From the NCBI GenBank assembly GCA_028749205.1, contig JAQULR010000006.1, positions 6,678 to 70,677 on the forward strand: a stretch of 64,000 nucleotides of DNA. The letters run 5' to 3'. Below are positions 1 to 64,000 of this stretch, piece by piece. Position numbers and translations under genes: made by a program. The DNA comes from Acidobacteriota bacterium. Its GTDB lineage: Bacteria > Acidobacteriota > Aminicenantia > Aminicenantales > Saccharicenantaceae. The notes beneath the pieces are model-generated. The model saw only the letters and a program-made list of their open reading frames with translations, was not told where the DNA came from and did no database searches. Each line of letters starts with the position of its first letter. Within the stretch, counting starts at the first letter, position 1.

Positions 1-131
1 AGATATTCCAGCCGATCTTCCTCTATGGCTTCCAGGTATCTAAGCCCTATTTTTGTCTGGAGAGAGATGTCCTTTAGCGAGATACCCTTAGCTTCTCTTT
101 CTTTTTGAAGCTCTTTCCCTAAACTTTCCAT
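1..131 (-). CDS. helix-turn-helix protein, RodZ-like N-terminus (partial, continues past window start)
   Basis: Reverse-strand translation from the ATG at 131 reads MESLGKELQKEREAKGISLKDISLQTKIGLRYLEAIEEDRLEYL and stays open to position 1. This is an Xre/HTH_25-type N-terminus typical of RodZ-like proteins. It is absent from the ORF track because the window edge cuts it. Confidence 0.45.
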   Translation of the reverse strand, partial: MESLGKELQKEREAKGISLKDISLQTKIGLRYLEAIEEDRLEY

Positions 132-367
132 TGGTTTGGTTAAATTTTAATTTAACCTTGGGCCTCAGTCAAACAGTTTCTTTGCCCAGGCAAGGTCTGA
201 TTCTATGGAATTCTTTGAATTATCATGGAAAAGGTGCCCGGGTTCTACTAACGACTCCATAAGGGAGGGGGCCCACATCATTTTTACGATGGCGGGAACC
301 GACGAGACTGGTTCCTAAGGAGTCAGGGAAAGACTCCCGCACCTTAATAACTAAAAGCTAAGGATGA

Positions 368-1267
368 TCAGATTCTTAGAAATCTGGAAATAGAGGTAAT
401 ACTGCCGAGGATCCCGATCACCACCCCACCAACTATCAGCCAGATTGACTGCTCAATAGTCAGCGGCCTGAGGCTGAAGAAATCTTTGGCGGCTCCGAGA
501 GAGCTGCCCACAAAAATGGGAAAGACCTTAATCATAATAAAAAGAATAATCAGTGAAATAAGGCTACCTAGTAAACCCAGAACAAAACCTTCAACCAGGA
601 AGGGAATTCTGATATAGGTATTAGTAGCTCCTACCAGACGGAGTATTTCTATTTCATTTTTCCTGGCCAGGACATTTAGCCTGACCACGTTAGAAATGAT
701 AAAAAATGAGGCCAGAATCAGGATACCTCCAAAGAAGAAGCCAATGGCCCTGACAATCCGGCTGAGAGAGTCCATTTTTTCTACCCATTCCTGATTGAAT
801 TGAAAGTCAATCACTCCTTTCAAACTCTTGATGTTCTCCATGAAGTAAACGATAGCTGACAGGCTAAGGATCTTGTCTGTAAGCCTAACTTCGTAAGAAG
901 GTGGGAAAGGGTTGGAATTTAAATTATCCAGAATATCTTTCAGTTCTGGAAAGTTGGCCGCAAACCTATTCCAGGCATCTTCAGATGAGACATAGGTTAC
1001 CTCTTCAACCAGTTCAGAGGCTAGAATCTGAGACTTGATAAACTCCAGCTCTTCATCTTTCAAGTTCTTTTCCAGGAAAAATGAAATGGCCAGGTTGTTT
1101 GATAACCGTTCTCCAAGATAGGTTAGATTATTGGACAGAGCCAAAAATATTCCAATGACCAGGAAAGAAAAACCAATGATCAGCACAGAAATTAAATTCC
1201 GGCCGCGGAAAGTCCAGAGGTTGTTGCCGGCATTTTTAATCAGATACCATAGCTGCCGGAAGATCAC
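368..1267 (-). CDS. ftsX: cell division ABC transporter permease FtsX
   Basis: 299 aa with an N-terminal TM, a large extracytoplasmic loop and three C-terminal TMs. It overlaps the upstream FtsE-like ATPase by 4 nt, the classical ftsE-ftsX pairing. Confidence 0.8.
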   Translation of the reverse strand: MIFRQLWYLIKNAGNNLWTFRGRNLISVLIIGFSFLVIGIFLALSNNLTYLGERLSNNLAISFFLEKNLKDEELEFIKSQILASELVEEVTYVSSEDAWNRFAANFPELKDILDNLNSNPFPPSYEVRLTDKILSLSAIVYFMENIKSLKGVIDFQFNQEWVEKMDSLSRIVRAIGFFFGGILILASFFIISNVVRLNVLARKNEIEILRLVGATNTYIRIPFLVEGFVLGLLGSLISLIILFIMIKVFPIFVGSSLGAAKDFFSLRPLTIEQSIWLIVGGVVIGILGSITSISRFLRI

Positions 1268-1935
1268 CTTTTTTCTTCCTTTCCGATGATTTTTCCTTTC
1301 TGCAGGAAAAAGATTTTATCGCCAAAATATCTGATTAGCTCCCGGTCGTGGCTGCCAATTATTACTGTGGCTCCCTGTTTATTTATTTCTTTAAAGATGT
1401 TCATGATTTCAAAAGCTAATTCTGGGTCCAGATTCCCGGTTGGTTCATCAGCCAGCAGGAATTTTGGATTGTTGACGATAGCCCGGGCAATGGCCACCCT
1501 CTGCTGTTCACCATAAGATAATCTCTGAGGTAATTCCCACATTTTATGATGTAAGTTTACCTGTCGAAGAGCGTTGAATACCCGGCGTCTGATTTCTTTG
1601 GGTGATAGGCCAAGAATATGGAGGGGAATAGCTACATTTTGAAAGACAGACTGATGGAACAGCAAGCGAAAATCCTGGAAAACGATGCCCATCAACCGGC
1701 GTAGATTATAAATTCTGTGGTCTGGGATCTTGAGGGTATTTATTCCGTCCACCAGAATCTGGCCTTCATTTGGGAAAATTTCTCGGAAGATAAGCCTGAG
1801 CAGAGTGGTTTTCCCAGAGCCACTTGGCCCAGTGATAAAGCAGAAATCACCCGTATTGATTTCTAAGGAAACATCGGACAAGGCCCAGTGTGGTTTCTGG
1901 TACTGCTTCCAGATATGATAAAGTTCAATCATCAA
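1264..1935 (-). CDS. ftsE: cell division ATP-binding protein FtsE
   Basis: Walker A GPSGSGKTT, ABC signature LSYGEQQRV and Walker B LLADEPTGNLD. 223 aa and translationally coupled to ftsX. Confidence 0.85.
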   Translation of the reverse strand: MMIELYHIWKQYQKPHWALSDVSLEINTGDFCFITGPSGSGKTTLLRLIFREIFPNEGQILVDGINTLKIPDHRIYNLRRLMGIVFQDFRLLFHQSVFQNVAIPLHILGLSPKEIRRRVFNALRQVNLHHKMWELPQRLSYGEQQRVAIARAIVNNPKFLLADEPTGNLDPELAFEIMNIFKEINKQGATVIIGSHDRELIRYFGDKIFFLQKGKIIGKEEKR

Positions 1936-1950
1936 AATTAAATGAGAAAT

Positions 1951-3423
1951 CTATTTTTCTGCCACTTTGTTCAGAGCTTCTTGAAGTAATTCCCTGGCTC
2001 TCTGAGGAGCAGCTTTCCCCTGGCTGGCTTTCATTACTTGCCCAAGAAGAAAACCCATCACCTGAACTTTGCCCTCAAGGTACTGTTTAACTGGGCCGGG
2101 ATTTTCAGATAGAACTTGCTCAATGATATTCTGAAGGGACTTATCGTCAGCAATAGGCCTAAGGTTTAATCTCTCAATAATTGCTTTAGGGTCAACTGCT
2201 TTTTTGACTTTCCCGGCTTCACTCAGCATTTCCGGAAAGACTTTTTCCTTAGCGATAGTTATGGTTATAAATCGGTCTTCAACCAGGCGAATTAACTCAG
2301 CCAGGGATTCTGCTGGAATCGGGAATTCCTCTATGGGTAGATTAGTTTCTTTAATGTATTGCAGCACTTCTCTCATTATCCAATTACTGGCCTGCTTGGG
2401 ATTTTTGGCGGCTTTAGCCGTGGTTTCAAAATAGTCAGCCAGAGCCCGACTGGTGGTCAGCACCCGAGCATCATAATCTGGAAGCTGGTAGTCTTTGATA
2501 AACCTCTCGATTTTTTTTCTGGGTAGCTCGGGCAGCTCAGCAGCAATCTCCTTCTTCCAGGATTCTGAAATAACTAAGGGGGGTAGGTCTGGTTCAGGAA
2601 AATAGCGGTAATCATGAGCTTCTTCTTTACTCCGCTGAGGCACAGTTCTGTTAGCCGAAGAATCCCAGCCTCGGGTTTCCTGGATAATTTTTCCCCCTCG
2701 CTCTATGAGTTCTACCTGGCGGTTGGCTTCATAATCCAAGGCCTTGGCCAGAAACCTGAAAGAATTTAAGTTTTTAACTTCGGTCTTGGTCCCCAGGTTC
2801 GGGGATCCGGCCGGACGAATAGACAGGTTGGCGTCGCAACGTAAATTACCCTCTTCCATATTGCCATCGCAGATTTCCAGATATTGAAGCAGGACTCTGA
2901 GATTCTGAACAAACTCTACCGCCTGTGCCGGTGACCTCAGATCAGGTCGACCAACTATTTCCAGCAAAGGAACCCCACAACGATTAAAATCGAGATAGGT
3001 TTTTTCTGAGGAATCAGAAAAGCCCTCATGAATAGATTTACCAGCATCTTCCTCCAGGTTAATTCTTTCAATGCCGATAGTCATTTTCTGGCCTTCGACC
3101 TCAATTGCCAGCTGACCGCTTTCAGCGATGGGTAGATGATACTGAGTAATCTGGTAGCCTTTTGGCAGATCAGGATAAAAATAATTTTTCCGGCTGAAAA
3201 GAGATTTTAGGTTAATCTTAGCTTCTAAGGCTAAGGCTAGTTTGAGAGCCATTCTGACTGCTTCCCGGTTGATCACCGGCAGGCTACCTGGCAATCCAAG
3301 GCAAACCGGACAGGTTAGGCTGTTAGGGGTTTGACCGAACTCGGTGCTACAGCGACAAAAGAGTTTAGTCCGGGTTAGCAGCTGAGCATGGATTTCAAGC
3401 CCGATGACTGTTTCGTAATTCAT
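1951..3423 (-). CDS. gatB: Asp-tRNA(Asn)/Glu-tRNA(Gln) amidotransferase subunit B
   Basis: 490 aa. The N-terminus MNYETVIGLEIHAQL...CRC...CPVCLGLPG and the C-terminal GatB/YqeY tail are diagnostic. Confidence 0.95.
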   Translation of the reverse strand: MNYETVIGLEIHAQLLTRTKLFCRCSTEFGQTPNSLTCPVCLGLPGSLPVINREAVRMALKLALALEAKINLKSLFSRKNYFYPDLPKGYQITQYHLPIAESGQLAIEVEGQKMTIGIERINLEEDAGKSIHEGFSDSSEKTYLDFNRCGVPLLEIVGRPDLRSPAQAVEFVQNLRVLLQYLEICDGNMEEGNLRCDANLSIRPAGSPNLGTKTEVKNLNSFRFLAKALDYEANRQVELIERGGKIIQETRGWDSSANRTVPQRSKEEAHDYRYFPEPDLPPLVISESWKKEIAAELPELPRKKIERFIKDYQLPDYDARVLTTSRALADYFETTAKAAKNPKQASNWIMREVLQYIKETNLPIEEFPIPAESLAELIRLVEDRFITITIAKEKVFPEMLSEAGKVKKAVDPKAIIERLNLRPIADDKSLQNIIEQVLSENPGPVKQYLEGKVQVMGFLLGQVMKASQGKAAPQRARELLQEALNKVAEK

Positions 3424-3460
3424 GATTCAAGAAAATTGATTATAGCATAACTTACTTAGA

Positions 3461-3640
3461 TTACTTGGCAAATAGGAACATGAACCAGCCGAAGGCTAGA
3501 GCCCCTAAGACCATAATTAGAAAGAGTGTTAGACCATATTTCAAACGGTCTTTCAGCTCAGAACGCCGGATGATAGACAACACCAGAGAGACCAAAAGGG
3601 CATAAATGATCATAGTAAAAAGATGGCTTTCTATCATCAT
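3461..3640 (-). CDS. small membrane protein (59 aa)
   Basis: ORF below the 60-aa track cutoff: MMIESHLFTMIIYALLVSLVLSIIRRSELKDRLKYGLTLFLIMVLGALAFGWFMFLFAK, with two hydrophobic helices. Its ATG overlaps the stop of the upstream membrane-protein gene (ATGATGA). Confidence 0.4.
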   Translation of the reverse strand: MMIESHLFTMIIYALLVSLVLSIIRRSELKDRLKYGLTLFLIMVLGALAFGWFMFLFAK

Positions 3641-4005
3641 GATTTTTTCCCCCTAGCAATATCCCAGGCATCCAGAGCTACTAAATAATTGAGCAACCCG
3701 GCTCCAGCCAGATAAGCTGTGCCAAATTCGAAACTTACTCTTTCCAATTCTCCCAGGCCGATCGGCAAAAACCTGGAAAGAAGGTAAAGTAAACCGCTTC
3801 CCAGGTCTGAGAGAAAAGCCAGGAAAGTCAGGGGATTTTCTGCCTGCAATGAGTAAATCCTGCCTCCCATGACCAGACCCATTACCGACATCAAACCTAT
3901 AGCGACCAGAAGAAGGATTCCTCTCCAGTATTTTCTTATATAGATGTGTCCTAAGCCTGGAACCAGCCAGCCAAGGATTCCTGCAATCATAGCTTTCTTT
4001 TTCAT
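3637..4005 (-). CDS. hypothetical integral membrane protein
   Basis: 122 aa with 3-4 hydrophobic helices and a GWLVPGLGHIYIRKYWRG motif. Preferred over the overlapping frame 3653..4012, which is basic and low-complexity. Confidence 0.55.
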   Translation of the reverse strand: MKKKAMIAGILGWLVPGLGHIYIRKYWRGILLLVAIGLMSVMGLVMGGRIYSLQAENPLTFLAFLSDLGSGLLYLLSRFLPIGLGELERVSFEFGTAYLAGAGLLNYLVALDAWDIARGKKS

Positions 4006-4155
4006 TAGGCATAATCTTAATGGAAATACTGTTCTAAATCAAGTAATTGATACCATTCATAAAGTCAAGGTTAAATGATAATCTAAGAACCTTAAAAATT
4101 AGATTTGTCTTAAATCAATCTTGGCAATTTTCTGACCCAGGGGTAAAATCTAAGC

Positions 4156-4983
4156 ATGCCAGAATTGCCAGAGGTAGAAACTGTAGTCCGTGGTCTTGAT
4201 AGGGAATTGCGAGGCAAAAGGCTAAAAGATTTTGTTTTTCTATCTCAGCATCTTGTTTCTAAACAACCAGCAACTGCTCTTAGCCTGGAAAATTACTATG
4301 GCAAAAAAATAAAAAAAATCTGGCGTCGGGGGAAGGTGATTGTTTTTGAATTTTCCGGCCAGCTGGGCTTAATCGTTCATCTGAAGATGACCGGGCAGCT
4401 CTATTTCGTCTGCCCTGACCAGTTGCTTGATAAACACAGTCATGCCCGGATGGCTTTTTATGGTTTTAAAAAAGAATTACGCTTCCGAGATATCAGAAAG
4501 TTTGGCTATCTAAATTGTCTGAAGGTTGAAGAAATCCAGAAAAAAATCCAGACTGAACTGGGGCCTGAACCCCTGGAAATGAACTTTCAAGATTTTTTTA
4601 GCCAGCTTCAGAGATTCGGTAAAAAAAGAATTAAAGGCTGGCTGCTTGACCAGAAAATAATTGCTGGCATAGGTAACATTTATTCTGATGAAATTCTCTT
4701 CGAGGCTAAGATAAGTCCGGAGAGGAAAACTATAAGCCTGAGCCCGAAAGAAGCCCGGAATCTTTATCGGGCAATGAAGTCTGTCCTGAAAAAGGCTATC
4801 GAACTTAAAGGCTCTTCGGTCAGTGATTATGTCGATTCACTGGGTCAGCCTGGCAAGTTTCAGAAGCGACACCGGGTTTATGGTAGAGAAGGTAAGCCCT
4901 GCTTTCGTTGCCAGGGAACTACAGTCCAGAGAAAAAAGATTTGCGGTCGAAGCGCCTTTTTCTGCCCCAGCTGTCAGTCATAG
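4156..4983 (+). CDS. mutM: formamidopyrimidine-DNA glycosylase (Fpg/MutM)
   Basis: Catalytic N-terminus MPELPEVE, an H2TH region, and a C-terminal zinc finger CFRCQG...FFCPSCQ. Confidence 0.9.
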   Translation: MPELPEVETVVRGLDRELRGKRLKDFVFLSQHLVSKQPATALSLENYYGKKIKKIWRRGKVIVFEFSGQLGLIVHLKMTGQLYFVCPDQLLDKHSHARMAFYGFKKELRFRDIRKFGYLNCLKVEEIQKKIQTELGPEPLEMNFQDFFSQLQRFGKKRIKGWLLDQKIIAGIGNIYSDEILFEAKISPERKTISLSPKEARNLYRAMKSVLKKAIELKGSSVSDYVDSLGQPGKFQKRHRVYGREGKPCFRCQGTTVQRKKICGRSAFFCPSCQS

Positions 4984-5030
4984 AGTTGAATATTTTTAAG
5001 CTGATTCCAGCCAGAAAGGTTAGAGTCCGA

Positions 5031-5059
5031 TTGAAAAAATGAACCCGTTAAGTTATATT
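5031..5059 (+). promoter_or_regulatory. sigma70-like promoter for tRNA-Arg(CCT)
   Basis: TTGAAA (5031-5036), a 17-nt spacer, then TATATT (5054-5059), 18 nt upstream of the tRNA 5' end. Confidence 0.4.
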
Positions 5060-5077
5060 TAGCTTCTGATAAGGTTA

Positions 5078-5155
5078 GCCCCTGTAGCTCAGTATGGATA
5101 GAGCAAGGGATTCCTAATCCCTGTGTCGGGAGTTCGAGTCTCCCCAGGGGCACCA
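5078..5155 (+). tRNA. tRNA-Arg (anticodon CCT)
   Basis: 78-nt cloverleaf. Acceptor GCCCCTG/CAGGGGC, D arm GCTC-AGTATGGATA-GAGC, anticodon stem AGGGA/TCCCT with loop TTCCTAA, T arm GGGAG-TTCGAGT-CTCCC, discriminator A. CCA is encoded. Confidence 0.93.
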
Positions 5156-5287
5156 GCCATTCAAACTGAGGGGAAAATAAATCATCCTTGAAATCATCTT
5201 AAGAGGTGATAAATTTGCCTTAAATATATATTATTTTGCTATAGTTGTAAAACTGAATATATCTCAAGATTTTCAATTATTTTTGAT

Positions 5288-5342
5288 AAGAAAATCGGGA
5301 GATGATACGATTTTATTAAATCGATTCGTGCCCCTAATTTTC
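5288..5342 (+). repeat. short form (copy S) of the dispersed structured repeat family
   Basis: The sequence AGAAAATCGGGAGATGATACGATTTTATTAAATCGATTCGTGCCCCTAATTTTCC carries the 5' arm (GGGA.ATGA.ACGATTTT) and 3' arm (AAATCG.TTCGTG.CCC + T-rich tail) of long copies A/B, joined by 3 nt. It forms a hairpin followed by a U-rich tract. Confidence 0.6.
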
Positions 5343-5438
5343 CTCTGGAGGAGGAAAATAAGCCAGGTTGGCTTAGATTAGTTACGAATAATCCAGGTCA
5401 TTTATTGGAAGATAATTCTTAAATGAAAGGATAGGGCC

Positions 5439-6746
5439 ATGAACAGGGTAATTTTGTTGGATTTCGAGGAAAAAGACAAAGAATATCTTGAACAGGAAAA
5501 AATAGACACCTTCCTCATCCATACTTCTGATTTCGCCAGCCTGCCTACAATTCTGCCAGAAGCTCAGGCTATTTTTTATCAAATGAACTGGCCGGTAGAA
5601 GAGGAAAATATCCCTACAGGTCTGGCCGAAAAGATCCAGGAAATGGTCACCGACGGGGCGCGAGTTATCTGTTTTATTGGCAAGGGCCATCTTTATCAGT
5701 TAACAGGGGTCATCGGCAATTTTCCAGATATTCATCTTCAGGAATGCCCTCCTGGAGAACAGCTACTGGTTAATCCAGAAACCACCTATAATCTACTCTT
5801 TGAAAAATACTCCAATGACCTGGCTTATATGTATCAACTGCTACCGACTTCTTTTGGAGCGGAGGCCTGGGAAGTTCCGGCTACCAGAAATGATAGCTGG
5901 AAGATTGTGGCTAAAAATTTAGCTGGCTACCCGGTTTCTCTGATTATTAGAAAGGGTCAGGGCTTTATCTGGTTGCTGCCGTGGTTTGGGCAAAATAACA
6001 TAAAGGTGGCCGACTTTATTCTTAAAGACATATTCCCGTTGATGGAGATGAAAGGAAAAGAGTTGGAACAGATAGACTGGATAGATAAAGAAGAGTATCT
6101 GTTCCCGGAAATAAAGGAACTTTTCCTGAAAAAAGAACAAGAAAAGAAAAAATTTGAAGAAAGAATTAAGGAATTAGATGAGCAGATTAAAAACTTACGC
6201 GAAACTCAGCAGGAAGTTTTTAACCGTCTATTAAAGGCTGAAGGACAGGAGTTGAAAGCCGCCGTAGCTCAGGCTTTCAAGTATTTGAATTGGGGAAAAG
6301 TGGTGGATGTCAGTGAATACTGGAAAAATGTCATCAGAGACAAAGAAGAAGATTTCTGGCTGATAGATAATACCGAGCAAACTATTGAGGTCTGTTTGAG
6401 GAAAGAGTTCTTGGTATTGATTATTGTCAGGAGCGGCCGAAACTGGGCTACTGACGATGATTGTATGCTCCTGCAGAGGGTAAAAGGTCGGCGGATGCAG
6501 GAGTTTGACAACACCAAGATGAAAGCTGTCTTAGTAGGGAATTATTTCAACTTGCAGGAAGCCAGATTAAGAAATAATCCCTTTTCTCAGCTCCAGATGG
6601 AAGAGGCAGAAAAAGACGGTAATGGGCTCCTGACTACTTATGAGCTTTTTAAAGCCATCAAGGCCGAAAAAGAAGGTCTGATAAGCAAAGAGGATATTAG
6701 AAGGCAGTTGAAAGAAAAGGCCGGTTTATTGCAATTTTCTTGGTGA
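5439..6746 (+). CDS. hypothetical three-domain protein (alpha/beta N-domain, coiled coil, restriction-endonuclease-like C-domain)
   Basis: 435-aa ORF with no competing frame. It has alternating beta/alpha hydrophobic periodicity at the N-terminus and a KE-rich heptad stretch KKEQEKKKFEERIKELDEQIKNLRETQQE. The C-terminal layout (EEDFWLID ... LVLIIVRSG ... KAVLVGNYF ... GLLTTYELFKAI) resembles Mrr_cat/PD-(D/E)xK folds. No family was recognised with certainty. Confidence 0.7.
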   Translation: MNRVILLDFEEKDKEYLEQEKIDTFLIHTSDFASLPTILPEAQAIFYQMNWPVEEENIPTGLAEKIQEMVTDGARVICFIGKGHLYQLTGVIGNFPDIHLQECPPGEQLLVNPETTYNLLFEKYSNDLAYMYQLLPTSFGAEAWEVPATRNDSWKIVAKNLAGYPVSLIIRKGQGFIWLLPWFGQNNIKVADFILKDIFPLMEMKGKELEQIDWIDKEEYLFPEIKELFLKKEQEKKKFEERIKELDEQIKNLRETQQEVFNRLLKAEGQELKAAVAQAFKYLNWGKVVDVSEYWKNVIRDKEEDFWLIDNTEQTIEVCLRKEFLVLIIVRSGRNWATDDDCMLLQRVKGRRMQEFDNTKMKAVLVGNYFNLQEARLRNNPFSQLQMEEAEKDGNGLLTTYELFKAIKAEKEGLISKEDIRRQLKEKAGLLQFSW

Positions 6747-6930
6747 GATAAATTACTATTATCTTTGTTTTCCAGCACCAAAAGGGGGCGGGAGAAAACT
6801 CGCGCTTCTAAGTAATCCCGTTGCCGAACCTGCTAATTGGCATTTGGATTTTTCGCTGTTTTGTGCTAATCTCAAGTCCTGACCGTAACCAGGCAGATTT
6901 CCATTATACTTCTGTATATCAGGAGCAAGG

Positions 6931-7587
6931 ATGAAAAGGACAGAAAGAAAACAGCTAAAAGAAAATGAGCTGGCTTCAGGTTTGAACCGTTTTACCAGGT
7001 GGATAAGACAACATACAAAAAAGATCAGGATAGCCGCTCTTGGCCTGGTGGCCGTCTTGGTTTTGCTGGTGGGGATTAAATACCTGTTAGATTATCAAAA
7101 AGGCCGGGAAGCCAGCTATCTGAGCGAAGTTTTAGCTCTTAAAGCTGATCTTGAGGAAAAACCAGAAAACCTGGCCAAACTGGAAAGCCTATCCCAGAAA
7201 AAAAGATATGAAAGGATGGCCAGCCTGGCCTTGGCTACATATTATCTGGAGAAAAATGACCTGGACAGAGCCGAGCAGATTTTAGTTAAGGTTAAGGACA
7301 AAGGTCGAGACCTGACTCATTATCAGATTCTTGATCTCTATGCCCAGATCCAGATAAAAAAAGGCTCTTATGATCAAGCTATAGAGATTTACCGGCAGAT
7401 AGAGAAAGAAAAACCTGGGGTTTATCCCTTGGATGTAGTACTTTTTCGGTTAGCAGAAGCTTATGAGAAACAAGGTGATAAAGAACAGGCTCAAAATGTA
7501 TATCGTGACCTACAGGCTAACTATCAGCACACCCATTATGGATATCTGGCTTCTATGAAATTAATGAACCTGGAAACCTCCAAATAG
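6931..7587 (+). CDS. membrane-anchored tetratricopeptide-repeat protein (YfgM-like)
   Basis: 218 aa with one N-terminal TM (IAALGLVAVLVLLVGI) followed by TPR-like helical repeats (ALATYYLEKNDLDRAEQIL, AEAYEKQGDKEQAQNVY). Confidence 0.7.
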   Translation: MKRTERKQLKENELASGLNRFTRWIRQHTKKIRIAALGLVAVLVLLVGIKYLLDYQKGREASYLSEVLALKADLEEKPENLAKLESLSQKKRYERMASLALATYYLEKNDLDRAEQILVKVKDKGRDLTHYQILDLYAQIQIKKGSYDQAIEIYRQIEKEKPGVYPLDVVLFRLAEAYEKQGDKEQAQNVYRDLQANYQHTHYGYLASMKLMNLETSK

Positions 7588-7600
7588 ACTCATAAGAAAC

Positions 7601-7630
7601 TTGTATATTTTGTTTATAAGGTTATATAAT
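7601..7630 (+). promoter_or_regulatory. sigma70-like promoter for the ferredoxin gene
   Basis: TTGTAT (7601-7606), an 18-nt spacer, then a perfect TATAAT (7625-7630). An AAGGAGGA RBS precedes the ATG at 7663. Confidence 0.4.
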
Positions 7631-7647
7631 AGGTCTTCAAATTATAG

Positions 7648-7911
<264 letters not shown>

Positions 7912-7927
7912 TCGAATTTAACTAAAA

Positions 7928-7960
7928 GGCAGGAGTGCCGAGCGCTCCTGCCTTTTTATT
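7928..7960 (+). terminator. rho-independent terminator after the ferredoxin gene
   Basis: GGCAGGAGTGC-CGA-GCGCTCCTGCC forms a GC-rich 10-11 bp stem (one G-U pair) followed by TTTTTATTT. Confidence 0.8.
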
Positions 7961-7984
7961 TATAGTTCTCTTTATAAATTAGCC

Positions 7985-8893
7985 ATGTTTCGAGGTAAAG
8001 GGTGGGTTAATCTTCTTCTTTTTATTCTCACAATTCTTTCCACCTACTTCGTCGGTTTCCTGTGGGCAATAAATTACCTTTTTTCTGACAGGAAGTTACA
8101 TGAGGTTTCCGAAATTCTGGACCTGTCTATTTTTCTTGAACCATCATTAATGAGGCTAAGTCTAATATATTCTGTGGCCTTGCTGTCTATCCTGCTAGGA
8201 CATGAGCTGGGGCATTATCTGACCTGTCGCCGGTATGGAATTCAGGCCACCTTGCCCTATTTTATTCCGGCTCCAACACTTATAGGAACACTTGGGGCCC
8301 TCATAAAGATAAAGTCTCCTTTTACCAGAAAGGAGGAACTATTTGATGTCGGAGCCAATGGGCCCCTGGTCGGCTTTCTACTGTCTGTGCCGGCTCTGTA
8401 TATCGGTCTTCTCCATTCGAGGATGATTCCAGCGCTGCCCAGAGAAAGTTCGATTTTTTTTGGTGAACCCTTACTCCTTAAAGTCTTTGTCTGGGGAATA
8501 TTCGGAAACACCGCTCAGAATCAAGACCTGATTCTTCATCCTCTGGCGGTGGCTGGCTGGGTAGGTTTGCTGGTTACCTCCTTTAATCTCATTCCTGTGG
8601 GGCAGCTTGATGGTGGCCATATACTTTATGCTCTTTTTGGGGAGAAAACCAGAAAACTGGCTGTAGGCATTGTGATCATTCTGGTAATTCTTGGTATATT
8701 TTGCTGGGCCGGTTGGCTAATCTGGGCTTTGTTAATCGGTCTAATTGGACTTAAGCACCCGGCTATTCTTGATGAAGGTCAACAGTTTTCCCGGAAAAGA
8801 AAAGTCCTAAGTCTGGCTGTGGCCTTAATTTTTATTTTTTCCTTTATACCAGCTCCAGTTTCAGACAGTAGTTTGCTGGATTTCTTTAAGTGA
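7985..8893 (+). CDS. site-2 protease family (M50) membrane metalloprotease
   Basis: 302 aa, polytopic, with HELGHY (HExxH) inside a TM helix and a downstream NLIPVGQLDGGH motif. Confidence 0.85.
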   Translation: MFRGKGWVNLLLFILTILSTYFVGFLWAINYLFSDRKLHEVSEILDLSIFLEPSLMRLSLIYSVALLSILLGHELGHYLTCRRYGIQATLPYFIPAPTLIGTLGALIKIKSPFTRKEELFDVGANGPLVGFLLSVPALYIGLLHSRMIPALPRESSIFFGEPLLLKVFVWGIFGNTAQNQDLILHPLAVAGWVGLLVTSFNLIPVGQLDGGHILYALFGEKTRKLAVGIVIILVILGIFCWAGWLIWALLIGLIGLKHPAILDEGQQFSRKRKVLSLAVALIFIFSFIPAPVSDSSLLDFFK

Positions 8894-8910
8894 AAAGCTT
8901 TTTTTAATCA

Positions 8911-8938
8911 ACCTGCATTATTTATGAATAATCCAGGT
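8911..8938. repeat. 28-bp palindromic intergenic motif (copy 1)
   Basis: ACCTGCATTATT-TATG-AATAATCCAGGT, with arms complementary at 11 of 12 positions. It matches the copy at 56454 at 26/28 and the copy at 52894 at 24/28 (hand count). Confidence 0.75.
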
Positions 8939-9127
8939 CAGTATGTCAATCAAGGGATATCCACAAATTTTGTGGAAAAACCTGTGAATAAACCAGAGAA
9001 AAAGATAGTCAAGTATATGGAATTTCTTGAAGATATAACAACCTGCACAAATAATAGTCATGGGAAAATTAGTGGCCGATACTTGCTAAAAAATGCTCCT
9101 CAAGATAAAGTTATTTAGAGATTGAAA

Positions 9128-9931
9128 ATGATGGCCAGAAAATTCAAGGCGGTTGAATTGAGTTTCACCCGGTTGAGAAAACAATATCTCCGTGGCGAAA
9201 TAAGCCGGGAGCAATTTGCTGACTCTCTCAAGAAATTAAGACTGCTGGATAATGAAGGCCGCTGCTGGATGCTGGGTGCCCAGACAGGACGATGGTACTA
9301 TTATGACGGAAAACAGTGGATTCAGTCCGAATTGCCAAAAGAAAGCCAGGATGGTCTTATTTGTCCGGATTGTTATCATGAAAATAGTCCTCAGGCCAGA
9401 ATCTGTGAGCTCTGTGGGGCTACATTAATAAAAACTTCGACCAAGATGGTCTGTATTAATTGCGGGAATCTCATAGACTACGACCGAAAAGTTTGCCCGT
9501 TATGTGGCATAGAAGTAGTCGGCAAAAGTGATGAACTCTTGACCGAAAAAAGCCAGGTATCTCCCTCCTCTGTTGAAAGCCCGTCAGAAGAGAATATGGC
9601 CTATTTAAAATCGGTTGATAAGATGAGTTTTTTATTTTTCTCAGGTGGCCTGGGGATTTTTTTAGGAGTTCTTTTTGGTCTTATCCTCGGGGTGACAGAT
9701 TTTTTCTCTGGAGTGGTCGCCGGTCTGCCTTCATTTCTTCAAGAGATGCAGGGAACCCTGGTGGGGGCTGTAGTTTTCAGTATTCTTGGTGGCCTGTCTG
9801 GCGTTGTCCTGGTGGCGGCTGCTGGCTTTATTCTGGCCCTGCTAATTAATGGCGCCATCTATTTTTTTGGAGGACCGGGTTTCCATCTTGAGAAGGGCAC
9901 TAAAAGGACTTCCCTGAAGTCGCGGTCATAA
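9128..9931 (+). CDS. GYF_2-like / double zinc-ribbon membrane protein
   Basis: The ORF track starts at TTG 9122, but ATG 9128 is more likely. It has GRWYYYDGKQWIQ (GYF_2-like), CPDCYHEN...CELCG and CINCGN...CPLCG zinc ribbons, and a Gly-rich C-terminal TM region. Confidence 0.7.
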   Translation: MMARKFKAVELSFTRLRKQYLRGEISREQFADSLKKLRLLDNEGRCWMLGAQTGRWYYYDGKQWIQSELPKESQDGLICPDCYHENSPQARICELCGATLIKTSTKMVCINCGNLIDYDRKVCPLCGIEVVGKSDELLTEKSQVSPSSVESPSEENMAYLKSVDKMSFLFFSGGLGIFLGVLFGLILGVTDFFSGVVAGLPSFLQEMQGTLVGAVVFSILGGLSGVVLVAAAGFILALLINGAIYFFGGPGFHLEKGTKRTSLKSRS

Positions 9932-9956
9932 TCTAAATCCTGCCAGCCAACGGAAT

Positions 9957-12260
9957 TCAAGTGGAAAGTTTTATCTTGTTAAGGGCAAAAGCTATCTGGC
10001 CCGGGGATAAGGATTCATCACTGGGGGAATAGAGCACCGGTCTTAAGACTTCAAAGCCATGCCGGCGGAGACGCCTTTCGGTATTCTGGGTAAGAAGACG
10101 GTTTAAAAACACCCCACCGCTTAGGACCACCCGGGAAATGCCCTGTTCTTTTCGGGCCTGAAGAGCCAGTTCCAAGATGACCTGCACCAGAGTCAGATGA
10201 AACTTCATAGCAATTAATTCCGGCCGGATTTTTTTCTGAAGGTCCAGAATGATTTCTCTTATAGCCGGGCTAAAATCTATCAGGTAGGGAGAAGAATCTT
10301 TTTTGATTAAAAACGAGTAAAAAGATTTTACTCGGACTTGAACTGAGGAAGCTGCTGCTTCCAGGCGGGAAGGAGCTTCGGCTTCATATTCGATCCTGGC
10401 AGGGGTTAGACCGCCAAGAAAGGCTACGGCATCGAACAGGCGGCCAACACTCGAAGTTAAGGGGGTGTTAAGTTCCTTATCTATCATCTGAAGGATCGAT
10501 TTCAATCTGTTTTCAGGAATTGTTTTAAGGGCGTCGGTTTCAGGTAGGTTCTGGCCAAAAGCCTTTTTCAGCCAGGCAACAGCCATCCTCCAGGGTTCTC
10601 TGGCGGCAGCGTCTCCTCCTGGGAGAGGAGCGTAGTCAAGGTGGGCATAGCGAAGGTAACCTGAATAGTCGGCAATTAAAAATTCACCTCCCCAGGCCTT
10701 CCCATCATCTCCATAGCCAAAGCCATCGAAGCTTATGCCCAGAAATTTCTGGCCCGGAGCGATCTGATGTTCTATGAGAGGAGCTAAGCTGTGAGCGAAA
10801 TGATGCTGAACCTGGAGGTGAGGAATTCCGAGACTTCTGGCAAAACGACTGCTTCTAAAATCTGGATGGAGGTCGCTGACCACCAGTTCAGGAGTGAAGT
10901 TAAAAAGTTTTCTTAAATGAGCCAGGGTTTCCTCAAAATATCCGAAATTTTGGTAATCATCTAAGTCTCCCAGGAACTGAGAGGTAATGATGTAACCATT
11001 CTTGTATATAGAAATGGTGTTTTTGAGCTCGCCACCGACCGCTAAAATCTGGGCAGAGGACCTCAGTTTTTCCGGTACAGCCTGGGGGAAGGGGACAAAG
11101 CCCCGGGCCCGGCGGAAAAAAAGCAGCCGGCCATTTACAACTTTGATCACTGAATCATCCGCCCTCATGGCTATTTCCCGGTTATGAGTCAGGATGTAGT
11201 CGCATAATTCCGGGCCAATTAGAGTGTCATCCTTGATTATTGGGGCGTCTTTCTGATTGGAGCTGGTAGCCACAATTATCGGAAGATCTTTAAGGAGAAG
11301 ATGATGCAAGGGAGTGTATGGCAGCATGATTCCTACTGTATCCAGGAAAGGGGCAATTTCCGGTAAATCCTTTTTCTTTTGAAGAAGAACAATCGGCCTG
11401 GAGGGCGAGGTCAGCCAGGTTTTCTCTGTTGGGGTCACCTGGGCGTATTCTTTTATCACCTTCAGATCCCGGGCCATCAAAGCCAAGGGTTTAACTTTTC
11501 TTTGTTTTATTTTTCGTAGCCGTTTAATTGCTATAGGGTTAGTAGCGTCACAAGTCAGGTGAAAACCTCCTAGTCCTTTAATGGCCAGGATTTTGCCCTT
11601 TTTTAGCAGTCTGACAGCCTCAGCCAGGCTGTCAGAGATTTTCTTTCCTGTTCGGGTTTCTTTAATAGCAATTTTGGGACCACATTCCGGACAGGCAATT
11701 GGTTGAGCGTGGTAGCGCCTGTCAAGAGGATTTCCATATTCTTTCTGACAGTCCGGGCACATCTTAAAAGCAGCCATAGTGGTTTTGTCCCGGTCGTAAG
11801 GTAGTTCCTGAACGATAGTATATCTTGGCCCACAATTAGTACAGTTGGTAAACGGGTAGCGATAACGCCTTTCTTTGGGATTATCAATTTCCTCAAGGCA
11901 TTCTTGGCAGGTGGCAATGTCTGGTGAGATAAAGACAAATGACTCCTCCTGGGAAGAACGGCTTATAGTGAATTGGTTCAAACCGAGTGGTTCAATTTCC
12001 TGATAACTAACTTCTTCAATTCTGGCCAGAGGAGGAGTCTGAGACCTCAATTGAAGCAGGAACTCATCCAGCAGAGCCTGTTCTTTTTCTAAATGAATTT
12101 CCACTCCCTGTCCGATATTTCTGACAAAACCAGAAAAGCCAAGGCTGGTGGCTAAACGGTAAATAAAAGGCCGAAAACCGACACCCTGAACTGTTCCCCT
12201 GACTATGAGGCGAAAGGCCCGACGACTCATTATCTCCCTGGCCTCTGACTGTAAAGACAT
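9957..12260 (-). CDS. hypF: [NiFe]-hydrogenase maturation carbamoyltransferase HypF
   Basis: Acylphosphatase-like N-terminus (RLIVRGTVQGVGFRPFIY), two CxxC...CxxC zinc-finger pairs, and YrdC-like and Kae1-like domains. The start may be the second ATG at 12230, which forms a TAATG overlap with the queH stop. Confidence 0.93.
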   Translation of the reverse strand: MSLQSEAREIMSRRAFRLIVRGTVQGVGFRPFIYRLATSLGFSGFVRNIGQGVEIHLEKEQALLDEFLLQLRSQTPPLARIEEVSYQEIEPLGLNQFTISRSSQEESFVFISPDIATCQECLEEIDNPKERRYRYPFTNCTNCGPRYTIVQELPYDRDKTTMAAFKMCPDCQKEYGNPLDRRYHAQPIACPECGPKIAIKETRTGKKISDSLAEAVRLLKKGKILAIKGLGGFHLTCDATNPIAIKRLRKIKQRKVKPLALMARDLKVIKEYAQVTPTEKTWLTSPSRPIVLLQKKKDLPEIAPFLDTVGIMLPYTPLHHLLLKDLPIIVATSSNQKDAPIIKDDTLIGPELCDYILTHNREIAMRADDSVIKVVNGRLLFFRRARGFVPFPQAVPEKLRSSAQILAVGGELKNTISIYKNGYIITSQFLGDLDDYQNFGYFEETLAHLRKLFNFTPELVVSDLHPDFRSSRFARSLGIPHLQVQHHFAHSLAPLIEHQIAPGQKFLGISFDGFGYGDDGKAWGGEFLIADYSGYLRYAHLDYAPLPGGDAAAREPWRMAVAWLKKAFGQNLPETDALKTIPENRLKSILQMIDKELNTPLTSSVGRLFDAVAFLGGLTPARIEYEAEAPSRLEAAASSVQVRVKSFYSFLIKKDSSPYLIDFSPAIREIILDLQKKIRPELIAMKFHLTLVQVILELALQARKEQGISRVVLSGGVFLNRLLTQNTERRLRRHGFEVLRPVLYSPSDESLSPGQIAFALNKIKLST

Positions 12261-12778
12261 CCGCAGTAGTTCTGCCGGTATAGTCCAAATTGTTTGCTAA
12301 GCTGAACACTTTTATTAAAACCATCTTTTTTCTTGAAATCAGCCTCAAGATATTCAATTCGGTATTTTCTGGCAATCATCTTACCCATTCTGTTCAGAAC
12401 TGAGGAGTTTTTCCAGGGGCTGATGCTCATTACTGTAGTAAAGAGGGGGATGCCAAGCTCTCGGGCTTTATTGGCTGTCTGATCCAGTCTCCAGGCATAA
12501 CAGATATGGCAGCGCCTACCTTTTTCTGGCTCAGCTTGGAATTTTTCTGTTAGTTTGAACCAAAGGTTGGGCTGGTATTGGCCCTCAATCAGCTCAAAAC
12601 TGAGATGCCCAGCTATTTTTCTAATCTCTTCCAGTCGGAGCTGGTACTCTTCCTCTGGGTGAATGTTCGGATTATAAAAAAATCCAGTCACTTTATAAGA
12701 AGGCTGAAGAAGCCCAATAACATAGAGAGCATCGGGGGCACAACAAAGATGAACCATCAATTCAGGTTTGGAATTCAT
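12230..12778 (-). CDS. queH: epoxyqueuosine reductase QueH (DUF208)
   Basis: 182 aa with HLCCAPDA, CHICYAWRL and YRQNYCGC cysteine motifs characteristic of QueH. Confidence 0.88.
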   Translation of the reverse strand: MNSKPELMVHLCCAPDALYVIGLLQPSYKVTGFFYNPNIHPEEEYQLRLEEIRKIAGHLSFELIEGQYQPNLWFKLTEKFQAEPEKGRRCHICYAWRLDQTANKARELGIPLFTTVMSISPWKNSSVLNRMGKMIARKYRIEYLEADFKKKDGFNKSVQLSKQFGLYRQNYCGCLYSQRPGR

Positions 12779-12816
12779 GCCTTTTATTTTAGTCTTGAGA
12801 GTCTAATGGGTAAAGA

Positions 12817-13500
12817 TCAACCCAAAAATTTTTTTAGTTGTTCCTGGTTTTCTTTTATCTTATTCTTGATGGAATCTATCTGAAAATAAATATAGTCCAG
12901 GTCTTCTCGGTCAGGCCTCAGGTTGTAGATCAGCTTACCGATAGTCTCATGATGGGGTACCAGAAGTTCGTCAGTAGCCATAATCTCTTGCTGGATGTCA
13001 TTTCTTTTTTTTTCCAGAATCGAAATATTTTTCTCCAGCTCCTCCCGCTTCTCTGGAAGGTCTCGGCTTGTTTCGGCTTGAGTCAAAAGCTTCTTTTTTT
13101 CCTGCTTCAGTCTTTCCTGCTCTTGGTAGAGCTGATGCCACTTCTCCTGCAATCGACTATTCTTTTCTTCTAAGGATTTAACTTCATCAGGAAGCCCTGG
13201 TATTTCCTGCAAGTTTGGCCAGCGAAGCGAAGCCAGCTCACCTAACCTTCTAAGAAGATCGTTCTTCTTTTCTTCTTCTCTCTTGAGTATTACCTGAAGC
13301 CGCAGCCGTTCAAACTTTCTTCTGGGACTGGCCAGAGCATAGCTTATCTTCTGTCGTAAATCTCTATTGCACAGGAAGGCTATAAAAACCAGCAGCAGGA
13401 TAATACTGAGGAGTAAATAAAATAGCCAGTAGGGCAATCCATTTTCTTGCAATTCAGGGCTTGATAAAAGACTTGAAAAACTTACCGATAGATTCTCCAC
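12817..13500 (-). CDS. membrane-anchored coiled-coil protein
   Basis: 227 aa with one TM (WLFYLLLSIILLLVFIAFL) followed by E/K/L-rich heptad sequence. Its start overlaps the stop of the upstream carboxypeptidase gene by 1 nt. Confidence 0.6.
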   Translation of the reverse strand: MENLSVSFSSLLSSPELQENGLPYWLFYLLLSIILLLVFIAFLCNRDLRQKISYALASPRRKFERLRLQVILKREEEKKNDLLRRLGELASLRWPNLQEIPGLPDEVKSLEEKNSRLQEKWHQLYQEQERLKQEKKKLLTQAETSRDLPEKREELEKNISILEKKRNDIQQEIMATDELLVPHHETIGKLIYNLRPDREDLDYIYFQIDSIKNKIKENQEQLKKFLG

Positions 13501-14870
13501 TATTTTACTCCTTGCTCCTTGCCCAAGAAGCCAGAACTCTTCCTGTCTTTTACTATAATTTCGAGTCTTTTTTCAAGCTCTCTTTTAAGGTAAAAATAAG
13601 GGGGTCTTTCAGGGATGGTCTCTTCATAATTAGCAATGACCCAATCTATGAGAAATAAGGCTGGCGGCAGGTTTTCTTGAAAGATTTCATCAATATCTGC
13701 CTCAGAGTTAACAAATCCGCCTTGGGCCAGGTCCAGAGGTGGCAATTCTATGGTAAAGGCAGGAATTTGAAAAAAGGCATAAGCCCAGTCAGCAAAATCT
13801 CCATTGGTCAGATAAAGAGCCGCGGCGGCCCGGCCGGTTTCGTATATCCGGCCATTTACCTGATAAATCAGTTCAGCCATAGCCGCACTTAGCTGCTGGA
13901 ACAGAGGCTCGTCTTCTGTAGCCTGGTCCAGATATCCCCAGGGATAAAGGATGCTCTGGGAAAAACTATGATAGGAGATGGCCGCAGCTAAGTTATGATT
14001 GTGAAAGAAGTTATTAATAGCTCTGGTCTCAGGTTCAGAAAAAGGCTCCAGGCCACGATAATCTGCTGAGGAAGGATTTGGACTGGAACCCAGGCTGTCA
14101 TAGGCCCAGGCAAAAGAATAGTTTCGGTTTAAGTCTACTCCATAAGAGCCATCATAGTTCAGCCGCCGGTTTTTCCTCCAGAGGCGGTAATTCAGGATAG
14201 AATATTGGAGGCCATCGGGATTAACTAAGGGAATTACCCAAATTTCAGCTGAGTCTACCAGAAACTTAATTCGATCATCGCTGGTGTAATTTTCCAAAAG
14301 ATGCTTGCCTATCAAAAGAGGTATCTCCAAGGAAATCCATTCCCGGGCATGATGACCTCCAAGGAAAGTTATTGCGGGCTCGTTTTCTCTTGTAGAAACG
14401 TTATCACTTATTTTTAGAGCGTAGATGTTTCTATTTTCCAGACTCTTTCCAAGGATATAAAGCCTGGTAATAGAAGGATAAGCTCTGACTAAAGCTTGCA
14501 ATTCGGACTCAAGCTCTTTATAAGAGTGGTAAGCTCCATTTAACCCACCCTGCCAGCGAAGTTTAATAGAGTGGCCAGGGCTGATTTGGGGATTAAAGCG
14601 GTGAGTTTCTAAGCTAAAAAAATAGCCGGCCTGTCTGATGCCTTCTAAATGTTTTTTTTCAACCTGAAAATATATTTTCTGACCTTCAACCATTAGCGGA
14701 TCAACAGGAAAGTTCAGGGCAAGATCCCTTAAATCGAGATTTTTATTAAGAGAAATAATTTCTGTATCTGAGAGACCGTTGTCAGTAGAATAGGAAAAAG
14801 ACAAAAAAATTATGACGACTAAAAATATGGGCCTGCTGCCTTTTTTCCCGTTATAGTTATTTCTGGTCAT
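13500..14870 (-). CDS. secreted M14-family zinc carboxypeptidase
   Basis: Signal-like N-terminus. Zinc ligand motif GGHHAREWIS (HxxE), a later SYHSFSQSILYPWGY, and catalytic FTIELPP (TxEL). Confidence 0.85.
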   Translation of the reverse strand: MTRNNYNGKKGSRPIFLVVIIFLSFSYSTDNGLSDTEIISLNKNLDLRDLALNFPVDPLMVEGQKIYFQVEKKHLEGIRQAGYFFSLETHRFNPQISPGHSIKLRWQGGLNGAYHSYKELESELQALVRAYPSITRLYILGKSLENRNIYALKISDNVSTRENEPAITFLGGHHAREWISLEIPLLIGKHLLENYTSDDRIKFLVDSAEIWVIPLVNPDGLQYSILNYRLWRKNRRLNYDGSYGVDLNRNYSFAWAYDSLGSSPNPSSADYRGLEPFSEPETRAINNFFHNHNLAAAISYHSFSQSILYPWGYLDQATEDEPLFQQLSAAMAELIYQVNGRIYETGRAAAALYLTNGDFADWAYAFFQIPAFTIELPPLDLAQGGFVNSEADIDEIFQENLPPALFLIDWVIANYEETIPERPPYFYLKRELEKRLEIIVKDRKSSGFLGKEQGVK

Positions 14871-16135
14871 TTCTTATTCTCTCCTGATGTCTTTCTTAAA
14901 TCAGGGTAAAACTCCAGAGTAATGGAAATTCTTTGATGCTTGAGGTGCTGACCAGAGCCTGTTTCTAAGCCTATAGCCGTTGAGAAACTTAAGGCCATCA
15001 GGTCCGTGCTAATTCCTGAGCCAAAGGTTAGAAAAAAATAGGTAGAAGAAACTTCGGTCATTGGTTGAGGGTCAACCGTTAAACCCAAAAAATAGGGAGT
15101 TGTCCAAAGTCGTCCTAGAAACCTTAATTTTGTCCGGTATTCTATGCCTGTTCCTAACCGGACTACATTGCGGAAATTTCGGGTTTGAGTTTCGCCGAAA
15201 TAAGAAAAAGAATAGTTCTTCCAGGTAAAATAGACTGCCTCCAGATAGCCACTCAGGTTAGGCCTTAAAGTTACTCTGGCCCCGAGCCCCGTAATGAGAG
15301 GCCTTTTAATGATGTCTGAAGCCTGACCAACAATTTCAATGTCAGTTTGAGGGGAATCGTAGTTAAAATTATTCTGCCCGTGGACTTTTCTCTCGTGGGC
15401 AGGAATCAAGCTTAAAGCTACAAATAACCAGTCGGTTAAAATATAGCTCAAGCCGAAAACGGGATAGAATCCTTTAATTTTCTGATAACGATAATCAATC
15501 ATCTTAATATTATCAACAGGCCAGCTTTCTTCCAGATTCCGCTCAAGATGTCCTCTGTACCAAATAAAACTGACGCCAAGGCTCAGCCTTCGATTCAATT
15601 CCCTGGCCAGGCTAAAGGCGTAGTTGGTTTGATGGCCATTTTGCCAGAGGTTCAACTGGTTGTATAAAACCCCCTCTTCAAAATGGTTATAATCCAGACC
15701 AGGTCTGCCATAATTTTCTGTCAGGGCCCAGCCAAAGCCTAAGGTCCAATGACTTATTTTTTGAGACAGCCCGAGATAATCTAACTGCCAACACCTGAAA
15801 GGCAGGTTACCATTAGTTTTTAGCACCCCGGTATTTACCAACCAATATTTGAAAAGCTGAGTCTGATTGAAACTGAGATTTAAACTGAAACTGGTGCCTG
15901 GATTTAGAGAGGTAACGGCCGGACTTACTAGAATTGAGGCTGGACCGACCCTGGCCATCTGACATAAGCCCGAACCTAAAGAAGAGGCAGTTTCCAGGCC
16001 GAAAATATTCCAGCTTCCGAGAGGTGCTTCTTCGGTGTACTGACCAGGTCCAGCTTGAGTCTGACCGAAGGCTGTTGGACTGAGGAGCAGGATTAATAAA
16101 ATAATAGTTTGAAAGCACCTTAGTAATGAGTCCAT
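14867..16135 (-). CDS. outer-membrane beta-barrel protein (hypothetical)
   Basis: The ORF runs to 16183, but the ATG at 16135 gives a clean signal peptide (MDSLLRCFQTIILLILLLSPTAFGQ). The rest has alternating aromatic/Gly beta-strand periodicity. It overlaps the M14 gene by 4 nt. Confidence 0.6.
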   Translation of the reverse strand: MDSLLRCFQTIILLILLLSPTAFGQTQAGPGQYTEEAPLGSWNIFGLETASSLGSGLCQMARVGPASILVSPAVTSLNPGTSFSLNLSFNQTQLFKYWLVNTGVLKTNGNLPFRCWQLDYLGLSQKISHWTLGFGWALTENYGRPGLDYNHFEEGVLYNQLNLWQNGHQTNYAFSLARELNRRLSLGVSFIWYRGHLERNLEESWPVDNIKMIDYRYQKIKGFYPVFGLSYILTDWLFVALSLIPAHERKVHGQNNFNYDSPQTDIEIVGQASDIIKRPLITGLGARVTLRPNLSGYLEAVYFTWKNYSFSYFGETQTRNFRNVVRLGTGIEYRTKLRFLGRLWTTPYFLGLTVDPQPMTEVSSTYFFLTFGSGISTDLMALSFSTAIGLETGSGQHLKHQRISITLEFYPDLRKTSGENKK

Positions 16136-16213
16136 CGCTTTATTATCCTGATTTATCTTAAAAGAATCCAGGATAAATTGCATTATCCCCGAGCTAATAA
16201 TTTATTTCTGGAG

Positions 16214-16367
16214 GAAAACCGGCGCCAGAGACAATTTCAGAAGGCACCAGAAAGCTTTGAACTTCAGGATAGGAATAAATAATAACTGATAGCCTTTCGA
16301 AGTAAAGTTCCGTCTCCTAAAATACAAGAAGCCTGCCTGAAACCGGTTCTTGTACCTTCATTTTTTT
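16214..16367 (+). repeat. diverged long copy (E) of the dispersed structured repeat family
   Basis: It shares ordered blocks with copies A/B/C: GGCACCAGAAAGC, CTGATAGCCTTTCG, GTTCCG, ATACAAGAAG (as in C) and AAACCGGTTCTTGTACCTTCATTTTTTT (cf. AAATCGGTTCGTGTCCCTCATTTTTT). Confidence 0.6.
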
Positions 16368-16524
16368 CAGGTCCAGCTTGTCTTCTCGTTAACAATTGAT
16401 AATCTGGGGACAGATTATTTTTTAGGCATAACCCAGGTTATTACTGGATTAAATATTTTTGGTCTCGGGGTCTTTATTTTTGAGAAAAAAATCGGTATGA
16501 TAAACACAAATTTTAGGTGTGCTT

Positions 16525-17517
16525 ATGGTTAACAAAGACAGGAAGATCAAAATTAAGAGTATCGGAATCTATCTTCCAGAAAAAATTTTAACTAATGCCG
16601 ACCTGGAAAAGATGGTTGATACATCCGATGAGTGGATTACTACCAGAACCGGTATCAAAGAAAGAAGGATCGCTGCTGACAGCCAAACGAGCTCAGATTT
16701 AGGAGTTGCTGCTGCTAAAATGGCCCTGGAAAAGGCTAACTTAAAGGCTGAGGAAGTGGATCTGATTCTAGTGGCCACCAATACTCCGGACACTATTTTC
16801 CCATCGACTGCCAGCTGGATTCAAAGAAAACTCGGGATAAAAGAAATACCTGCTTTTGACCTTCAGGCTGGCTGCACGGGAGCCCTTTATGGGTTGGTTG
16901 TAGCCGAAGGGCTGATTTTAAGCGGGACCTGCCGCCGGATATTATTGGTAGCAGTGGATATTCTTTCCAAAATCACCAACTGGGAAGACAGATCTACCTG
17001 TGTTCTGTTTGGTGATGGAGCCGGAGCCTTTATCCTTGAAGAAAGCCAGGACCAGTCTGGTCTGATTTCTCATTTCTGGGGAGCCGATGGTTCTCTTGGA
17101 GAGTTGCTAATACTACCGGGAGGGGGGACGCTTCATCCGGCAAATGAAATGACAATAAGAGAAAAGCTCCATTATATTCGTATGAAGGGTAATGATGTTT
17201 TCAAGCATGCAGTCAAGCGTATGGGCGAGGCGGCTTTGGAAGCAGTTAAAAAAGCCGGGCTAGAAAAAGATCAAGTTGATTATCTTATACCTCACCAAGC
17301 AAATCTGAGAATAATAGATGCCACTGGAGCGAGACTTGGATTGTTAAAGGAAAGAATTGTGGTTAATGTGGATAAATATGGCAATATGTCAGTAGCCACC
17401 ATCCCGGTGGCCCTATATGAACTGGAAAATGAGGGTAGGCTAAAGTCTGGTGATATTGTGGTTATGGTAGCTTTTGGAGCTGGCTTTACCTGGGCTTCAG
17501 CTGTCTACCGCTGGTAA
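16525..17517 (+). CDS. fabH: beta-ketoacyl-ACP synthase III
   Basis: Typical FabH features: SDEWITTRTGI, active-site AGCTG, HQAN and GAGFTW motifs. The track starts at GTG 16519, but ATG 16525 lies behind an AGGTG RBS. Confidence 0.92.
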   Translation: MVNKDRKIKIKSIGIYLPEKILTNADLEKMVDTSDEWITTRTGIKERRIAADSQTSSDLGVAAAKMALEKANLKAEEVDLILVATNTPDTIFPSTASWIQRKLGIKEIPAFDLQAGCTGALYGLVVAEGLILSGTCRRILLVAVDILSKITNWEDRSTCVLFGDGAGAFILEESQDQSGLISHFWGADGSLGELLILPGGGTLHPANEMTIREKLHYIRMKGNDVFKHAVKRMGEAALEAVKKAGLEKDQVDYLIPHQANLRIIDATGARLGLLKERIVVNVDKYGNMSVATIPVALYELENEGRLKSGDIVVMVAFGAGFTWASAVYRW

Positions 17518-17546
17518 CCTCGAGCTATTATCAACAGACCAAATTT

Positions 17547-17570
17547 AAAAAGCTGCCCACTCAGCTTTTT
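17547..17570. terminator. bidirectional rho-independent terminator between convergent genes
   Basis: AAAAAGCTG-CCCACT-CAGCTTTTT forms a perfect 9-bp stem with A-run and T-run flanks. It lies between the fabH stop (17517) and the thioredoxin-like gene stop (17574). Confidence 0.7.
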
Positions 17571-17573
17571 AAG

Positions 17574-18104
17574 CTAAAACTCGTTATTTAATTCTCCAAA
17601 AATTCTCAGAAGCTCCTTTTTGTTCAACTGGCCGACGTGTTTGTAACGGATGTTTCCCTTTTTGTCTATGAAAATAGAGGTTGGGATGTATGGCCCGGGC
17701 TTAAAGGCCGCAACTATCTCCTTTCCTACGAGGGCCACGGGGTAATTTATCTCTGCTTTGGATACAAAGTCTTTAAGCTCGGCTTCCGAAAGATCATCTA
17801 CTGAGAACCCCAGGATTTCCAGACCCTGGTCCTTTAATTCTGAATAGGCCTGGATAAAATCTGGAATCTCCACTCGGCAGGGTGGACACCAGGTGGCCCA
17901 GAAATTTATCAGAACAACCTTGCCGCTTAAAGATGACAAACTTATTTCCTGGCCTTCAAGAGTAATCACCTGAAAATCAGGGGCCGGCTCTACTTCGGCT
18001 GGAGAGTTTCCGGCAGAGCTCTTTTCTGCTCTCTCCCCCTGGCAGGAGAAAGTTAGAAGCGAACTAATTGCTATAAGTGTCAGCAAAATAATTATTTTTT
18101 TCAT
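17574..18104 (-). CDS. TlpA/ResA-family thiol-disulfide oxidoreductase (lipoprotein)
   Basis: Lipoprotein signal ending LLTFSC and a thioredoxin motif WATWCPPCRVEIP. 176 aa. Confidence 0.85.
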   Translation of the reverse strand: MKKIIILLTLIAISSLLTFSCQGERAEKSSAGNSPAEVEPAPDFQVITLEGQEISLSSLSGKVVLINFWATWCPPCRVEIPDFIQAYSELKDQGLEILGFSVDDLSEAELKDFVSKAEINYPVALVGKEIVAAFKPGPYIPTSIFIDKKGNIRYKHVGQLNKKELLRIFGELNNEF

Positions 18105-18146
18105 ATTATTGGGTTATCCTTTTAGTTGTTAGAAGAATTTATCAGC

Positions 18147-19043
18147 TTAAAGACCGCATTTTTTCAAGGTTTTTTCCCACTTAGTGTCAACTTCCTTCTG
18201 AATAATAGCAATTTCTTCCTCCTTTAGATGGCGGAAGCGTCCCTGAAGCTTCAAATATTCGCTGATGGGTTTTCTTTCTTTCACCTTGAAATTTAAGGTC
18301 CAGTTCTCTCCGTCTTCAATTTCAAAAAGTGGGAAATAACCAGTCTGGACTGCCAGCTTAGCCAGCTTTATTGAGTCTTCGGGCTGACTTTTCCAGCCAA
18401 CAGGACAGGGAGCATAAATATGGATGAATCTGGTGCCTTTAATTTCCCTGGCTTTTTTGAACTTCCGAACCAGGTCTTCAGGATAGGCGACACTGGCGGT
18501 GGCAATGTAAGGAATCTCATGAGCGGCCATTATGCCGATGATGTCTTTTTTTCTTTCTTTTTTGTAATGCTTAACCGGAGTAGTAGTAGTCCAGGCTCCC
18601 AGAGGTGTGGCTGAACTTCTCTGAATTCCAGTGTTCATATAGGCTTCATTGTCGTAACAGGCATAAATGATGTCCTCGTTCCTTTCAGCTGCAGCTGATA
18701 AAGCCTGAATTCCGATGTCAAAAGTTCCTCCATCTCCAGCCCAGGCCAGAACTGTAGTCTCGGTTTCTCCAACCATCTCTAACCCAGCCTTAACTCCAGA
18801 AGCGGAAGAGGCCGCGGTCTCAAAGGCGCAATGATAGATGGGGATATCGAGAGAAGAATAAGGGAAGGGACCATCTATGACCGCCCAACAGCAGGCAGGA
18901 ATACAGACAGCTGTTTTCTGTCCCAAGGCTTTAAGAGCCAGGCGCATAGCCAAGGAAGCACCGCAGCCCTGACAAGCCAGATGTCCCGGACTCATTAACT
19001 CTTCCCTGGGTATAGTTATGACCATTTTCTTTTCTTTAGTCAT
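18147..19043 (-). CDS. porB: 2-oxoacid:ferredoxin oxidoreductase beta subunit (TPP-binding)
   Basis: CQGCG Fe-S/TPP N-terminal motif and GDGG...NNE-like TPP-binding region (AWAGDGGTFDIG ... YDNEAYMNTG). 4-nt overlap with the alpha subunit gene. Pyruvate versus branched-chain 2-oxoacid specificity cannot be decided from sequence. Confidence 0.88.
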   Translation of the reverse strand: MTKEKKMVITIPREELMSPGHLACQGCGASLAMRLALKALGQKTAVCIPACCWAVIDGPFPYSSLDIPIYHCAFETAASSASGVKAGLEMVGETETTVLAWAGDGGTFDIGIQALSAAAERNEDIIYACYDNEAYMNTGIQRSSATPLGAWTTTTPVKHYKKERKKDIIGIMAAHEIPYIATASVAYPEDLVRKFKKAREIKGTRFIHIYAPCPVGWKSQPEDSIKLAKLAVQTGYFPLFEIEDGENWTLNFKVKERKPISEYLKLQGRFRHLKEEEIAIIQKEVDTKWEKTLKKCGL

Positions 19044-20194
19044 TTTTTAACTCCTATCCAGACAATTTCTTCCTCAGCCTTGTCTTTAGAAAGAGCGTAC
19101 TCAACTATTTCCTTAAAGTGGTCTTTGGTAATATCTCGGCCGCCAAGACCGGCAATAAAACCGAAGACAGTTGGTTTCGCAGTCTGCCCGTAGAGGGCTG
19201 ACTTAACTTCTTGGTAGAAAATCCCATGGTGACCATATGATATGTTTCTGTCTAAAACTGCCACCTTGGGAGCGCTGGAAACAATTTGCCGGACTTTTTC
19301 AAAGGGGAATGGCCTGAAAAGCCTTATCCTCAAGTTGCCGGCTTTAATTCCCTTTTCTCTCAATTCATCTACAGCCACCCGGGCAGTGTAGCCCGCGGTT
19401 CCTGAAGTAACCAGAATGAGTTCAGCGTCATCGCAGCGGTAATCATCGACCTGGCTGAGGCGGCGGCCAAATATTTTTTCGTATTCTCTGCCAGTTTCGT
19501 CCACCAGGGCAGGAACTTTTTCCATATCTTTTTGAAGCTTGTAGCGAAGTTCCATGTAATGGTCAGGAGAAGTTAAGCCGCCGAAGGCATGGGGCTCCTC
19601 TGTGGTCAGCCGGAAGGGAGGTTTGAAAGGGGGAAGATACCCATCTACTTTCTCTTGCTCTGGAATTTCTACAACTTCATAGGTGTGGGAAAGAGAAAAA
19701 GCATCCAGGATTATCATACTGGGAATCATCAATTTCTCTGAAACTTTGAAGGCTTGAATAACACTATCCAGAACTTCCTGATTAGAAGAACAATAGAACT
19801 GTATCCAGCCAGTATCTCTCTCCGATAAGCTGTCATTCTGGTCGCTCCAGATGCTCCAGCCCGGAGCCATGGCTCGATTGATGTTGCCCAGAACTACCGG
19901 CATTCTCCCGCCGGAAGCCCAGTGCAGCATTTCATGCATCAATGCCAGCCCCTGAGCCGAGGTTGCTGTAAAAGCCCTGGCACCGGCTAAGGAAGCGCCC
20001 AGACAGGCTGCCATAGCTGAGTGTTCGGATTCTACCTTAATGAACTTGGCTTCAAGAGTTCCATCAGCACACATTTCAGATAGCAACTCGACTACCTGAG
20101 TCTGAGGAGTAATAGGATAGGCAGCAATAACCTGAGATCTTGATAACATGGCCCCGTAAGATAGGGCATGATTTCCCATGATTACTTTTTTCAT
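19040..20194 (-). CDS. porA: 2-oxoacid:ferredoxin oxidoreductase alpha subunit
   Basis: 384 aa. The N-terminus GNHALSYGAMLSRSQVIAAYPITPQT is typical of POR/VOR alpha. It sits in a gamma-delta-alpha-beta operon. Confidence 0.88.
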   Translation of the reverse strand: MKKVIMGNHALSYGAMLSRSQVIAAYPITPQTQVVELLSEMCADGTLEAKFIKVESEHSAMAACLGASLAGARAFTATSAQGLALMHEMLHWASGGRMPVVLGNINRAMAPGWSIWSDQNDSLSERDTGWIQFYCSSNQEVLDSVIQAFKVSEKLMIPSMIILDAFSLSHTYEVVEIPEQEKVDGYLPPFKPPFRLTTEEPHAFGGLTSPDHYMELRYKLQKDMEKVPALVDETGREYEKIFGRRLSQVDDYRCDDAELILVTSGTAGYTARVAVDELREKGIKAGNLRIRLFRPFPFEKVRQIVSSAPKVAVLDRNISYGHHGIFYQEVKSALYGQTAKPTVFGFIAGLGGRDITKDHFKEIVEYALSKDKAEEEIVWIGVKK

Positions 20195-20490
20195 CTTTCT
20201 TCCTCCACCATCTCAATACACTTTTCTGGGCATTCCTCGGCGCAGATGCCGCAGCCCTTACAGTAGTCGTAGTTAATCGCTGGCCAGTCATCAATAATAT
20301 CTATGGAAGCGTCCGGGCAGAACTTCCAGCAAATACCGCATTTGATACACTTGCTGAGCTCAATGACTGGCTTGATGTTCCTCCAGGCGCCAGTCTTATT
20401 ATGAAGCATGTTCCCGATGGACATGGGCGCCAGAGGCATTTCTTTTTCTGAATTAAAAATAACTTTTTTAACCTCTTTATTCTTAGGCAT
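20191..20490 (-). CDS. porD: 2-oxoacid:ferredoxin oxidoreductase delta subunit (2x[4Fe-4S])
   Basis: 99 aa with CIKCGICWKFCP and CKGCGICAEECP motifs. Confidence 0.88.
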   Translation of the reverse strand: MPKNKEVKKVIFNSEKEMPLAPMSIGNMLHNKTGAWRNIKPVIELSKCIKCGICWKFCPDASIDIIDDWPAINYDYCKGCGICAEECPEKCIEMVEEER

Positions 20491-20501
20491 CAGCTCCTCC
20501 T

Positions 20502-21044
20502 TTAAGCTTTCTCATAGGCCTCTATGGCTGCTTTAACATTATCTTCTGCCTTGTTAGGAACTCCTTCTCTGATGGCTTCCGCTAAGGATTCCAGTTTGGT
20601 CAGTTTCAGTATTTTGACTACAGCTCCGGTTATGGCCGTGTTAACTATAGGTGCAGCTAAGGTCCCGAGTTGGTGTTTAACGGCAATTTCAGTGGCATCT
20701 ACGGTGAAAACTTTGTAGTTAGATGGTAATTTGAAGTCTTCGGGCTTCTTGTCGCTGTTGATAATTATGTAACCGCCATCTTTAAGGCCTTCGGTTACGT
20801 CGATAGCTTCAACCAGAGTTGGGTCTACCACTACCACATGGTCCGGATGATAGATTTTGCTTTTATCGTAGATAGGCTTATTATCAACGCGGATAAAAGC
20901 AAAAACCGGAGCCCCGCGGCGCTCCACCCCAAACTCTGGATAAGCCTGGACATAGTTACCTTCTTTGGCCAGAGCATCAGCCAGTATCTTGGAAGCTACT
21001 ACTGTCCCCTGGCCGCCGCGTCCATGGAAACGAATCTCAATCAT
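20502..21044 (-). CDS. porG: 2-oxoacid:ferredoxin oxidoreductase gamma subunit
   Basis: 180 aa. The N-terminus IRFHGRGGQGTVVASKILA is typical of the gamma subunit, and it is the first gene of the operon. Confidence 0.88.
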   Translation of the reverse strand: MIEIRFHGRGGQGTVVASKILADALAKEGNYVQAYPEFGVERRGAPVFAFIRVDNKPIYDKSKIYHPDHVVVVDPTLVEAIDVTEGLKDGGYIIINSDKKPEDFKLPSNYKVFTVDATEIAVKHQLGTLAAPIVNTAITGAVVKILKLTKLESLAEAIREGVPNKAEDNVKAAIEAYEKA

Positions 21045-21077
21045 CTACCTCTCCTTTATTTAGAGATGTATTCAAAG

Positions 21078-21106
21078 ATTATACCTGTCGTCTCTTTTTG
21101 CCTGAA
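21078..21106 (-). promoter_or_regulatory. proximal sigma70-like promoter for the oxidoreductase operon
   Basis: On the minus strand: TTCAGG, a 17-nt spacer, then a perfect TATAAT, about 34 nt upstream of the porG ATG, which has an AAAGGAGAGG RBS. Confidence 0.35.
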
Positions 21107-21251
21107 AGCAGATGGGATTTGATTGCAGGCTTGAAGAGACTTTAATTTTTCCGGGCGATAGAAAGGAATAAAAGCTTTTGACTATTTCCGTGGTTATTTT
21201 TGAATCCATTATGTATTTTAGTAATTGGTAGTTATAAAAACATTAGAATCC

Positions 21252-21280
21252 AGTTTATTCTGAACTTTATTTTATGTCAA
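21252..21280 (-). promoter_or_regulatory. distal sigma70-like promoter facing the oxidoreductase operon
   Basis: On the minus strand: a perfect TTGACA, a 17-nt spacer, then TAAACT. It lies back-to-back (18 nt between the -35 boxes) with the plus-strand promoter at 21299. Confidence 0.3.
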
Positions 21281-21298
21281 GGATAACCTGCCTGGTCA

Positions 21299-21327
21299 TT
21301 GACAGTAGCCAGGTTTCTCTGTAGCAT
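21299..21327 (+). promoter_or_regulatory. orphan sigma70-like promoter (plus strand)
   Basis: TTGACA (21299-21304), a 17-nt spacer, then TAGCAT (21322-21327). No plus-strand ORF follows, only the structured region ending in a T-run. Confidence 0.4.
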
Positions 21328-21333
21328 TTATTC

Positions 21334-21476
21334 AGGTGAGCAGCTGAGCTTGAGGATTAAGTATCGGTCCCAGGTCCTCGCTTCGAGTTCCGAAGCGTCA
21401 AATCTTGCTTAAAGCAGTAATGCGGATCATCCGCAGCGCTCTGACCTAACAAAGCCAGCTGTTCACCATTTTTTTC
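21334..21476 (+). ncRNA. candidate small RNA (about 140 nt) with its own promoter and intrinsic terminator
   Basis: A 12-bp closing stem GGTGAGCAGCTG (21335-46) / CAGCTGTTCACC (21456-67, one G-U) is followed by ATTTTTTTC. Internal perfect hairpins are CGCTTCG-AGTTC-CGAAGCG and TGCGGA-TCA-TCCGCA. The T-run is present only in the plus orientation. Confidence 0.35.
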
Positions 21477-21666
21477 TTGTATCCTTCTTGCTGGAATTAA
21501 AATTCCTCTTGCCTCTCCAAAAATAAGAATAATCATCTTTAAGATAAACGAGGGAAGGAATGCCATCTTAAAGAAAAAAACAAATGGCCTCTTTTTCGCT
21601 CTTTGAGAGAATAAGAAGTCTTTTTCTAAATTGCTTAGATGAAAATACAGGAAAAAAATATGGACT

Positions 21667-22302
21667 CTAATCTTCCAAGGCTTTTTTGATCCGTTTCCTA
21701 GGACTCTCGAAGACAACCGTTTTCGGATCAAAATCATCTGGTTTCCAGTCTCCGAGCCAGGTGAGGAGTCCCTCTGAATCATCTTTACTCATAAGGGCTT
21801 CAATACACTCGTAATATCCACTGATACCCCCGCAATCCTCTGGAGGTCCAGAGAGATCTCCATCCAGACAGATTGGGTATTCCTTATTTTTTTCCCTCGG
21901 ATAGATATCTTCCAAAAAAATTTCAAGCTGCCAACCATCACCATAATCATAATTATACAAGGCAAAATTGCCTGTTTTTTTGAAATACTTCTTGAGCGGA
22001 ACTTCTGTTGTCCTCAGCCAATCATCTTCCTCAAGATCCGGTTCAGTCCAGGGACATTCTAGGCGAATAAATCTGCCCTTCTCCTCTTCATCCCTGATCT
22101 CGAAATCGTGTAAATGATAATCCAACCATCCCATGGCATCTTGGATAGCAACATGGAGGTCATAAAAAGTATAATTTTCCGGCACCACAATCCTTCGCCA
22201 AACAGGAGGATCGGTGCCGATAAGAGTTATCCGGAACTGAAAAACATTCTTAAAAGGCCTTTTCCTGGGTAGAGTTATATAAATTTTGTCGGAGTCTTTC
22301 AT
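21667..22302 (-). CDS. plasmid pRiA4b ORF-3-like family protein
   Basis: 211 aa. The sequence FQFRITLIGTDPPVWRRIVVPENYTFYDLHVAIQDAMGWLDYHLHDFEI is the hallmark N-terminal block of the pRiA4b ORF-3 / IS1096 TnpR-passenger family. Confidence 0.8.
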   Translation of the reverse strand: MKDSDKIYITLPRKRPFKNVFQFRITLIGTDPPVWRRIVVPENYTFYDLHVAIQDAMGWLDYHLHDFEIRDEEEKGRFIRLECPWTEPDLEEDDWLRTTEVPLKKYFKKTGNFALYNYDYGDGWQLEIFLEDIYPREKNKEYPICLDGDLSGPPEDCGGISGYYECIEALMSKDDSEGLLTWLGDWKPDDFDPKTVVFESPRKRIKKALED

Positions 22303-22424
22303 TGATCCTCCCCGTCTCTTATCTATTTATCATAACCTCTTTTGTTGTTCAAGTCAGTGTATCGGGCTCTTCAGCCAAAAACATGGTATAAATTAGGAGA
22401 GAAATAATCCAGGTTAATAATAGA

Positions 22425-23303
22425 TCAAAAGATAAGAGGCTGTCTTTTTTCCCGCATACTTCGATACAGATTCTTGAGCATCAGAGCATCTGAGGTAAGA
22501 GAGGGACTTTCGCAGATGATTGTCCCTTTAACTCCAATATCATCGAGAGCTTGAAGCCATTCATCATAGCGAAACTCAGACTCTTCTAAATTCAGATGAT
22601 TGAGTTCGCCTGTCTGGTTGTACTTTACCCCTGAAATATGAATGTGGGCGTTTTTAAGAGCGGCTTTTCCCAGTTTCTTAGCCACCTTTTCTAAGACCTG
22701 ATAAAAATCCCGGTAAGAATTTATGCGGCCATCACGAGCAAAAATATGGGCGAAATCAAGACAGGGATAAAGCCCTTCCAGCTCCCGACACAAAGACAGA
22801 ACTTCCTCCAGGCTCCCAAACTGCTTCTTCTTTCCCATAACCTCTATTCTCAATTTAGTGGAGACTCTCTCTGACCGCCCAATTGACAGTATTTCCTTAA
22901 GAGATTTTTTTACCTGGAGATAGGTTTCCTCTGGAGCTTTTAGACCGTAATACCCTCCATGAAAAACCAGGTCAGAAGCTCCAGCAGCTGCGGCTATTCT
23001 TAAAGATTTCAGCAACATTTCTTGGCTCTGCATCTTCTTGCCCTGATCTTCAGCTCCCAGGTTAATGAAGTAAGGGGCATGAGCACTGATCTTGATATTA
23101 TGCTGCTGAGCCGTTAATTTAACCAGGTTGGCCGTCTCCCCAGCCATTTTTAATCCATGGACAAACTCCAGTTCAAGGGCCTCGAGGCCGGTCTGGCTGA
23201 GATAACTAATAGCCTTTAGTGAAGAATCTTCAGGGCAGCCTTCGGGAATACCAGCCACTCCGAAAAGCAACCGGTCAGGAGCAGCGCTCATCAGCTTCTC
23301 CAC
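22425..23303 (-). CDS. TIM-barrel AP endonuclease 2 family protein (endonuclease IV-like)
   Basis: Ordered metal-ligand pattern as in Nfo-type enzymes: HAPYFINL, FHGGYYG, IEVMG, DFAHIF, HIHISG, ICESP. The start overlaps the thiC 3' end by 29 nt. Confidence 0.7.
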   Translation of the reverse strand: MEKLMSAAPDRLLFGVAGIPEGCPEDSSLKAISYLSQTGLEALELEFVHGLKMAGETANLVKLTAQQHNIKISAHAPYFINLGAEDQGKKMQSQEMLLKSLRIAAAAGASDLVFHGGYYGLKAPEETYLQVKKSLKEILSIGRSERVSTKLRIEVMGKKKQFGSLEEVLSLCRELEGLYPCLDFAHIFARDGRINSYRDFYQVLEKVAKKLGKAALKNAHIHISGVKYNQTGELNHLNLEESEFRYDEWLQALDDIGVKGTIICESPSLTSDALMLKNLYRSMREKRQPLIF

Positions 23304-24579
23304 TATTTAGGAACTCACTGACTATTTTCAGAGCGCAAAAATCACCGCACATCGAGCAGGCTTTTGACCTGGATTTCCGGCCTTGGCGGATTTCAGCAAA
23401 TTTTTCCGGATCTATGGCTAATTTTTTTTGTTGGTTCCAGTCCAATTTCTTTCGGGCTTTAGAAATTTCGGCATCTCTTTCCATTGCTTCTGGGAAGCCC
23501 TTAACGATATCGGCGGCATGAGCCGCTATTTTTGAGGCAATCAAACCTTCCTTAACATCTGGAATCGTGGGTAGTCCCAGATGCTCAGCAGGTGTCACAT
23601 AGCAGAGGAAGTCAGCCCCAGCAGCAGCAGCCATGGCTCCGCCAATGGCTGAGACGATATGGTCATAACCTGGAGCGATATCAGTTACTAACGGGCCGAG
23701 AACGTAGAAAGGAGCCCCTTGACAAACTCTTTTTTGAAGTTTGATGTTCATGGCTACCTGGTCGAGAGGAACATGACCGGGGCCTTCAACCATAGCCTGA
23801 ACTCCGGCTTCTCGAGCTCTTTGTACCAGCTCTCCTAAAGTCAGCAGCTCTTCTATTTGAGGACGGTCTGTAGCGTCTATGATAGATCCCGGTCTCAGGC
23901 CATCTCCCAAACTCAGGGTAAAATCATATTTTTTAGCAAGGCTTAGGAGCCGGTCGTAATTAGAATATAGCGGATTTTCTTTGTCGTTATGAAGCATCCA
24001 GGCTAAATGAAAAGCCCCACCTCGGGAAACAATATCGGCAATTCTGCCCTGTTTCTTCAACCTATCGACACCTTTTAGAGTTAAGCCGCAGTGAACAGTC
24101 ATGAAATCAACGCCTTCCTGGGCTTGGGTTTCTATAACTGAAAATAAGTCATCTTCGGTCATTTTGACGATAGAACCTCGACGGGAAATAGCCTCAATAG
24201 CTGCCTGATAAACAGGGACAGTACCAAGAGGGACAGAGGAAACAGATATTAATTTTTTCCTTATAATCCTGATATCACCACCAGTACTCAGGTCCATAAC
24301 GGTATCTGTTCCATATTTCTGGCTTATTTTCAATTTGGCAATTTCGCTCTTGAGGTCAGGGTAGTCACCTGAGGTGCCAAGGTTTACGTTTACCTTGGTT
24401 CTCATCCTTTGGCCAATGGCTGAGGGCTGGACCGGAGAATGGTTCTTGTTGTAGGGAACAACTACTAAACCCTGGACTACCAGAGAGAGCAGGTCATCCA
24501 GATGAATTTTTTCTCTGGCCGCGATTTTTTTAAGCAGAGAAGGCGAAAAACCTTTTCTGGCTTTGTCGATCAGGGTCAT
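23275..24579 (-). CDS. thiC: phosphomethylpyrimidine synthase ThiC (short anaerobe-type)
   Basis: 434 aa with the conserved ThiC core (NLGTSGDY, MTVHCG, VEGPGHVP, GPLVTDIAPGYDHI) and the C-terminal radical-SAM cluster motif CSMCGDFCALK. Confidence 0.95.
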   Translation of the reverse strand: MTLIDKARKGFSPSLLKKIAAREKIHLDDLLSLVVQGLVVVPYNKNHSPVQPSAIGQRMRTKVNVNLGTSGDYPDLKSEIAKLKISQKYGTDTVMDLSTGGDIRIIRKKLISVSSVPLGTVPVYQAAIEAISRRGSIVKMTEDDLFSVIETQAQEGVDFMTVHCGLTLKGVDRLKKQGRIADIVSRGGAFHLAWMLHNDKENPLYSNYDRLLSLAKKYDFTLSLGDGLRPGSIIDATDRPQIEELLTLGELVQRAREAGVQAMVEGPGHVPLDQVAMNIKLQKRVCQGAPFYVLGPLVTDIAPGYDHIVSAIGGAMAAAAGADFLCYVTPAEHLGLPTIPDVKEGLIASKIAAHAADIVKGFPEAMERDAEISKARKKLDWNQQKKLAIDPEKFAEIRQGRKSRSKACSMCGDFCALKIVSEFLNSGEADERCS

Positions 24580-24753
24580 AAACTGGGCTTTCTTTAAGAG
24601 TAATCTAAAAAATCAGTATAGATTACTCGGCTGATGCTGTCAAGAAAACAGCTGCTCCCAGGCAGTTTGAAATGCCGTCATGCTGACCTCAGGTAAAATC
24701 TGAAATGACTCCTAAATTTACAAAAGATTAAAATACTGATAGCATTCTAATAA

Positions 24754-25353
24754 ATGAAAAGTTTGATTATAAAAATTGGCAGAGCCCGGGTATTTATAGC
24801 TATTTTCTGCCTGTTTTTAGCCTCAGAGGGTCCCTTGAGCCAGGCTGGACAGGATAATACTGACAACCTGGATGAGGTTTTAAGGATAATTAATTTTCTG
24901 GAGGAGGCGGCAGCTTACCACGAGACTCACGGGCGATTCCAGGGGAAAAAGGAAGAATTCAGTGAAACCCAGGTAGCAGCTTTTTTCGACTATCTTTTCT
25001 CAGAGGGGTCGTCTGTCTTTAAGTCGTTAGGATTGAAATTTTTTCCAAACAATAAAATTGAGGGTCAGGTAGTTCTTAATCTTAAAGACCAAAAGCTGCC
25101 CTTTTATATTAAAGATGAAATTAATTTGTATTTTGCAGCCAGGATAGAAATTAATGGCAGAAAAGTTCGGCTTAATTTTGAGAGTCTTTACCTGGAACTC
25201 CAGAAGATTCAACCCGCGGCTATAAATGCCATGATTGATCTGGTGGCTGGATCGCAGGGAGTAGAGCCCCAACATCTCGATCAATGGTATGATTTGCCCA
25301 AGGGTATAAAAAAAATAGAAACTTCAAGCGGAAGACTAATAGTTCATTATTGA
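24754..25353 (+). CDS. hypothetical secreted protein
   Basis: 199-aa ORF with a signal-like N-terminus (ARVFIAIFCLFLASEGPLSQA). No recognised family. It ends 7 nt before rsmD. Confidence 0.6.
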   Translation: MKSLIIKIGRARVFIAIFCLFLASEGPLSQAGQDNTDNLDEVLRIINFLEEAAAYHETHGRFQGKKEEFSETQVAAFFDYLFSEGSSVFKSLGLKFFPNNKIEGQVVLNLKDQKLPFYIKDEINLYFAARIEINGRKVRLNFESLYLELQKIQPAAINAMIDLVAGSQGVEPQHLDQWYDLPKGIKKIETSSGRLIVHY

Positions 25354-25360
25354 GGATAAG

Positions 25361-25963
25361 ATGCTCAGGATAATTGCTGGCCGGTATAAGGGGAGAAGGC
25401 TAAAAATGGTGCCTGATTCCCGAGTTAGGCCACTTCCTGCCAAGCTCAGAGAGTCTCTGTTCAATATCCTGCAGTCAAGGATAAGAGAGGCCTTGGTCCT
25501 CGATGGTTTTGCCGGAACAGGATCAATCGGTATTGAAGCCCTCAGCCGGGGAGCTAGTCGGGCAGTCTTTGTTGAGGAGTTAACCCAGGCTACCAAAATC
25601 ATTCAAGCTAACCTTAATAAATGTGAAGCCGAAGAATATGGTCTGATTATTAACAGAGAATTTAACCGGGCGGTGATTGACCTATCCAAAAAAGGCCTTA
25701 AATTTGACCTGATTTTCCTGGACCCTCCCTACAGGCTTTTGGCCGAAAGAAATCCGCTAAAAGTGATAAGGAAAAGGGGGATTCTTAAGCCGGAAGGCCT
25801 GTTAATTATCCGGCACCATCGAAGGTATTCTCCCTCAAGAGAGGATTTTAAGCTCTGGCGACAGGTTGATTTTGGTGATGATATAATTTCTATCTATACG
25901 GGAGAAGTAATCGCTACCCCAAAAAAAGATTTGAAAAACCAGATCCAGCTTGAGAAATACTGA
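25361..25963 (+). CDS. rsmD: 16S rRNA (guanine966-N2)-methyltransferase RsmD
   Basis: N-terminus MLRIIAGRYKGRRL, SAM motif LDGFAGTGSIGIEALSRGA, and FLDPPY catalytic motif. Confidence 0.85.
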   Translation: MLRIIAGRYKGRRLKMVPDSRVRPLPAKLRESLFNILQSRIREALVLDGFAGTGSIGIEALSRGASRAVFVEELTQATKIIQANLNKCEAEEYGLIINREFNRAVIDLSKKGLKFDLIFLDPPYRLLAERNPLKVIRKRGILKPEGLLIIRHHRRYSPSREDFKLWRQVDFGDDIISIYTGEVIATPKKDLKNQIQLEKY

Positions 25964-26161
25964 GTATAGTAAAAAGCTGGCTCTTTTTATAACCTAAGGA
26001 ATAAACGGGACTTAGAGGTTTTCACTGACGGGTCCATGGATTTATTCTGACAGGATAGATTTAAGAGATTAGGCTGGATTATTTAGCACTATTCAAGGAT
26101 AATAAAAACTTAAGAAAATCGAGGATAGAAAAGAAAATATAAGTAAGAAGGACAATAAGAG

Positions 26162-27025
26162 ATGTCCGGAGATAACCGTAAAGTAGAGCCTTTCTGGAAA
26201 AAAGAATCGGTGCTAAAAGAGGAAGAAATGTTTTCCGGTCTTAGCCCAGCCCGGGGTTCTATTCTTTTTCTTGGCCGATATACCTTGAAAGAAGTAATGG
26301 CAGCCCTGGCTAAAAAAAATTTTTTCCGGGAAGCCAAAAAAAAAGATCTCTGGCCCATCAAATATCAGCTGGATTCCTCTGAATACCCGGTTCAGAGGTT
26401 TCTTATTTACTGGAAGAAAGAAGATCCTGATAGGGTTATTGTTGACCTTAAAATGAGAGAAGCTGAAGTCAAATTTGCTGCCCCTGAAAAACATGGCTAT
26501 AAGCTTTGGCCACAGCGATGTCTACTTTTTGAATGGTTAACCTTGCAGAACCCAAGACAGAGCTTTGATGAACATCATCGTCCTCTTCCTGGCCAGTCCA
26601 AACCAGGTTTGAACCTGTCAAAAAAAATCCTGGAAACCTTTAGTTACTTAGCCCGGTTAATTGAGATAGATGCTTTGGTAGCTTTCCCAGCCTATTTTCA
26701 TAATGCGCTTCTTTTTTCCAGATATTTTCAGTTTATAGAGCCTATAAAACAGGGTCAGATTAAGGCCATCCGTAAACAATTCAATCACCTTCCTTTTAGA
26801 CAGTTAGCCTGGGCTGTTTATTTAGGCTGTCTCAAGGATGAAGAAGGCCAGGTTTATGAGTGGCAGGCCGAGGAACAGGTTTATCCCTTTAATGATCAGC
26901 TCAAAGAGTATCTGGAGTCAAAAATCTATAAAGAAATTGCCCGCCATGTAGAAAAAACCATCAGGTTCGAGTTGGACCGGGAACTATTGGAAAAAAAATC
27001 CCATGACCAAGGCATCCTTTACTGA
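26162..27025 (+). CDS. hypothetical protein
   Basis: 287-aa ORF with a complex composition and no competing frame. No family recognised. Confidence 0.6.
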   Translation: MSGDNRKVEPFWKKESVLKEEEMFSGLSPARGSILFLGRYTLKEVMAALAKKNFFREAKKKDLWPIKYQLDSSEYPVQRFLIYWKKEDPDRVIVDLKMREAEVKFAAPEKHGYKLWPQRCLLFEWLTLQNPRQSFDEHHRPLPGQSKPGLNLSKKILETFSYLARLIEIDALVAFPAYFHNALLFSRYFQFIEPIKQGQIKAIRKQFNHLPFRQLAWAVYLGCLKDEEGQVYEWQAEEQVYPFNDQLKEYLESKIYKEIARHVEKTIRFELDRELLEKKSHDQGILY

Positions 27026-27072
27026 CAGCCAGAAAACTGCTATAATTAGTCGCTTAAAGAGGAGAGAGGCTC

Positions 27073-27282
27073 ATGAAAAAAGGGATCCATCCAGAATATC
27101 AAGAATGCACAGTTATCTGCGCCTGTGGTAATACCTTTAAAACCCGGTCTACCAAGAAGGAAATCCGGGTGGAAATCTGCTCTCAATGTCACCCGTTTTT
27201 TACTGGAAAACAAAGGATAATCGATACGGCAGGTCGAGTCGAGAGATTTAGGAAAAAATATGGTATCAAGACTAAAAAATAA
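27073..27282 (+). CDS. rpmE: 50S ribosomal protein L31
   Basis: MKKGIHPEY...CACGN...[12 protein letters not shown], the zinc-binding type A L31. Confidence 0.95.
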
Positions 27283-27287
27283 ACCAG

Positions 27288-28391
27288 ATGTTTCAGGAAT
27301 TAAAAGGAGTTGAGAGCCGGTATAAGCAGATAAATGCCCTTCTGTCTGATCCTAACATCTCATCCAATCCGCAAAAAATCAGAGAGTTATCGAGGGAAAG
27401 GTCTGAACTGGCACCGATCATAAGGCAATATGAGGATTACAAAAAGGTAATCAAAGAGATTAAAGAAACTGAAGCCATACTGACAGATAATAAATCTGAC
27501 CAAGATCTAAAGCTGCTGGCTTCATCTGAATTAGAGCAACTCAGAGAAAAAAAACACTGGCTTGAGCAGGAGCTCAAGAAACTCCTCCTGCCAAAGGATC
27601 CTAAGGACGAGAAAAATGTCATTTTAGAGGTAAGAGCAGGGGCAGGAGGTGAAGAGGCGGCCCTTTTTGCCCAGGATCTGTTGAGAATGTACACTCGTTG
27701 GGCTGAACATAAGGGCTGGAGGTGGGAACTGATGGCTGCCAGCTATTCACCGATTGGCGGCATAAAAGAAGCCATAGTGAATATCCAAGGGAAAAGAGTT
27801 TATTCTTACCTGAAATTTGAAAGTGGAGTTCACCGGGTCCAGAGAGTGCCAAGGACTGAGGCCTCTGGCCGAATTCACACCTCAACGGCCACGGTGGCTG
27901 TTCTTCCCGAAGCAGAAGAAATTGACCTTAAACTCGACCCCAAAGACCTGAAAATTGAAGCTTTCGGGGCTTCGGGGCCAGGAGGTCAGAACGTCAACCG
28001 AAACTACACCGCCATTAGGATAACCCATGGGCCTTCTGGAATTGTAATTTCTTGTCAGGATGAAAAATCGCAGCACCGGAATAAGGAAAAAGCTCTGAAA
28101 ATTCTCAGAACCAGACTCTTGGATATTGCCTGGCAGCAACAGCAGAGTAAAATCTCTCAGGATAGAAAGAAACAGGTCGGTACCGGTGAGCGAAGTGAGA
28201 AAATCAGAACTTATAATTTTCCTCAATCCAGAGTTACCGACCACCGGCTTGACGAGAATTTCTATAATATTGAAGCTATTCTCGATGGTGAAATAGATGA
28301 GTTGATAGATAAGCTCGTCGTCCATTTTCAGACCAAAGCTCTTGAAGAAAATCAATCTGGAGGGGCTCTGGACCAGCCAATTGAAATTTGA
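27288..28391 (+). CDS. prfA: peptide chain release factor 1
   Basis: GGQ motif (SGPGGQNVN) and the RF1-type tripeptide region RVQRVPRTEASGRIHTS (PxT). 367 aa. Confidence 0.95.
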   Translation: MFQELKGVESRYKQINALLSDPNISSNPQKIRELSRERSELAPIIRQYEDYKKVIKEIKETEAILTDNKSDQDLKLLASSELEQLREKKHWLEQELKKLLLPKDPKDEKNVILEVRAGAGGEEAALFAQDLLRMYTRWAEHKGWRWELMAASYSPIGGIKEAIVNIQGKRVYSYLKFESGVHRVQRVPRTEASGRIHTSTATVAVLPEAEEIDLKLDPKDLKIEAFGASGPGGQNVNRNYTAIRITHGPSGIVISCQDEKSQHRNKEKALKILRTRLLDIAWQQQQSKISQDRKKQVGTGERSEKIRTYNFPQSRVTDHRLDENFYNIEAILDGEIDELIDKLVVHFQTKALEENQSGGALDQPIEI

Positions 28392-29229
28392 AAATCTGAA
28401 TGAACTTTTCCGGGAAACTGCCCGTCAGCTGTCCATTTCACCTTGTCCTTTTATTGAAGCTCGCCTGTTAATCCAACAGGCCTGGGAAATGGAAGAAACA
28501 GAGTTTTTCTGCCAGCTGAACTCTCCGGTATCAGAAAAACAGTTAAAGAAACTAAAAAGCTTGCTGGGCAAGAGGCTGTCTGGCTGGCCCTTGGCTTATC
28601 TGCTGGGCAAAAAGGAATTTTGGAATCTGGAATTTGAGGTCAACCCTCAGGTTTTAATCCCTAGGCCAGAGACCGAGCTATTAGTAGAAAAAGTTTTAGC
28701 TTGGCCTCTGCCAGGTAATGCCTGTCTGCTGGATGTCGGAACTGGCTGTGGGAATATTGCCCTGGCTCTGGCCAAGGAGAGACCGCGGTTCAGAGTTGTG
28801 GCCTCTGATATCTCCCGCAGAGCTCTTAGAGTAGCTGCGAAGAATGCCATTAAACATGGGGTTAAGAATATCACTTTTATCCAGAGCAACCTACTGGACT
28901 ATTTTTTGAAAGAAAAAAAGCAGTTTGAGGTTATAGTCAGTAACCCGCCCTATTTATCTGAAAAGGATTGGTCGGGTCTCGATAGCCAGATTAAGGGTTT
29001 TGAGCCAAGGAGAGCTTTGGTAGCTGGCCCCACTGGTTTAGAAATTTTTGAAAAACTTATCAGGCAATCTTTGAACTGTCTGAAAACCTCGGGTTACATA
29101 GCTCTGGAATTTGGCCCGGGTCAGGAGAAAAAACTCATAACCTTTTTTGGAAAAGACTGGTTAGAACCAGAAATACATAAAGATTATTCGGGTTATCCAA
29201 GGGTGTTGACAGCGAAAAGAGCCAGCTAA
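28342..29229 (+). CDS. prmC: release factor glutamine N5-methyltransferase PrmC
   Basis: SAM motif LDVGTGCGNIALA and catalytic NPPY (VSNPPYL), downstream of prfA. The true start is probably later than 28342 (for example the in-frame TTG near 28381), which removes most of the 50-nt overlap with prfA. Confidence 0.85.
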   Translation: MKKINLEGLWTSQLKFENLNELFRETARQLSISPCPFIEARLLIQQAWEMEETEFFCQLNSPVSEKQLKKLKSLLGKRLSGWPLAYLLGKKEFWNLEFEVNPQVLIPRPETELLVEKVLAWPLPGNACLLDVGTGCGNIALALAKERPRFRVVASDISRRALRVAAKNAIKHGVKNITFIQSNLLDYFLKEKKQFEVIVSNPPYLSEKDWSGLDSQIKGFEPRRALVAGPTGLEIFEKLIRQSLNCLKTSGYIALEFGPGQEKKLITFFGKDWLEPEIHKDYSGYPRVLTAKRAS

Positions 29230-29539
29230 ATCTTCAGCTGATTCAGCTCTCTCCCGGGTGGTTGTTTCTTATGAGCCGGCGGTATTCTTCAAAAGAGGGC
29301 AAAAGTTTGGTAGTTTCGTAGCGAATCCTTTCCCACTTGTCAATGCTTAGAGCGCAGAAGGCTTCTACCACTACGGGATGTTTCAGTTCTTTTTCAAGTT
29401 ACTGCCGGGGTTAATTATAAAGTTAAGTTATGACGATCAAGGTGGGGTGATTATTTTTATCAGAGCTGGCCCCTTTTGGTTAGATCCTGTCGTCCTTGAT
29501 GACCGAGAAATTACCCAGTTATCTCACCTGTTTTTTCCC

Positions 29540-29568
29540 TTGACATGAAAAACAGTAAATTTTAGAAT
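29540..29568 (+). promoter_or_regulatory. sigma70-like promoter for the 29607 gene
   Basis: A perfect TTGACA (29540-45), a 17-nt spacer, then TAGAAT (29563-68), 38 nt upstream of the ATG. Confidence 0.5.
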
Positions 29569-29606
29569 AGCTCTGCCAAGGCAAGAGCCAGGCAAAGGAA
29601 TGGGCT

Positions 29607-30911
29607 ATGAGCGAAATCGTCGACCCAGGTAAAAAGCCAATATCTATAATCCAGGAAATAGAAAGTCAGCTTGAGGACTATCTCCGTCGGCAGAGAGAAG
29701 AAATAGAAAAGGCCTTAGAAGAGAAAATCCAGAAGGAAAGAGAACAAGCCCGCCAGCAGCTTTTGGAAATAGAACAGGCAGTTAAAAAAGAATGGCAATC
29801 TTTAGAAGAATATGGGAACGTCTGGCAGGAATTTGAAGAAAAACGTGACCAGATTCTAGTCAAAATAAGAGAATATCTCCAGCGCATTTTTGATAGGCAG
29901 CAGCAAATCGAAAGCCTGGCCAAAGAGACTTCGGAAGACATTAAAACCATTAATCATCTGGAGGATCAGTTAGAAGAAATGCGCCACAAGTCCATGGAGC
30001 AGGCTGCTTTTTTAAAAAAGAGACTGGAAGAAAAATTTGGCCTCAGAACTGAAAGACCCGAACCGGCTGAAGTTGGAGCTGACCGCATCGACTTGACTCC
30101 TGAGCTGGAGAAGCTCAAAAAGGTAAAAGAACTACTTATTTTAGAAAAAGGGATACCAGTCCAAGAGCCGGCTGAGGTTAATAAAGAAGAGCGGATAGAA
30201 CCGGAGGCTGAAGAGTCTCCGAAAGCCGAACTGGCTGAACAAGAACAGCCAGAACAGAAAGCAGTTGAAACCAATCAAGTAAAACCAGAGGAGTTAAGTC
30301 TAGAAGCTAAGTTAGCTGAAGAAATAAGAAAAAATATAGTTCAAAAACTTGGCAACCTGGAGGAAGTGGTTGAAAAGTTACCAGAAGATTTAAGTTCGGT
30401 TGAAGAAAAAGAAACCCTGAAAGAAATTTCTCCTGGCGAGCTACAAGAGTTCTATCAACAGGAGCCAGCTAATGGGTCTGTTCAGATTGGTTATTATCAA
30501 AAGGATAAAAAATATATTTTAGAGGCTGAAGAGTTATTAATTAGAATGAAAGAGTCAGTTGAGGAAGCTAAGAAACTGAATCATAAACTTACTTTGGTCA
30601 GCGGGGCCAAAGAGCAGTTTTATCTCAAGCAGGAGTTAATTAGCCTTCAAGAAGAGCTCAGACATTATCTCCAGAAAGTGTTAGCAATGGTTGGTAAACA
30701 AAAATTCCGTTTTCCAGCTCTGACCATGGAAATCATCAATGAGAACACCCTGAAAGAACTGTCCGATTTGTTAAGTGTTCAAAACTGGAACTTATCCGAA
30801 GATTTGAACCTATTTGACCAGAAATTGATCGAGCTGACAGCTTCTTTTAAGACTCGAGCGACCCCAGCTTCGATTTATTTTGCCGCCCTCAAAAAAGAAC
30901 TGGAAGCCTGA
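29607..30911 (+). CDS. glutamate-rich coiled-coil protein (hypothetical)
   Basis: 434-aa ORF with long E/K/Q/L heptad stretches and an acidic PE-rich linker. No enzymatic motifs. Confidence 0.65.
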   Translation: MSEIVDPGKKPISIIQEIESQLEDYLRRQREEIEKALEEKIQKEREQARQQLLEIEQAVKKEWQSLEEYGNVWQEFEEKRDQILVKIREYLQRIFDRQQQIESLAKETSEDIKTINHLEDQLEEMRHKSMEQAAFLKKRLEEKFGLRTERPEPAEVGADRIDLTPELEKLKKVKELLILEKGIPVQEPAEVNKEERIEPEAEESPKAELAEQEQPEQKAVETNQVKPEELSLEAKLAEEIRKNIVQKLGNLEEVVEKLPEDLSSVEEKETLKEISPGELQEFYQQEPANGSVQIGYYQKDKKYILEAEELLIRMKESVEEAKKLNHKLTLVSGAKEQFYLKQELISLQEELRHYLQKVLAMVGKQKFRFPALTMEIINENTLKELSDLLSVQNWNLSEDLNLFDQKLIELTASFKTRATPASIYFAALKKELEA

Positions 30912-30964
30912 GGCTTGATTTCTTAACCGTATCTCAAGTCTTTGGTTTTCCTTCAGTTCTAATC

Positions 30965-30998
30965 AACCTGGAATCTGGAAAACCAGGTTCATTTTTAT
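30965..30998 (+). terminator. rho-independent terminator
   Basis: AACCTGG-(11 nt)-CCAGGTT forms a 7-bp stem followed by CATTTTTAT. It lies between convergent genes. Confidence 0.6.
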
Positions 30999-31010
30999 AA
31001 AGAGCCCAGG

Positions 31011-33029
31011 TTAATTGAAGGTTTCGGCTTTGGCGTCTTCGAAATAGCTCTCCAGAATCTGAAAATCTTCTGGAGTCAGTTCTTTAAACTTCAATCCGGT
31101 GTAAAAAGTAGTAGAATCAGGGCTGGTTTTTTCGGAGTATACTACCTCGCTTAGCAGGGGCCTGGCTTTTTTCCCAAGAATTAGGATCACTTCAGTTGGT
31201 CTGGAAGCTGGTAAAGGTTTCTCTGAAAGTATTTTGGCCCCGCCCAGACTGAGATTAATGGTCTTACCAACCCTTAACTGTCCATTATCGCGGAACATAA
31301 TTATAGTTGAAGTGTAATGTCTCTGGAAATGTCTTTTTTCCCGATACAACTTTTCTCGGTAGGCCGCGGTCGGTCGGCGATAATTTTCGGTTTCCCAATC
31401 ACGGGAAAAAGCCACCACGGTATTCTTATCAGTGGGTCTGTCTTGAGCTTCTGAAGGGGGGAGTCTCCAGGTCTCTTTACCTTTGGCTTCAGCCAGGGCC
31501 AGATCGCATTCATGAACCAAATTTTTCAGATCTTCTCTGGTCAATTGACCATCGCCGGAAAAATTTCTTCGGGAAAAAATGGTGACTCCAAAAGACATGG
31601 TCAGGTTGTTTCTGGGTTGAAATTCCTGGTAAGGAAAATAATGATCCTCAACGTTTTTTCTGATTCTTTCTGTTAGTTGGCAGGCTTCTTCCAGGTTGCC
31701 CACTCCACTCAAGAAGAACAGGAATTCTTCGCCACCATAGCGGCAGATTAAATCGTTCTCCCGGACCGACTGTTTGAGGATAGCGGCCAGTTCCTGAAGC
31801 AATCTATTGCCGGCCTCATGGCCATTGCGGTCGTTATAGTTTTTGAACCAGTCTACATCTCCCATGACCATGGCAAAGGACCGTTCTTCTACCTTCCTTT
31901 TACTCATGGAATTGATTTTCTGGATAATTCGATCAAAAAACGGCTCGGCCCGAAGCAAGCCGGTCAGGGCATCATACTGGATGAGGTTAAGCTTGGTCAT
32001 GGCAATACCAATATGTTCTGACAGTCCACTAAGAATCTGCTGGTCTTCTCTGGTAAACCCTTCGGCCAGGGGATTATCCATAAAATGTTTATTATAAAGC
32101 TCGATGACTCCGATGACCTGATTTTCGTAAATAATGGGTACCCCCAGGATATTTTTCAGCGGTTTTTTCAGGTTGTGCTGGTATCTGAGTGAAAAACGTT
32201 TATCATAACTTAGGTCAGCAATATTAATTTCCTGTCCATGCCTGGCTACCTCGGCTGCGAAGTCCGGGGCATCCAGTTTGGCCACGTATTTAAAGGTCTC
32301 GGGATGGGTGATAAAAGTATCATCCCAGATGATTGGTTTGAGGTGCTGGCCCAGAGTCTCATTTTCTTCAATCAAATAAATGGTCATCCCTTGAGCTTTT
32401 AGAAGCTCTTTGATATCCGGAACTATCTCCAGAAGGGTGTTAACGTCATTGGCCGAATAAATTTTTCTGATGATATTTTCTATTTTCTGTCTTTCTCTTT
32501 GATACCAGACATAGGATGCTTCTAAAGAAATCCTTTTTTCCAGCTCCCGGAGGTAATGTTCATTGATCAAACGTTTGATTTCTGAAATTTCTTTAAAAAC
32601 CTCTCTGGCTCTGGCGGAACTAAGAGAAATTGTTTGCTGGAATTGGGCCCACTCTCTTTTTACCCGGCTATGATGAACAGCAGTTTTCAGCCTCTGGCTT
32701 AAGATGGGCTCAATAGGCTGACCTTCTTTTTCCAGAAGGTAATCAACCTGATGATAAACAGGCCAGGTCAAAAGTCTTTGGTAGATCTCAGCTTCATTCT
32801 GGCCAATGATTATAATCGAGCAATCTGGCTTTATCAACTCTTTCCAGAGATCATAGTCGGAAGAATTTGACTCTACGATTATCGCCCAGAAATCGTGATT
32901 AGCGATAAGGGAAGGAATTTCTTCAAAAGACTTAACTACTGTTGGAAGATATTCTTTTTCACAAACACTGACCACTTTCCTGGCCAGGTCAACACCAGAA
33001 ACATAGACCAAAATATTTATCTGAGTCAT
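31011..33029 (-). CDS. diguanylate cyclase with pseudo-receiver, GAF, GGDEF and C-terminal PilZ domains
   Basis: Active site RYGGEEF with an RxxD I-site (RENDLICRYGGEEF). A GAF-like region lies upstream. The C-terminal PilZ motifs are RHFQR (RxxxR) and NLSLGG (D/NxSxxG). The N-terminal CheY-like region lacks the phospho-acceptor Asp (AIIVESN). Confidence 0.88.
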   Translation of the reverse strand: MTQINILVYVSGVDLARKVVSVCEKEYLPTVVKSFEEIPSLIANHDFWAIIVESNSSDYDLWKELIKPDCSIIIIGQNEAEIYQRLLTWPVYHQVDYLLEKEGQPIEPILSQRLKTAVHHSRVKREWAQFQQTISLSSARAREVFKEISEIKRLINEHYLRELEKRISLEASYVWYQRERQKIENIIRKIYSANDVNTLLEIVPDIKELLKAQGMTIYLIEENETLGQHLKPIIWDDTFITHPETFKYVAKLDAPDFAAEVARHGQEINIADLSYDKRFSLRYQHNLKKPLKNILGVPIIYENQVIGVIELYNKHFMDNPLAEGFTREDQQILSGLSEHIGIAMTKLNLIQYDALTGLLRAEPFFDRIIQKINSMSKRKVEERSFAMVMGDVDWFKNYNDRNGHEAGNRLLQELAAILKQSVRENDLICRYGGEEFLFFLSGVGNLEEACQLTERIRKNVEDHYFPYQEFQPRNNLTMSFGVTIFSRRNFSGDGQLTREDLKNLVHECDLALAEAKGKETWRLPPSEAQDRPTDKNTVVAFSRDWETENYRRPTAAYREKLYREKRHFQRHYTSTIIMFRDNGQLRVGKTINLSLGGAKILSEKPLPASRPTEVILILGKKARPLLSEVVYSEKTSPDSTTFYTGLKFKELTPEDFQILESYFEDAKAETFN

Positions 33030-33169
33030 TTTTGTTCGGGAATTACTTTCCCTGTGCCCTCCAGAAACCTTGGCTTAGCTTGTTCACAGCTAATTTACTT
33101 AAATAAATTGACTCAGTCAACATATTTTTTTGATTTCAGGTTAAAAATAATTTCTGGGAAAACAGCTGC

Positions 33170-33290
33170 TAAAGCCGATTTTCTTATCTTTGGAAATTGA
33201 AAATCTTTAGACTGGCTAAGTTGTATAAATCAGGCAGGTTAATATTCAGGTTAGCTGTTTTTAAAATGAAGCCCAAATCGGTGTTTTTTG
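33170..33290 (+). repeat. degenerate copy (H) of the dispersed structured repeat family
   Basis: It has CCGATTTTC (5' arm block), GGAAATTGAAAATCTTTAGACTGG (cf. GGAAATTCTGATAGACTTTCGG) and AAATCGGTGTTTTTTG (3' arm block + T-run). CCGATTT (33175-81) pairs with AAATCGG (33275-81). It ends 40 nt before the gltX ATG. Confidence 0.35.
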
Positions 33291-33329
33291 CTTATGCCGT
33301 AACCATATGATATATTTCTACTTTGAAAA

Positions 33330-34805
33330 ATGATTCATGATTTCACTTCAGGAATAGTCAGAGTCAGGTTTGCCCCAAGCCCAACCGGGCATCTTCATGT
33401 TGGGGCTTTGAGAACCGCTCTGTTCAACTGGTTATTTGCCCGCCACCATGAGGGGGCCTTTGTGCTGAGAATAGAAGACACAGATGTGGTCCGATCTTCT
33501 GAAGAAATGAGCCGGACAATTCTGGAGGCCTTACGCTGGGTAGGATTAGACTGGGATGAAGGACCTGTTTATCAATCGCAGAGGTTTGAACTTTACCGGG
33601 AAGCTGCTCGAGTTCTGGTAGATAAAGGACTGGCGTATTATTGCTTCTGTACTCCGGAAGAAATAGAGAAACGGAGACAAGAAACTCAAGCCAGGGGAGA
33701 ACACTGGAAATATGACCGACACTGCCTTAACCTGCCTGAAAAGACCAAAAAAGAGTTAAAAGAGCAAGGGAGGCGGGCGGCTATTCGGTTTTTAGTGCCC
33801 GACGGGCTTACTGAGTTCAATGACCTGATTCACGGCCAGATCAAGGTAGAAAACAGAAATCTGGAGGATTTCGTCCTTCTTCGTGGGGATAGCTTCCCTA
33901 CCTATCATCTGTCCGTAGTGGTTGATGATATAGATACTAAAATAACTTATGTTATCCGGGGAGATGATCACATTTCCAATACACCAAAACAGATTCTTCT
34001 ATACCAGGCTTTTGGGGCACCAGTACCCAGGTTTGCCCATCTACCACTTATACTTGGGCCAGACAGGAAAAAACTGAGCAAAAGACATGGAGATACCTCA
34101 GTCTTGAGTTTTAGAGATAAGGGTTATCTACCCCTGGCTTTCTTCAACTTCATCGCTCAACTAAGCTGGTCGCCAGGTTCGGAGGAAAAGATTTATACCA
34201 TAGAGGAAATGGTCCAGAAATTTTCCCTGGACCGGGTAAGTAAGGGCAGTCCGGTTTTTGACCTTAAAAAGCTGGAATGGCTGAACAGCCGGCTGATAAA
34301 CGAAATGCCTGTTGGAGAGCTGATTGTCGATCTTAGGCCATGGCTAAAAAAATATGGCCTTTGGTCTGAGGAGCTGGTTAAGAGCCAAAAAGGCTGGCTG
34401 GAAAAAGTGATTAATCTGGTCAGAAGCCGGAGTCGGACTCTGATGGACCTGAGCGAAATGATAGCCCCTTTTATTTCTGATCAGGTTGACTATGAGCCCG
34501 GGGCGGTGGAAAAATATCTTTTGAAGCCTGAACTTGACTGGCTTCTGCCAGCACTGAGAAAGGATTTTCAGGCACTGGAAAAGTTTGAGGCTCAGGAAAT
34601 AGAAAAAATTTTAAGGGATAGAGCGGAGCAAGCCGGAGTTAAAGCGGCAGTTCTGATACATGCTCTCAGAGTTCTGGTAGTCGGTCGGGCTGTCAGTCCC
34701 GGTTTGTTTGAAGTGCTGGAACTAATCGGTAAAGAAAAAGTCCTGGCCAGGATAGCTAAGCTATCTGAAGCCAGAAAGGTAATAAACAAAACAGAGGAGG
34801 GATAA
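33330..34805 (+). CDS. gltX: glutamate--tRNA ligase
   Basis: Class I motifs [10 protein letters not shown] (HIGH) and KLSKRHG (KMSKS). 491 aa. Confidence 0.95.
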
Positions 34806-34807
34806 AA

Positions 34808-36490
34808 ATGAAAACTCCAGAAAAAAATGTTTATAAACCGGTCAAAGCCCCACGAGGAAATCGCCTTCACACTAAAGGCTGGTCCCAGGAAGGGGCTTTA
34901 AGGATGCTGATGAACAACCTTGACCCGGAAGTAGCCGAGAAACCCCAGGAGCTGATTGTCTATGGCGGAACTGGCAAAGCAGCTCGCAACTGGGATTGCT
35001 ATCAGGCTATCGTTAAAAGCCTGAAAAAGTTAGAAAACGATGAGACCTTGCTGGTCCAATCAGGTAAGCCAGTGGGCATATTTAAAACTCACCCTGAAGC
35101 CCCGAGGGTTCTGATCTCTAATGCCATGATTGTTCCTAAATGGGCTACCTGGGATGAATTCCGCCGGTTGGAAGCAATCGGGCTTACTATGTATGGTCAG
35201 ATGACCGCTGGAAGCTGGATTTACATCGGCACGCAGGGCATTCTTCAGGGGACCTACGAAACGCTGGCCATGGCGGCCAAAAAGCACTTTGGCGGGACTT
35301 TGAAAGGAAAACTGGTGGTCACTGCCGGTCTTGGCGGAATGGGGGGTGCTCAGCCTTTAGCCGTTACTATGAATGAAGGTGTGGCTATTGTGGCGGAGGT
35401 AGACCCGGATAGGATTCAACGCCGGCTGAAAACAAAATATGTAGATTGTATGACCAGCAGTCTGGATGAAGCTCTGACAATAGCTAAGGAGGCCTGCCAG
35501 AAAGGTCAGCCCTTATCAATTGCCCTTCTTGGAAATGCGGCTGATGTTTTACCAGAACTGGTTAAAAGGGGAATCACACCGGATATTCTTACTGACCAGA
35601 CTTCAGCTCATGATGAACTCAATGGATATGTCCCCAGAGGCTTACCTTATGAAACAGCCCTGGAGTTAAGGAAAAAAAATCCTGAGGATTATGTCTGCCG
35701 GGCTTATGAATCCATGGCTATTCAGGTAGAAGCCATGCTGGAACTTCAGAAAAGGGGAGCTAGAACTTTTGATTATGGGAATAACATTCGTGGCCAGGCT
35801 CTAAAGGCTGGGGTGGATAGGGCTTTTGACATTCCGGGCTTTGTTCAGGAGTACATCCGACCACTTTTCTGTATCGGCAAAGGACCATTTCGTTGGGCAG
35901 CTCTTTCTGGCAAGCCTGAGGATATTTATGTGACAGATGAAGCCGTCCTCAAGACTTTCCCTGAGGATGAGGGGTTAGCCCGCTGGATTACCAAGGCTCA
36001 AAAGCAGGTTAAATTCCAGGGATTGCCTTCGAGAATTTGCTGGCTGGGTTATGGAGAAAGGGCTCTCTTTGGTGAAGTAATTAATAACCTGGTGAAAAAG
36101 GGAAAAATCAGCGCCCCGATTGTCATCGGTCGGGATCACTTAGATACAGGATCGGTGGCCTCACCCAATAGAGAAACTGAGAAAATGAAAGATGGCTCAG
36201 ATGCTATTGCTGATTGGCCCATTTTGAATGCCCTGCTAAATGCGGTCTGCGGGGCTTCCTGGGTCTCAGTTCATCATGGGGGTGGAGTGGGTATCGGTTT
36301 GTCTATTCATGCTGGAATGGTCATAGTGGCTGACGGAACCGCCTCGATGGCTCGCCGGTTGCAGAGAGTGCTAACAGTGGACCCAGGTCTGGGAGTAGTG
36401 CGTCATGCTGATGCTGGTTATGAGGAAGCCATAGCCTGTGCCCGCAAGAATAAGATCAAAATGCCGATGATTTCAAGAAGTACAAAATAG
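34808..36490 (+). CDS. hutU: urocanate hydratase
   Basis: 560 aa with the N-terminus [29 protein letters not shown] and conserved urocanase core blocks ([17 protein letters not shown]). Confidence 0.95.
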
Positions 36491-36734
36491 CTTTTTAGCC
36501 TCCAGATTTCCGTGAAACTTTAGGAAGGAAGGATCAGTATATCGCCGGACCTGATTTTTGCCTTGCTGCTTTTGAGCTTGCTCGGAAGCGGAATCAATAT
36601 TCCAGTTAAGAAGCCACCATCCGAACCGATGATGGGATAACCGGTGGTAGATTTCTTCGGCCGGAAGTTTAGGGTTCCAGTCGCTGTTGGCGAACAAATA
36701 AAATTGTGGTAGGAGAAAATATCTCCCTGTGGGC

Positions 36735-36884
36735 GAAAACCTTAAGCTTTAGATTAGTATAGAAATGAAGAGTAAATTCTGTTGAGCTTTTGGAGAGGAA
36801 TTCAGCCTTTTAGAATACAAGGAAATTACAGACCTTAGATCCAAGAGACTTAATTGGCATCGGTTCGTTATTGCCATTTTTTCC
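36735..36884 (+). repeat. diverged long copy (D) of the dispersed structured repeat family
   Basis: It has colinear blocks with copy A: GAAGAGTAAATTCTGTTGAGCTTTTGG (cf. GATGAGTAGGAAATTCTGATAGACTTTCGG), CCTTAGATCCAAGAG (cf. CCTTTAGTCCAGGGAG), and ACTTAA..ATCGGTTCGTT..CCATTTTTTCC (cf. ACTTAAATCGGTTCGTGTCCCTCATTTTTTCTC). Confidence 0.55.
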
Positions 36885-36943
36885 ATTGTCCCCCGGGAGG
36901 TCCCTGAAAATAATCTATCAGATCAGAAAATAAAGCTGGTGAA

Positions 36944-39900
36944 TTAAGAGGTTAAGTAATCAGTTCCAAAAGGTTGATGGTCTTTCTTCCGGAACCTGCT
37001 CTTCACCTGATCGACAAAAGCCTCCAACCGGCTTCCGGTGCTATCAGTCTCGGTTTCACCATAGATCAGAGTAGGGAGAGGAATGTTGCCGAATTCTTTT
37101 CTTATTCTGGCTGAAATCGCCGCCGAAACTGTTCCCAGCATACAGTTAAAGCAAATAACATTGATCACCCCATCAGCTCCTTTGCTGGCAAAATCAATCA
37201 TTCTGGCCACATTCAGAAAGAGACTCTGATTGTTGTTATAATTGAGATAAGCCATGGTGGAGCCGATCAAGTTTTTAAAACCTGGCTCTTTTATTTTGAG
37301 GTCGGTGATTTCCAGTTTTCTTTTCACCTGATGCTTTTTGATCTCTTTAACCAGGTTCAAACTGCTGTAGAGGAGAACATCTTTTAAATTTCCTTCAGAT
37401 AATTTTTCATAGAAACCACGGCTGAAAGTAAAATCAACCTCATCCACCAGAAAAGGAGCCGGCCAGACTTCACAGCCCAGTTCTTCCAAACGCCTGAACA
37501 GCCCTTTATTGGCAAAATAATTTTGACGGGTATAGATATCACCGGCTATTCCGATGACCGGTCTGGGCTCAGGCCTGGTTTTGATTTGTCTGAAATCAGC
37601 TCTTGTTTTCTTCAGAGCGGAGGCCAGATGGCCAGTGGCGATTCCTTCTTCAATTAATTTGAGACCTTTCTTTAAAGCTCGGTCAGTCTCACCTGGATTC
37701 AGTTCATAAGGCCTAAGCTGGCAGGCTAATTTACCCAGGTTATCAATAGCCACTAAACCTTGCCAGAGGCTTTTCAGAGCATCAAATCCCAATAGTTTCC
37801 AGATATAATCAAGGGTAGGCGTTAAAACCATGGTCCTGGTCTTGCCAAGTTCTAAAAGAAGATTGCGCATCGAAGGACCATATTGTTGAAGTAAGCAGGA
37901 ATATTTAGCTCCCGGAAAAAACAAAATCTGGGGTTCGGTGTCCTTGGTTTCCAGAGCCAGCTTTAAAAGATCTCCTAAAAGATAGGTGTAAGCATGACAT
38001 TCTTTTCCTGAAGAGTATTTTTCGCCAAGTTCCAGGCTTCGGTCATCAGACATTGGCAGAACCTCGGCGGTTATCCCGACTTTTTTTAGAGCTCCAGCAA
38101 AAGCCATGGCATGGTCGGCAAAATAAGGAATATAAAAAGGAAATTTCCTGATTTCTTCAGGTGGCAAGCCTTCAGGATTTTTAATTTTTTTGAGAGTGAC
38201 TAACTTTCTTTCTGTATTTTTATGATGGCTGATTTCATCGGCAAAAGCTTCCAGCCTGGTTATAAGGCCAGCCTCCCCACGGTGCTCGTCAAATTCCAGC
38301 ATCAAATGAGGAATTCCCTCGAGGAGATTTTTCAGTTGTTTAATGGCAAAGCCATCAACCCCACAGCCATAACTGCTTAGAAAGACTGGAAATATCTGAC
38401 TCTGCCTCCGACAGAAGGCGGCTACTTTGAACATCCTCTGGGGATATCTCCAGGGAGGAATAGCTGAAGCTTCCACCGGCAGCTCGCTAAGAGAGATTTC
38501 TTCAAGTGGGAGGTAATCCACTGGAATGGCGGTAATCCCAAGTTTTTCTAAGTGGAACCAGAGGTTGAGATTAGCGTAGTTATCATATAAAAGGTAAGGA
38601 CGGCCGCTAATAATCAAAACGGGTTGATTCTGCTGGACTGATTTTTCCAGGAGAATCTTCCCCTCCTCTTTTAGTTTCTGGTTAAATTCTATCTGGGCTT
38701 GCCAGGCCGATTGCCAGGCCTGCTGGATTTTTTCTTCAGGTTCCTTAAGCAGCCTGGTCAGGTTCTCCAAACTGGGCTTCTGACATGTTCCTACCGGTTC
38801 CAGATACACCTGGGTGGTTAGCAATTTATCACGAATTTCCTCAGGCAGCATGTTTGGAAGATTTTCTGTGTAAAGGCAGAAATAAAATGATTCCTCTTGG
38901 CTTAGATGAGTATCCACCAGACCGGGCATGAAGACCAGATCTACTTCTGAATCATCCTGAAGAATCTTAAGGTGACCGATGGCAGCTTTAACCGGCAGGC
39001 AGGTTTCGGCTGGCTGAAATTTTATTCCAGCCTCCATAATTTCAGGACCGGTCTCAGGAGAAATCTTTATTCGATAACCAAGGCTGGTAAAGAAGACCTG
39101 CCAGAAGGGGAGAAATTCCTGCAGGGCTGAGGCCCGCGGTAACCCTACTACCGGACCACTACTTGAATTAAAGGTTGACAATTGTTCCAGCAGATTTTTT
39201 CTGAATACCAACGGGTTATGGAATTCTCTCTGAACTGATTTTGACTTCAAAGTAGAAGTGTAGCGTTCACAGATGTCACCAAAGTAGACTCTATCGTTTC
39301 CGGAGTTTACGGCAATGACCTGGCAGCGGTTGGAACAATGCTGACATTCGAAACTTTCCAGCTGGACAGGTTGACCGAATTTCTCTTGGATCTCCTTCAA
39401 CCCGGGTGATTTTTTACCGATTTTCCTGACCCGACTTCGAGCTTCCAGGGCTGCCCCGATGGCTCCTGAAATCCGGTTGTAAGGATGAACTTTGATTTCC
39501 TTACCAAGCAGCTTGGAAAAGGCTTTAACCACAGCCTGGTTAGAAGCGACTCCTCCCTGAAAGACTATGTTCTGACCCACCGATCTTCTCTCAACGACTT
39601 TTTCTAAATAGTTTCTGGCAATAGAATAAGCCAGCCCCGCTACTAAGTCTGGAAGCGGTTGAGATCTGGTAGAGGCTCGGAGCAACTCTGATTCCATAAA
39701 GACTGTGCAACGGCTCCCTAAATTGTAAGGCCTGTTAGAGGCTGAGGCTAAAGCAGCAAAATCATTTTCGACGCTGAAGCCGATCTGATTGGCCTGTTCT
39801 TCCAGAAAGGAACCGGTGCCAGCGGCGCAAATCTTGTTAAGATTAAAATCAACTACCTTTCCCTTATCAACCTGAATGAACTTGGAATCCTGCCCGCCAA

Positions 39901-41155
39901 TTTCAAAGATGGTATCAACTTCTGGAAAAAAATGACAGGCGCTGCCCATCTGGCTGGTGATTTCATTTTTGATGATATCGGCTTTTAGCAACCGGCCGGC
40001 TAAGTAACGCCCACTTCCGGTGGTTCCAATCCCCAGAATTTCCAACCCGGCCGGAAATCTGGAAACCAGCTCAGAGAGACCTTGTTTTAGAGCTTCAACC
40101 GGTTGACCTCTGGTTGGTAAATAAATTCCTGCCAGCACCTCACTGTTTTCGGCCATTATTACTAAATTAGTACTGACTGAACCGATGTCTATTCCTAAAT
40201 AGCCTTTTACCGGGACTTTAAACACCACAGCTGGCTCGGTGTTTTTAGAAGCTGGAACCTGGCCAAGAGGTGGGAGATCGAAAAATCTGGTCTCAGTTAC
40301 AAGTTTAGTCTGAGAGAGAAAATTTTTGAGGTCTTGACCTTTGGCTTTATTGTGTTGATTCAATCCCAGATAGGCCGCTCCTAAGGCTCCCAGATAAGGT
40401 GATAAATCAGAATAAAGAAGGTCAGATTCTCCGGCCCTTAAAACCTGCTGTAAGGCTCTAAGGATGCCTCCATTTTTAATAGTATTTCCTGCCAGGGCTA
40501 TCGGCCGAGGGCAGGTTTTACCTCGGAGAAGAGAAGAAATCACTGATCTAACCAGAGCCAGGCAGACTCCGTAAGCTATCTCTTCCACGGGTGTACCCTT
40601 TTGTTGCAGATGAACCATATCGGATCTAGCAAAGACACTACATCGGCCGGCAATAGTGGACCCCTTTTTGGCTTTAACTGCCAGAGAAGAAAAGTCTTCT
40701 ATACTTAAACCGAGCCGAATAGCTTGTTTCTCCAGAAAACTCCCAGTTCCAGCGGCGCATCTTTCGTTCAGAGAAAAATCTATTATTTCCGGGATGGTTT
40801 CCTTAACGGAACCAGGGTTTAAGGCAATCCAGCGGGCGCTTTCTGCTCCAATGTCAAAAACGGCCTGGGCATCAGGGAAGACTTGACTTAAGCCATAAGC
40901 TAAGGCCGAAATCTCATTTACCCTGAAAGTATTTCCTGGGAAAATTAAGCTGTTCTTTCCGGCGCCAGTTACAGAAATAAGAAGCTCCTTACTCTCAGTT
41001 GAGGCAGGAATTCTATCGAAAAGATTTTTTAAAGCTAAAAACAGGTTTCCCTTTACCGGCTCTGCATCGTGATGTTTAATTCTGAGATTTTCGTTTAAGG
41101 CTACTAACTTTACAGATTGAACTCCAAGGTCGAGCCCACAAGATATCCAGTCCAC
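36944..41155 (-). CDS. fused double BcrA/BadF/HgdC-type activase ATPase + 2-hydroxyacyl-CoA dehydratase-like domains (1403 aa)
   Basis: Two actin-fold ATPase modules each carry the activase signature (NERCAAGTGSFLEKQA and NKICAAGTGSFLEEQA). They are followed by about 750 aa resembling the dehydratase-related/DUF2229-type C-terminal domains of 'CoA-substrate-specific enzyme activase' giants. Confidence 0.85.
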   Translation of the reverse strand: MDWISCGLDLGVQSVKLVALNENLRIKHHDAEPVKGNLFLALKNLFDRIPASTESKELLISVTGAGKNSLIFPGNTFRVNEISALAYGLSQVFPDAQAVFDIGAESARWIALNPGSVKETIPEIIDFSLNERCAAGTGSFLEKQAIRLGLSIEDFSSLAVKAKKGSTIAGRCSVFARSDMVHLQQKGTPVEEIAYGVCLALVRSVISSLLRGKTCPRPIALAGNTIKNGGILRALQQVLRAGESDLLYSDLSPYLGALGAAYLGLNQHNKAKGQDLKNFLSQTKLVTETRFFDLPPLGQVPASKNTEPAVVFKVPVKGYLGIDIGSVSTNLVIMAENSEVLAGIYLPTRGQPVEALKQGLSELVSRFPAGLEILGIGTTGSGRYLAGRLLKADIIKNEITSQMGSACHFFPEVDTIFEIGGQDSKFIQVDKGKVVDFNLNKICAAGTGSFLEEQANQIGFSVENDFAALASASNRPYNLGSRCTVFMESELLRASTRSQPLPDLVAGLAYSIARNYLEKVVERRSVGQNIVFQGGVASNQAVVKAFSKLLGKEIKVHPYNRISGAIGAALEARSRVRKIGKKSPGLKEIQEKFGQPVQLESFECQHCSNRCQVIAVNSGNDRVYFGDICERYTSTLKSKSVQREFHNPLVFRKNLLEQLSTFNSSSGPVVGLPRASALQEFLPFWQVFFTSLGYRIKISPETGPEIMEAGIKFQPAETCLPVKAAIGHLKILQDDSEVDLVFMPGLVDTHLSQEESFYFCLYTENLPNMLPEEIRDKLLTTQVYLEPVGTCQKPSLENLTRLLKEPEEKIQQAWQSAWQAQIEFNQKLKEEGKILLEKSVQQNQPVLIISGRPYLLYDNYANLNLWFHLEKLGITAIPVDYLPLEEISLSELPVEASAIPPWRYPQRMFKVAAFCRRQSQIFPVFLSSYGCGVDGFAIKQLKNLLEGIPHLMLEFDEHRGEAGLITRLEAFADEISHHKNTERKLVTLKKIKNPEGLPPEEIRKFPFYIPYFADHAMAFAGALKKVGITAEVLPMSDDRSLELGEKYSSGKECHAYTYLLGDLLKLALETKDTEPQILFFPGAKYSCLLQQYGPSMRNLLLELGKTRTMVLTPTLDYIWKLLGFDALKSLWQGLVAIDNLGKLACQLRPYELNPGETDRALKKGLKLIEEGIATGHLASALKKTRADFRQIKTRPEPRPVIGIAGDIYTRQNYFANKGLFRRLEELGCEVWPAPFLVDEVDFTFSRGFYEKLSEGNLKDVLLYSSLNLVKEIKKHQVKRKLEITDLKIKEPGFKNLIGSTMAYLNYNNNQSLFLNVARMIDFASKGADGVINVICFNCMLGTVSAAISARIRKEFGNIPLPTLIYGETETDSTGSRLEAFVDQVKSRFRKKDHQPFGTDYLTS

Positions 41156-41183
41156 CTTGTCCTCCTACCAGGTGTAGTCTATT

Positions 41184-42140
41184 TCAGGATAAGAGCTTTA
41201 ACAGCTGATATTCTTCTTCGAATTTTAATTTCTTGGGGCGAGTAGCTACTTCCAGTGGTACCAGCTCAATTCGATCATCCTTCAGGGAAACACATTTATC
41301 AGATTCCCCGGCCAGAAGACTGTCCACAGCCGCCTTACCCAGCTTAGCCGCTAAAATCCGGTCAAAGGCTGTTGGCCGGCCTCCACGCTGGATATGACCC
41401 AGAACCGCAATTCTGGTTTCTAGCCCAGTCCTCTGTGAAATAGCCTCACCTACGTCCTGAGCTCGAGCCTTACCCTCAGCTACGATCACTATCCAGCTGA
41501 CTTTTCCCTGAGCATTTCCCGCCTTAATTTCCTGACAGATTTCTTCCAGTGAGAAATCCTGTTCTGGTAGAATTACATCTTCACAACCGCCGGCCAATGC
41601 TACTTTCATAGCTAAATATCCGCAATGGCGGCCCATCACTTCCACCACAAAAATTCGCTCTAAACTGGTGGCTGTGTCTCTAATCTTATCCAGGGCATCG
41701 AGGGCCACATTGACTGAGGTATCTGCCCCCAAGCAGAAATCAACCTCATTAACATCGTTATCTATGGTGGCTGGTAGGCCAATCACTTTTATCCCATATT
41801 TACTGGCCAGAACATGTGCTCCGGTAAGGGATCCATTACCTCCAATAACGATCAGGCCATCAAATCCATTCTCTTTGATCGTCTTGACTGCTTGAAGCTG
41901 TCCCTCTGGGGTAAGAAACCTATCAGAACGGGCTGATTTCAAAATAGTTCCACCCAAATTGATGATACCGGAGACAGCCCGGCGGTCAAGAGGCTGGAAG
42001 ATGCCGTCAATCAAGCCATCATAACTTTTGATGATACCGAAAACTTCGACTCCCTGAACGGTGGCAGTTCTGACTACAGCTCTAATGGCGGCGTTGATGC
42101 CGGCGCAATCTCGGGTAATTATGCCAATTTTTTTTAACAT
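41184..42140 (-). CDS. pfkA: 6-phosphofructokinase homologue (PfkA family) with atypical nucleotide-site motifs
   Basis: Colinear with E. coli PfkA. It keeps TIDND, VEVMGRHCG and GHIQRGG, but has IITRDCAGINAAIR in place of LTSGGDAPGMNAAIR, GGNGS for GGDGS, and LGGT for RGGT. Confidence 0.8.
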   Translation of the reverse strand: MLKKIGIITRDCAGINAAIRAVVRTATVQGVEVFGIIKSYDGLIDGIFQPLDRRAVSGIINLGGTILKSARSDRFLTPEGQLQAVKTIKENGFDGLIVIGGNGSLTGAHVLASKYGIKVIGLPATIDNDVNEVDFCLGADTSVNVALDALDKIRDTATSLERIFVVEVMGRHCGYLAMKVALAGGCEDVILPEQDFSLEEICQEIKAGNAQGKVSWIVIVAEGKARAQDVGEAISQRTGLETRIAVLGHIQRGGRPTAFDRILAAKLGKAAVDSLLAGESDKCVSLKDDRIELVPLEVATRPKKLKFEEEYQLLKLLS

Positions 42141-42431
42141 TTAAGACCTCTTTTAACCCTGGTAATACACAACATAATCCAGGTCAATCTTTTTATTCAT
42201 AATCAGATAGATTATTCTCTTATAAAAATTGGGACCTTAAAGAAAAGATTGGTAGTTGAAGTAAATAAGTAAAACGAACTTATCTTAAAAAATAATAACA
42301 TCTGGTTATTTTCCCATGTCCTGAGGTTTTAATCAATGATGATCGGGAATCTTGAGATAGGCTCACTTTAAATTACCCAAAAAATAATACAGTTTAATCA
42401 GGATAAACAAAGATAATATCAAAAGATATTT

Positions 42432-42761
42432 TTACTTTAAAGCCTGGCCGCAAAATGGGCAGTAATGGAAGTCAGCTTCCAGTTGATGGCTACAGCGGGG
42501 GCAAACCCCGGCTCTGGAGTAGCTGGATTGTCCCGAGTAATCTGAGCTACTGGCGGTTGGTTCTGGAGACTCCAGCCGGCAGTTCTGGCAAAGAAAAAAA
42601 GGCTGTCCCTTTTTTATAGAGCAAATGGGGATAAAAAAGAGGCTGAGTTGGTGATCGAGTCTTACCCGGTAGAAGGAGACCTGGCCACAGCGAGGACAAA
42701 TCATGGGCTGGCCCTCGAGCCTTTTAATTTTCGGGGTTATGGCGCCGATAAGGAAAAACAT
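42432..42761 (-). CDS. zinc-ribbon domain protein
   Basis: Trimmed to the ATG at 42761 (MFFLIGAITPK...), which lies 2 nt after the symporter stop. The longer track ORF would overlap the symporter by 112 nt. Motifs are CPRCG...CQNC and CPRCS...CPFCG. Confidence 0.6.
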   Translation of the reverse strand: MFFLIGAITPKIKRLEGQPMICPRCGQVSFYRVRLDHQLSLFFIPICSIKKGQPFFLCQNCRLESPEPTASSSDYSGQSSYSRAGVCPRCSHQLEADFHYCPFCGQALK

Positions 42762-42763
42762 TC

Positions 42764-44251
42764 TCAGTATTTGCCTTTCATATATTTCATAAGCTCTTCC
42801 ACTCGGTCTGGGGGGCTGGTCATCTGACTGACCAGGACTACAGAAATAAAGGACAGGATAAAGGCCGGGACCCATTCGGAAACCATAGCTCTCAGAGAAG
42901 GAATCAGATACCAGACAATTTCGGTAATGGAACCAACTAGAATTCCGGCGATTACGCCTTCCCTGGTTATCTTTTTCCAGTAAAGAGAGAGAACAATGGA
43001 AGGCCCGAAGGCCGCACCCAGGCCACCCCAGGCAAAAAGAACTAAGTAAAATACTAATCGATCAGCATAGGCAGCAAAGGCTAAGGCTATAACAGCCACT
43101 ATCAGAGTAAAAACCCGGCTAATTAAAACCAGCTTTTTTTCTGAAGTCTCTCGTCCATGGGTAATTATCTTCTGATAAGCATCCCGGACAACCGCTGAGG
43201 AAGCCACCAGGAGCTGAGAGGAAGCCGTGGACATAATAGCCGCAAAAATAGCCGCGATGGTTAAGCCAAAAAGAAAGGGGTGGAGATGTTGAGAAGCCAG
43301 CAGGGGATAGACATTTTCCGGATCCTGTCCAGGAAGGTTAGTCACATCCTGATAGATGGCCCGTCCTGTCAGCCCAATAAAAATCGCTCCCCATCCCATC
43401 AAAACATTCCAAATAGTGCCAATAAGTCCGGTTTTATTAAGCTTTTCCGGATCTTCTATGCTCATGTATTTATTTAGAATGTGAGGATTACCTGGCGAGC
43501 CAAAGCCAATTCCAATAAAACCTAACCAGGCGCCAAAAGAGAGAGCAAAAGTATCAAGGTACCCGGGTGAAAAGGTCTGAAGAGTAGAAAACAGGCTACT
43601 CAGCCCTCCAAAATGAACTATAGCTACTATGGGCAAAATCATTAGAGCTAAAATCATGAATAAGCCCTGAAGCATGTCAGTCAGGCAAGCAGCCAGAAAG
43701 CCGCCCAGAACCGTATAAAAAATCACTATTCCAGCAGTGATTAAAATGCCCTGAAGTGGGGTAATATTAAAACTGGCAGCCAGAGATTTCCCTCCGGCGC
43801 TGAACTGAGCGGCTACGTAGGCAGTCATGAAGATTAAAATGGGGATTAGGGCAAAGAGTCGCAGGAGGTGCTTTTTATCTTCAAATCTGGATTCTAAATA
43901 ATCAGGAATGGTTATGTCACCTGTTTTCCCTGTGAAATAACGTAATCTTTTTCCAGCGAAGACAAACATAAAAAGTTCAACTAAGACGTAGCCTACTACC
44001 GACCAGACGGCTGAGACACCGCGGGTGAAAGCCATCCCGGAGACTCCTATCAACAACCAGGCTGAACGTCCCGAGGTTACTGCGGCCAAAGCTACCACAA
44101 AAGATTTCATCTTTCGGCCCCCCAGGAAGAATTCCCCAATGCCGCGGGAGGAGAACCTGGTAGTGATAATTCCCACTGAAACCATCATCAAAACATAAAT
44201 TATAAAGGCAGCTAAGGCCCAGGGATTGGTGTGAACACTAAAAGTGTTCAT
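42764..44251 (-). CDS. sodium:solute symporter family (SSF) transporter
   Basis: 495 aa with about 13 TM helices and SSF-like blocks (FFLGGRKM, GGLGAAFGP). The substrate (proline, pantothenate or other) cannot be determined. Confidence 0.88.
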   Translation of the reverse strand: MNTFSVHTNPWALAAFIIYVLMMVSVGIITTRFSSRGIGEFFLGGRKMKSFVVALAAVTSGRSAWLLIGVSGMAFTRGVSAVWSVVGYVLVELFMFVFAGKRLRYFTGKTGDITIPDYLESRFEDKKHLLRLFALIPILIFMTAYVAAQFSAGGKSLAASFNITPLQGILITAGIVIFYTVLGGFLAACLTDMLQGLFMILALMILPIVAIVHFGGLSSLFSTLQTFSPGYLDTFALSFGAWLGFIGIGFGSPGNPHILNKYMSIEDPEKLNKTGLIGTIWNVLMGWGAIFIGLTGRAIYQDVTNLPGQDPENVYPLLASQHLHPFLFGLTIAAIFAAIMSTASSQLLVASSAVVRDAYQKIITHGRETSEKKLVLISRVFTLIVAVIALAFAAYADRLVFYLVLFAWGGLGAAFGPSIVLSLYWKKITREGVIAGILVGSITEIVWYLIPSLRAMVSEWVPAFILSFISVVLVSQMTSPPDRVEELMKYMKGKY

Positions 44252-44340
44252 CTCCTCTCTCCTTTTTTCAGGGCCAGAACGAAAGCCAGAATTATGATTA
44301 TTGCGGGCATTATGAATAGGCCAAAGATAGTTGACAACAT
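44248..44340 (-). CDS. symporter small accessory membrane protein (30 aa)
   Basis: MLSTIFGLFIMPAIIIILAFVLALKKGERR, a single TM. A strong AGGAGG RBS lies 5 nt upstream, and the stop overlaps the symporter ATG (ATGA). It is below the ORF-track size cutoff. Confidence 0.5.
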   Translation of the reverse strand: MLSTIFGLFIMPAIIIILAFVLALKKGERR

Positions 44341-44463
44341 GGCTACCTCCTATGAATGGAATAAAATATCACAGGCCAGATGTATCTTCAATTTTTTTGC
44401 TGTTTTCTGTTAGCTGACATTATTCATAGAACTTAATATTTCTCGAAATGTTTAATTGTCCTT

Positions 44464-44526
44464 GATAAGGAAATTGGGAGATGCTATGATTTTTACCTTA
44501 GTGGATGGTATCGCTGATTTTTCCCG
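44464..44526 (+). repeat. short/degenerate copy (F) of the dispersed structured repeat family
   Basis: GATAAGGAAATTGGGAGATGCTATGATTTTT closely matches copy S (GATAAGAAAATCGGGAGATGATACGATTTT). The 3' part, ...TATCGCTGATTTTTCCC, is only loosely similar. Confidence 0.35.
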
Positions 44527-44625
44527 AGAATAATCTATCGGGTAGCGAATAAAGAGGGTTTACCTCGACTATTAATGAATAATTCTGGTGAATAAATGCC
44601 AAACAACAATGAATGGAGGCTTTGA

Positions 44626-46764
44626 ATGAGAAAAGGAGAAGTTTTGACCATTGTAAGTCTTATGGGTGCCTTTTTGCTTATGCTATCAGTTTCAGCCTGC
44701 AAAAAAGCTGAGGAAAAAATCATCTATCCCCAGACCAAAAAAGTTGACCAGGTAGATGATTATTTTGGAACAAAAGTAGCTGATCCTTACCGTTGGTTGG
44801 AAGATGATAATTCAGAGGAAACTAAGCAATGGGTAGAAGAACAGAATAAAGTTACCTTCGCTTTTCTAGAAAAAATCCCCTTTCGTGAAAAAATAAAACA
44901 AAGGTTAATGGATATATATAATTACCCTCGGATGGGGCAGCCTTTCAGAGCAGGTGAATATTACTTTTTCTACAAGAACGATGGGCTTCAGAATCAGTCG
45001 GTCATTTACATTCAGAAAGGATTGGATGGACAGCCTGAAGTTTTCATTGATCCTAACCAGCTTTCCCCTGACGGAACTATCAGAATTGGCCTGCTGAGTT
45101 TTTCCAATGATTATCGTTATGTAGCTATAAGCCGCTCAGAAGCTGGCTCAGACTGGTCAGAAATCAGAGTGATGGAAATTGCCAGCAAAAAAGAACTCCC
45201 TGACCGGATTCAGTGGGTAAAATTTTCTGGAGCGGCCTGGTATAAAGATGGATTTTTCTACAGCGGCTATGATAAACCAGCTCCTGGTGAAGAGATGAAG
45301 GCTCGGAATGAATATCAAAAAGTCTTTTACCATAAACTGGGGGATCCTCAGGAAAAAGACACTCTCATCTATCATGATCCCGAAAACCCCCTAAGATATG
45401 TTAACTTAGATGTTACTGAAGACGAAAAGTATGCTGTTCTGAATGTCTCAGCTGGCACCTCAGGTAATGAGCTTTACTGGAAAGATCTGACAGCAAAAAA
45501 ATCTGATTTCCAGCTTCTTATCCCTGGTTTCGAAAATGATAATCAAGTGATAGACAACCTGGGAGATAAGTTCCTGATTAGGACTAACATAGATGCCCCT
45601 AATTATCGTCTGGTGTTGGTGGATCCGAAAAATCCCGCCAAGGAAAAATGGGAAGAGATCCTTCCCGAAAAACCAGAAGTTCTGACTTCAGCTACTACTG
45701 CCGGTGGTTATTTGTTTGGAACCTATCTCCAGGATGCCCACACCAAGGTCTATCATTACCGGCCAGATGGCAGCCTGATAAAAGAAGTTGAGCTTCCGGC
45801 TATCGGGACAGCCAGTGGCTTTGGCGGCTGGCGAGATGACAAGATAGTTTTTTATACTTTCCAGTCTTTTAATTATCCACCAACCATCTATAAATACGAC
45901 CTGGCTACAGGACAATCTGAAGTTTTCGCCAAACAGGAAGTCAAATTCAGTCCCGAAGATTTTGAAGTTAAGCAGGTTTTTTACAACAGCCAGGATGGTA
46001 CCAGGGTCCCAATGTTTATCGTTCATAAAAGAGGATTGGCTCTTGATGGCAAGAACCCGACTTATCTGACTGGCTATGGCGGATTTAATATCAGCTTGGT
46101 CCCTTCTTTTAACCCTTCGATCGTGGTTATCCTGGAAAATGGCGGAGTTTTTGCTCAACCCAACCTGCGGGGCGGTGGAGAATATGGAGAAGAATGGCAT
46201 CGGGCCGGCATGCTTGAAAACAAGCAGAACGTATTTGATGATTTTATAGCGGCGGCTGAGTACCTTATTAACGAGAAATATACTTCTCCCAAATATCTGG
46301 CCATTGCCGGTGGTTCTAACGGGGGACTTTTGGTTGGAGCAGCCATGACTCAGAGACCGGAGCTTTTTGGAGTAGCTTTCCCCGCTGTTGGAGTTATGGA
46401 CATGCTCAGGTATCATAAGTTTACCGTTGGCTGGGGCTGGATAGTGGAGTATGGTTCAAGTGATAATGAAGAGCAGTTCCATTATCTTTATAAATATTCT
46501 CCACTCCATAACCTGAAAGATGGGGTGTGCTATCCGGCGACTTTGATTACTACTGCTGACCATGATGACCGGGTAGTCCCGGCTCATTCCTTCAAATTTG
46601 CGGCTACCCTTCAAGAAAAACAAGCTTGTGATAAACCAGTTTTGATTCGTATTGAAACCCGTTCCGGACATGGTGCCAGTAATATCACTAAGGCTCTGGA
46701 TGAACTGGCTGATAAGTATGCCTTTATGTTTTATGTAATGGGTTTGAAGCCAATATACAGATAG
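44626..46764 (+). CDS. prolyl oligopeptidase (S9A) lipoprotein
   Basis: Lipobox LSVSAC, the N-terminus DPYRWLED, the catalytic Ser motif GGSNGGLL, and a C-terminal D/H region (ADHDDRV, GHG). Confidence 0.93.
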   Translation: MRKGEVLTIVSLMGAFLLMLSVSACKKAEEKIIYPQTKKVDQVDDYFGTKVADPYRWLEDDNSEETKQWVEEQNKVTFAFLEKIPFREKIKQRLMDIYNYPRMGQPFRAGEYYFFYKNDGLQNQSVIYIQKGLDGQPEVFIDPNQLSPDGTIRIGLLSFSNDYRYVAISRSEAGSDWSEIRVMEIASKKELPDRIQWVKFSGAAWYKDGFFYSGYDKPAPGEEMKARNEYQKVFYHKLGDPQEKDTLIYHDPENPLRYVNLDVTEDEKYAVLNVSAGTSGNELYWKDLTAKKSDFQLLIPGFENDNQVIDNLGDKFLIRTNIDAPNYRLVLVDPKNPAKEKWEEILPEKPEVLTSATTAGGYLFGTYLQDAHTKVYHYRPDGSLIKEVELPAIGTASGFGGWRDDKIVFYTFQSFNYPPTIYKYDLATGQSEVFAKQEVKFSPEDFEVKQVFYNSQDGTRVPMFIVHKRGLALDGKNPTYLTGYGGFNISLVPSFNPSIVVILENGGVFAQPNLRGGGEYGEEWHRAGMLENKQNVFDDFIAAAEYLINEKYTSPKYLAIAGGSNGGLLVGAAMTQRPELFGVAFPAVGVMDMLRYHKFTVGWGWIVEYGSSDNEEQFHYLYKYSPLHNLKDGVCYPATLITTADHDDRVVPAHSFKFAATLQEKQACDKPVLIRIETRSGHGASNITKALDELADKYAFMFYVMGLKPIYR

Positions 46765-46819
46765 CTTTTAGGTCAGGCGGTATCCTGGTGGCAGTTGACT
46801 AACCTTAGAGCGGAGCTCT

Positions 46820-48430
46820 CTAATCTTTGAGTTCGTATTCTTCCAATAAGGACCGCCATTTATCCATTAGAGGTTTGTTAAGGTCCAGTGGCGGCTGAGC
46901 CTCGGCTGGTAAAAATGATTTATAGGGGTGGCGCTTCAGATATTGTTCAAATTCTACCTGTATTTTCTTGAGTTCTTCTGGTCGGTTAAGCAGATCAACC
47001 GCCGTTAGGGCCATAGCCTTAGCTCCAGCATTAAGCCCTTTCCAGGCAATCGAGCCATAGACTGAAGCTACGTTTGACCAATGATGTCCGATAGCTCCAG
47101 GGACGCTGGACGGAAAACGGAGAGTTGCAGTTGGGGCCACCAGAGTTACCTCTCCCACATCAGTCGACCCGCCGCCAGTGAAACCCTCTCTTGGTTCTCG
47201 TAGCTTAGAGACTTCTTTCTTCAAACCTTTTTCTTCTGTTTTTAATTCTGCCTGGAGAGCCAGGGCAAAGTTTTCTTCCTCGTCATCCCAGGCTGGCATT
47301 CCTACCAGCTCTATGTTTTTCTGGATGAGCTCAGCTAAGGCCTTGTTGCCATGGAACTGGTGAGTGGCACTCAATACCCGGACTTCAGCCAGCTCCGTCC
47401 CGGTAGCCAGGGCGGCGGCTTTGGCACAATTGACCACTCTTTCAAACATCTGCTCCAGCTGGTCGTCTGTGTTCCGAACATAATACCAGACAGAGGCTTT
47501 TTCCGGGACAACATTAGGAGCGCCACCACCTTCGAGAATAACATAGTGGACCCGGTGAGCCGGATTCAAATGTTCCCGTAAATAATTCACCGCGATGTTC
47601 AGCAATTCGACGGCATCCAGGGCGCTCCGCCCAGCCCAGGGGGCCCCAGCACTATGGGCAGTCTTGCCCTTAAAGGTGAAAATGGTTGAGATAACGGCAT
47701 TTCCTGAAACCCCATAGGCGGTACTGAAATCACTGGAGCTGTGGTTGTCTATCACTGCATCGACGCCCTGAAATAGGCCAGCTCTTACCATGTAAGGACG
47801 GCTGGCTAATATTTCTTCAGCCGGAGAACCGAAGACTTTAATTGTTCCCTTAAGACCGAATTTTACCATAGCCTCCTTAGTGGCTATGGCCGCGGCCACG
47901 GCTGCAGTTCCCATGGTGTTATGACCACAGCCGTGACCGGGGGCACCTTCAATCAACGGATCCTGTTTTGGTACCCGGCCCTTCTGGGATAATCCAGGCA
48001 GGGCGTCAAATTCACCCAGGAATCCTATAACCGGTTTTCCTTCTCCAAAAGTAGCCACAAAGCAGGTAGGCAGGCCGGCCAAGCCTCTCTCAACTTTAAA
48101 CCCTGCCTTTTCTAAGGTTTCAGCCAGTAAATCGGAGGATTTATATTCCTGCAAACCAAGTTCAGCGTATGACCAAATTCGGTCTGAAATCCGGCCGAAA
48201 AACTCTATCTGAGTTTCCCGTCCTAACCAGTCGAGGACAAAGGTTTTTTCTCGGCTAATTTTTGGCCCTGGTTTCTTCTGTTGAGCCAGGAAATTCTCGG
48301 CGCCAACCAGAAGGTGACTACCAGCAAAAGTAAATAGCAGAATGAAAAGTAAAGAAAAAAAACTATTTGCCTTGAGGTTCTGGCGACGAGAATGATTACC
48401 TGGTTTATTTAAGATGGTTAATAGGTTCAT
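46820..48430 (-). CDS. M20-family amidohydrolase/peptidase (AbgB-like), secreted
   Basis: 536 aa with an N-terminal TM/signal and M20 motifs (GHGCGHN, FGSPAEE). It is the last gene of a four-gene hydrolase operon, with a 4-nt overlap with the upstream gene. Confidence 0.82.
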   Translation of the reverse strand: MNLLTILNKPGNHSRRQNLKANSFFSLLFILLFTFAGSHLLVGAENFLAQQKKPGPKISREKTFVLDWLGRETQIEFFGRISDRIWSYAELGLQEYKSSDLLAETLEKAGFKVERGLAGLPTCFVATFGEGKPVIGFLGEFDALPGLSQKGRVPKQDPLIEGAPGHGCGHNTMGTAAVAAAIATKEAMVKFGLKGTIKVFGSPAEEILASRPYMVRAGLFQGVDAVIDNHSSSDFSTAYGVSGNAVISTIFTFKGKTAHSAGAPWAGRSALDAVELLNIAVNYLREHLNPAHRVHYVILEGGGAPNVVPEKASVWYYVRNTDDQLEQMFERVVNCAKAAALATGTELAEVRVLSATHQFHGNKALAELIQKNIELVGMPAWDDEEENFALALQAELKTEEKGLKKEVSKLREPREGFTGGGSTDVGEVTLVAPTATLRFPSSVPGAIGHHWSNVASVYGSIAWKGLNAGAKAMALTAVDLLNRPEELKKIQVEFEQYLKRHPYKSFLPAEAQPPLDLNKPLMDKWRSLLEEYELKD

Positions 48431-49800
48431 AGCTGTTTTTCCTGTTCTCTTTTCTGAAATTTTTCCAGTAGCTCGGTATAGCGGTTACTAAGGTCAATTT
48501 CTTGACCTTCTATAAAGACCTTTTCAATCTTTGTTCCCAACTCCAGGAGATCACCGTTGGCCAAAACAATGTTAGCTAATTTGCCAGGTTCCAAGCTGCC
48601 CATCAAATCATCCACCCCAAAGATTTCTGCCGGGTAGATAGTCACCGCTTTCAGAGCTTCCGTTCGGTCGAGACCAAAGGCGGCGGCTTTAGCTGCGTGA
48701 TAGGGGAGGTCTTTGGCCGAACTGGAGCTTGACGAGGAGAAGGCAATCTTCACTCCGGCCTGATTTAAGATCACCGGGTTTAAAAAGAGAGAATCATAGC
48801 CGTCTTCCCAAACCGGGGGCAGGCCGTAGAGTGAACCGATAAGGCACGGGATTCCTGCTTCCTTGATTTCCCGAGCTACCTTAAATCCCTGCTCTACCCC
48901 GTAAAAAATAGCTTTGATTTTTTCTTCTTTTACAAATTTTATTAACTGGATGATGTCTTGGTCACCATGAACTGAGAAAATAACAGGTAGTTCTCCCTTG
49001 ACTACCGGCAGAAGAAAATGACTGGTTTCGTCAAATTCTGGTAAGGGTAAAAGCAAGTTATTCCGGGCAGCTTGTCTTCTTTTCTCATACATCCTGGCTT
49101 GGTGGAATAGTTCCCTAAGTTCATCGAGAGCTTTTTCGGTAGTAACTTCTGGCTGTTGTCCCCCAAAGCCTCTGAAACTGCGGCGGCCAGAGCGGATTTG
49201 AGGAAGCTCTACCACCATGGCGAAAGATTCCTTGATAGCCATTTGCCGGTTAGTCCAACCTGACAATTTGATCAGCGTGCTTTGTCCTGCGATTAATCCA
49301 CCTGAAGGTGCAACTAAGGCGGCTACGATTCCATTAGCTCTGGCAATCGGGATGTGCATTGAATCATATCTGAGGGCTTCTATGGCTTTTACCTGAGGAT
49401 TGATGCGCCCGGTTTCCCGATTGTCAACTGTAGCCGCCACTCCGCTTATTTCCACCAGACCGAGCGAGGAATAACCATCTATCATTCCCGGATACGCTGT
49501 TAGCCCTTTGGCGTCAATAACCTTGGCTTCGGGTGGGATAGAGAGGTTAGAGCCAAGATCAGCAATTAGGCCATCTTTAATGATGATTGAGCCCGATTCA
49601 AGGGGCTGTCCTATAACTGGAACTATTTTAACATTGATAATAGCCCGGACCCTTGAACTCTGGTTACTGGCATAGGAAGCAGCTGGGAAAAGGGCTAAAA
49701 CAACCAATCCAGCCAGAATTAGACTTATTAATGGAGAAAACCAGATCTTGGCTATCTTATGGGCATTTATAATTTTGTTTGTACTGATGGGTTTCATCAT
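48427..49800 (-). CDS. amidohydrolase-fold protein with degenerate metal site
   Basis: Colinear with the neighbouring amidohydrolase, but the HxH position reads PGMIDGYSSLG and the Asp position reads IAFSSSSSSS. The C-terminal GSLEPGKLANIV block is retained. Confidence 0.8.
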   Translation of the reverse strand: MMKPISTNKIINAHKIAKIWFSPLISLILAGLVVLALFPAASYASNQSSRVRAIINVKIVPVIGQPLESGSIIIKDGLIADLGSNLSIPPEAKVIDAKGLTAYPGMIDGYSSLGLVEISGVAATVDNRETGRINPQVKAIEALRYDSMHIPIARANGIVAALVAPSGGLIAGQSTLIKLSGWTNRQMAIKESFAMVVELPQIRSGRRSFRGFGGQQPEVTTEKALDELRELFHQARMYEKRRQAARNNLLLPLPEFDETSHFLLPVVKGELPVIFSVHGDQDIIQLIKFVKEEKIKAIFYGVEQGFKVAREIKEAGIPCLIGSLYGLPPVWEDGYDSLFLNPVILNQAGVKIAFSSSSSSSAKDLPYHAAKAAAFGLDRTEALKAVTIYPAEIFGVDDLMGSLEPGKLANIVLANGDLLELGTKIEKVFIEGQEIDLSNRYTELLEKFQKREQEKQL

Positions 49801-51107
49801 TTGCCTCCTTTTTTAGCTGCGGCCTCTTGTCTTTCTTTAAGAATTTTTTCCCGGTCAAAATAGACTTCCCCTTCGATTATGGTCATATCGCAGCGAGCAT
49901 AGGCGCTCATCGGGTGGTTGTTGAACAAAGCCAGGTCGGCCTGCTTTCCGGCCTCGATGCTGCCAACTAAATGGTCAACTCCAAGCTGCTTGGCAGCATT
50001 GATAGTTATAAGTTTTATAGCTTCATCCTGAGTGATCCCATATTTTACTGCCTTTCCAGCTTCGTTAAATAGCCTTCTTATTCGCTCCCCACTGTCAGAA
50101 TTGATTGATACCAGAAGGCCCTGGTTTGTACAATAAGCGGCGTTATAAGCTATCCCTTCAGCTGCCTCCATTTTATAAGCCCAGCTATCGATAAAAACTG
50201 ATAACCCAACTCCTGCGGCTTTCAACTCATCTACTATCTTATAAGCTTCCCAGGCATGTTCAAAAGCGCCAATCTTGAATCCAAATTCCTTAGCCAGGTT
50301 TAAGAATTCTACCATCTCTGTGGCTACATAGGCATGACAACGGGCGACGAGTTTGCCTCTAAGCAGGTCAGCCAGGGTTTCCAGTCTAAGATCTCTTCTT
50401 GGAGGCAAGAGAGTGGCTGGTGGATTTTTGGATTTTTTGAGCTTTTCGTAGCGATCCCATTCGTCCAGGTAGTCTTTGGCTCTATTTAATTCGCGCCTAA
50501 TTAGGGCATTGGCTCCCATTCTGGTAGCTGGATAACGTTGGGGGCGTCCCGGAAGAAGAGTCCGGTTGGATTGTTTGACATTTTCACCAAGGGCAAATTT
50601 TAGGGTGGGAAAAGCTTCTTTAACTACGAGTTCTTCAGAAGGTTTGCCCCATTTAAGTTTCAGGACGACATTTTGTCCGCCGATGACGTTGGCACTGCCA
50701 TGCATGGTATGAACCATGGTCACCCCACCGGTCAGGGCTGTAAAAATTGAAGTATCATCGGCGTTTATCACCGTAGCCATATTAACTTCTGGAGTAACAG
50801 CATCTGTCCCTTCGTTGGTGCCATGAAGAGCGATGTGAGTGTGGGTATCAATTATTCCAGGCATGAGGTATTTTCCTGAGGCTTCGATAATTCTGGTCCC
50901 TGGAGGAGCTGAGAGATTCTGGCCGATTTGTTTTATCAAGCCATCAATTACCAGGACATCTGCCTCAGGGATTGCCGGGCCGCTAACCGTCAAAATGGTG
51001 GCCTTCTTGATAAGAAGATTACCATTGGCCTGGAGACTCGTTGCAGATGAAATCAAGAAAATTAAAAGGGAAGAAATCAGCAGGGTTTTTATCAGTTTAT
51101 TTCTCAT
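49797..51107 (-). CDS. amidohydrolase family metallohydrolase (canonical site)
   Basis: It has the PGIIDTHTHIALHG (HxH) motif, a later SINSDSG (metal Asp), GSIEAGKQADL, and a signal-like N-terminus. Confidence 0.85.
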   Translation of the reverse strand: MRNKLIKTLLISSLLIFLISSATSLQANGNLLIKKATILTVSGPAIPEADVLVIDGLIKQIGQNLSAPPGTRIIEASGKYLMPGIIDTHTHIALHGTNEGTDAVTPEVNMATVINADDTSIFTALTGGVTMVHTMHGSANVIGGQNVVLKLKWGKPSEELVVKEAFPTLKFALGENVKQSNRTLLPGRPQRYPATRMGANALIRRELNRAKDYLDEWDRYEKLKKSKNPPATLLPPRRDLRLETLADLLRGKLVARCHAYVATEMVEFLNLAKEFGFKIGAFEHAWEAYKIVDELKAAGVGLSVFIDSWAYKMEAAEGIAYNAAYCTNQGLLVSINSDSGERIRRLFNEAGKAVKYGITQDEAIKLITINAAKQLGVDHLVGSIEAGKQADLALFNNHPMSAYARCDMTIIEGEVYFDREKILKERQEAAAKKGGK

Positions 51108-52422
51108 TGGTTCTCTCCTTTATCTCAAAGAAGACTCCATCGACCATGACTCTGACGACTTTCGATTTTTCTCCGAATAATTCCCCCTTAGTCAAAATGA
51201 TATTAGCTATTTTGCCAGGTTCCAGAGTTCCAAGTTGTTTCTCTAACCCAAGTGCTCTGGCGGGCTCTATGGTTAAAGTCTTAAGAGCGGTCTCAAAGGG
51301 AAGGCCTGCCTGGATAGCAGCCCGGATGTTTTTCAGGAAATCTGATTCTTTCAGACCGAAAGTCGTTAAGGAAAAGTTTATTTTTTCTTTAGCCAGATTA
51401 GCCGGGTTGGCAGGATAAAGCTCACTTTCCGCCTTTTTCTTAACTTCTTCGCCCTGGCGTGAATAAATACTAGAATCCGGGGGGTTAAAATCGAGTGTTA
51501 CCAGTAGTGGGGTCCTGGCAGCTTTAAGATAGTCCTTAACCCGCCAGGCCTCATTGCAACCCGTCAGAACAGCATTCAACTTAAATTCATCTATTAACCT
51601 GAGAGCTCTTTTTATTTCTTCCTGGTTGTTACACTGAAAGACAACTGTTTTCTTTTCGACTACATAGGGAAGGAGAGCTTCCAGAAAAGGATCATATTCT
51701 GGCCTTTTCAAAAACTGAGGAGAAGAACGGTACTTCTGTAAATGGAGAGCATAGTGTTGGGTATCGTAGAATTTCTGCCTTAGGAAGGCTATAGTTCCCA
51801 TCGGACTTGATGGATAGACACCTCTTTCAGTTGTAAAGTTTATGTGCAGAGCCCAGGGTTGTTTAAGAACCATCTGATTAAGATCTTCGCCGTTTAAGTT
51901 GAGAACCACACTCTGTCCCTGGAAAATTCCCTGATTGGGAGCTACTACCACAGTGGTAATTCCAGTGGCCTGATAAGATTCGATGATCTGTTTTTTGGTT
52001 TTAAGTTTTTCTAATATCAGAAGCTCTGGGAATTCTTGAGGTTTAGCCGGCTGAGTATAGGCCCTGAGGAGTTCTTCAGGTGATGGTGGTTGTGACTGTT
52101 CCCGGGGTTCCAAGAAGAGGTTGGTGTGAGCTGAAATCAGACCAGGGTAAGCAGTTAAACCTTCGGCTTTAATGACTTCAGCGTCTTCTGGAACCTGAAC
52201 CTTTCCGGCAGAACCGACTGCTTCTATTAAGCCGTTCCGAACCAATATGGTTCCCTTTTCTATAACCGGTCCAGCTACAGGAACTATTCGGCAATTGACC
52301 AGAGCATAGGCTGGTTTGATGGTCTGGCTGGCTGAATTTCCTGTAGAAACCAGAATTAAAGCCAGCAGGACCAATGTCAGACAGATTTTTTTAGAATGTT
52401 TGTTCATGGGCCTCCTTCCCAA
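51097..52422 (-). CDS. amidohydrolase-fold protein with partly degenerate metal site
   Basis: The HxH position reads PGLISAHTNL (HxN) and there is no clear metal Asp (INFSLTTFG). It has GTLEPGKIANII and a signal/TM N-terminus. It is the first gene of the operon. Confidence 0.8.
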   Translation of the reverse strand: MGRRPMNKHSKKICLTLVLLALILVSTGNSASQTIKPAYALVNCRIVPVAGPVIEKGTILVRNGLIEAVGSAGKVQVPEDAEVIKAEGLTAYPGLISAHTNLFLEPREQSQPPSPEELLRAYTQPAKPQEFPELLILEKLKTKKQIIESYQATGITTVVVAPNQGIFQGQSVVLNLNGEDLNQMVLKQPWALHINFTTERGVYPSSPMGTIAFLRQKFYDTQHYALHLQKYRSSPQFLKRPEYDPFLEALLPYVVEKKTVVFQCNNQEEIKRALRLIDEFKLNAVLTGCNEAWRVKDYLKAARTPLLVTLDFNPPDSSIYSRQGEEVKKKAESELYPANPANLAKEKINFSLTTFGLKESDFLKNIRAAIQAGLPFETALKTLTIEPARALGLEKQLGTLEPGKIANIILTKGELFGEKSKVVRVMVDGVFFEIKERTNEK

Positions 52423-52674
52423 TAAGATATTTCAGGAATCCTGAAAATTTTATGGCTATATTTTGGTTATCATATTTGACTGAAGCAAAAAACTGAGGTT
52501 GAGTTTCTGGCAAGCTTTGACCGCAAGAATTCATAAATATCAGGGCTGAAAAGGATTGAAGCCCAAAATGGGCAGGGGAGGACTCTGGATTTGATATTTT
52601 CAATTAGACCATCCAATCAAACCTGCGTTATTCGTAAAACAGAAAATGTCTCGAGAGTTTTAACTAACATTGAT

Positions 52675-52856
52675 GAGAAAATCGGGACATGAGACGATTT
52701 TCTCAGGCATTAGAAAGCCTGTGCTTTAACCGAGAGATGAGTAGGAAATTCTGATAGACTTTCGGTGCGGGGTTCCGCCTTCTACGAGACGAGTATGTTA
52801 CGGCCTTTAGTCCAGGGAGGCTGCACTTAAATCGGTTCGTGTCCCTCATTTTTTCT
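52675..52856 (+). repeat. long copy (A) of the dispersed structured repeat family
   Basis: The outer 17-position stem GGGACATGAGACGATTT (52684-700) / AAATCGGTTCGTGTCCC (52829-45) has 14 WC pairs, 2 G-U pairs and 1 mismatch, and is followed by TCATTTTTTCTC. By hand alignment it differs from copy B by 16 substitutions and no indels over about 167 nt. Confidence 0.8.
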
Positions 52857-52893
52857 CAACAAAAATCTGCCAGCTCCGTTATAAGGTAGGTTA

Positions 52894-52921
52894 ACCTGGA
52901 TTATTTGTGAATAATTCAAGT
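52894..52921. repeat. 28-bp palindromic intergenic motif (copy 2)
   Basis: ACCTGGATTATT-TGTG-AATAATTCAAGT, with arms complementary at 10/12. A left half-site, ACCTGCGTTATT, lies at 52621-52632 on the other side of repeat copy A. Confidence 0.7.
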
Positions 52922-53262
52922 CAAACCGAAAAAGCCTTAAGAAAAATATCTTATTTCTGACAAGATATTTGTCAATAGAAATTTTTTTGCAAGCCAAAAG
53001 TTATTAGCCGGTAGCCCTTGCTTAAAGCTTCTAATGAGTTAGGGGAGCAAATATCAGGTGCTTTCTGGTGTTTAGTGACCAACCTTGCCAGATGGTCTTC
53101 TAAGAGATTTGTCCAGGCCGAGTTATTTAGATGCTTGGGAGTATTTTCTTCTGGTTGAGGGTGAATGATAATCATATTTTGCCAAAAGCTCTTGTTTTAA
53201 ATCTGACAAAGAAATAAGATTTAAAATTAATGGTCAGATGGCTTAGTGATAAGGAGGATAAG

Positions 53263-53712
53263 ATGAAGAGAAAATTATCCTTGTTTGTGGTGATTCTTTT
53301 ACTGTTTTCAATCGCCCAGGTTCAAGCTCAACAAAAAAAGTTTGGGCTCGGTATCATTCTGGGAGAGCCAACCGGTGTTATTGCCAAATACTGGACCAGC
53401 AATCGCACCGCCTTTGATGTTGCCGGTTCCTGGTCATTTTCTGGCGAGAATGCTTTTCATATTCACGGCGATTATCTTTTTCACAGCTTCATCGGAGTAG
53501 AAAAGGGTAAGTTGCCATTTTATTATGGAATTGGAGCTCGCTTAAACCTGCAAGATAAAACCAGATTTGGTATTAGAATTCCAGTCGGCTTGAGCTACAT
53601 GTTTGAAAAGACTCCACTTGACATATTTTTAGAAATCGGTCCGGTCATGGATTTGGTTCCAGATACAGAATTTCATGTTCTCGGTTTTATAGGCATCCGC
53701 TATTATTTCTGA
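53263..53712 (+). CDS. small (8-strand-size) outer-membrane beta-barrel protein
   Basis: Start trimmed to the ATG behind the AAGGAGG RBS. It has a signal peptide MKRKLSLFVVILLLFSIAQVQAQ, alternating beta-strand pattern, and a C-terminal aromatic signature GIRYYF. Confidence 0.7.
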   Translation: MKRKLSLFVVILLLFSIAQVQAQQKKFGLGIILGEPTGVIAKYWTSNRTAFDVAGSWSFSGENAFHIHGDYLFHSFIGVEKGKLPFYYGIGARLNLQDKTRFGIRIPVGLSYMFEKTPLDIFLEIGPVMDLVPDTEFHVLGFIGIRYYF

Positions 53713-53890
53713 TTATTGGGACATGATACGATTTTCCCACGCACCAGAAAGCCTGTGCTTTAGCCCAGGGATGAGTAGGAAATTCTGATAGACTTTCGGT
53801 GCGGGGTTCCGCCTTCTACAACGCGAGGACGTTACGGCCTTTAGTCCATGGAGGCTTCACTTAAATCGGTTCGTGTCCCTCGTTTCCCCA
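53711..53890 (+). repeat. long copy (B) of the dispersed structured repeat family
   Basis: It starts at the stop codon of the OMP gene and is near-identical to copy A, including the terminal arms GGGACATGATACGATTT / AAATCGGTTCGTGTCCC. Confidence 0.8.
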
Positions 53891-53984
53891 GGCACCAACT
53901 TTTTTATAAGTGATAATTAAAAACATCAAGACATATTCAGTTTTAGGAATAAGGTAGACTATAATCTGGGGTTTAGGCAACTCG

Positions 53985-54140
53985 CCAAAAATTTTCCATA
54001 AAACAGAAAGCCCTATCATTTAGTTCAGAAATCAATGGAAAATTCTGATAGGCTTTCAGCGCGGCGTTCCGCCTGTTACCATACAAGAAGGTGGTTGTCC
54101 TTAGCCGGGTGGACTTTGCTTAAAGATAAGAGAGGTAACT
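53985..54140 (+). repeat. diverged long copy (C) of the dispersed structured repeat family
   Basis: Its core GGAAAATTCTGATAGGCTTTCAGCGCGGCGTTCCGCC aligns with A/B GGAAATTCTGATAGACTTTCGGTGCGGGGTTCCGCC. The flanking blocks AGAAAGCC and CTTAAA are conserved, but the outer arms differ. Confidence 0.65.
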
Positions 54141-54247
54141 TTAACCTATGCTGACCTATGGGATAAGACCAATTTAAAAAAATTAGTAGAAATTTGCCGG
54201 AAAATGATTAAAATTGTTGGGAACCGAAAGACCCGAGGAGGCAATCA

Positions 54248-56299
54248 GTGCTATCGCTGGCTGAAAGAATTATCCTGTTTTTACTCGTCCTGGCCACCAT
54301 TGTCCTTTTTTTCATTCCTTTTTTTAAGCGGCTCCTGATAATAGTCCGCTGTCAGTATGCCAATCGATTCGGTTCGCTTCTAAAAAGGTTTTTTTATACT
54401 CTTTCCCGGGTTTTTCTCCAGCTCTGCACCCTGAAAAATGAGAGACCCTGGAGCGGCGTAGCTCATGTTCTTGTTTTCTACGGAGCCCTGGTCTTCGATA
54501 CCATGGCTGTCAACCATATCCTGGAAGGTTATATAGACGGTTTTTCACTTTTTGGCTCATCGACTGCTGGAAAAATTTTCATGGCTTCAGTGGATTTTTT
54601 TGCCGTGGCGGTGCTCTTAGGGGTAATCTTCTTCGCCGGCAGAAGGTTTCTGCTAAAGCTTCCCAGTTACAACACTGGCAGCCGTGATTCAGCTTTAATC
54701 TATACTTTTATCTCGCTGTCGGTAATTACTTATATTGTATTTAGTATGTTTTCGGTGACCGCTAATCCAGCCAGTAATCCCTGGGCCCGGATCAGTCGTT
54801 TTCTTGCTGAAAGATTTAATCTGATGGCTCTATCAGCTTCAGAGCTAAACCTGAATCTTAAGATAACCTACTGGCTGCATGCCATAGTAGTGTTTTCTTT
54901 TATTTCTTATGTGCCGCATTCCAAATATTTTCATCTTTTTGCTGGGCCGGTTAACCTGTTTTTCCGGAAAGATCAACCATCTGCCATGATCCGGCCGGCC
55001 GACCTGGAAACAGCTGAAAATTTCGGGGCCGAAAAAGCCACGGATTTTACCTGGAAAGATGCTCTCGATTCGATTGCCTGTGTGGAATGCGGCAGATGTC
55101 AGGATGTCTGTCCGGCTTTTCAGAGCGGAAAGGCTTTTTCTCCCAAGATGATAATTCTGAACCTGGAAAAGCATCTGTTATCTGAGTATAAGGCCATTAG
55201 GGGGAAAAAAACAGAGCAGCTCCCGGCTCTGATCCCCCTGGTATTTACCGAAGAAGAAATCTGGGCCTGTACCACCTGCGGGGCCTGCCTTCATGTCTGT
55301 CCCTTTGAGATTGAACCTCCAGATAAGCTGATTGACTTGCGTCAGAATTTGGTTCTTAGCCAGGGGCGTTTTCCAGCTGAACTCCAGACTTTTTTCCATA
55401 GTCTTGAAACCCACAGTAATCCCTGGGGCTGGCCGGCCTCTCAGAGAGCTTTGCTGGCTGAAGAGTTCAGAGTTAAAACAATAGAAGAAAATCCAGAAGC
55501 AGAATATCTGCTCTGGCTGGGTTGCTTTGGCTCTTATGATGAGCAGGGGAAAAAGATTGCCGGAGCGATGATTGAAATACTCAAGGCGGCAGATATCAGT
55601 TTTGCCATTCTGGGAGATAGAGAACGTTGCTGCGGGGATTCGGCCCGGCGGCTGGGCAATGAGTACCTTTTCCAGAATCTGGCCCGGGAAAATCTTAAAA
55701 CCCTGGCCGGGCTTAATAAGATTAATGGGCTGATAACTTTCTGTCCACATGGCTACAATACGCTCAAAAACGAATATCCGGCTCTTCTGGATCTCTTTCC
55801 TGATTTCAGTCTGGAAGAAAAAAAACGAATTAAATCCCTCCGGATTATATCCCACCTGGAGTTTCTGGCAGAACTGTTGAAAGAAAAGAAGCTATCATTT
55901 GGGGATAAGCTCAAAGACTCTACCCTGGCTGATGGTTCATATGCTATCCATGATTCCTGCTACTACGGGCGTCACAATGGACTGCTGGAACAGCCCAGAC
56001 AGATTCTATCAGCGGTGCTTCCTGAAGACCTGAAAGAGCTCAAAAATTCTAAGGAACATACATTCTGCTGTGGAGCCGGTGGAGGTCTGATGTGGTTAGA
56101 AGAAAAACCTGACCAGCGGGTTAATCACCTAAGAGCTCAAGAAATAATTCAAAATGGCAGCCGGCTTCTGGTAACTTCCTGTCCTTTCTGCCTGACCATG
56201 CTTCAGGATGGCCTAAAAGATAAGGGAGCTGACCTGATAAAGGTTATGGATATAGCTCAGATTATAGCCGCCAATCTTTATAATTCTGAGCAGAGTTAA
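54248..56299 (+). CDS. membrane-anchored Fe-S oxidoreductase, HdrD/DsrMK-like (NarI-like TM domain + 2x[4Fe-4S] + two CCG domains)
   Basis: GTG start behind a GAGGAGG RBS. It has about 6 N-terminal TM helices with conserved His, CVECGRCQDVCP and CTTCGACLHVCP motifs, and CCG-type Cys clusters (LGCFGSYD...CCGDS and HDSCYYGR...FCCGAGGG). Confidence 0.82.
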   Translation: MLSLAERIILFLLVLATIVLFFIPFFKRLLIIVRCQYANRFGSLLKRFFYTLSRVFLQLCTLKNERPWSGVAHVLVFYGALVFDTMAVNHILEGYIDGFSLFGSSTAGKIFMASVDFFAVAVLLGVIFFAGRRFLLKLPSYNTGSRDSALIYTFISLSVITYIVFSMFSVTANPASNPWARISRFLAERFNLMALSASELNLNLKITYWLHAIVVFSFISYVPHSKYFHLFAGPVNLFFRKDQPSAMIRPADLETAENFGAEKATDFTWKDALDSIACVECGRCQDVCPAFQSGKAFSPKMIILNLEKHLLSEYKAIRGKKTEQLPALIPLVFTEEEIWACTTCGACLHVCPFEIEPPDKLIDLRQNLVLSQGRFPAELQTFFHSLETHSNPWGWPASQRALLAEEFRVKTIEENPEAEYLLWLGCFGSYDEQGKKIAGAMIEILKAADISFAILGDRERCCGDSARRLGNEYLFQNLARENLKTLAGLNKINGLITFCPHGYNTLKNEYPALLDLFPDFSLEEKKRIKSLRIISHLEFLAELLKEKKLSFGDKLKDSTLADGSYAIHDSCYYGRHNGLLEQPRQILSAVLPEDLKELKNSKEHTFCCGAGGGLMWLEEKPDQRVNHLRAQEIIQNGSRLLVTSCPFCLTMLQDGLKDKGADLIKVMDIAQIIAANLYNSEQS

Positions 56300-56453
56300 G
56301 GGATCAAGTCTGGAGCAAAAAATCAGCCGGTTCCAGGCTAGCCATATCTGGGAAAGAGCAGGGAAGAGCTTGCTCCGATTACCTGATAAATATGGCTGGC
56401 AGGAACTTTTAAAGAGCAGTGATTTCTAAGTATGAACTATGAATAATCGTTAA

Positions 56454-56481
56454 ACCTGCTTTATTCATGAATAATCCAGGT
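56454..56481. repeat. 28-bp palindromic intergenic motif (copy 3)
   Basis: ACCTGCTTTATT-CATG-AATAATCCAGGT. An extra half-site, GAATAATCGT, lies at 56441-50. It is about 100 nt upstream of the tRNA-Arg(CCG) promoter. Confidence 0.75.
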
Positions 56482-56577
56482 ATATTAAGTTGCCAGGTCT
56501 TCTTTTGAAGTGACTGGATGCCATAAAAAATTCATTTCTTAATAGAAGGCCCGGTGTAGCCTGATCATCTGTCCTGG

Positions 56578-56606
56578 TTGCTATGATTTATAAAATCAAG
56601 TATAAA
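56578..56606 (+). promoter_or_regulatory. sigma70-like promoter for tRNA-Arg(CCG)
   Basis: TTGCTA (56578-83), a 17-nt spacer, then TATAAA (56601-06), 9 nt before the mature tRNA 5' end. Confidence 0.45.
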
Positions 56607-56615
56607 TAAGAGAGT

Positions 56616-56689
56616 GCGCCTGTAGCTCAGCTGGATAGAGCGACGGACTCCGGATCCGTAGGTCGCGCGTTCGAATCGCGCCAGGCGTA
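56616..56689 (+). tRNA. tRNA-Arg (anticodon CCG)
   Basis: 74-nt cloverleaf. Acceptor GCGCCTG/CAGGCGT (G1-U72 wobble), D arm GCTC-AGCTGGATA-GAGC, anticodon stem ACGGA/TCCGT with loop CTCCGGA, T arm GCGCG-TTCGAAT-CGCGC, discriminator A. CCA is not encoded. Confidence 0.9.
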
Positions 56690-56722
56690 CTTTTGCTAAT
56701 AAATCCGGCCTGGAGAAAGGTA

Positions 56723-57586
56723 ATGAGGCGGTTAGCCCTCAGAATTCAGCCTAAATTAAAAGTCATTTTTGCCGGGCTATTTTTCATTCTAATATTAGCA
56801 CCTGTCCCTGATGAGGCCTGGGAAATTAATTTTTCAGGCTCGGTTTTTTGCTCGCCCCCGGGTTTCATGGATGAATTCTGGCTCTTGAGTTATTTCCAGG
56901 TTCAGGCTCAAGAAATATCCCGTAATCTGGAAAACCTGGCTGGTATTACCGGAAGTCATTCGGCTAAGAGAAAATTTTATCAGGTTTTGAGAGTAATTGA
57001 TGGAGACAGCCTGGAAATAGAGACTATAGGTGAGGTCAGGCTGATTGGAGTAGATACCCCAGAATTATATCATCCGCTTAAACCGGTCCAATATTATGCT
57101 AAGGAAGCTTCAGAATTTGTCCGGAATCTTATTGGCCAGTTGCGAGTTAGGTTGGAATATGACCAGGAGCGAACGGACAAATACGGCCGGACGCTGGCTT
57201 ATGTGTATCTGGAAGATGGTCGCTGTCTGAATGAAGAAATAATCAGGCATGGCTACGGCTTTGCCTTGCAAAGATTTCCCTTTAAGTATCTGGTTAAATA
57301 TAGGGAAATCGAAGCTCAAGCCAGGACCAAAGGTCTGGGGCTCTGGGCTAACCAGGGTCTAAATGAGTTTAACTGGATAGTCGCTCAGGAAACCCTGGCC
57401 TATGAAATTTTTGAAATGGCTAATAACTGGTGGGCTGTAAGGTACAAAGAATATGTTAAGCTCCGGCTAACCACTGAAGACCTCAGGCAAGAGCTGATTA
57501 GCCTGAGGCAGTGGACCAACGAATTCTCCCCCTTAGACCTGGAAAAAGCTCTTTTGAATAATGGCTGGCTTAAGGTTGAAAAATGA
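56723..57586 (+). CDS. secreted staphylococcal-nuclease (SNase/thermonuclease) homologue with C-terminal extension
   Basis: Start trimmed to the ATG at 56723 (GGAGAAAGG RBS); the track ORF would begin 3 nt after the tRNA. It has an N-terminal TM/signal. The SNase blocks are LRVIDGDSLEI, VRLIGVDTPE and DKYGRTLAYVYLEDGRCLNEEIIRHGYG. Confidence 0.85.
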   Translation: MRRLALRIQPKLKVIFAGLFFILILAPVPDEAWEINFSGSVFCSPPGFMDEFWLLSYFQVQAQEISRNLENLAGITGSHSAKRKFYQVLRVIDGDSLEIETIGEVRLIGVDTPELYHPLKPVQYYAKEASEFVRNLIGQLRVRLEYDQERTDKYGRTLAYVYLEDGRCLNEEIIRHGYGFALQRFPFKYLVKYREIEAQARTKGLGLWANQGLNEFNWIVAQETLAYEIFEMANNWWAVRYKEYVKLRLTTEDLRQELISLRQWTNEFSPLDLEKALLNNGWLKVEK

Positions 57587-58332
57587 GAAAGACCACCCGG
57601 CTTCTGTCAATTTTTATTTGGTTGATTTTTTGTGGGCTCGGGACCGGAAAAGTTTTCTCACAGGAAAAAGTTATATCCTGGGAAGAGGCCAGAGATCACA
57701 TCGGCCAGAGCGTAGTGGTAGAAGGGGGAATTGTCAGAACTTTCAATTCCGGGCGGGCCTGTTTTTTAAATTTTCATCCCGATTACCAACATCATCTAAG
57801 CCTGGTCATATTAGCACCTGACTTTCCTGAATTTCCTCCCGAACCAGAAAAATATTATCTGAATAAAAAAGTCAGAGCCAGGGGGCGGATTCTTCTTTAT
57901 CAGGGCCGGCCAGAAATAATTCTTGATTCGCCTGCCCAGATAATCCTACTCGACGAGCTTACACAACAGGAAAAACAAACCCTGGTGTCGATTCCGGGCC
58001 AAGAGTCTAAAACAAACCTTCAAGCCGACCCCAGGACGGCTAAAGAGATTTCCTGGGAAGAAGCCGCCGATTACTATGGTCAGGTGGTCTGGGTTCGGGG
58101 AAAGGTTGTAGCCGCTAATAATACCGGCAAAGTATGTTTTCTAAATTTTCACCGCAACTGGAAAAGATATTTTACTGTGGTGATCTTTGCCAGCGACTTT
58201 GGCCGCTTTCCTGAGCCCCCGGAAAAGCTATATCTTAACCGGGAAATTAGAGTTTATGGCCTGGTGCGCGACTATCAAGGCAAGCCGGAAATAATTGTGG
58301 AAAGTCCCGAGCAGATAGAAATTATCCAGTAG
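57583..58332 (+). CDS. secreted protein with two tandem OB-fold-like repeats
   Basis: It has a signal peptide and two roughly 100-aa repeats with about half their positions identical: ISWEEARDHIGQSVVVEGGIV...CFLNFH...YQGRPEIILDSPAQI and ISWEEAADYYGQVVWVRGKVV...CFLNFH...YQGKPEIIVESPEQI. The ATGA overlaps the nuclease gene. Confidence 0.7.
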   Translation: MRKTTRLLSIFIWLIFCGLGTGKVFSQEKVISWEEARDHIGQSVVVEGGIVRTFNSGRACFLNFHPDYQHHLSLVILAPDFPEFPPEPEKYYLNKKVRARGRILLYQGRPEIILDSPAQIILLDELTQQEKQTLVSIPGQESKTNLQADPRTAKEISWEEAADYYGQVVWVRGKVVAANNTGKVCFLNFHRNWKRYFTVVIFASDFGRFPEPPEKLYLNREIRVYGLVRDYQGKPEIIVESPEQIEIIQ

Positions 58333-58347
58333 GACACACAGGTTAGT

Positions 58348-60126
58348 TTATTGATAAGAAAGGCAGACCCCTACGGCCCCGATTCCAACATGGACTCCAA
58401 TTACCGGTGAAACATCCAGGATGAATCGGGCTGGTTGACTGCAGATCTTTTCCATTTCTTTAGCGTAGATTTCAGCTCTAAGGCGGTTTTTGACGTGGAC
58501 CACCGAATAAGAATGGATGGGATGCTCCCGGTGCCTTTGGCGGACCATTTTTAGAATCTTTTTGAAATTTTGCCTGCGGCTGAAGGACTTAGCAGACTGA
58601 ACCGCCTGGCCCTGTTTATTCAGAGTGATTATCGGTTTGATGTTCAGCAGTCTGGCCAATAATCCCTTCATCGGGCTGACCCGGCCGCCCTGGACCATAT
58701 ATTTAAGCGTTTTGATATCCACCAGGAGTTCAGTTTTAGACTCCAGTTCTTCAGCTCTGGCTGCCAGCTCGTCCACATCTCTAACTGTGCTTCGCTCTTC
58801 CAGCAGTCGTTGAGCCATAAGTCCTAAGGAGCCTGAGATATGGTGGCTATCAACAACTCTTATCTTTTTCTCTGGAAATTTTTCAGCTACGGCTTTAACC
58901 AGATTATAATAGCCCGAAAGGGCACTGGAAATAGTTAAGACCAGGATGGAATCAAAATGGCTGCTCAGGAAGGAAAACCAATTTTCTACGGTCTTAGGAG
59001 CTGGTTGAGCACTGCCCGGCATTATCTCTTCCTCGGCCATGATTTCATAAAGCTTTTCGGGAGAAATGGTCATCTTATCCAGAAAAACGTGATTTTTGAT
59101 GTTTAATAATAAGGGAATAACCACTACCTGGTTATCTTCCAGAATGGATGCCGGGAGATCGCAGGAAGAGTCCACTACTAAGGCTATCCTGCTTTTAGGT
59201 CTGAGGCTTATTTCCGATTGAAGCTTCATATCTTCTACCTTCGGCTGGACAATAGTCCCCAGGTCTTTAAGGGCATCAAAAAGCTTCAGGGGCTCATTGG
59301 TATGAACATGAAACCGGGCTTTCGAGTCTGAGCCACCGGTTATGGCTGAGTCGCCGGCTTTTACCACCAGCTCTTTTATCTTACTCAGGTCCAGATTATC
59401 CCCGGTAATCAGGGCTTCTGTGCAGTAGCGGTAGGGAATATCTTCTTTAACCTGGTGAGGGGTTTCCTGGAATTCCACTGCTGCTATTTCCTGGTTCAAG
59501 ACCTTTTTCAGGCTTCCCTGATGGATGAAATCCACTACTCCTTCTATAAAATCAACAAAGCCCTTAGCTCCAGCATCTACTACCCCGGCCTTCCTGAGGA
59601 CAGATAATTTTTTAGGTGTCTCCTGTAGGGCCTGTCGGGTTCTTTCCAGAGAATGATGAAGCAGTTCATAGAAATCAGAGAACCGGTGCCGGTTCTGGTA
59701 GATTTCATCGGCCCATTCCCGAATAAGAGTCAATATGGTTCCTTCCTGGGGGTAGGCTGTGGAACTATAAGCGTAACTAACGGCATTTTTAACTGTCTCA
59801 CCAAAACCGGCTGTGGAAATCCTAACGTCATTACCCAGCTCTTTGCTCAATCCATAGAGGTATTGAGCAAAAATCAATCCAGAATTTCCGCGAGCCCCCA
59901 TCAGCGCGGCGTCGGCTATCGACCGCAAGGATTCTTTGATTGAGTGAGAAGGGCTGGCCTGTTCGGCGATGGCTTTCATGGTCGAAGCCAGGTTAGTTCC
60001 GGTATCTCCATCAGGAATAGGAAAGACATTGATCTTATTAAGATAGGCAAAATCCTTGATGATAGCCTTTCCCCCAGCCAGAAAGGCAAAATATAATCTT
60101 CGACCATCCAGATATTTTATCTTCAT
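58348..60126 (-). CDS. Dak2 (DhaL/FakA-N-like) domain fused to a DegV (FakB-like) domain
   Basis: The N-terminus LNKINVFPIPDGDTGTNL is the Dak2/YloV signature. The C-terminal half (IALVVDSSCDLP ... SAQPAPKT ... ISSALSGYYN ... VVDSHHISGSLG) is a typical DegV fatty-acid-binding domain. Confidence 0.82.
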   Translation of the reverse strand: MKIKYLDGRRLYFAFLAGGKAIIKDFAYLNKINVFPIPDGDTGTNLASTMKAIAEQASPSHSIKESLRSIADAALMGARGNSGLIFAQYLYGLSKELGNDVRISTAGFGETVKNAVSYAYSSTAYPQEGTILTLIREWADEIYQNRHRFSDFYELLHHSLERTRQALQETPKKLSVLRKAGVVDAGAKGFVDFIEGVVDFIHQGSLKKVLNQEIAAVEFQETPHQVKEDIPYRYCTEALITGDNLDLSKIKELVVKAGDSAITGGSDSKARFHVHTNEPLKLFDALKDLGTIVQPKVEDMKLQSEISLRPKSRIALVVDSSCDLPASILEDNQVVVIPLLLNIKNHVFLDKMTISPEKLYEIMAEEEIMPGSAQPAPKTVENWFSFLSSHFDSILVLTISSALSGYYNLVKAVAEKFPEKKIRVVDSHHISGSLGLMAQRLLEERSTVRDVDELAARAEELESKTELLVDIKTLKYMVQGGRVSPMKGLLARLLNIKPIITLNKQGQAVQSAKSFSRRQNFKKILKMVRQRHREHPIHSYSVVHVKNRLRAEIYAKEMEKICSQPARFILDVSPVIGVHVGIGAVGVCLSYQ

Positions 60127-60243
60127 CGGTTACTTCTATCCTTAGTTAATATTTATGTTTTTTTATTTTAATTATTTTACCAGATTATACTTATAACTGC
60201 CAACCCGATTTGCCGGGAGACCAAAAGTGTTGGTCTTCAGCCA

Positions 60244-61128
60244 TCATTTCCCGGCTGCCGGCCTAACATTATCCCGAAGGTAACGAGGAAGATAAAACAT
60301 CGACAGGTGGGTTTGACCATCATAAAAACGGAGAGAACCTTTAATTTTTCTGGCTATCATTCTATCTATGACCTCTGGTCGTAACAGTGGGTCCAGGTGA
60401 TTTTTTACTCCCAGCAAAAATCCCCAATTGCTGTTATAAGAGGGAACGTAAGTCTGATAGCTATAAGACTGCTTAAAAACTGCTGCCAGGTTATCCTTGA
60501 TTGCCAAATGGCCTTCAACCTGACTCGGTTTGATGCTCTCTGCCTGAGTAACCAGAATACCGTCGGGAGTCAGCCGGTTGTAAGCCAAACGGTAATAGTC
60601 TGTAGTGTAAAGGCGAGAGGCCTGAGAATCTGGATAGGGCTCCGGCAGGTCCATAATGATCACCTCAAAAAGCTCCTCAGTCTGCCTGATAAAATCCCAG
60701 CCGTCCTGAAAAATCAACTTAACTGCGGGATGGTCAAAAGCACCTTGATGCCATTCTTCCAGATGTTGTCTTGAAAAATCAATCACCTCAGAATCGATAT
60801 CCACTCCGGTTATTTTTAGGCCATCATATTTGAGAAGTTCTCTTATGGTGGCTCCTTCTCCTACTCCCATCACCAAAACCTTCCTGGGGTTGGGGTGAAG
60901 AACTAAAGCTGGATGAATCAGGGCTTCATGATAGATAAATTCATCCTTTTCGGCTGACTGTATTCTTCCGTCTATGATCAGGCATTTGCCCAAACTTTCT
61001 ACCTCTATAATCTGAATTCTTTGGAACTTTGATTGATAATCGACCAGGACTTTTTTTATTCCGAAACAATGATACTGATCGCTTTCGCTGTGGTCGACAA
61101 ACCATTGAGAAAATGGCTTACGTTTCAT
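60244..61128 (-). CDS. speE: polyamine aminopropyltransferase (spermidine synthase family)
   Basis: It has YHEALIHP, SAM-fold VLVMGVGEGATIRELLK, GVDIDSEVI and IIMDLPEP blocks. Confidence 0.82.
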   Translation of the reverse strand: MKRKPFSQWFVDHSESDQYHCFGIKKVLVDYQSKFQRIQIIEVESLGKCLIIDGRIQSAEKDEFIYHEALIHPALVLHPNPRKVLVMGVGEGATIRELLKYDGLKITGVDIDSEVIDFSRQHLEEWHQGAFDHPAVKLIFQDGWDFIRQTEELFEVIIMDLPEPYPDSQASRLYTTDYYRLAYNRLTPDGILVTQAESIKPSQVEGHLAIKDNLAAVFKQSYSYQTYVPSYNSNWGFLLGVKNHLDPLLRPEVIDRMIARKIKGSLRFYDGQTHLSMFYLPRYLRDNVRPAAGK

Positions 61129-61375
61129 TGGTCTCTCCCTGAAGTCAGACTTATAGAAAAGATTATTTATATTGAAGCGAAAAACTGACCATTTAAAACA
61201 ATCAGATAACTGATTATCTTAGTGTCTATTATAATAGAATTAGCCAGAAAAAGGCCAATGATTTGTTATCGGCTGAAATAATCAGACCTGACCGTTGGTA
61301 GATTTCTAGCAACTCGGGAAACAACCTGCTGTTAATCTGTGATGTTAAGTTTTCTAGCCACAGCGACTTCTTTGA

Positions 61376-64000
61376 TCAGGGATTTCTTATAACGTTATAA
61401 ACTTCCCTCCAGGAGTTTATTTTTAACAAATTTCCACCTATTGGTTGCTCTAATCGCTGGATAGTGGAATCATATTCCTGAATATAAACTTCCCGCTTAG
61501 TCTGTCCAGTTTGAGTTTTTATCCTTTCACCTAAGGTGATGGCAGAACGTGTTTTAGAAGCAAGAGCTAAACTCTCGGCAAAACCTGCTGTAGTCTTAAA
61601 AGCTGTTCCACCAATAATACTTCCACCAACGCTTTGAACAAATCTACCATAAAGTTTTCCAAGTCCAAGCAAATTTTCGCAGGGATCAACACTTTCAATA
61701 CTTCCGGCAAAAGTATTGAAATAAACTATATAATTGGCGATTTGCGGATCAGACCAGATTCTTTCACCGGGGCTTAAATCTCCGACATGTTTTTGATTGG
61801 GTAAATTCAATGTAGCTGGATTGCCCATAAACCACTCGACCCTATCAGCTTGACTGCCTTGGTTACTATCCTGAAGTGCAATAAAAGAGTAGGTAGCTGT
61901 GGTTGGTGCCCTATCGTCTCCGCCGGTTCCAAAATAAATGCGTGGCACAGCTCCCTGGCCGGGCTGGCCGGGAGTATTTAACCAGACAGCTGGTTTACTG
62001 ATAATTGGATAATGGTTGGAATCTTCATAGACTATTTCGGCTGCCCAGCTATTCACGTTTTGCCATTTTTTGCTCACATCAATTTTCCAGATTCTACCAT
62101 CTAAGTCTCCGACATAAACCCGGTCAGCATAGCCATTATTGTCAATATCAGCTATCGAAGGGGAACCAGGAATGGCATTCGGAATGTCCGGGAAGCTGGC
62201 TGAAGTGTCAACATTATTGGCAGCAAAAGACCAGAAAGATGTGCCTGTTTCTATATTTATGGCATAAAAGTTATTACCGACCACTCTATCGGGGTCGTTA
62301 TCATAGCCAGAACCTACAAAGGCTACCCAGGTGTCTGCTCCTTGTACCATTACTTTGCCAATAGCTGGCACAGACCAGGTCTCCCCCAGCCCAGGATCAG
62401 TAAATTCCCATAGGGGCTGTGGCTCTTCTATATCAGTAATATCGAGAGCAAAATAATAATTTAAGCCACCACCGAGACTGCTCCCTTTACCAGGTCCCTG
62501 ACCACAAATTAAAATTGTGTGCCAGTCTCCACCAAAGAAAACGTCAGCTGAAGTTGGTGAGCCGTCAACATAAACATCGCGGTTGAAGTATCTTTGGTTT
62601 GTTGAAGGATTGACTGGCCACATATTTTTTAATTTTGGTAGCAGGTTATATGGAATAAAGGCCCAGAGTTCCTGACCACTGGCTGCATCAAAGCAATGAA
62701 GCATGCCATCATTGGCCCCAACAATAATGACTTTTTGCCTGTCTGAATAGGCTTCTTTGAAATCAGCATAACCCGAGCCCATTATATTTGATTCTCCGTC
62801 AGGGGGACCAACTACTATCGGGTTGGAGTGATTTATATCACCTAATCTCCAGGTCCGGCCTTCACCCCTTATAAAATTTATGAGCCCTTCAGAATCATTA
62901 TTTACATCGCTGAGAATTGGGCCCAGGATAGTCGCATTACTAGTTGAAAAATCAAATCTTTCGAGAACAGAATTTTGAGGAATAGCCGTATAAATCTTGC
63001 GGCTACCTGGGGAATTAGAATTTAATAATTCGGCTGCATCCCAAAGAATATCAACCCCTTCGGCCACTATTTCCCTTCCTGTTGGAGAAGATAAGTCTGA
63101 AATGCTGACTGTCTTCAGAGCCGTTGTAACACTATTTTCTGCAGCCATATTAGTTGTATTATAGGCTCTTAAATGTCCTTCCCAGCCAGGGAAAATAAAC
63201 GAACCGGCAATGATGAGTTTGCTGTCTTCGTTTGCCCCAGCTAATTTGACCTGAGCAGAGACAGTGGAAGTTCTTGAATACTCTCTTCTATCCACGTAGG
63301 TATACTTTATCTCTATTCTATCAATTCTCGGGGTGTCGTTTGAGGTTTCATGATATTCATCATTGGGATTAGGATAGTCATCTTCGGCTTGCATCACAGC
63401 TTTCCATCTCAAATCAGTTCCATAGGTAGTGAAGGTATGAACAGGCAAGTTAGTATAATTTTTAATCTGGCTACCTGAGAACTGAGCATAAAGTTCCCAG
63501 CTAGCTCCTCCATTATTAGAGACATAGTAAGTAACAGCCAAACCTGAAGAACTGCCAATCACTGATTGACTTAATCCTGTAAATTGAACTTTGGTGATGG
63601 AGTAGCGTGTCGGGTCTAAAAGTCCAGAGGTAATGTCTGTTGATTGACCAACGCCTATCAGGTTATATCTATCACTTAAGACATTATCAAAACAATAGTA
63701 AAACTCAGAATGGTTTCCATCAGCCATCATAAAGTCCAGATCCCCATCTCCATCATAATCTAAAGGAAGGCCGAAATCGAAGTCAAAGGCCCCGCATTGT
63801 CTCCGTGAAATGAGGCGAGGACCATTATACAAAAGTTTGGTGCTCGAAACTGGAAAATCTCCGTGGCCATCATTTTTAAAATAAAAGACTTTTCCACCCA
63901 TTTTTGTCCCGGTGTTATAATTTATTCGCCGACTGCCACAATAATAATAGCTTGATGACCCATAGACATATTCAGGAGGGTAAGCTTCCTGGCGATTCCA
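61376..64000 (-). CDS. PilY1-like beta-propeller / FG-GAP repeat surface protein (partial, N-terminus beyond window end)
   Basis: It has the PilY1 hallmark VIIVGANDGMLHCFDAASGQELWAFIP and FG-GAP/VCBS-like DYDGDGDLD and DIDNNGYAD motifs. The frame remains open upstream of the track's first Met (63901) to position 64000 (..WNRQEAYPPEYVYGSSSYYYCGSRRINYNTGTKMGG..), so the gene is truncated by the window. Confidence 0.8.
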   Translation of the reverse strand, partial: WNRQEAYPPEYVYGSSSYYYCGSRRINYNTGTKMGGKVFYFKNDGHGDFPVSSTKLLYNGPRLISRRQCGAFDFDFGLPLDYDGDGDLDFMMADGNHSEFYYCFDNVLSDRYNLIGVGQSTDITSGLLDPTRYSITKVQFTGLSQSVIGSSSGLAVTYYVSNNGGASWELYAQFSGSQIKNYTNLPVHTFTTYGTDLRWKAVMQAEDDYPNPNDEYHETSNDTPRIDRIEIKYTYVDRREYSRTSTVSAQVKLAGANEDSKLIIAGSFIFPGWEGHLRAYNTTNMAAENSVTTALKTVSISDLSSPTGREIVAEGVDILWDAAELLNSNSPGSRKIYTAIPQNSVLERFDFSTSNATILGPILSDVNNDSEGLINFIRGEGRTWRLGDINHSNPIVVGPPDGESNIMGSGYADFKEAYSDRQKVIIVGANDGMLHCFDAASGQELWAFIPYNLLPKLKNMWPVNPSTNQRYFNRDVYVDGSPTSADVFFGGDWHTILICGQGPGKGSSLGGGLNYYFALDITDIEEPQPLWEFTDPGLGETWSVPAIGKVMVQGADTWVAFVGSGYDNDPDRVVGNNFYAINIETGTSFWSFAANNVDTSASFPDIPNAIPGSPSIADIDNNGYADRVYVGDLDGRIWKIDVSKKWQNVNSWAAEIVYEDSNHYPIISKPAVWLNTPGQPGQGAVPRIYFGTGGDDRAPTTATYSFIALQDSNQGSQADRVEWFMGNPATLNLPNQKHVGDLSPGERIWSDPQIANYIVYFNTFAGSIESVDPCENLLGLGKLYGRFVQSVGGSIIGGTAFKTTAGFAESLALASKTRSAITLGERIKTQTGQTKREVYIQEYDSTIQRLEQPIGGNLLKINSWREVYNVIRNP

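Follow-up and report, generated by a model that had tools for sequence, protein, structure and literature searches.

A lineage-restricted repeat family of Candidatus Saccharicenans, probably mosaic and MITE/BIME-like

Introduction

A small OMP gene of Candidatus Saccharicenans (Aminicenantes) is bracketed by two directly repeated sequences, A and B, with a third related sequence, C, further downstream. The arrangement raises the question of whether the repeat represents a conserved structured RNA, a pair of recombination sites that make the gene an excisable cassette, or an ordinary kind of mobile intergenic sequence. To answer it, we analyzed the whole 64-kb stretch of DNA that contains the locus (hereafter, the window) and compared it with the orthologous sites in related genomes. 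The reading that we favor, with a probability of about 0.7, is that A, B and C belong to a small, lineage-specific family whose members are intergenic, non-coding and non-autonomous, with a mosaic, MITE/BIME-like organization.

Results

Copies and modules of the repeat

Copy A occupies positions 52684–52845 of the + strand, with arms at 52684–52700 and 52829–52845 and the interior at approximately 52702–52828; its stem is extended by an A-run (52675–52683) and a T-run (52846–52857). Copy B (53718–53879, +) has arms at 53718–53734 and 53863–53879 that enclose a 124-nt interior (53736–53859). The 17-nt arms are paired at 16 of 17 positions in each of the two copies. Over 52681–52851 of A and 53715–53885 of B, 154 of 171 positions are identical in an ungapped alignment. 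The preliminary description was thus right that no indels separate A from B, but it counted 16 substitutions over about 167 nt where there are 17 mismatches over 171.

Copy C (53992–54146, +), previously taken for a diverged third copy, is indeed related to A and B, albeit more weakly, with 72% identity over an 81-nt core (54012–54092; blastn E = 4e-8). It represents a subtype that lacks the arms and ends in a distinct 3′ tail. Orthologs of C are found in L147, L148 and L006, and the copy is conserved in its 5′ half and decayed in its 3′ half. All three previously described copies are real, but the window also holds three that were missed, D, E and F. Copy D (36712–36884, +), located between a hutU-like gene (+) and a convergent gene for a 1403-aa activase (−), is 58% identical to A and has lost its left arm, while the right arm and T-run remain recognizable. 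In copy F (16210–16368, +), the arms (16221–16238 and 16339–16356) are paired at 13 of 18 positions, and there is a 29-nt internal deletion relative to the ortholog in L174. Copy E is hairpin-only, with arms at 5297–5313 and 5318–5334 (−17.1 kcal/mol), and is embedded with flanking small palindromes in a 158-nt block (5265–5422, +) that has an imperfect 6-nt direct repeat, TCTCAA/TCTTAA. All six copies lie on the + strand, which is the G-rich strand throughout the window. With up to three mismatches allowed, the two arm motifs matched 6 and 5 times, compared with chance expectations of 0.08 and 0.20.

These copies suggest a modular construction. The first module would be an imperfect palindrome of about 40–60 nt with arms GGGACATGAKACGATTT and AAATCGGTTCGTGTCCC, preceded by an A-run at the 5′ side and followed by a T-run at the 3′ side; the second, an optional 124-nt interior placed exactly within the palindrome loop; and the third, companion small palindromes. 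The modules appear to combine into mosaic blocks of about 160–300 bp that would be gained by or lost from intergenic DNA. Among the companions is a second repeat family, the 29-nt palindrome ACCTGSATTATTYATGAATAATCCAGGT. One copy marks the right edge of the A-bearing block (52893–52921, no strand assigned), and further copies lie at 5384–5406, 8910–8938, 22401–22421 and 56453–56481; this family accompanies the repeat blocks.

The copies have no coding capacity, as stop codons interrupt all six frames and no ORF is common to the copies. A 48-aa ORF that overlaps the element had no matches in the protein database, and a small peptide encoded by C was considered and rejected because its 39-aa ORF is frameshifted or missing in the orthologs. 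No conserved promoter hexamers were detected within the element on either strand. Copies are found at divergent promoters and gene 3′ ends alike, next to genes for OMP, FabH, an Hdr-like protein, HutU and a tRNA, which share no functional theme. A link to amidohydrolase genes was considered, as A and F are each situated in a divergent region, and was dropped because the neighbors of F encode an unknown protein and FabH.

Presence, absence and decay among relatives

Copy A is carried by a 297-bp block (52624–52920, +) that has a perfect 7-bp direct repeat, TCAAACC, on either side (52617–52623 and 52921–52927). This block is absent from L148 and L147, each of which has one copy of the TCAAACC target; the spacing between promoter and palindrome in the outgroup L003, L004, L010 and L011 was also used as evidence of the insertion. 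The terminal inverted repeats of the block itself are weak (11/15, by inspection). At the B site, L147 lacks exactly the 124 nt of the interior, so that its hairpin loop reads ACGATTTT joined directly to CTTAAATCGG, with no target duplication and with flanks about 98% identical. The hairpins that follow the OMP gene in L147, L148 and L006 are all hairpin-only or rearranged: the one in L148 has inverted arms, three in number, at the same site, and the one in L006 retains about 25 nt of the 3′ end of the interior. The whole E block is absent from L172 and L173. L174 has copy F, which L171 and L172 lack, but the insertion at this site is not a clean one. No target duplication was found around the arms of A, B or E or at the indel of the B interior.

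Orthologous copies decay. Copy F and its L174 ortholog are about 70% identical between flanks of about 88% identity (both counted by eye from the alignment), and the 3′ half of C is 56–71% identical to its counterpart in L147, compared with about 85–90% for coding DNA. Copy C occupies the same locus in four genomes. In L006, its 5′ half shows 77% identity within a spacer that otherwise cannot be aligned, which hints at either constraint or horizontal spread. Furthermore, a 40-nt core (AAATTCTGATAG.CTTTCGGTGCGGGGTTCCGCCTTCTAC) is nearly identical in this genome and in UBA1061, although orthologous proteins of the two are only about 65% identical.

The majority of Saccharicenans genomes lack the element. 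Across genome contigs, the exact core pattern was found in UBA1061 and in one chance match only; a gapped pattern yielded at least 117 matching stretches, essentially all of them due to chance, and a C-type pattern was found in the L006 genome only. The matches of a metagenome scan were confined to this species, the copy in UBA1061 and a single chance match in coding DNA, and two scans of viral sequences gave no match. The family appears to be low in copy number and is confined to a few Saccharicenans lineages.

The repeat as a neighbor of the OMP gene

The OMP gene (53263–53712, +), of the DUF3996/BAPKO_0422 type, is a conserved syntenic gene that lies outside the repeat. Copy B does not begin exactly at its stop codon, as had been stated; the arm starts 6 nt past the TGA (53710–53712). 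Likewise, the placement of C in the leader of the Hdr-like gene is doubtful, given that C lies upstream of a promoter-like block, TAGAAA-16-TAAAAT (54187–54214, +), which precedes the Hdr-like gene in all relatives.

The hairpin right behind the OMP stop codon probably acts as an intrinsic terminator of the OMP gene, potentially a bidirectional one, and would have been co-opted for this role. This suggestion is drawn from predicted folding, in which the hairpin-only forms reach −17 to −24 kcal/mol (z of −3.3 to −6), and from canonical terminators found at the same place after the OMP gene in distant relatives. The U-tracts of the hairpin are interrupted (UCGUUUCCCC, UAAUUUUCC), and a simple terminator scanner made no call.

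Folding of the repeat

The preliminary description regarded the repeat as unrecognised, which is borne out by Rfam 15: no copy matched at the gathering score, and only noise appeared at E ≤ 10. Over the whole window, the gathering score was reached by two tRNAs alone, and the best match in the region, DUF805, scored 20 bits, whereas its gathering score is 51. A hammerhead-like core was rejected, as CUGAUAG...GAAAG departs from the consensus CUGANGA and Rfam was negative. The 17-position terminal stem described earlier is genuine and appears in the minimum free energy (MFE) folds of both A and B; the previously noted GCGG-GGTT-CCGC hairpin and TCATTTTTT tail can likewise be found in the sequence.

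The further proposal, that compensatory changes point to a conserved RNA or ssDNA structure, finds no support in interior stability, consensus folding or covariation. Folded alone, the interiors of A and B are no more stable than shuffled sequences (z = −0.18 and −1.26, respectively), the MFE folds of the two copies differ, and the fold of copy D has a z of +0.83. The RNAalifold consensus of nine copies amounts to −1.45 kcal/mol. In the best hand-built helices, comprising 23 candidate pairs, 76% of positions are paired, compared with 77.3% in shuffles, with one double change; an all-against-all helix scan yielded 4-bp candidates only. The three helices proposed earlier give a weak signal that was equaled in 11–32 of 500 shuffles and falls within the stated false-positive range of the tool; one of them, UAGA/UCUA versus UAGG/CCUG, requires a 3-nt register shift, and another reflects a one-sided change. 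A candidate pseudoknot, UUUUCC/GGAAAA, was dismissed as a mere U-run opposite an A-run, the register of which slips between copies. The structured-RNA reading fails: the interior folds no better than shuffles, the copies have next to no common fold, covariation does not exceed expectation, and orthologs diverge more quickly than the sequence around them. What looks like RNA structure is essentially due to the 17-nt inverted arms.

Discussion

A mosaic MITE-like family

Prokaryotic MITEs are typically shorter than 500 bp, with terminal inverted repeats (TIRs) of about 4–30 bp, direct repeats around young copies and transcripts that form stable stem-loops, and they are served in trans by the transposase of a related autonomous IS (PMC10969869). 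The architecture of the present repeats fits this published description, which we count in favor of the MITE-like reading: elements of 160–190 nt and blocks of 158–297 nt contain no ORF, the 17-nt arms resemble TIRs in length and pairing, and the dispersed copies are polymorphic, with A, the B interior, E and F each missing from at least one close relative. Direct observations comprise the multiple copies, their presence or absence at orthologous positions, a single clean target duplication of 7 bp and the decay of orthologs. The preliminary description had named presence/absence polymorphism together with target-site duplication as the marks of a plain MITE, and this is largely what the comparison revealed. 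We infer that the blocks would be mobilized in trans by a transposase encoded elsewhere, whereas the interior might spread or be lost either with the whole element or through gene conversion or deletion between homologous arms.

Several observations sit uneasily with a simple MITE. The 7-bp duplication flanks the 297-bp block rather than the 17-nt arms, the B-interior indel is devoid of a duplication, and the F site is not clean. The six copies share one strand, a bias that a DDE-type MITE would not obviously produce, and the 40-nt core is far better preserved in UBA1061 than the proteins are. No transposase or recombinase, and no autonomous partner, was found among the window ORFs that were scanned or carried precomputed gene tables; RAYT, TnpA/TnpB and integrase genes were likewise not seen in the window.

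Alternative explanations

Paralogous functional non-coding RNAs, that is, duplicated sRNA genes or cis-acting 5′- or 3′-UTR elements, with the terminal stem doubling as a terminator, are an unlikely but not negligible explanation. They would account for the single strand of all copies and their co-orientation with adjacent + strand genes, for the G·U pairs that make the + strand hairpin more stable than that of the − strand (−23.7 vs −16.7 kcal/mol for L147B and −66.7 vs −55 kcal/mol for A), for the core common to distant genomes and the four-genome conservation of the C locus, and for the weak covariation hint in the three helices. Yet the interior gains no stability over shuffles, a consensus fold and excess covariation are both absent, the arms are not maintained while the F orthologs and the 3′ half of C outpace their flanks in decay, the L148 hairpin is inverted in place, the adjoining genes have no common theme, and most Saccharicenans genomes do without the element. 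Far less credible is the notion that A and B are recombination sites, either integron-attC-like or plain direct repeats, and that the OMP gene is an excisable cassette. Direct repeats do bracket one small gene, with B abutting its stop codon, but the gene order amidohydrolase-amidohydrolase/OMP/Hdr-like/SNase is retained without the repeat in at least six Saccharicenans genomes (L003, L004, L010, L011, L013 and L014), and this synteny already refutes the cassette proposed in the preliminary description. In addition, A is a recent insertion missing from the closest relatives, which retain the OMP gene; the same-species contigs L144–L146 all retain A-OMP-B; the other copies are dispersed among housekeeping genes; the window has no integrase; and the attC core sites RYYYAAC/GTTRRRY were not seen at the arm ends by inspection.

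Slightly less probable than functional RNAs is a mobile interior: the 124-nt module would enter and leave the single-stranded loop of the palindrome without target duplication, making the hairpin a target rather than a terminal repeat. Candidates for such a module are PATE-like derivatives of IS200/IS605-type (HUH/Y1) elements and other hairpin-targeting elements. IS200/IS605-derived PATEs insert 3′ of a fixed short motif without duplicating the target, bear similar subterminal hairpins and go with a Y1 transposase elsewhere in the genome. This scenario agrees with the exact 124-nt presence or absence within the loop, free of duplication and between nearly identical flanks, with hairpin-only copies at several sites, with (A)TTTT|C at the start of every interior copy, the (A)TTTT preceding it, with the uniform orientation on the G-rich strand and with two hairpins that have similar RGCC...GGCU stems near both interior ends (by inspection). 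The TTTT belongs to the arm, however, so its recurrence may be due to homology and not to the choice of a target; the hairpins at the interior ends are poorly conserved, with large loops, unlike those at IS200/IS605 ends; the L006 hairpin, with the last ~25 nt of the interior left in place, looks as if it had been deleted internally; the window has no TnpA/TnpB gene; and gene conversion between the 20–25-nt identical arms explains the same indel. We consider it improbable, to the same degree, that the interior is a self-contained, strand-specific element capable of precise loop insertion and excision without duplication, possibly mobilized as ssDNA by an HUH enzyme; in that event, the 40-nt core and the 5′ half of C would be a functional protein- or RNA-recognition site.

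Significance and comparison with known systems

On the favored reading, that of a mosaic MITE/BIME-like family, the repeats are commonplace junk or semi-junk DNA of bacteria rather than a new structured RNA. This undescribed family belongs to an uncultured phylum (Aminicenantes/Saccharicenans). Comparison with orthologous empty sites shows the reshaping of intergenic DNA by these elements, which provide a gene with a terminator-like hairpin, add 297 bp to a divergent promoter region and become nested within each other. In practice, the family causes assembly breaks and false-positive 'structured RNA' calls, and could serve for strain typing of Saccharicenans populations in anaerobic digesters. 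A major question would arise only if the interior turned out to be an independent loop-targeting element.

Transposition by Y1 enzymes makes no target duplication, whereas one insertion described here has a 7-bp duplication. REP/REPIN elements, which are mobilized by RAYT transposases (PMC3116915, PMC3337134), resemble the present family as short extragenic imperfect palindromes (here, the 29-nt palindrome and the 40–60-nt hairpin) that form hairpin doublets and lineage-specific populations, possibly with a strand bias; they differ in their conserved 5′ tetranucleotides and RAYT genes, neither of which was seen in the window. The terminator-embedded aptamer of the HMP-PP/thiS riboswitch (PMC6478431) offers another parallel, extra sequence inside a terminator-like stem, but the interior described here is much larger, has no association with gene function, no conserved fold and no covariation, and occurs at divergent promoters as well as at gene 3′ ends.

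The BIMEs of E. coli are mosaics of REP palindromes. The Saccharicenans blocks share with them, and with the pneumococcal SPRITE, BOX and RUP repeats, terminator-like palindromes, several small repeat types bunched or nested in intergenic regions, and variable mosaics; the sequences are unrelated, the phylum is another one, and here the apparent copy number is low and the lineages few. The pneumococcal repeats are clustered and inserted into one another (PMC10969869). QMITE2 of Coxiella, with direct repeats of 7–9 bp, TIRs of 23–29 bp and a core of 113–145 bp (PMC10969869), differs in that here the duplication flanks a larger, 297-bp mosaic block, there is no known parent IS, and the interior can be present or absent within an otherwise intact hairpin. 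In other respects, the likeness is close: both are shorter than 500 bp, intergenic and non-coding, the family described here has inverted arms of 17–25 nt around a core of about 124 nt and a predicted transcript that folds into a long hairpin, and one young insertion is flanked by a 7-bp direct repeat; older copies decay.

Extent and structure of the repeat family

Copies A and B of the repeat, on either side of the small outer-membrane-protein (OMP) gene, are genuine relatives: they align without gaps (52681-52851 and 53715-53885), with 154 of 171 positions identical. Copy C contributes an 81-nt core at 54012-54092 with 72% identity. The preliminary description had recognized these three copies and, for A and B, a terminal stem of 17-nt inverted arms (GGGACATGAGACGATTT / AAATCGGTTCGTGTCCC), which both MFE folds contain; it had overlooked three + strand members in the window: F (16210-16368), D (36712-36884), whose left arm is gone, and E, a hairpin-only copy with a 4-nt loop between its arms (5297-5313 and 5318-5334). 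At three mismatches or fewer, the two arms match six and five times, respectively, against 0.08 and 0.20 expected. A search of Rfam 15, as proposed in that description, found no family matching the repeat.

All six copies lie on the G-rich + strand, and the genes are split about evenly between strands. Cumulative GC skew climbs almost monotonically over positions 1-64000, the + strand being G-rich throughout. The window also encodes three conserved ORFs of ~435 aa with no Pfam match (5439-6746, 14867-16183 and 29607-30911), two of which directly adjoin copies E and F.

The apparent structure of the element is that of its inverted arms, because the interiors are no more stable than shuffles and there is no consensus fold; none of the reading frames in the copies is open or shared. 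Whole elements were more stable than shuffled sequences (z = -3.5 for A and -2.6 for B), an excess that disappeared for the 127-nt interiors alone (z = -0.18 and -1.26). The folds of A and B differ, RNAalifold on nine copies gave a consensus of -1.45 kcal/mol with eight pairs, and an all-against-all helix scan returned only 4-bp candidates. The best hand-built helices had 76% of cells paired, compared with 77.3% in shuffles, and a single double change. The three helices for which compensatory changes had been claimed gave a weak signal, 11-32 of 500 shuffles being equally good, which falls within the tool's stated false-positive range for unconstrained related sequences; one of them requires a 3-nt register shift. 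A conserved structured RNA is thus unsupported.

The OMP locus in related genomes

The window belongs to Candidatus Saccharicenans (Aminicenantes), as judged by the relatives of its Hdr-like protein. In six related loci (L003, L004, L010, L011, L013 and L014), two amidohydrolase genes (-) are followed by the DUF3996/BAPKO_0422-type OMP gene (+; 53263..53712 in the window), the Hdr-like gene (+) and an SNase gene (+), and none of the six contains the repeat. Because this order is kept without the repeat, the OMP gene is an ordinary resident gene, and A and B do not delimit a recombination or excision cassette, as had been suggested. The same six genomes carry canonical terminators 3' of the OMP gene. 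A promoter-like block just 5' of the Hdr-like gene is kept in all relatives and lies downstream of C in the window (54187-54214), so that C is probably outside the Hdr leader, to which it had been assigned.

The spacer that separates the OMP gene from the amidohydrolase operon contains a palindromic block (AAAAATATCTTATTTCTGACAAGATATTTGTCAA, 52943-52976) conserved across Saccharicenans (seen also in L003, L004, L005, L010, L011, L147 and L148). On the - strand of this block, TTGACA-16-TAAGAT matches a promoter at 10/12 positions; should this be the amidohydrolase promoter, the block containing copy A would lie antisense inside the operon's 5' leader. The amidohydrolase-OMP spacer is an indel hot spot. 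In L147, it has an unrelated GC-rich insertion of ~230 nt (about 2440-2670), absent from the window and L148.

Presence and absence of individual copies

Contigs of close relatives, with 82-91% nucleotide or protein identity, served for base-level comparisons. Copy A lies within a 297-bp block (52624-52920) with a perfect 7-bp duplication, TCAAACC, on both sides. The block is absent from L147 and L148, each with a single target copy, and in more distant genomes the conserved palindrome lies a short distance from the amidohydrolase start; by these comparisons, the A block is an insertion in the window's lineage.

At the site of copy B, L147 has the hairpin alone (ACGATTTT|CTTAAATCGG), lacking exactly the 124-nt interior (53736-53859) with no duplication, and the flanks of this indel are ~98% identical, compared with a typical ~85-90%. 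L006 has a hairpin whose interior is reduced to its final ~25 nt, and L148 a rearranged hairpin with arms in inverted orientation. The latter (GCA_964496565.1, 6228-6320) comprises three arms, an L-type followed by an inverted R'-L' pair, which points to template switching or a second insertion as the source of the rearranged palindrome. A ~400-nt tract around the B hairpin (53593-53992) is 96-100% identical to L147, compared with ~75-90% for adjacent coding DNA. It may have recombined recently, or the hairpin and the TATAAT-containing spacer (53957-53971) may be under strong constraint.

Copy C occupies the same site in L147, L148 and L006; identity is 77-93% over the conserved 5' half and drops to 54-61% over the decayed 3' half. 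In L006 (STD1_65), ~700 nt of AT-rich non-coding DNA (9270-9960), with no counterpart in the window, separates the C-type copy from the Hdr-like promoter block. Copy F is present in L174 and absent from L171 and L172; the orthologues are ~70% identical by eye-count from the alignment, with degenerate arms, and a 29-nt hairpin retained in L174 is gone from the window copy. The 158-nt E block (5265-5422) is absent from L172/L173. Beyond this small clade of close relatives, one copy was found, in UBA1061, just 3' of a gene's stop codon and with a decayed right arm; its 40-nt core is almost identical to that in the window despite ~65% protein identity between the genomes. The viral sequences scanned gave no match.

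A second mini-repeat and the origin of the blocks

The window has five occurrences of a 29-nt palindrome (ACCTGSATTATTYATGAATAATCCAGGT), with zero expected: one closing the A block on the right (52893-52921), where a half-copy marks the left end; one within the E block (5384-5406); one at 22401-22421; and two standing alone at 8910-8938 and 56453-56481, sites for which L171 and L148 have no copy at the orthologous position. Its 11-nt core has a single match, in L010, in ~350 kb of other Saccharicenans loci, the remaining matches being confined to same-species contigs L144 and L169. This distribution suggests a second REP-like mini-repeat, specific to the species, that co-occurs with the hairpin blocks, which hold additional small hairpins.

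The most likely explanation is a family of mosaic, non-autonomous repeats whose mobility is supplied in trans. For the blocks, a DDE-type enzyme is suggested by the 7-bp duplication; the window ORFs that were scanned or have precomputed gene tables yielded no transposase. The interior would come and go with the element, or its gain or loss would involve the identical 20-25-nt arms, by gene conversion or deletion between them. On a minority reading, the interior is itself an independent, strand-specific, loop-targeting element, kept in play by the + strand bias, the UBA1061 core and the exact B-interior indel taken together. The hairpin 3' of the OMP gene is most plausibly that gene's putative terminator, given its stable stem, its A-run and T-run, and its position where relatives have canonical terminators.

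The repeat is thus confirmed and extended. The preliminary description had named target-site duplications with presence/absence polymorphism as grounds for calling it a MITE, and on that basis we reclassify the element as a MITE-like repeat. The bunching and nesting of small palindromic repeats resembles E. coli BIMEs. Pneumococcal SPRITE/BOX/RUP clusters are similar in that several small palindromic repeats are bunched and nested, and the arm, core and direct-repeat dimensions of QMITE2 match those of the element described here (PMC10969869).
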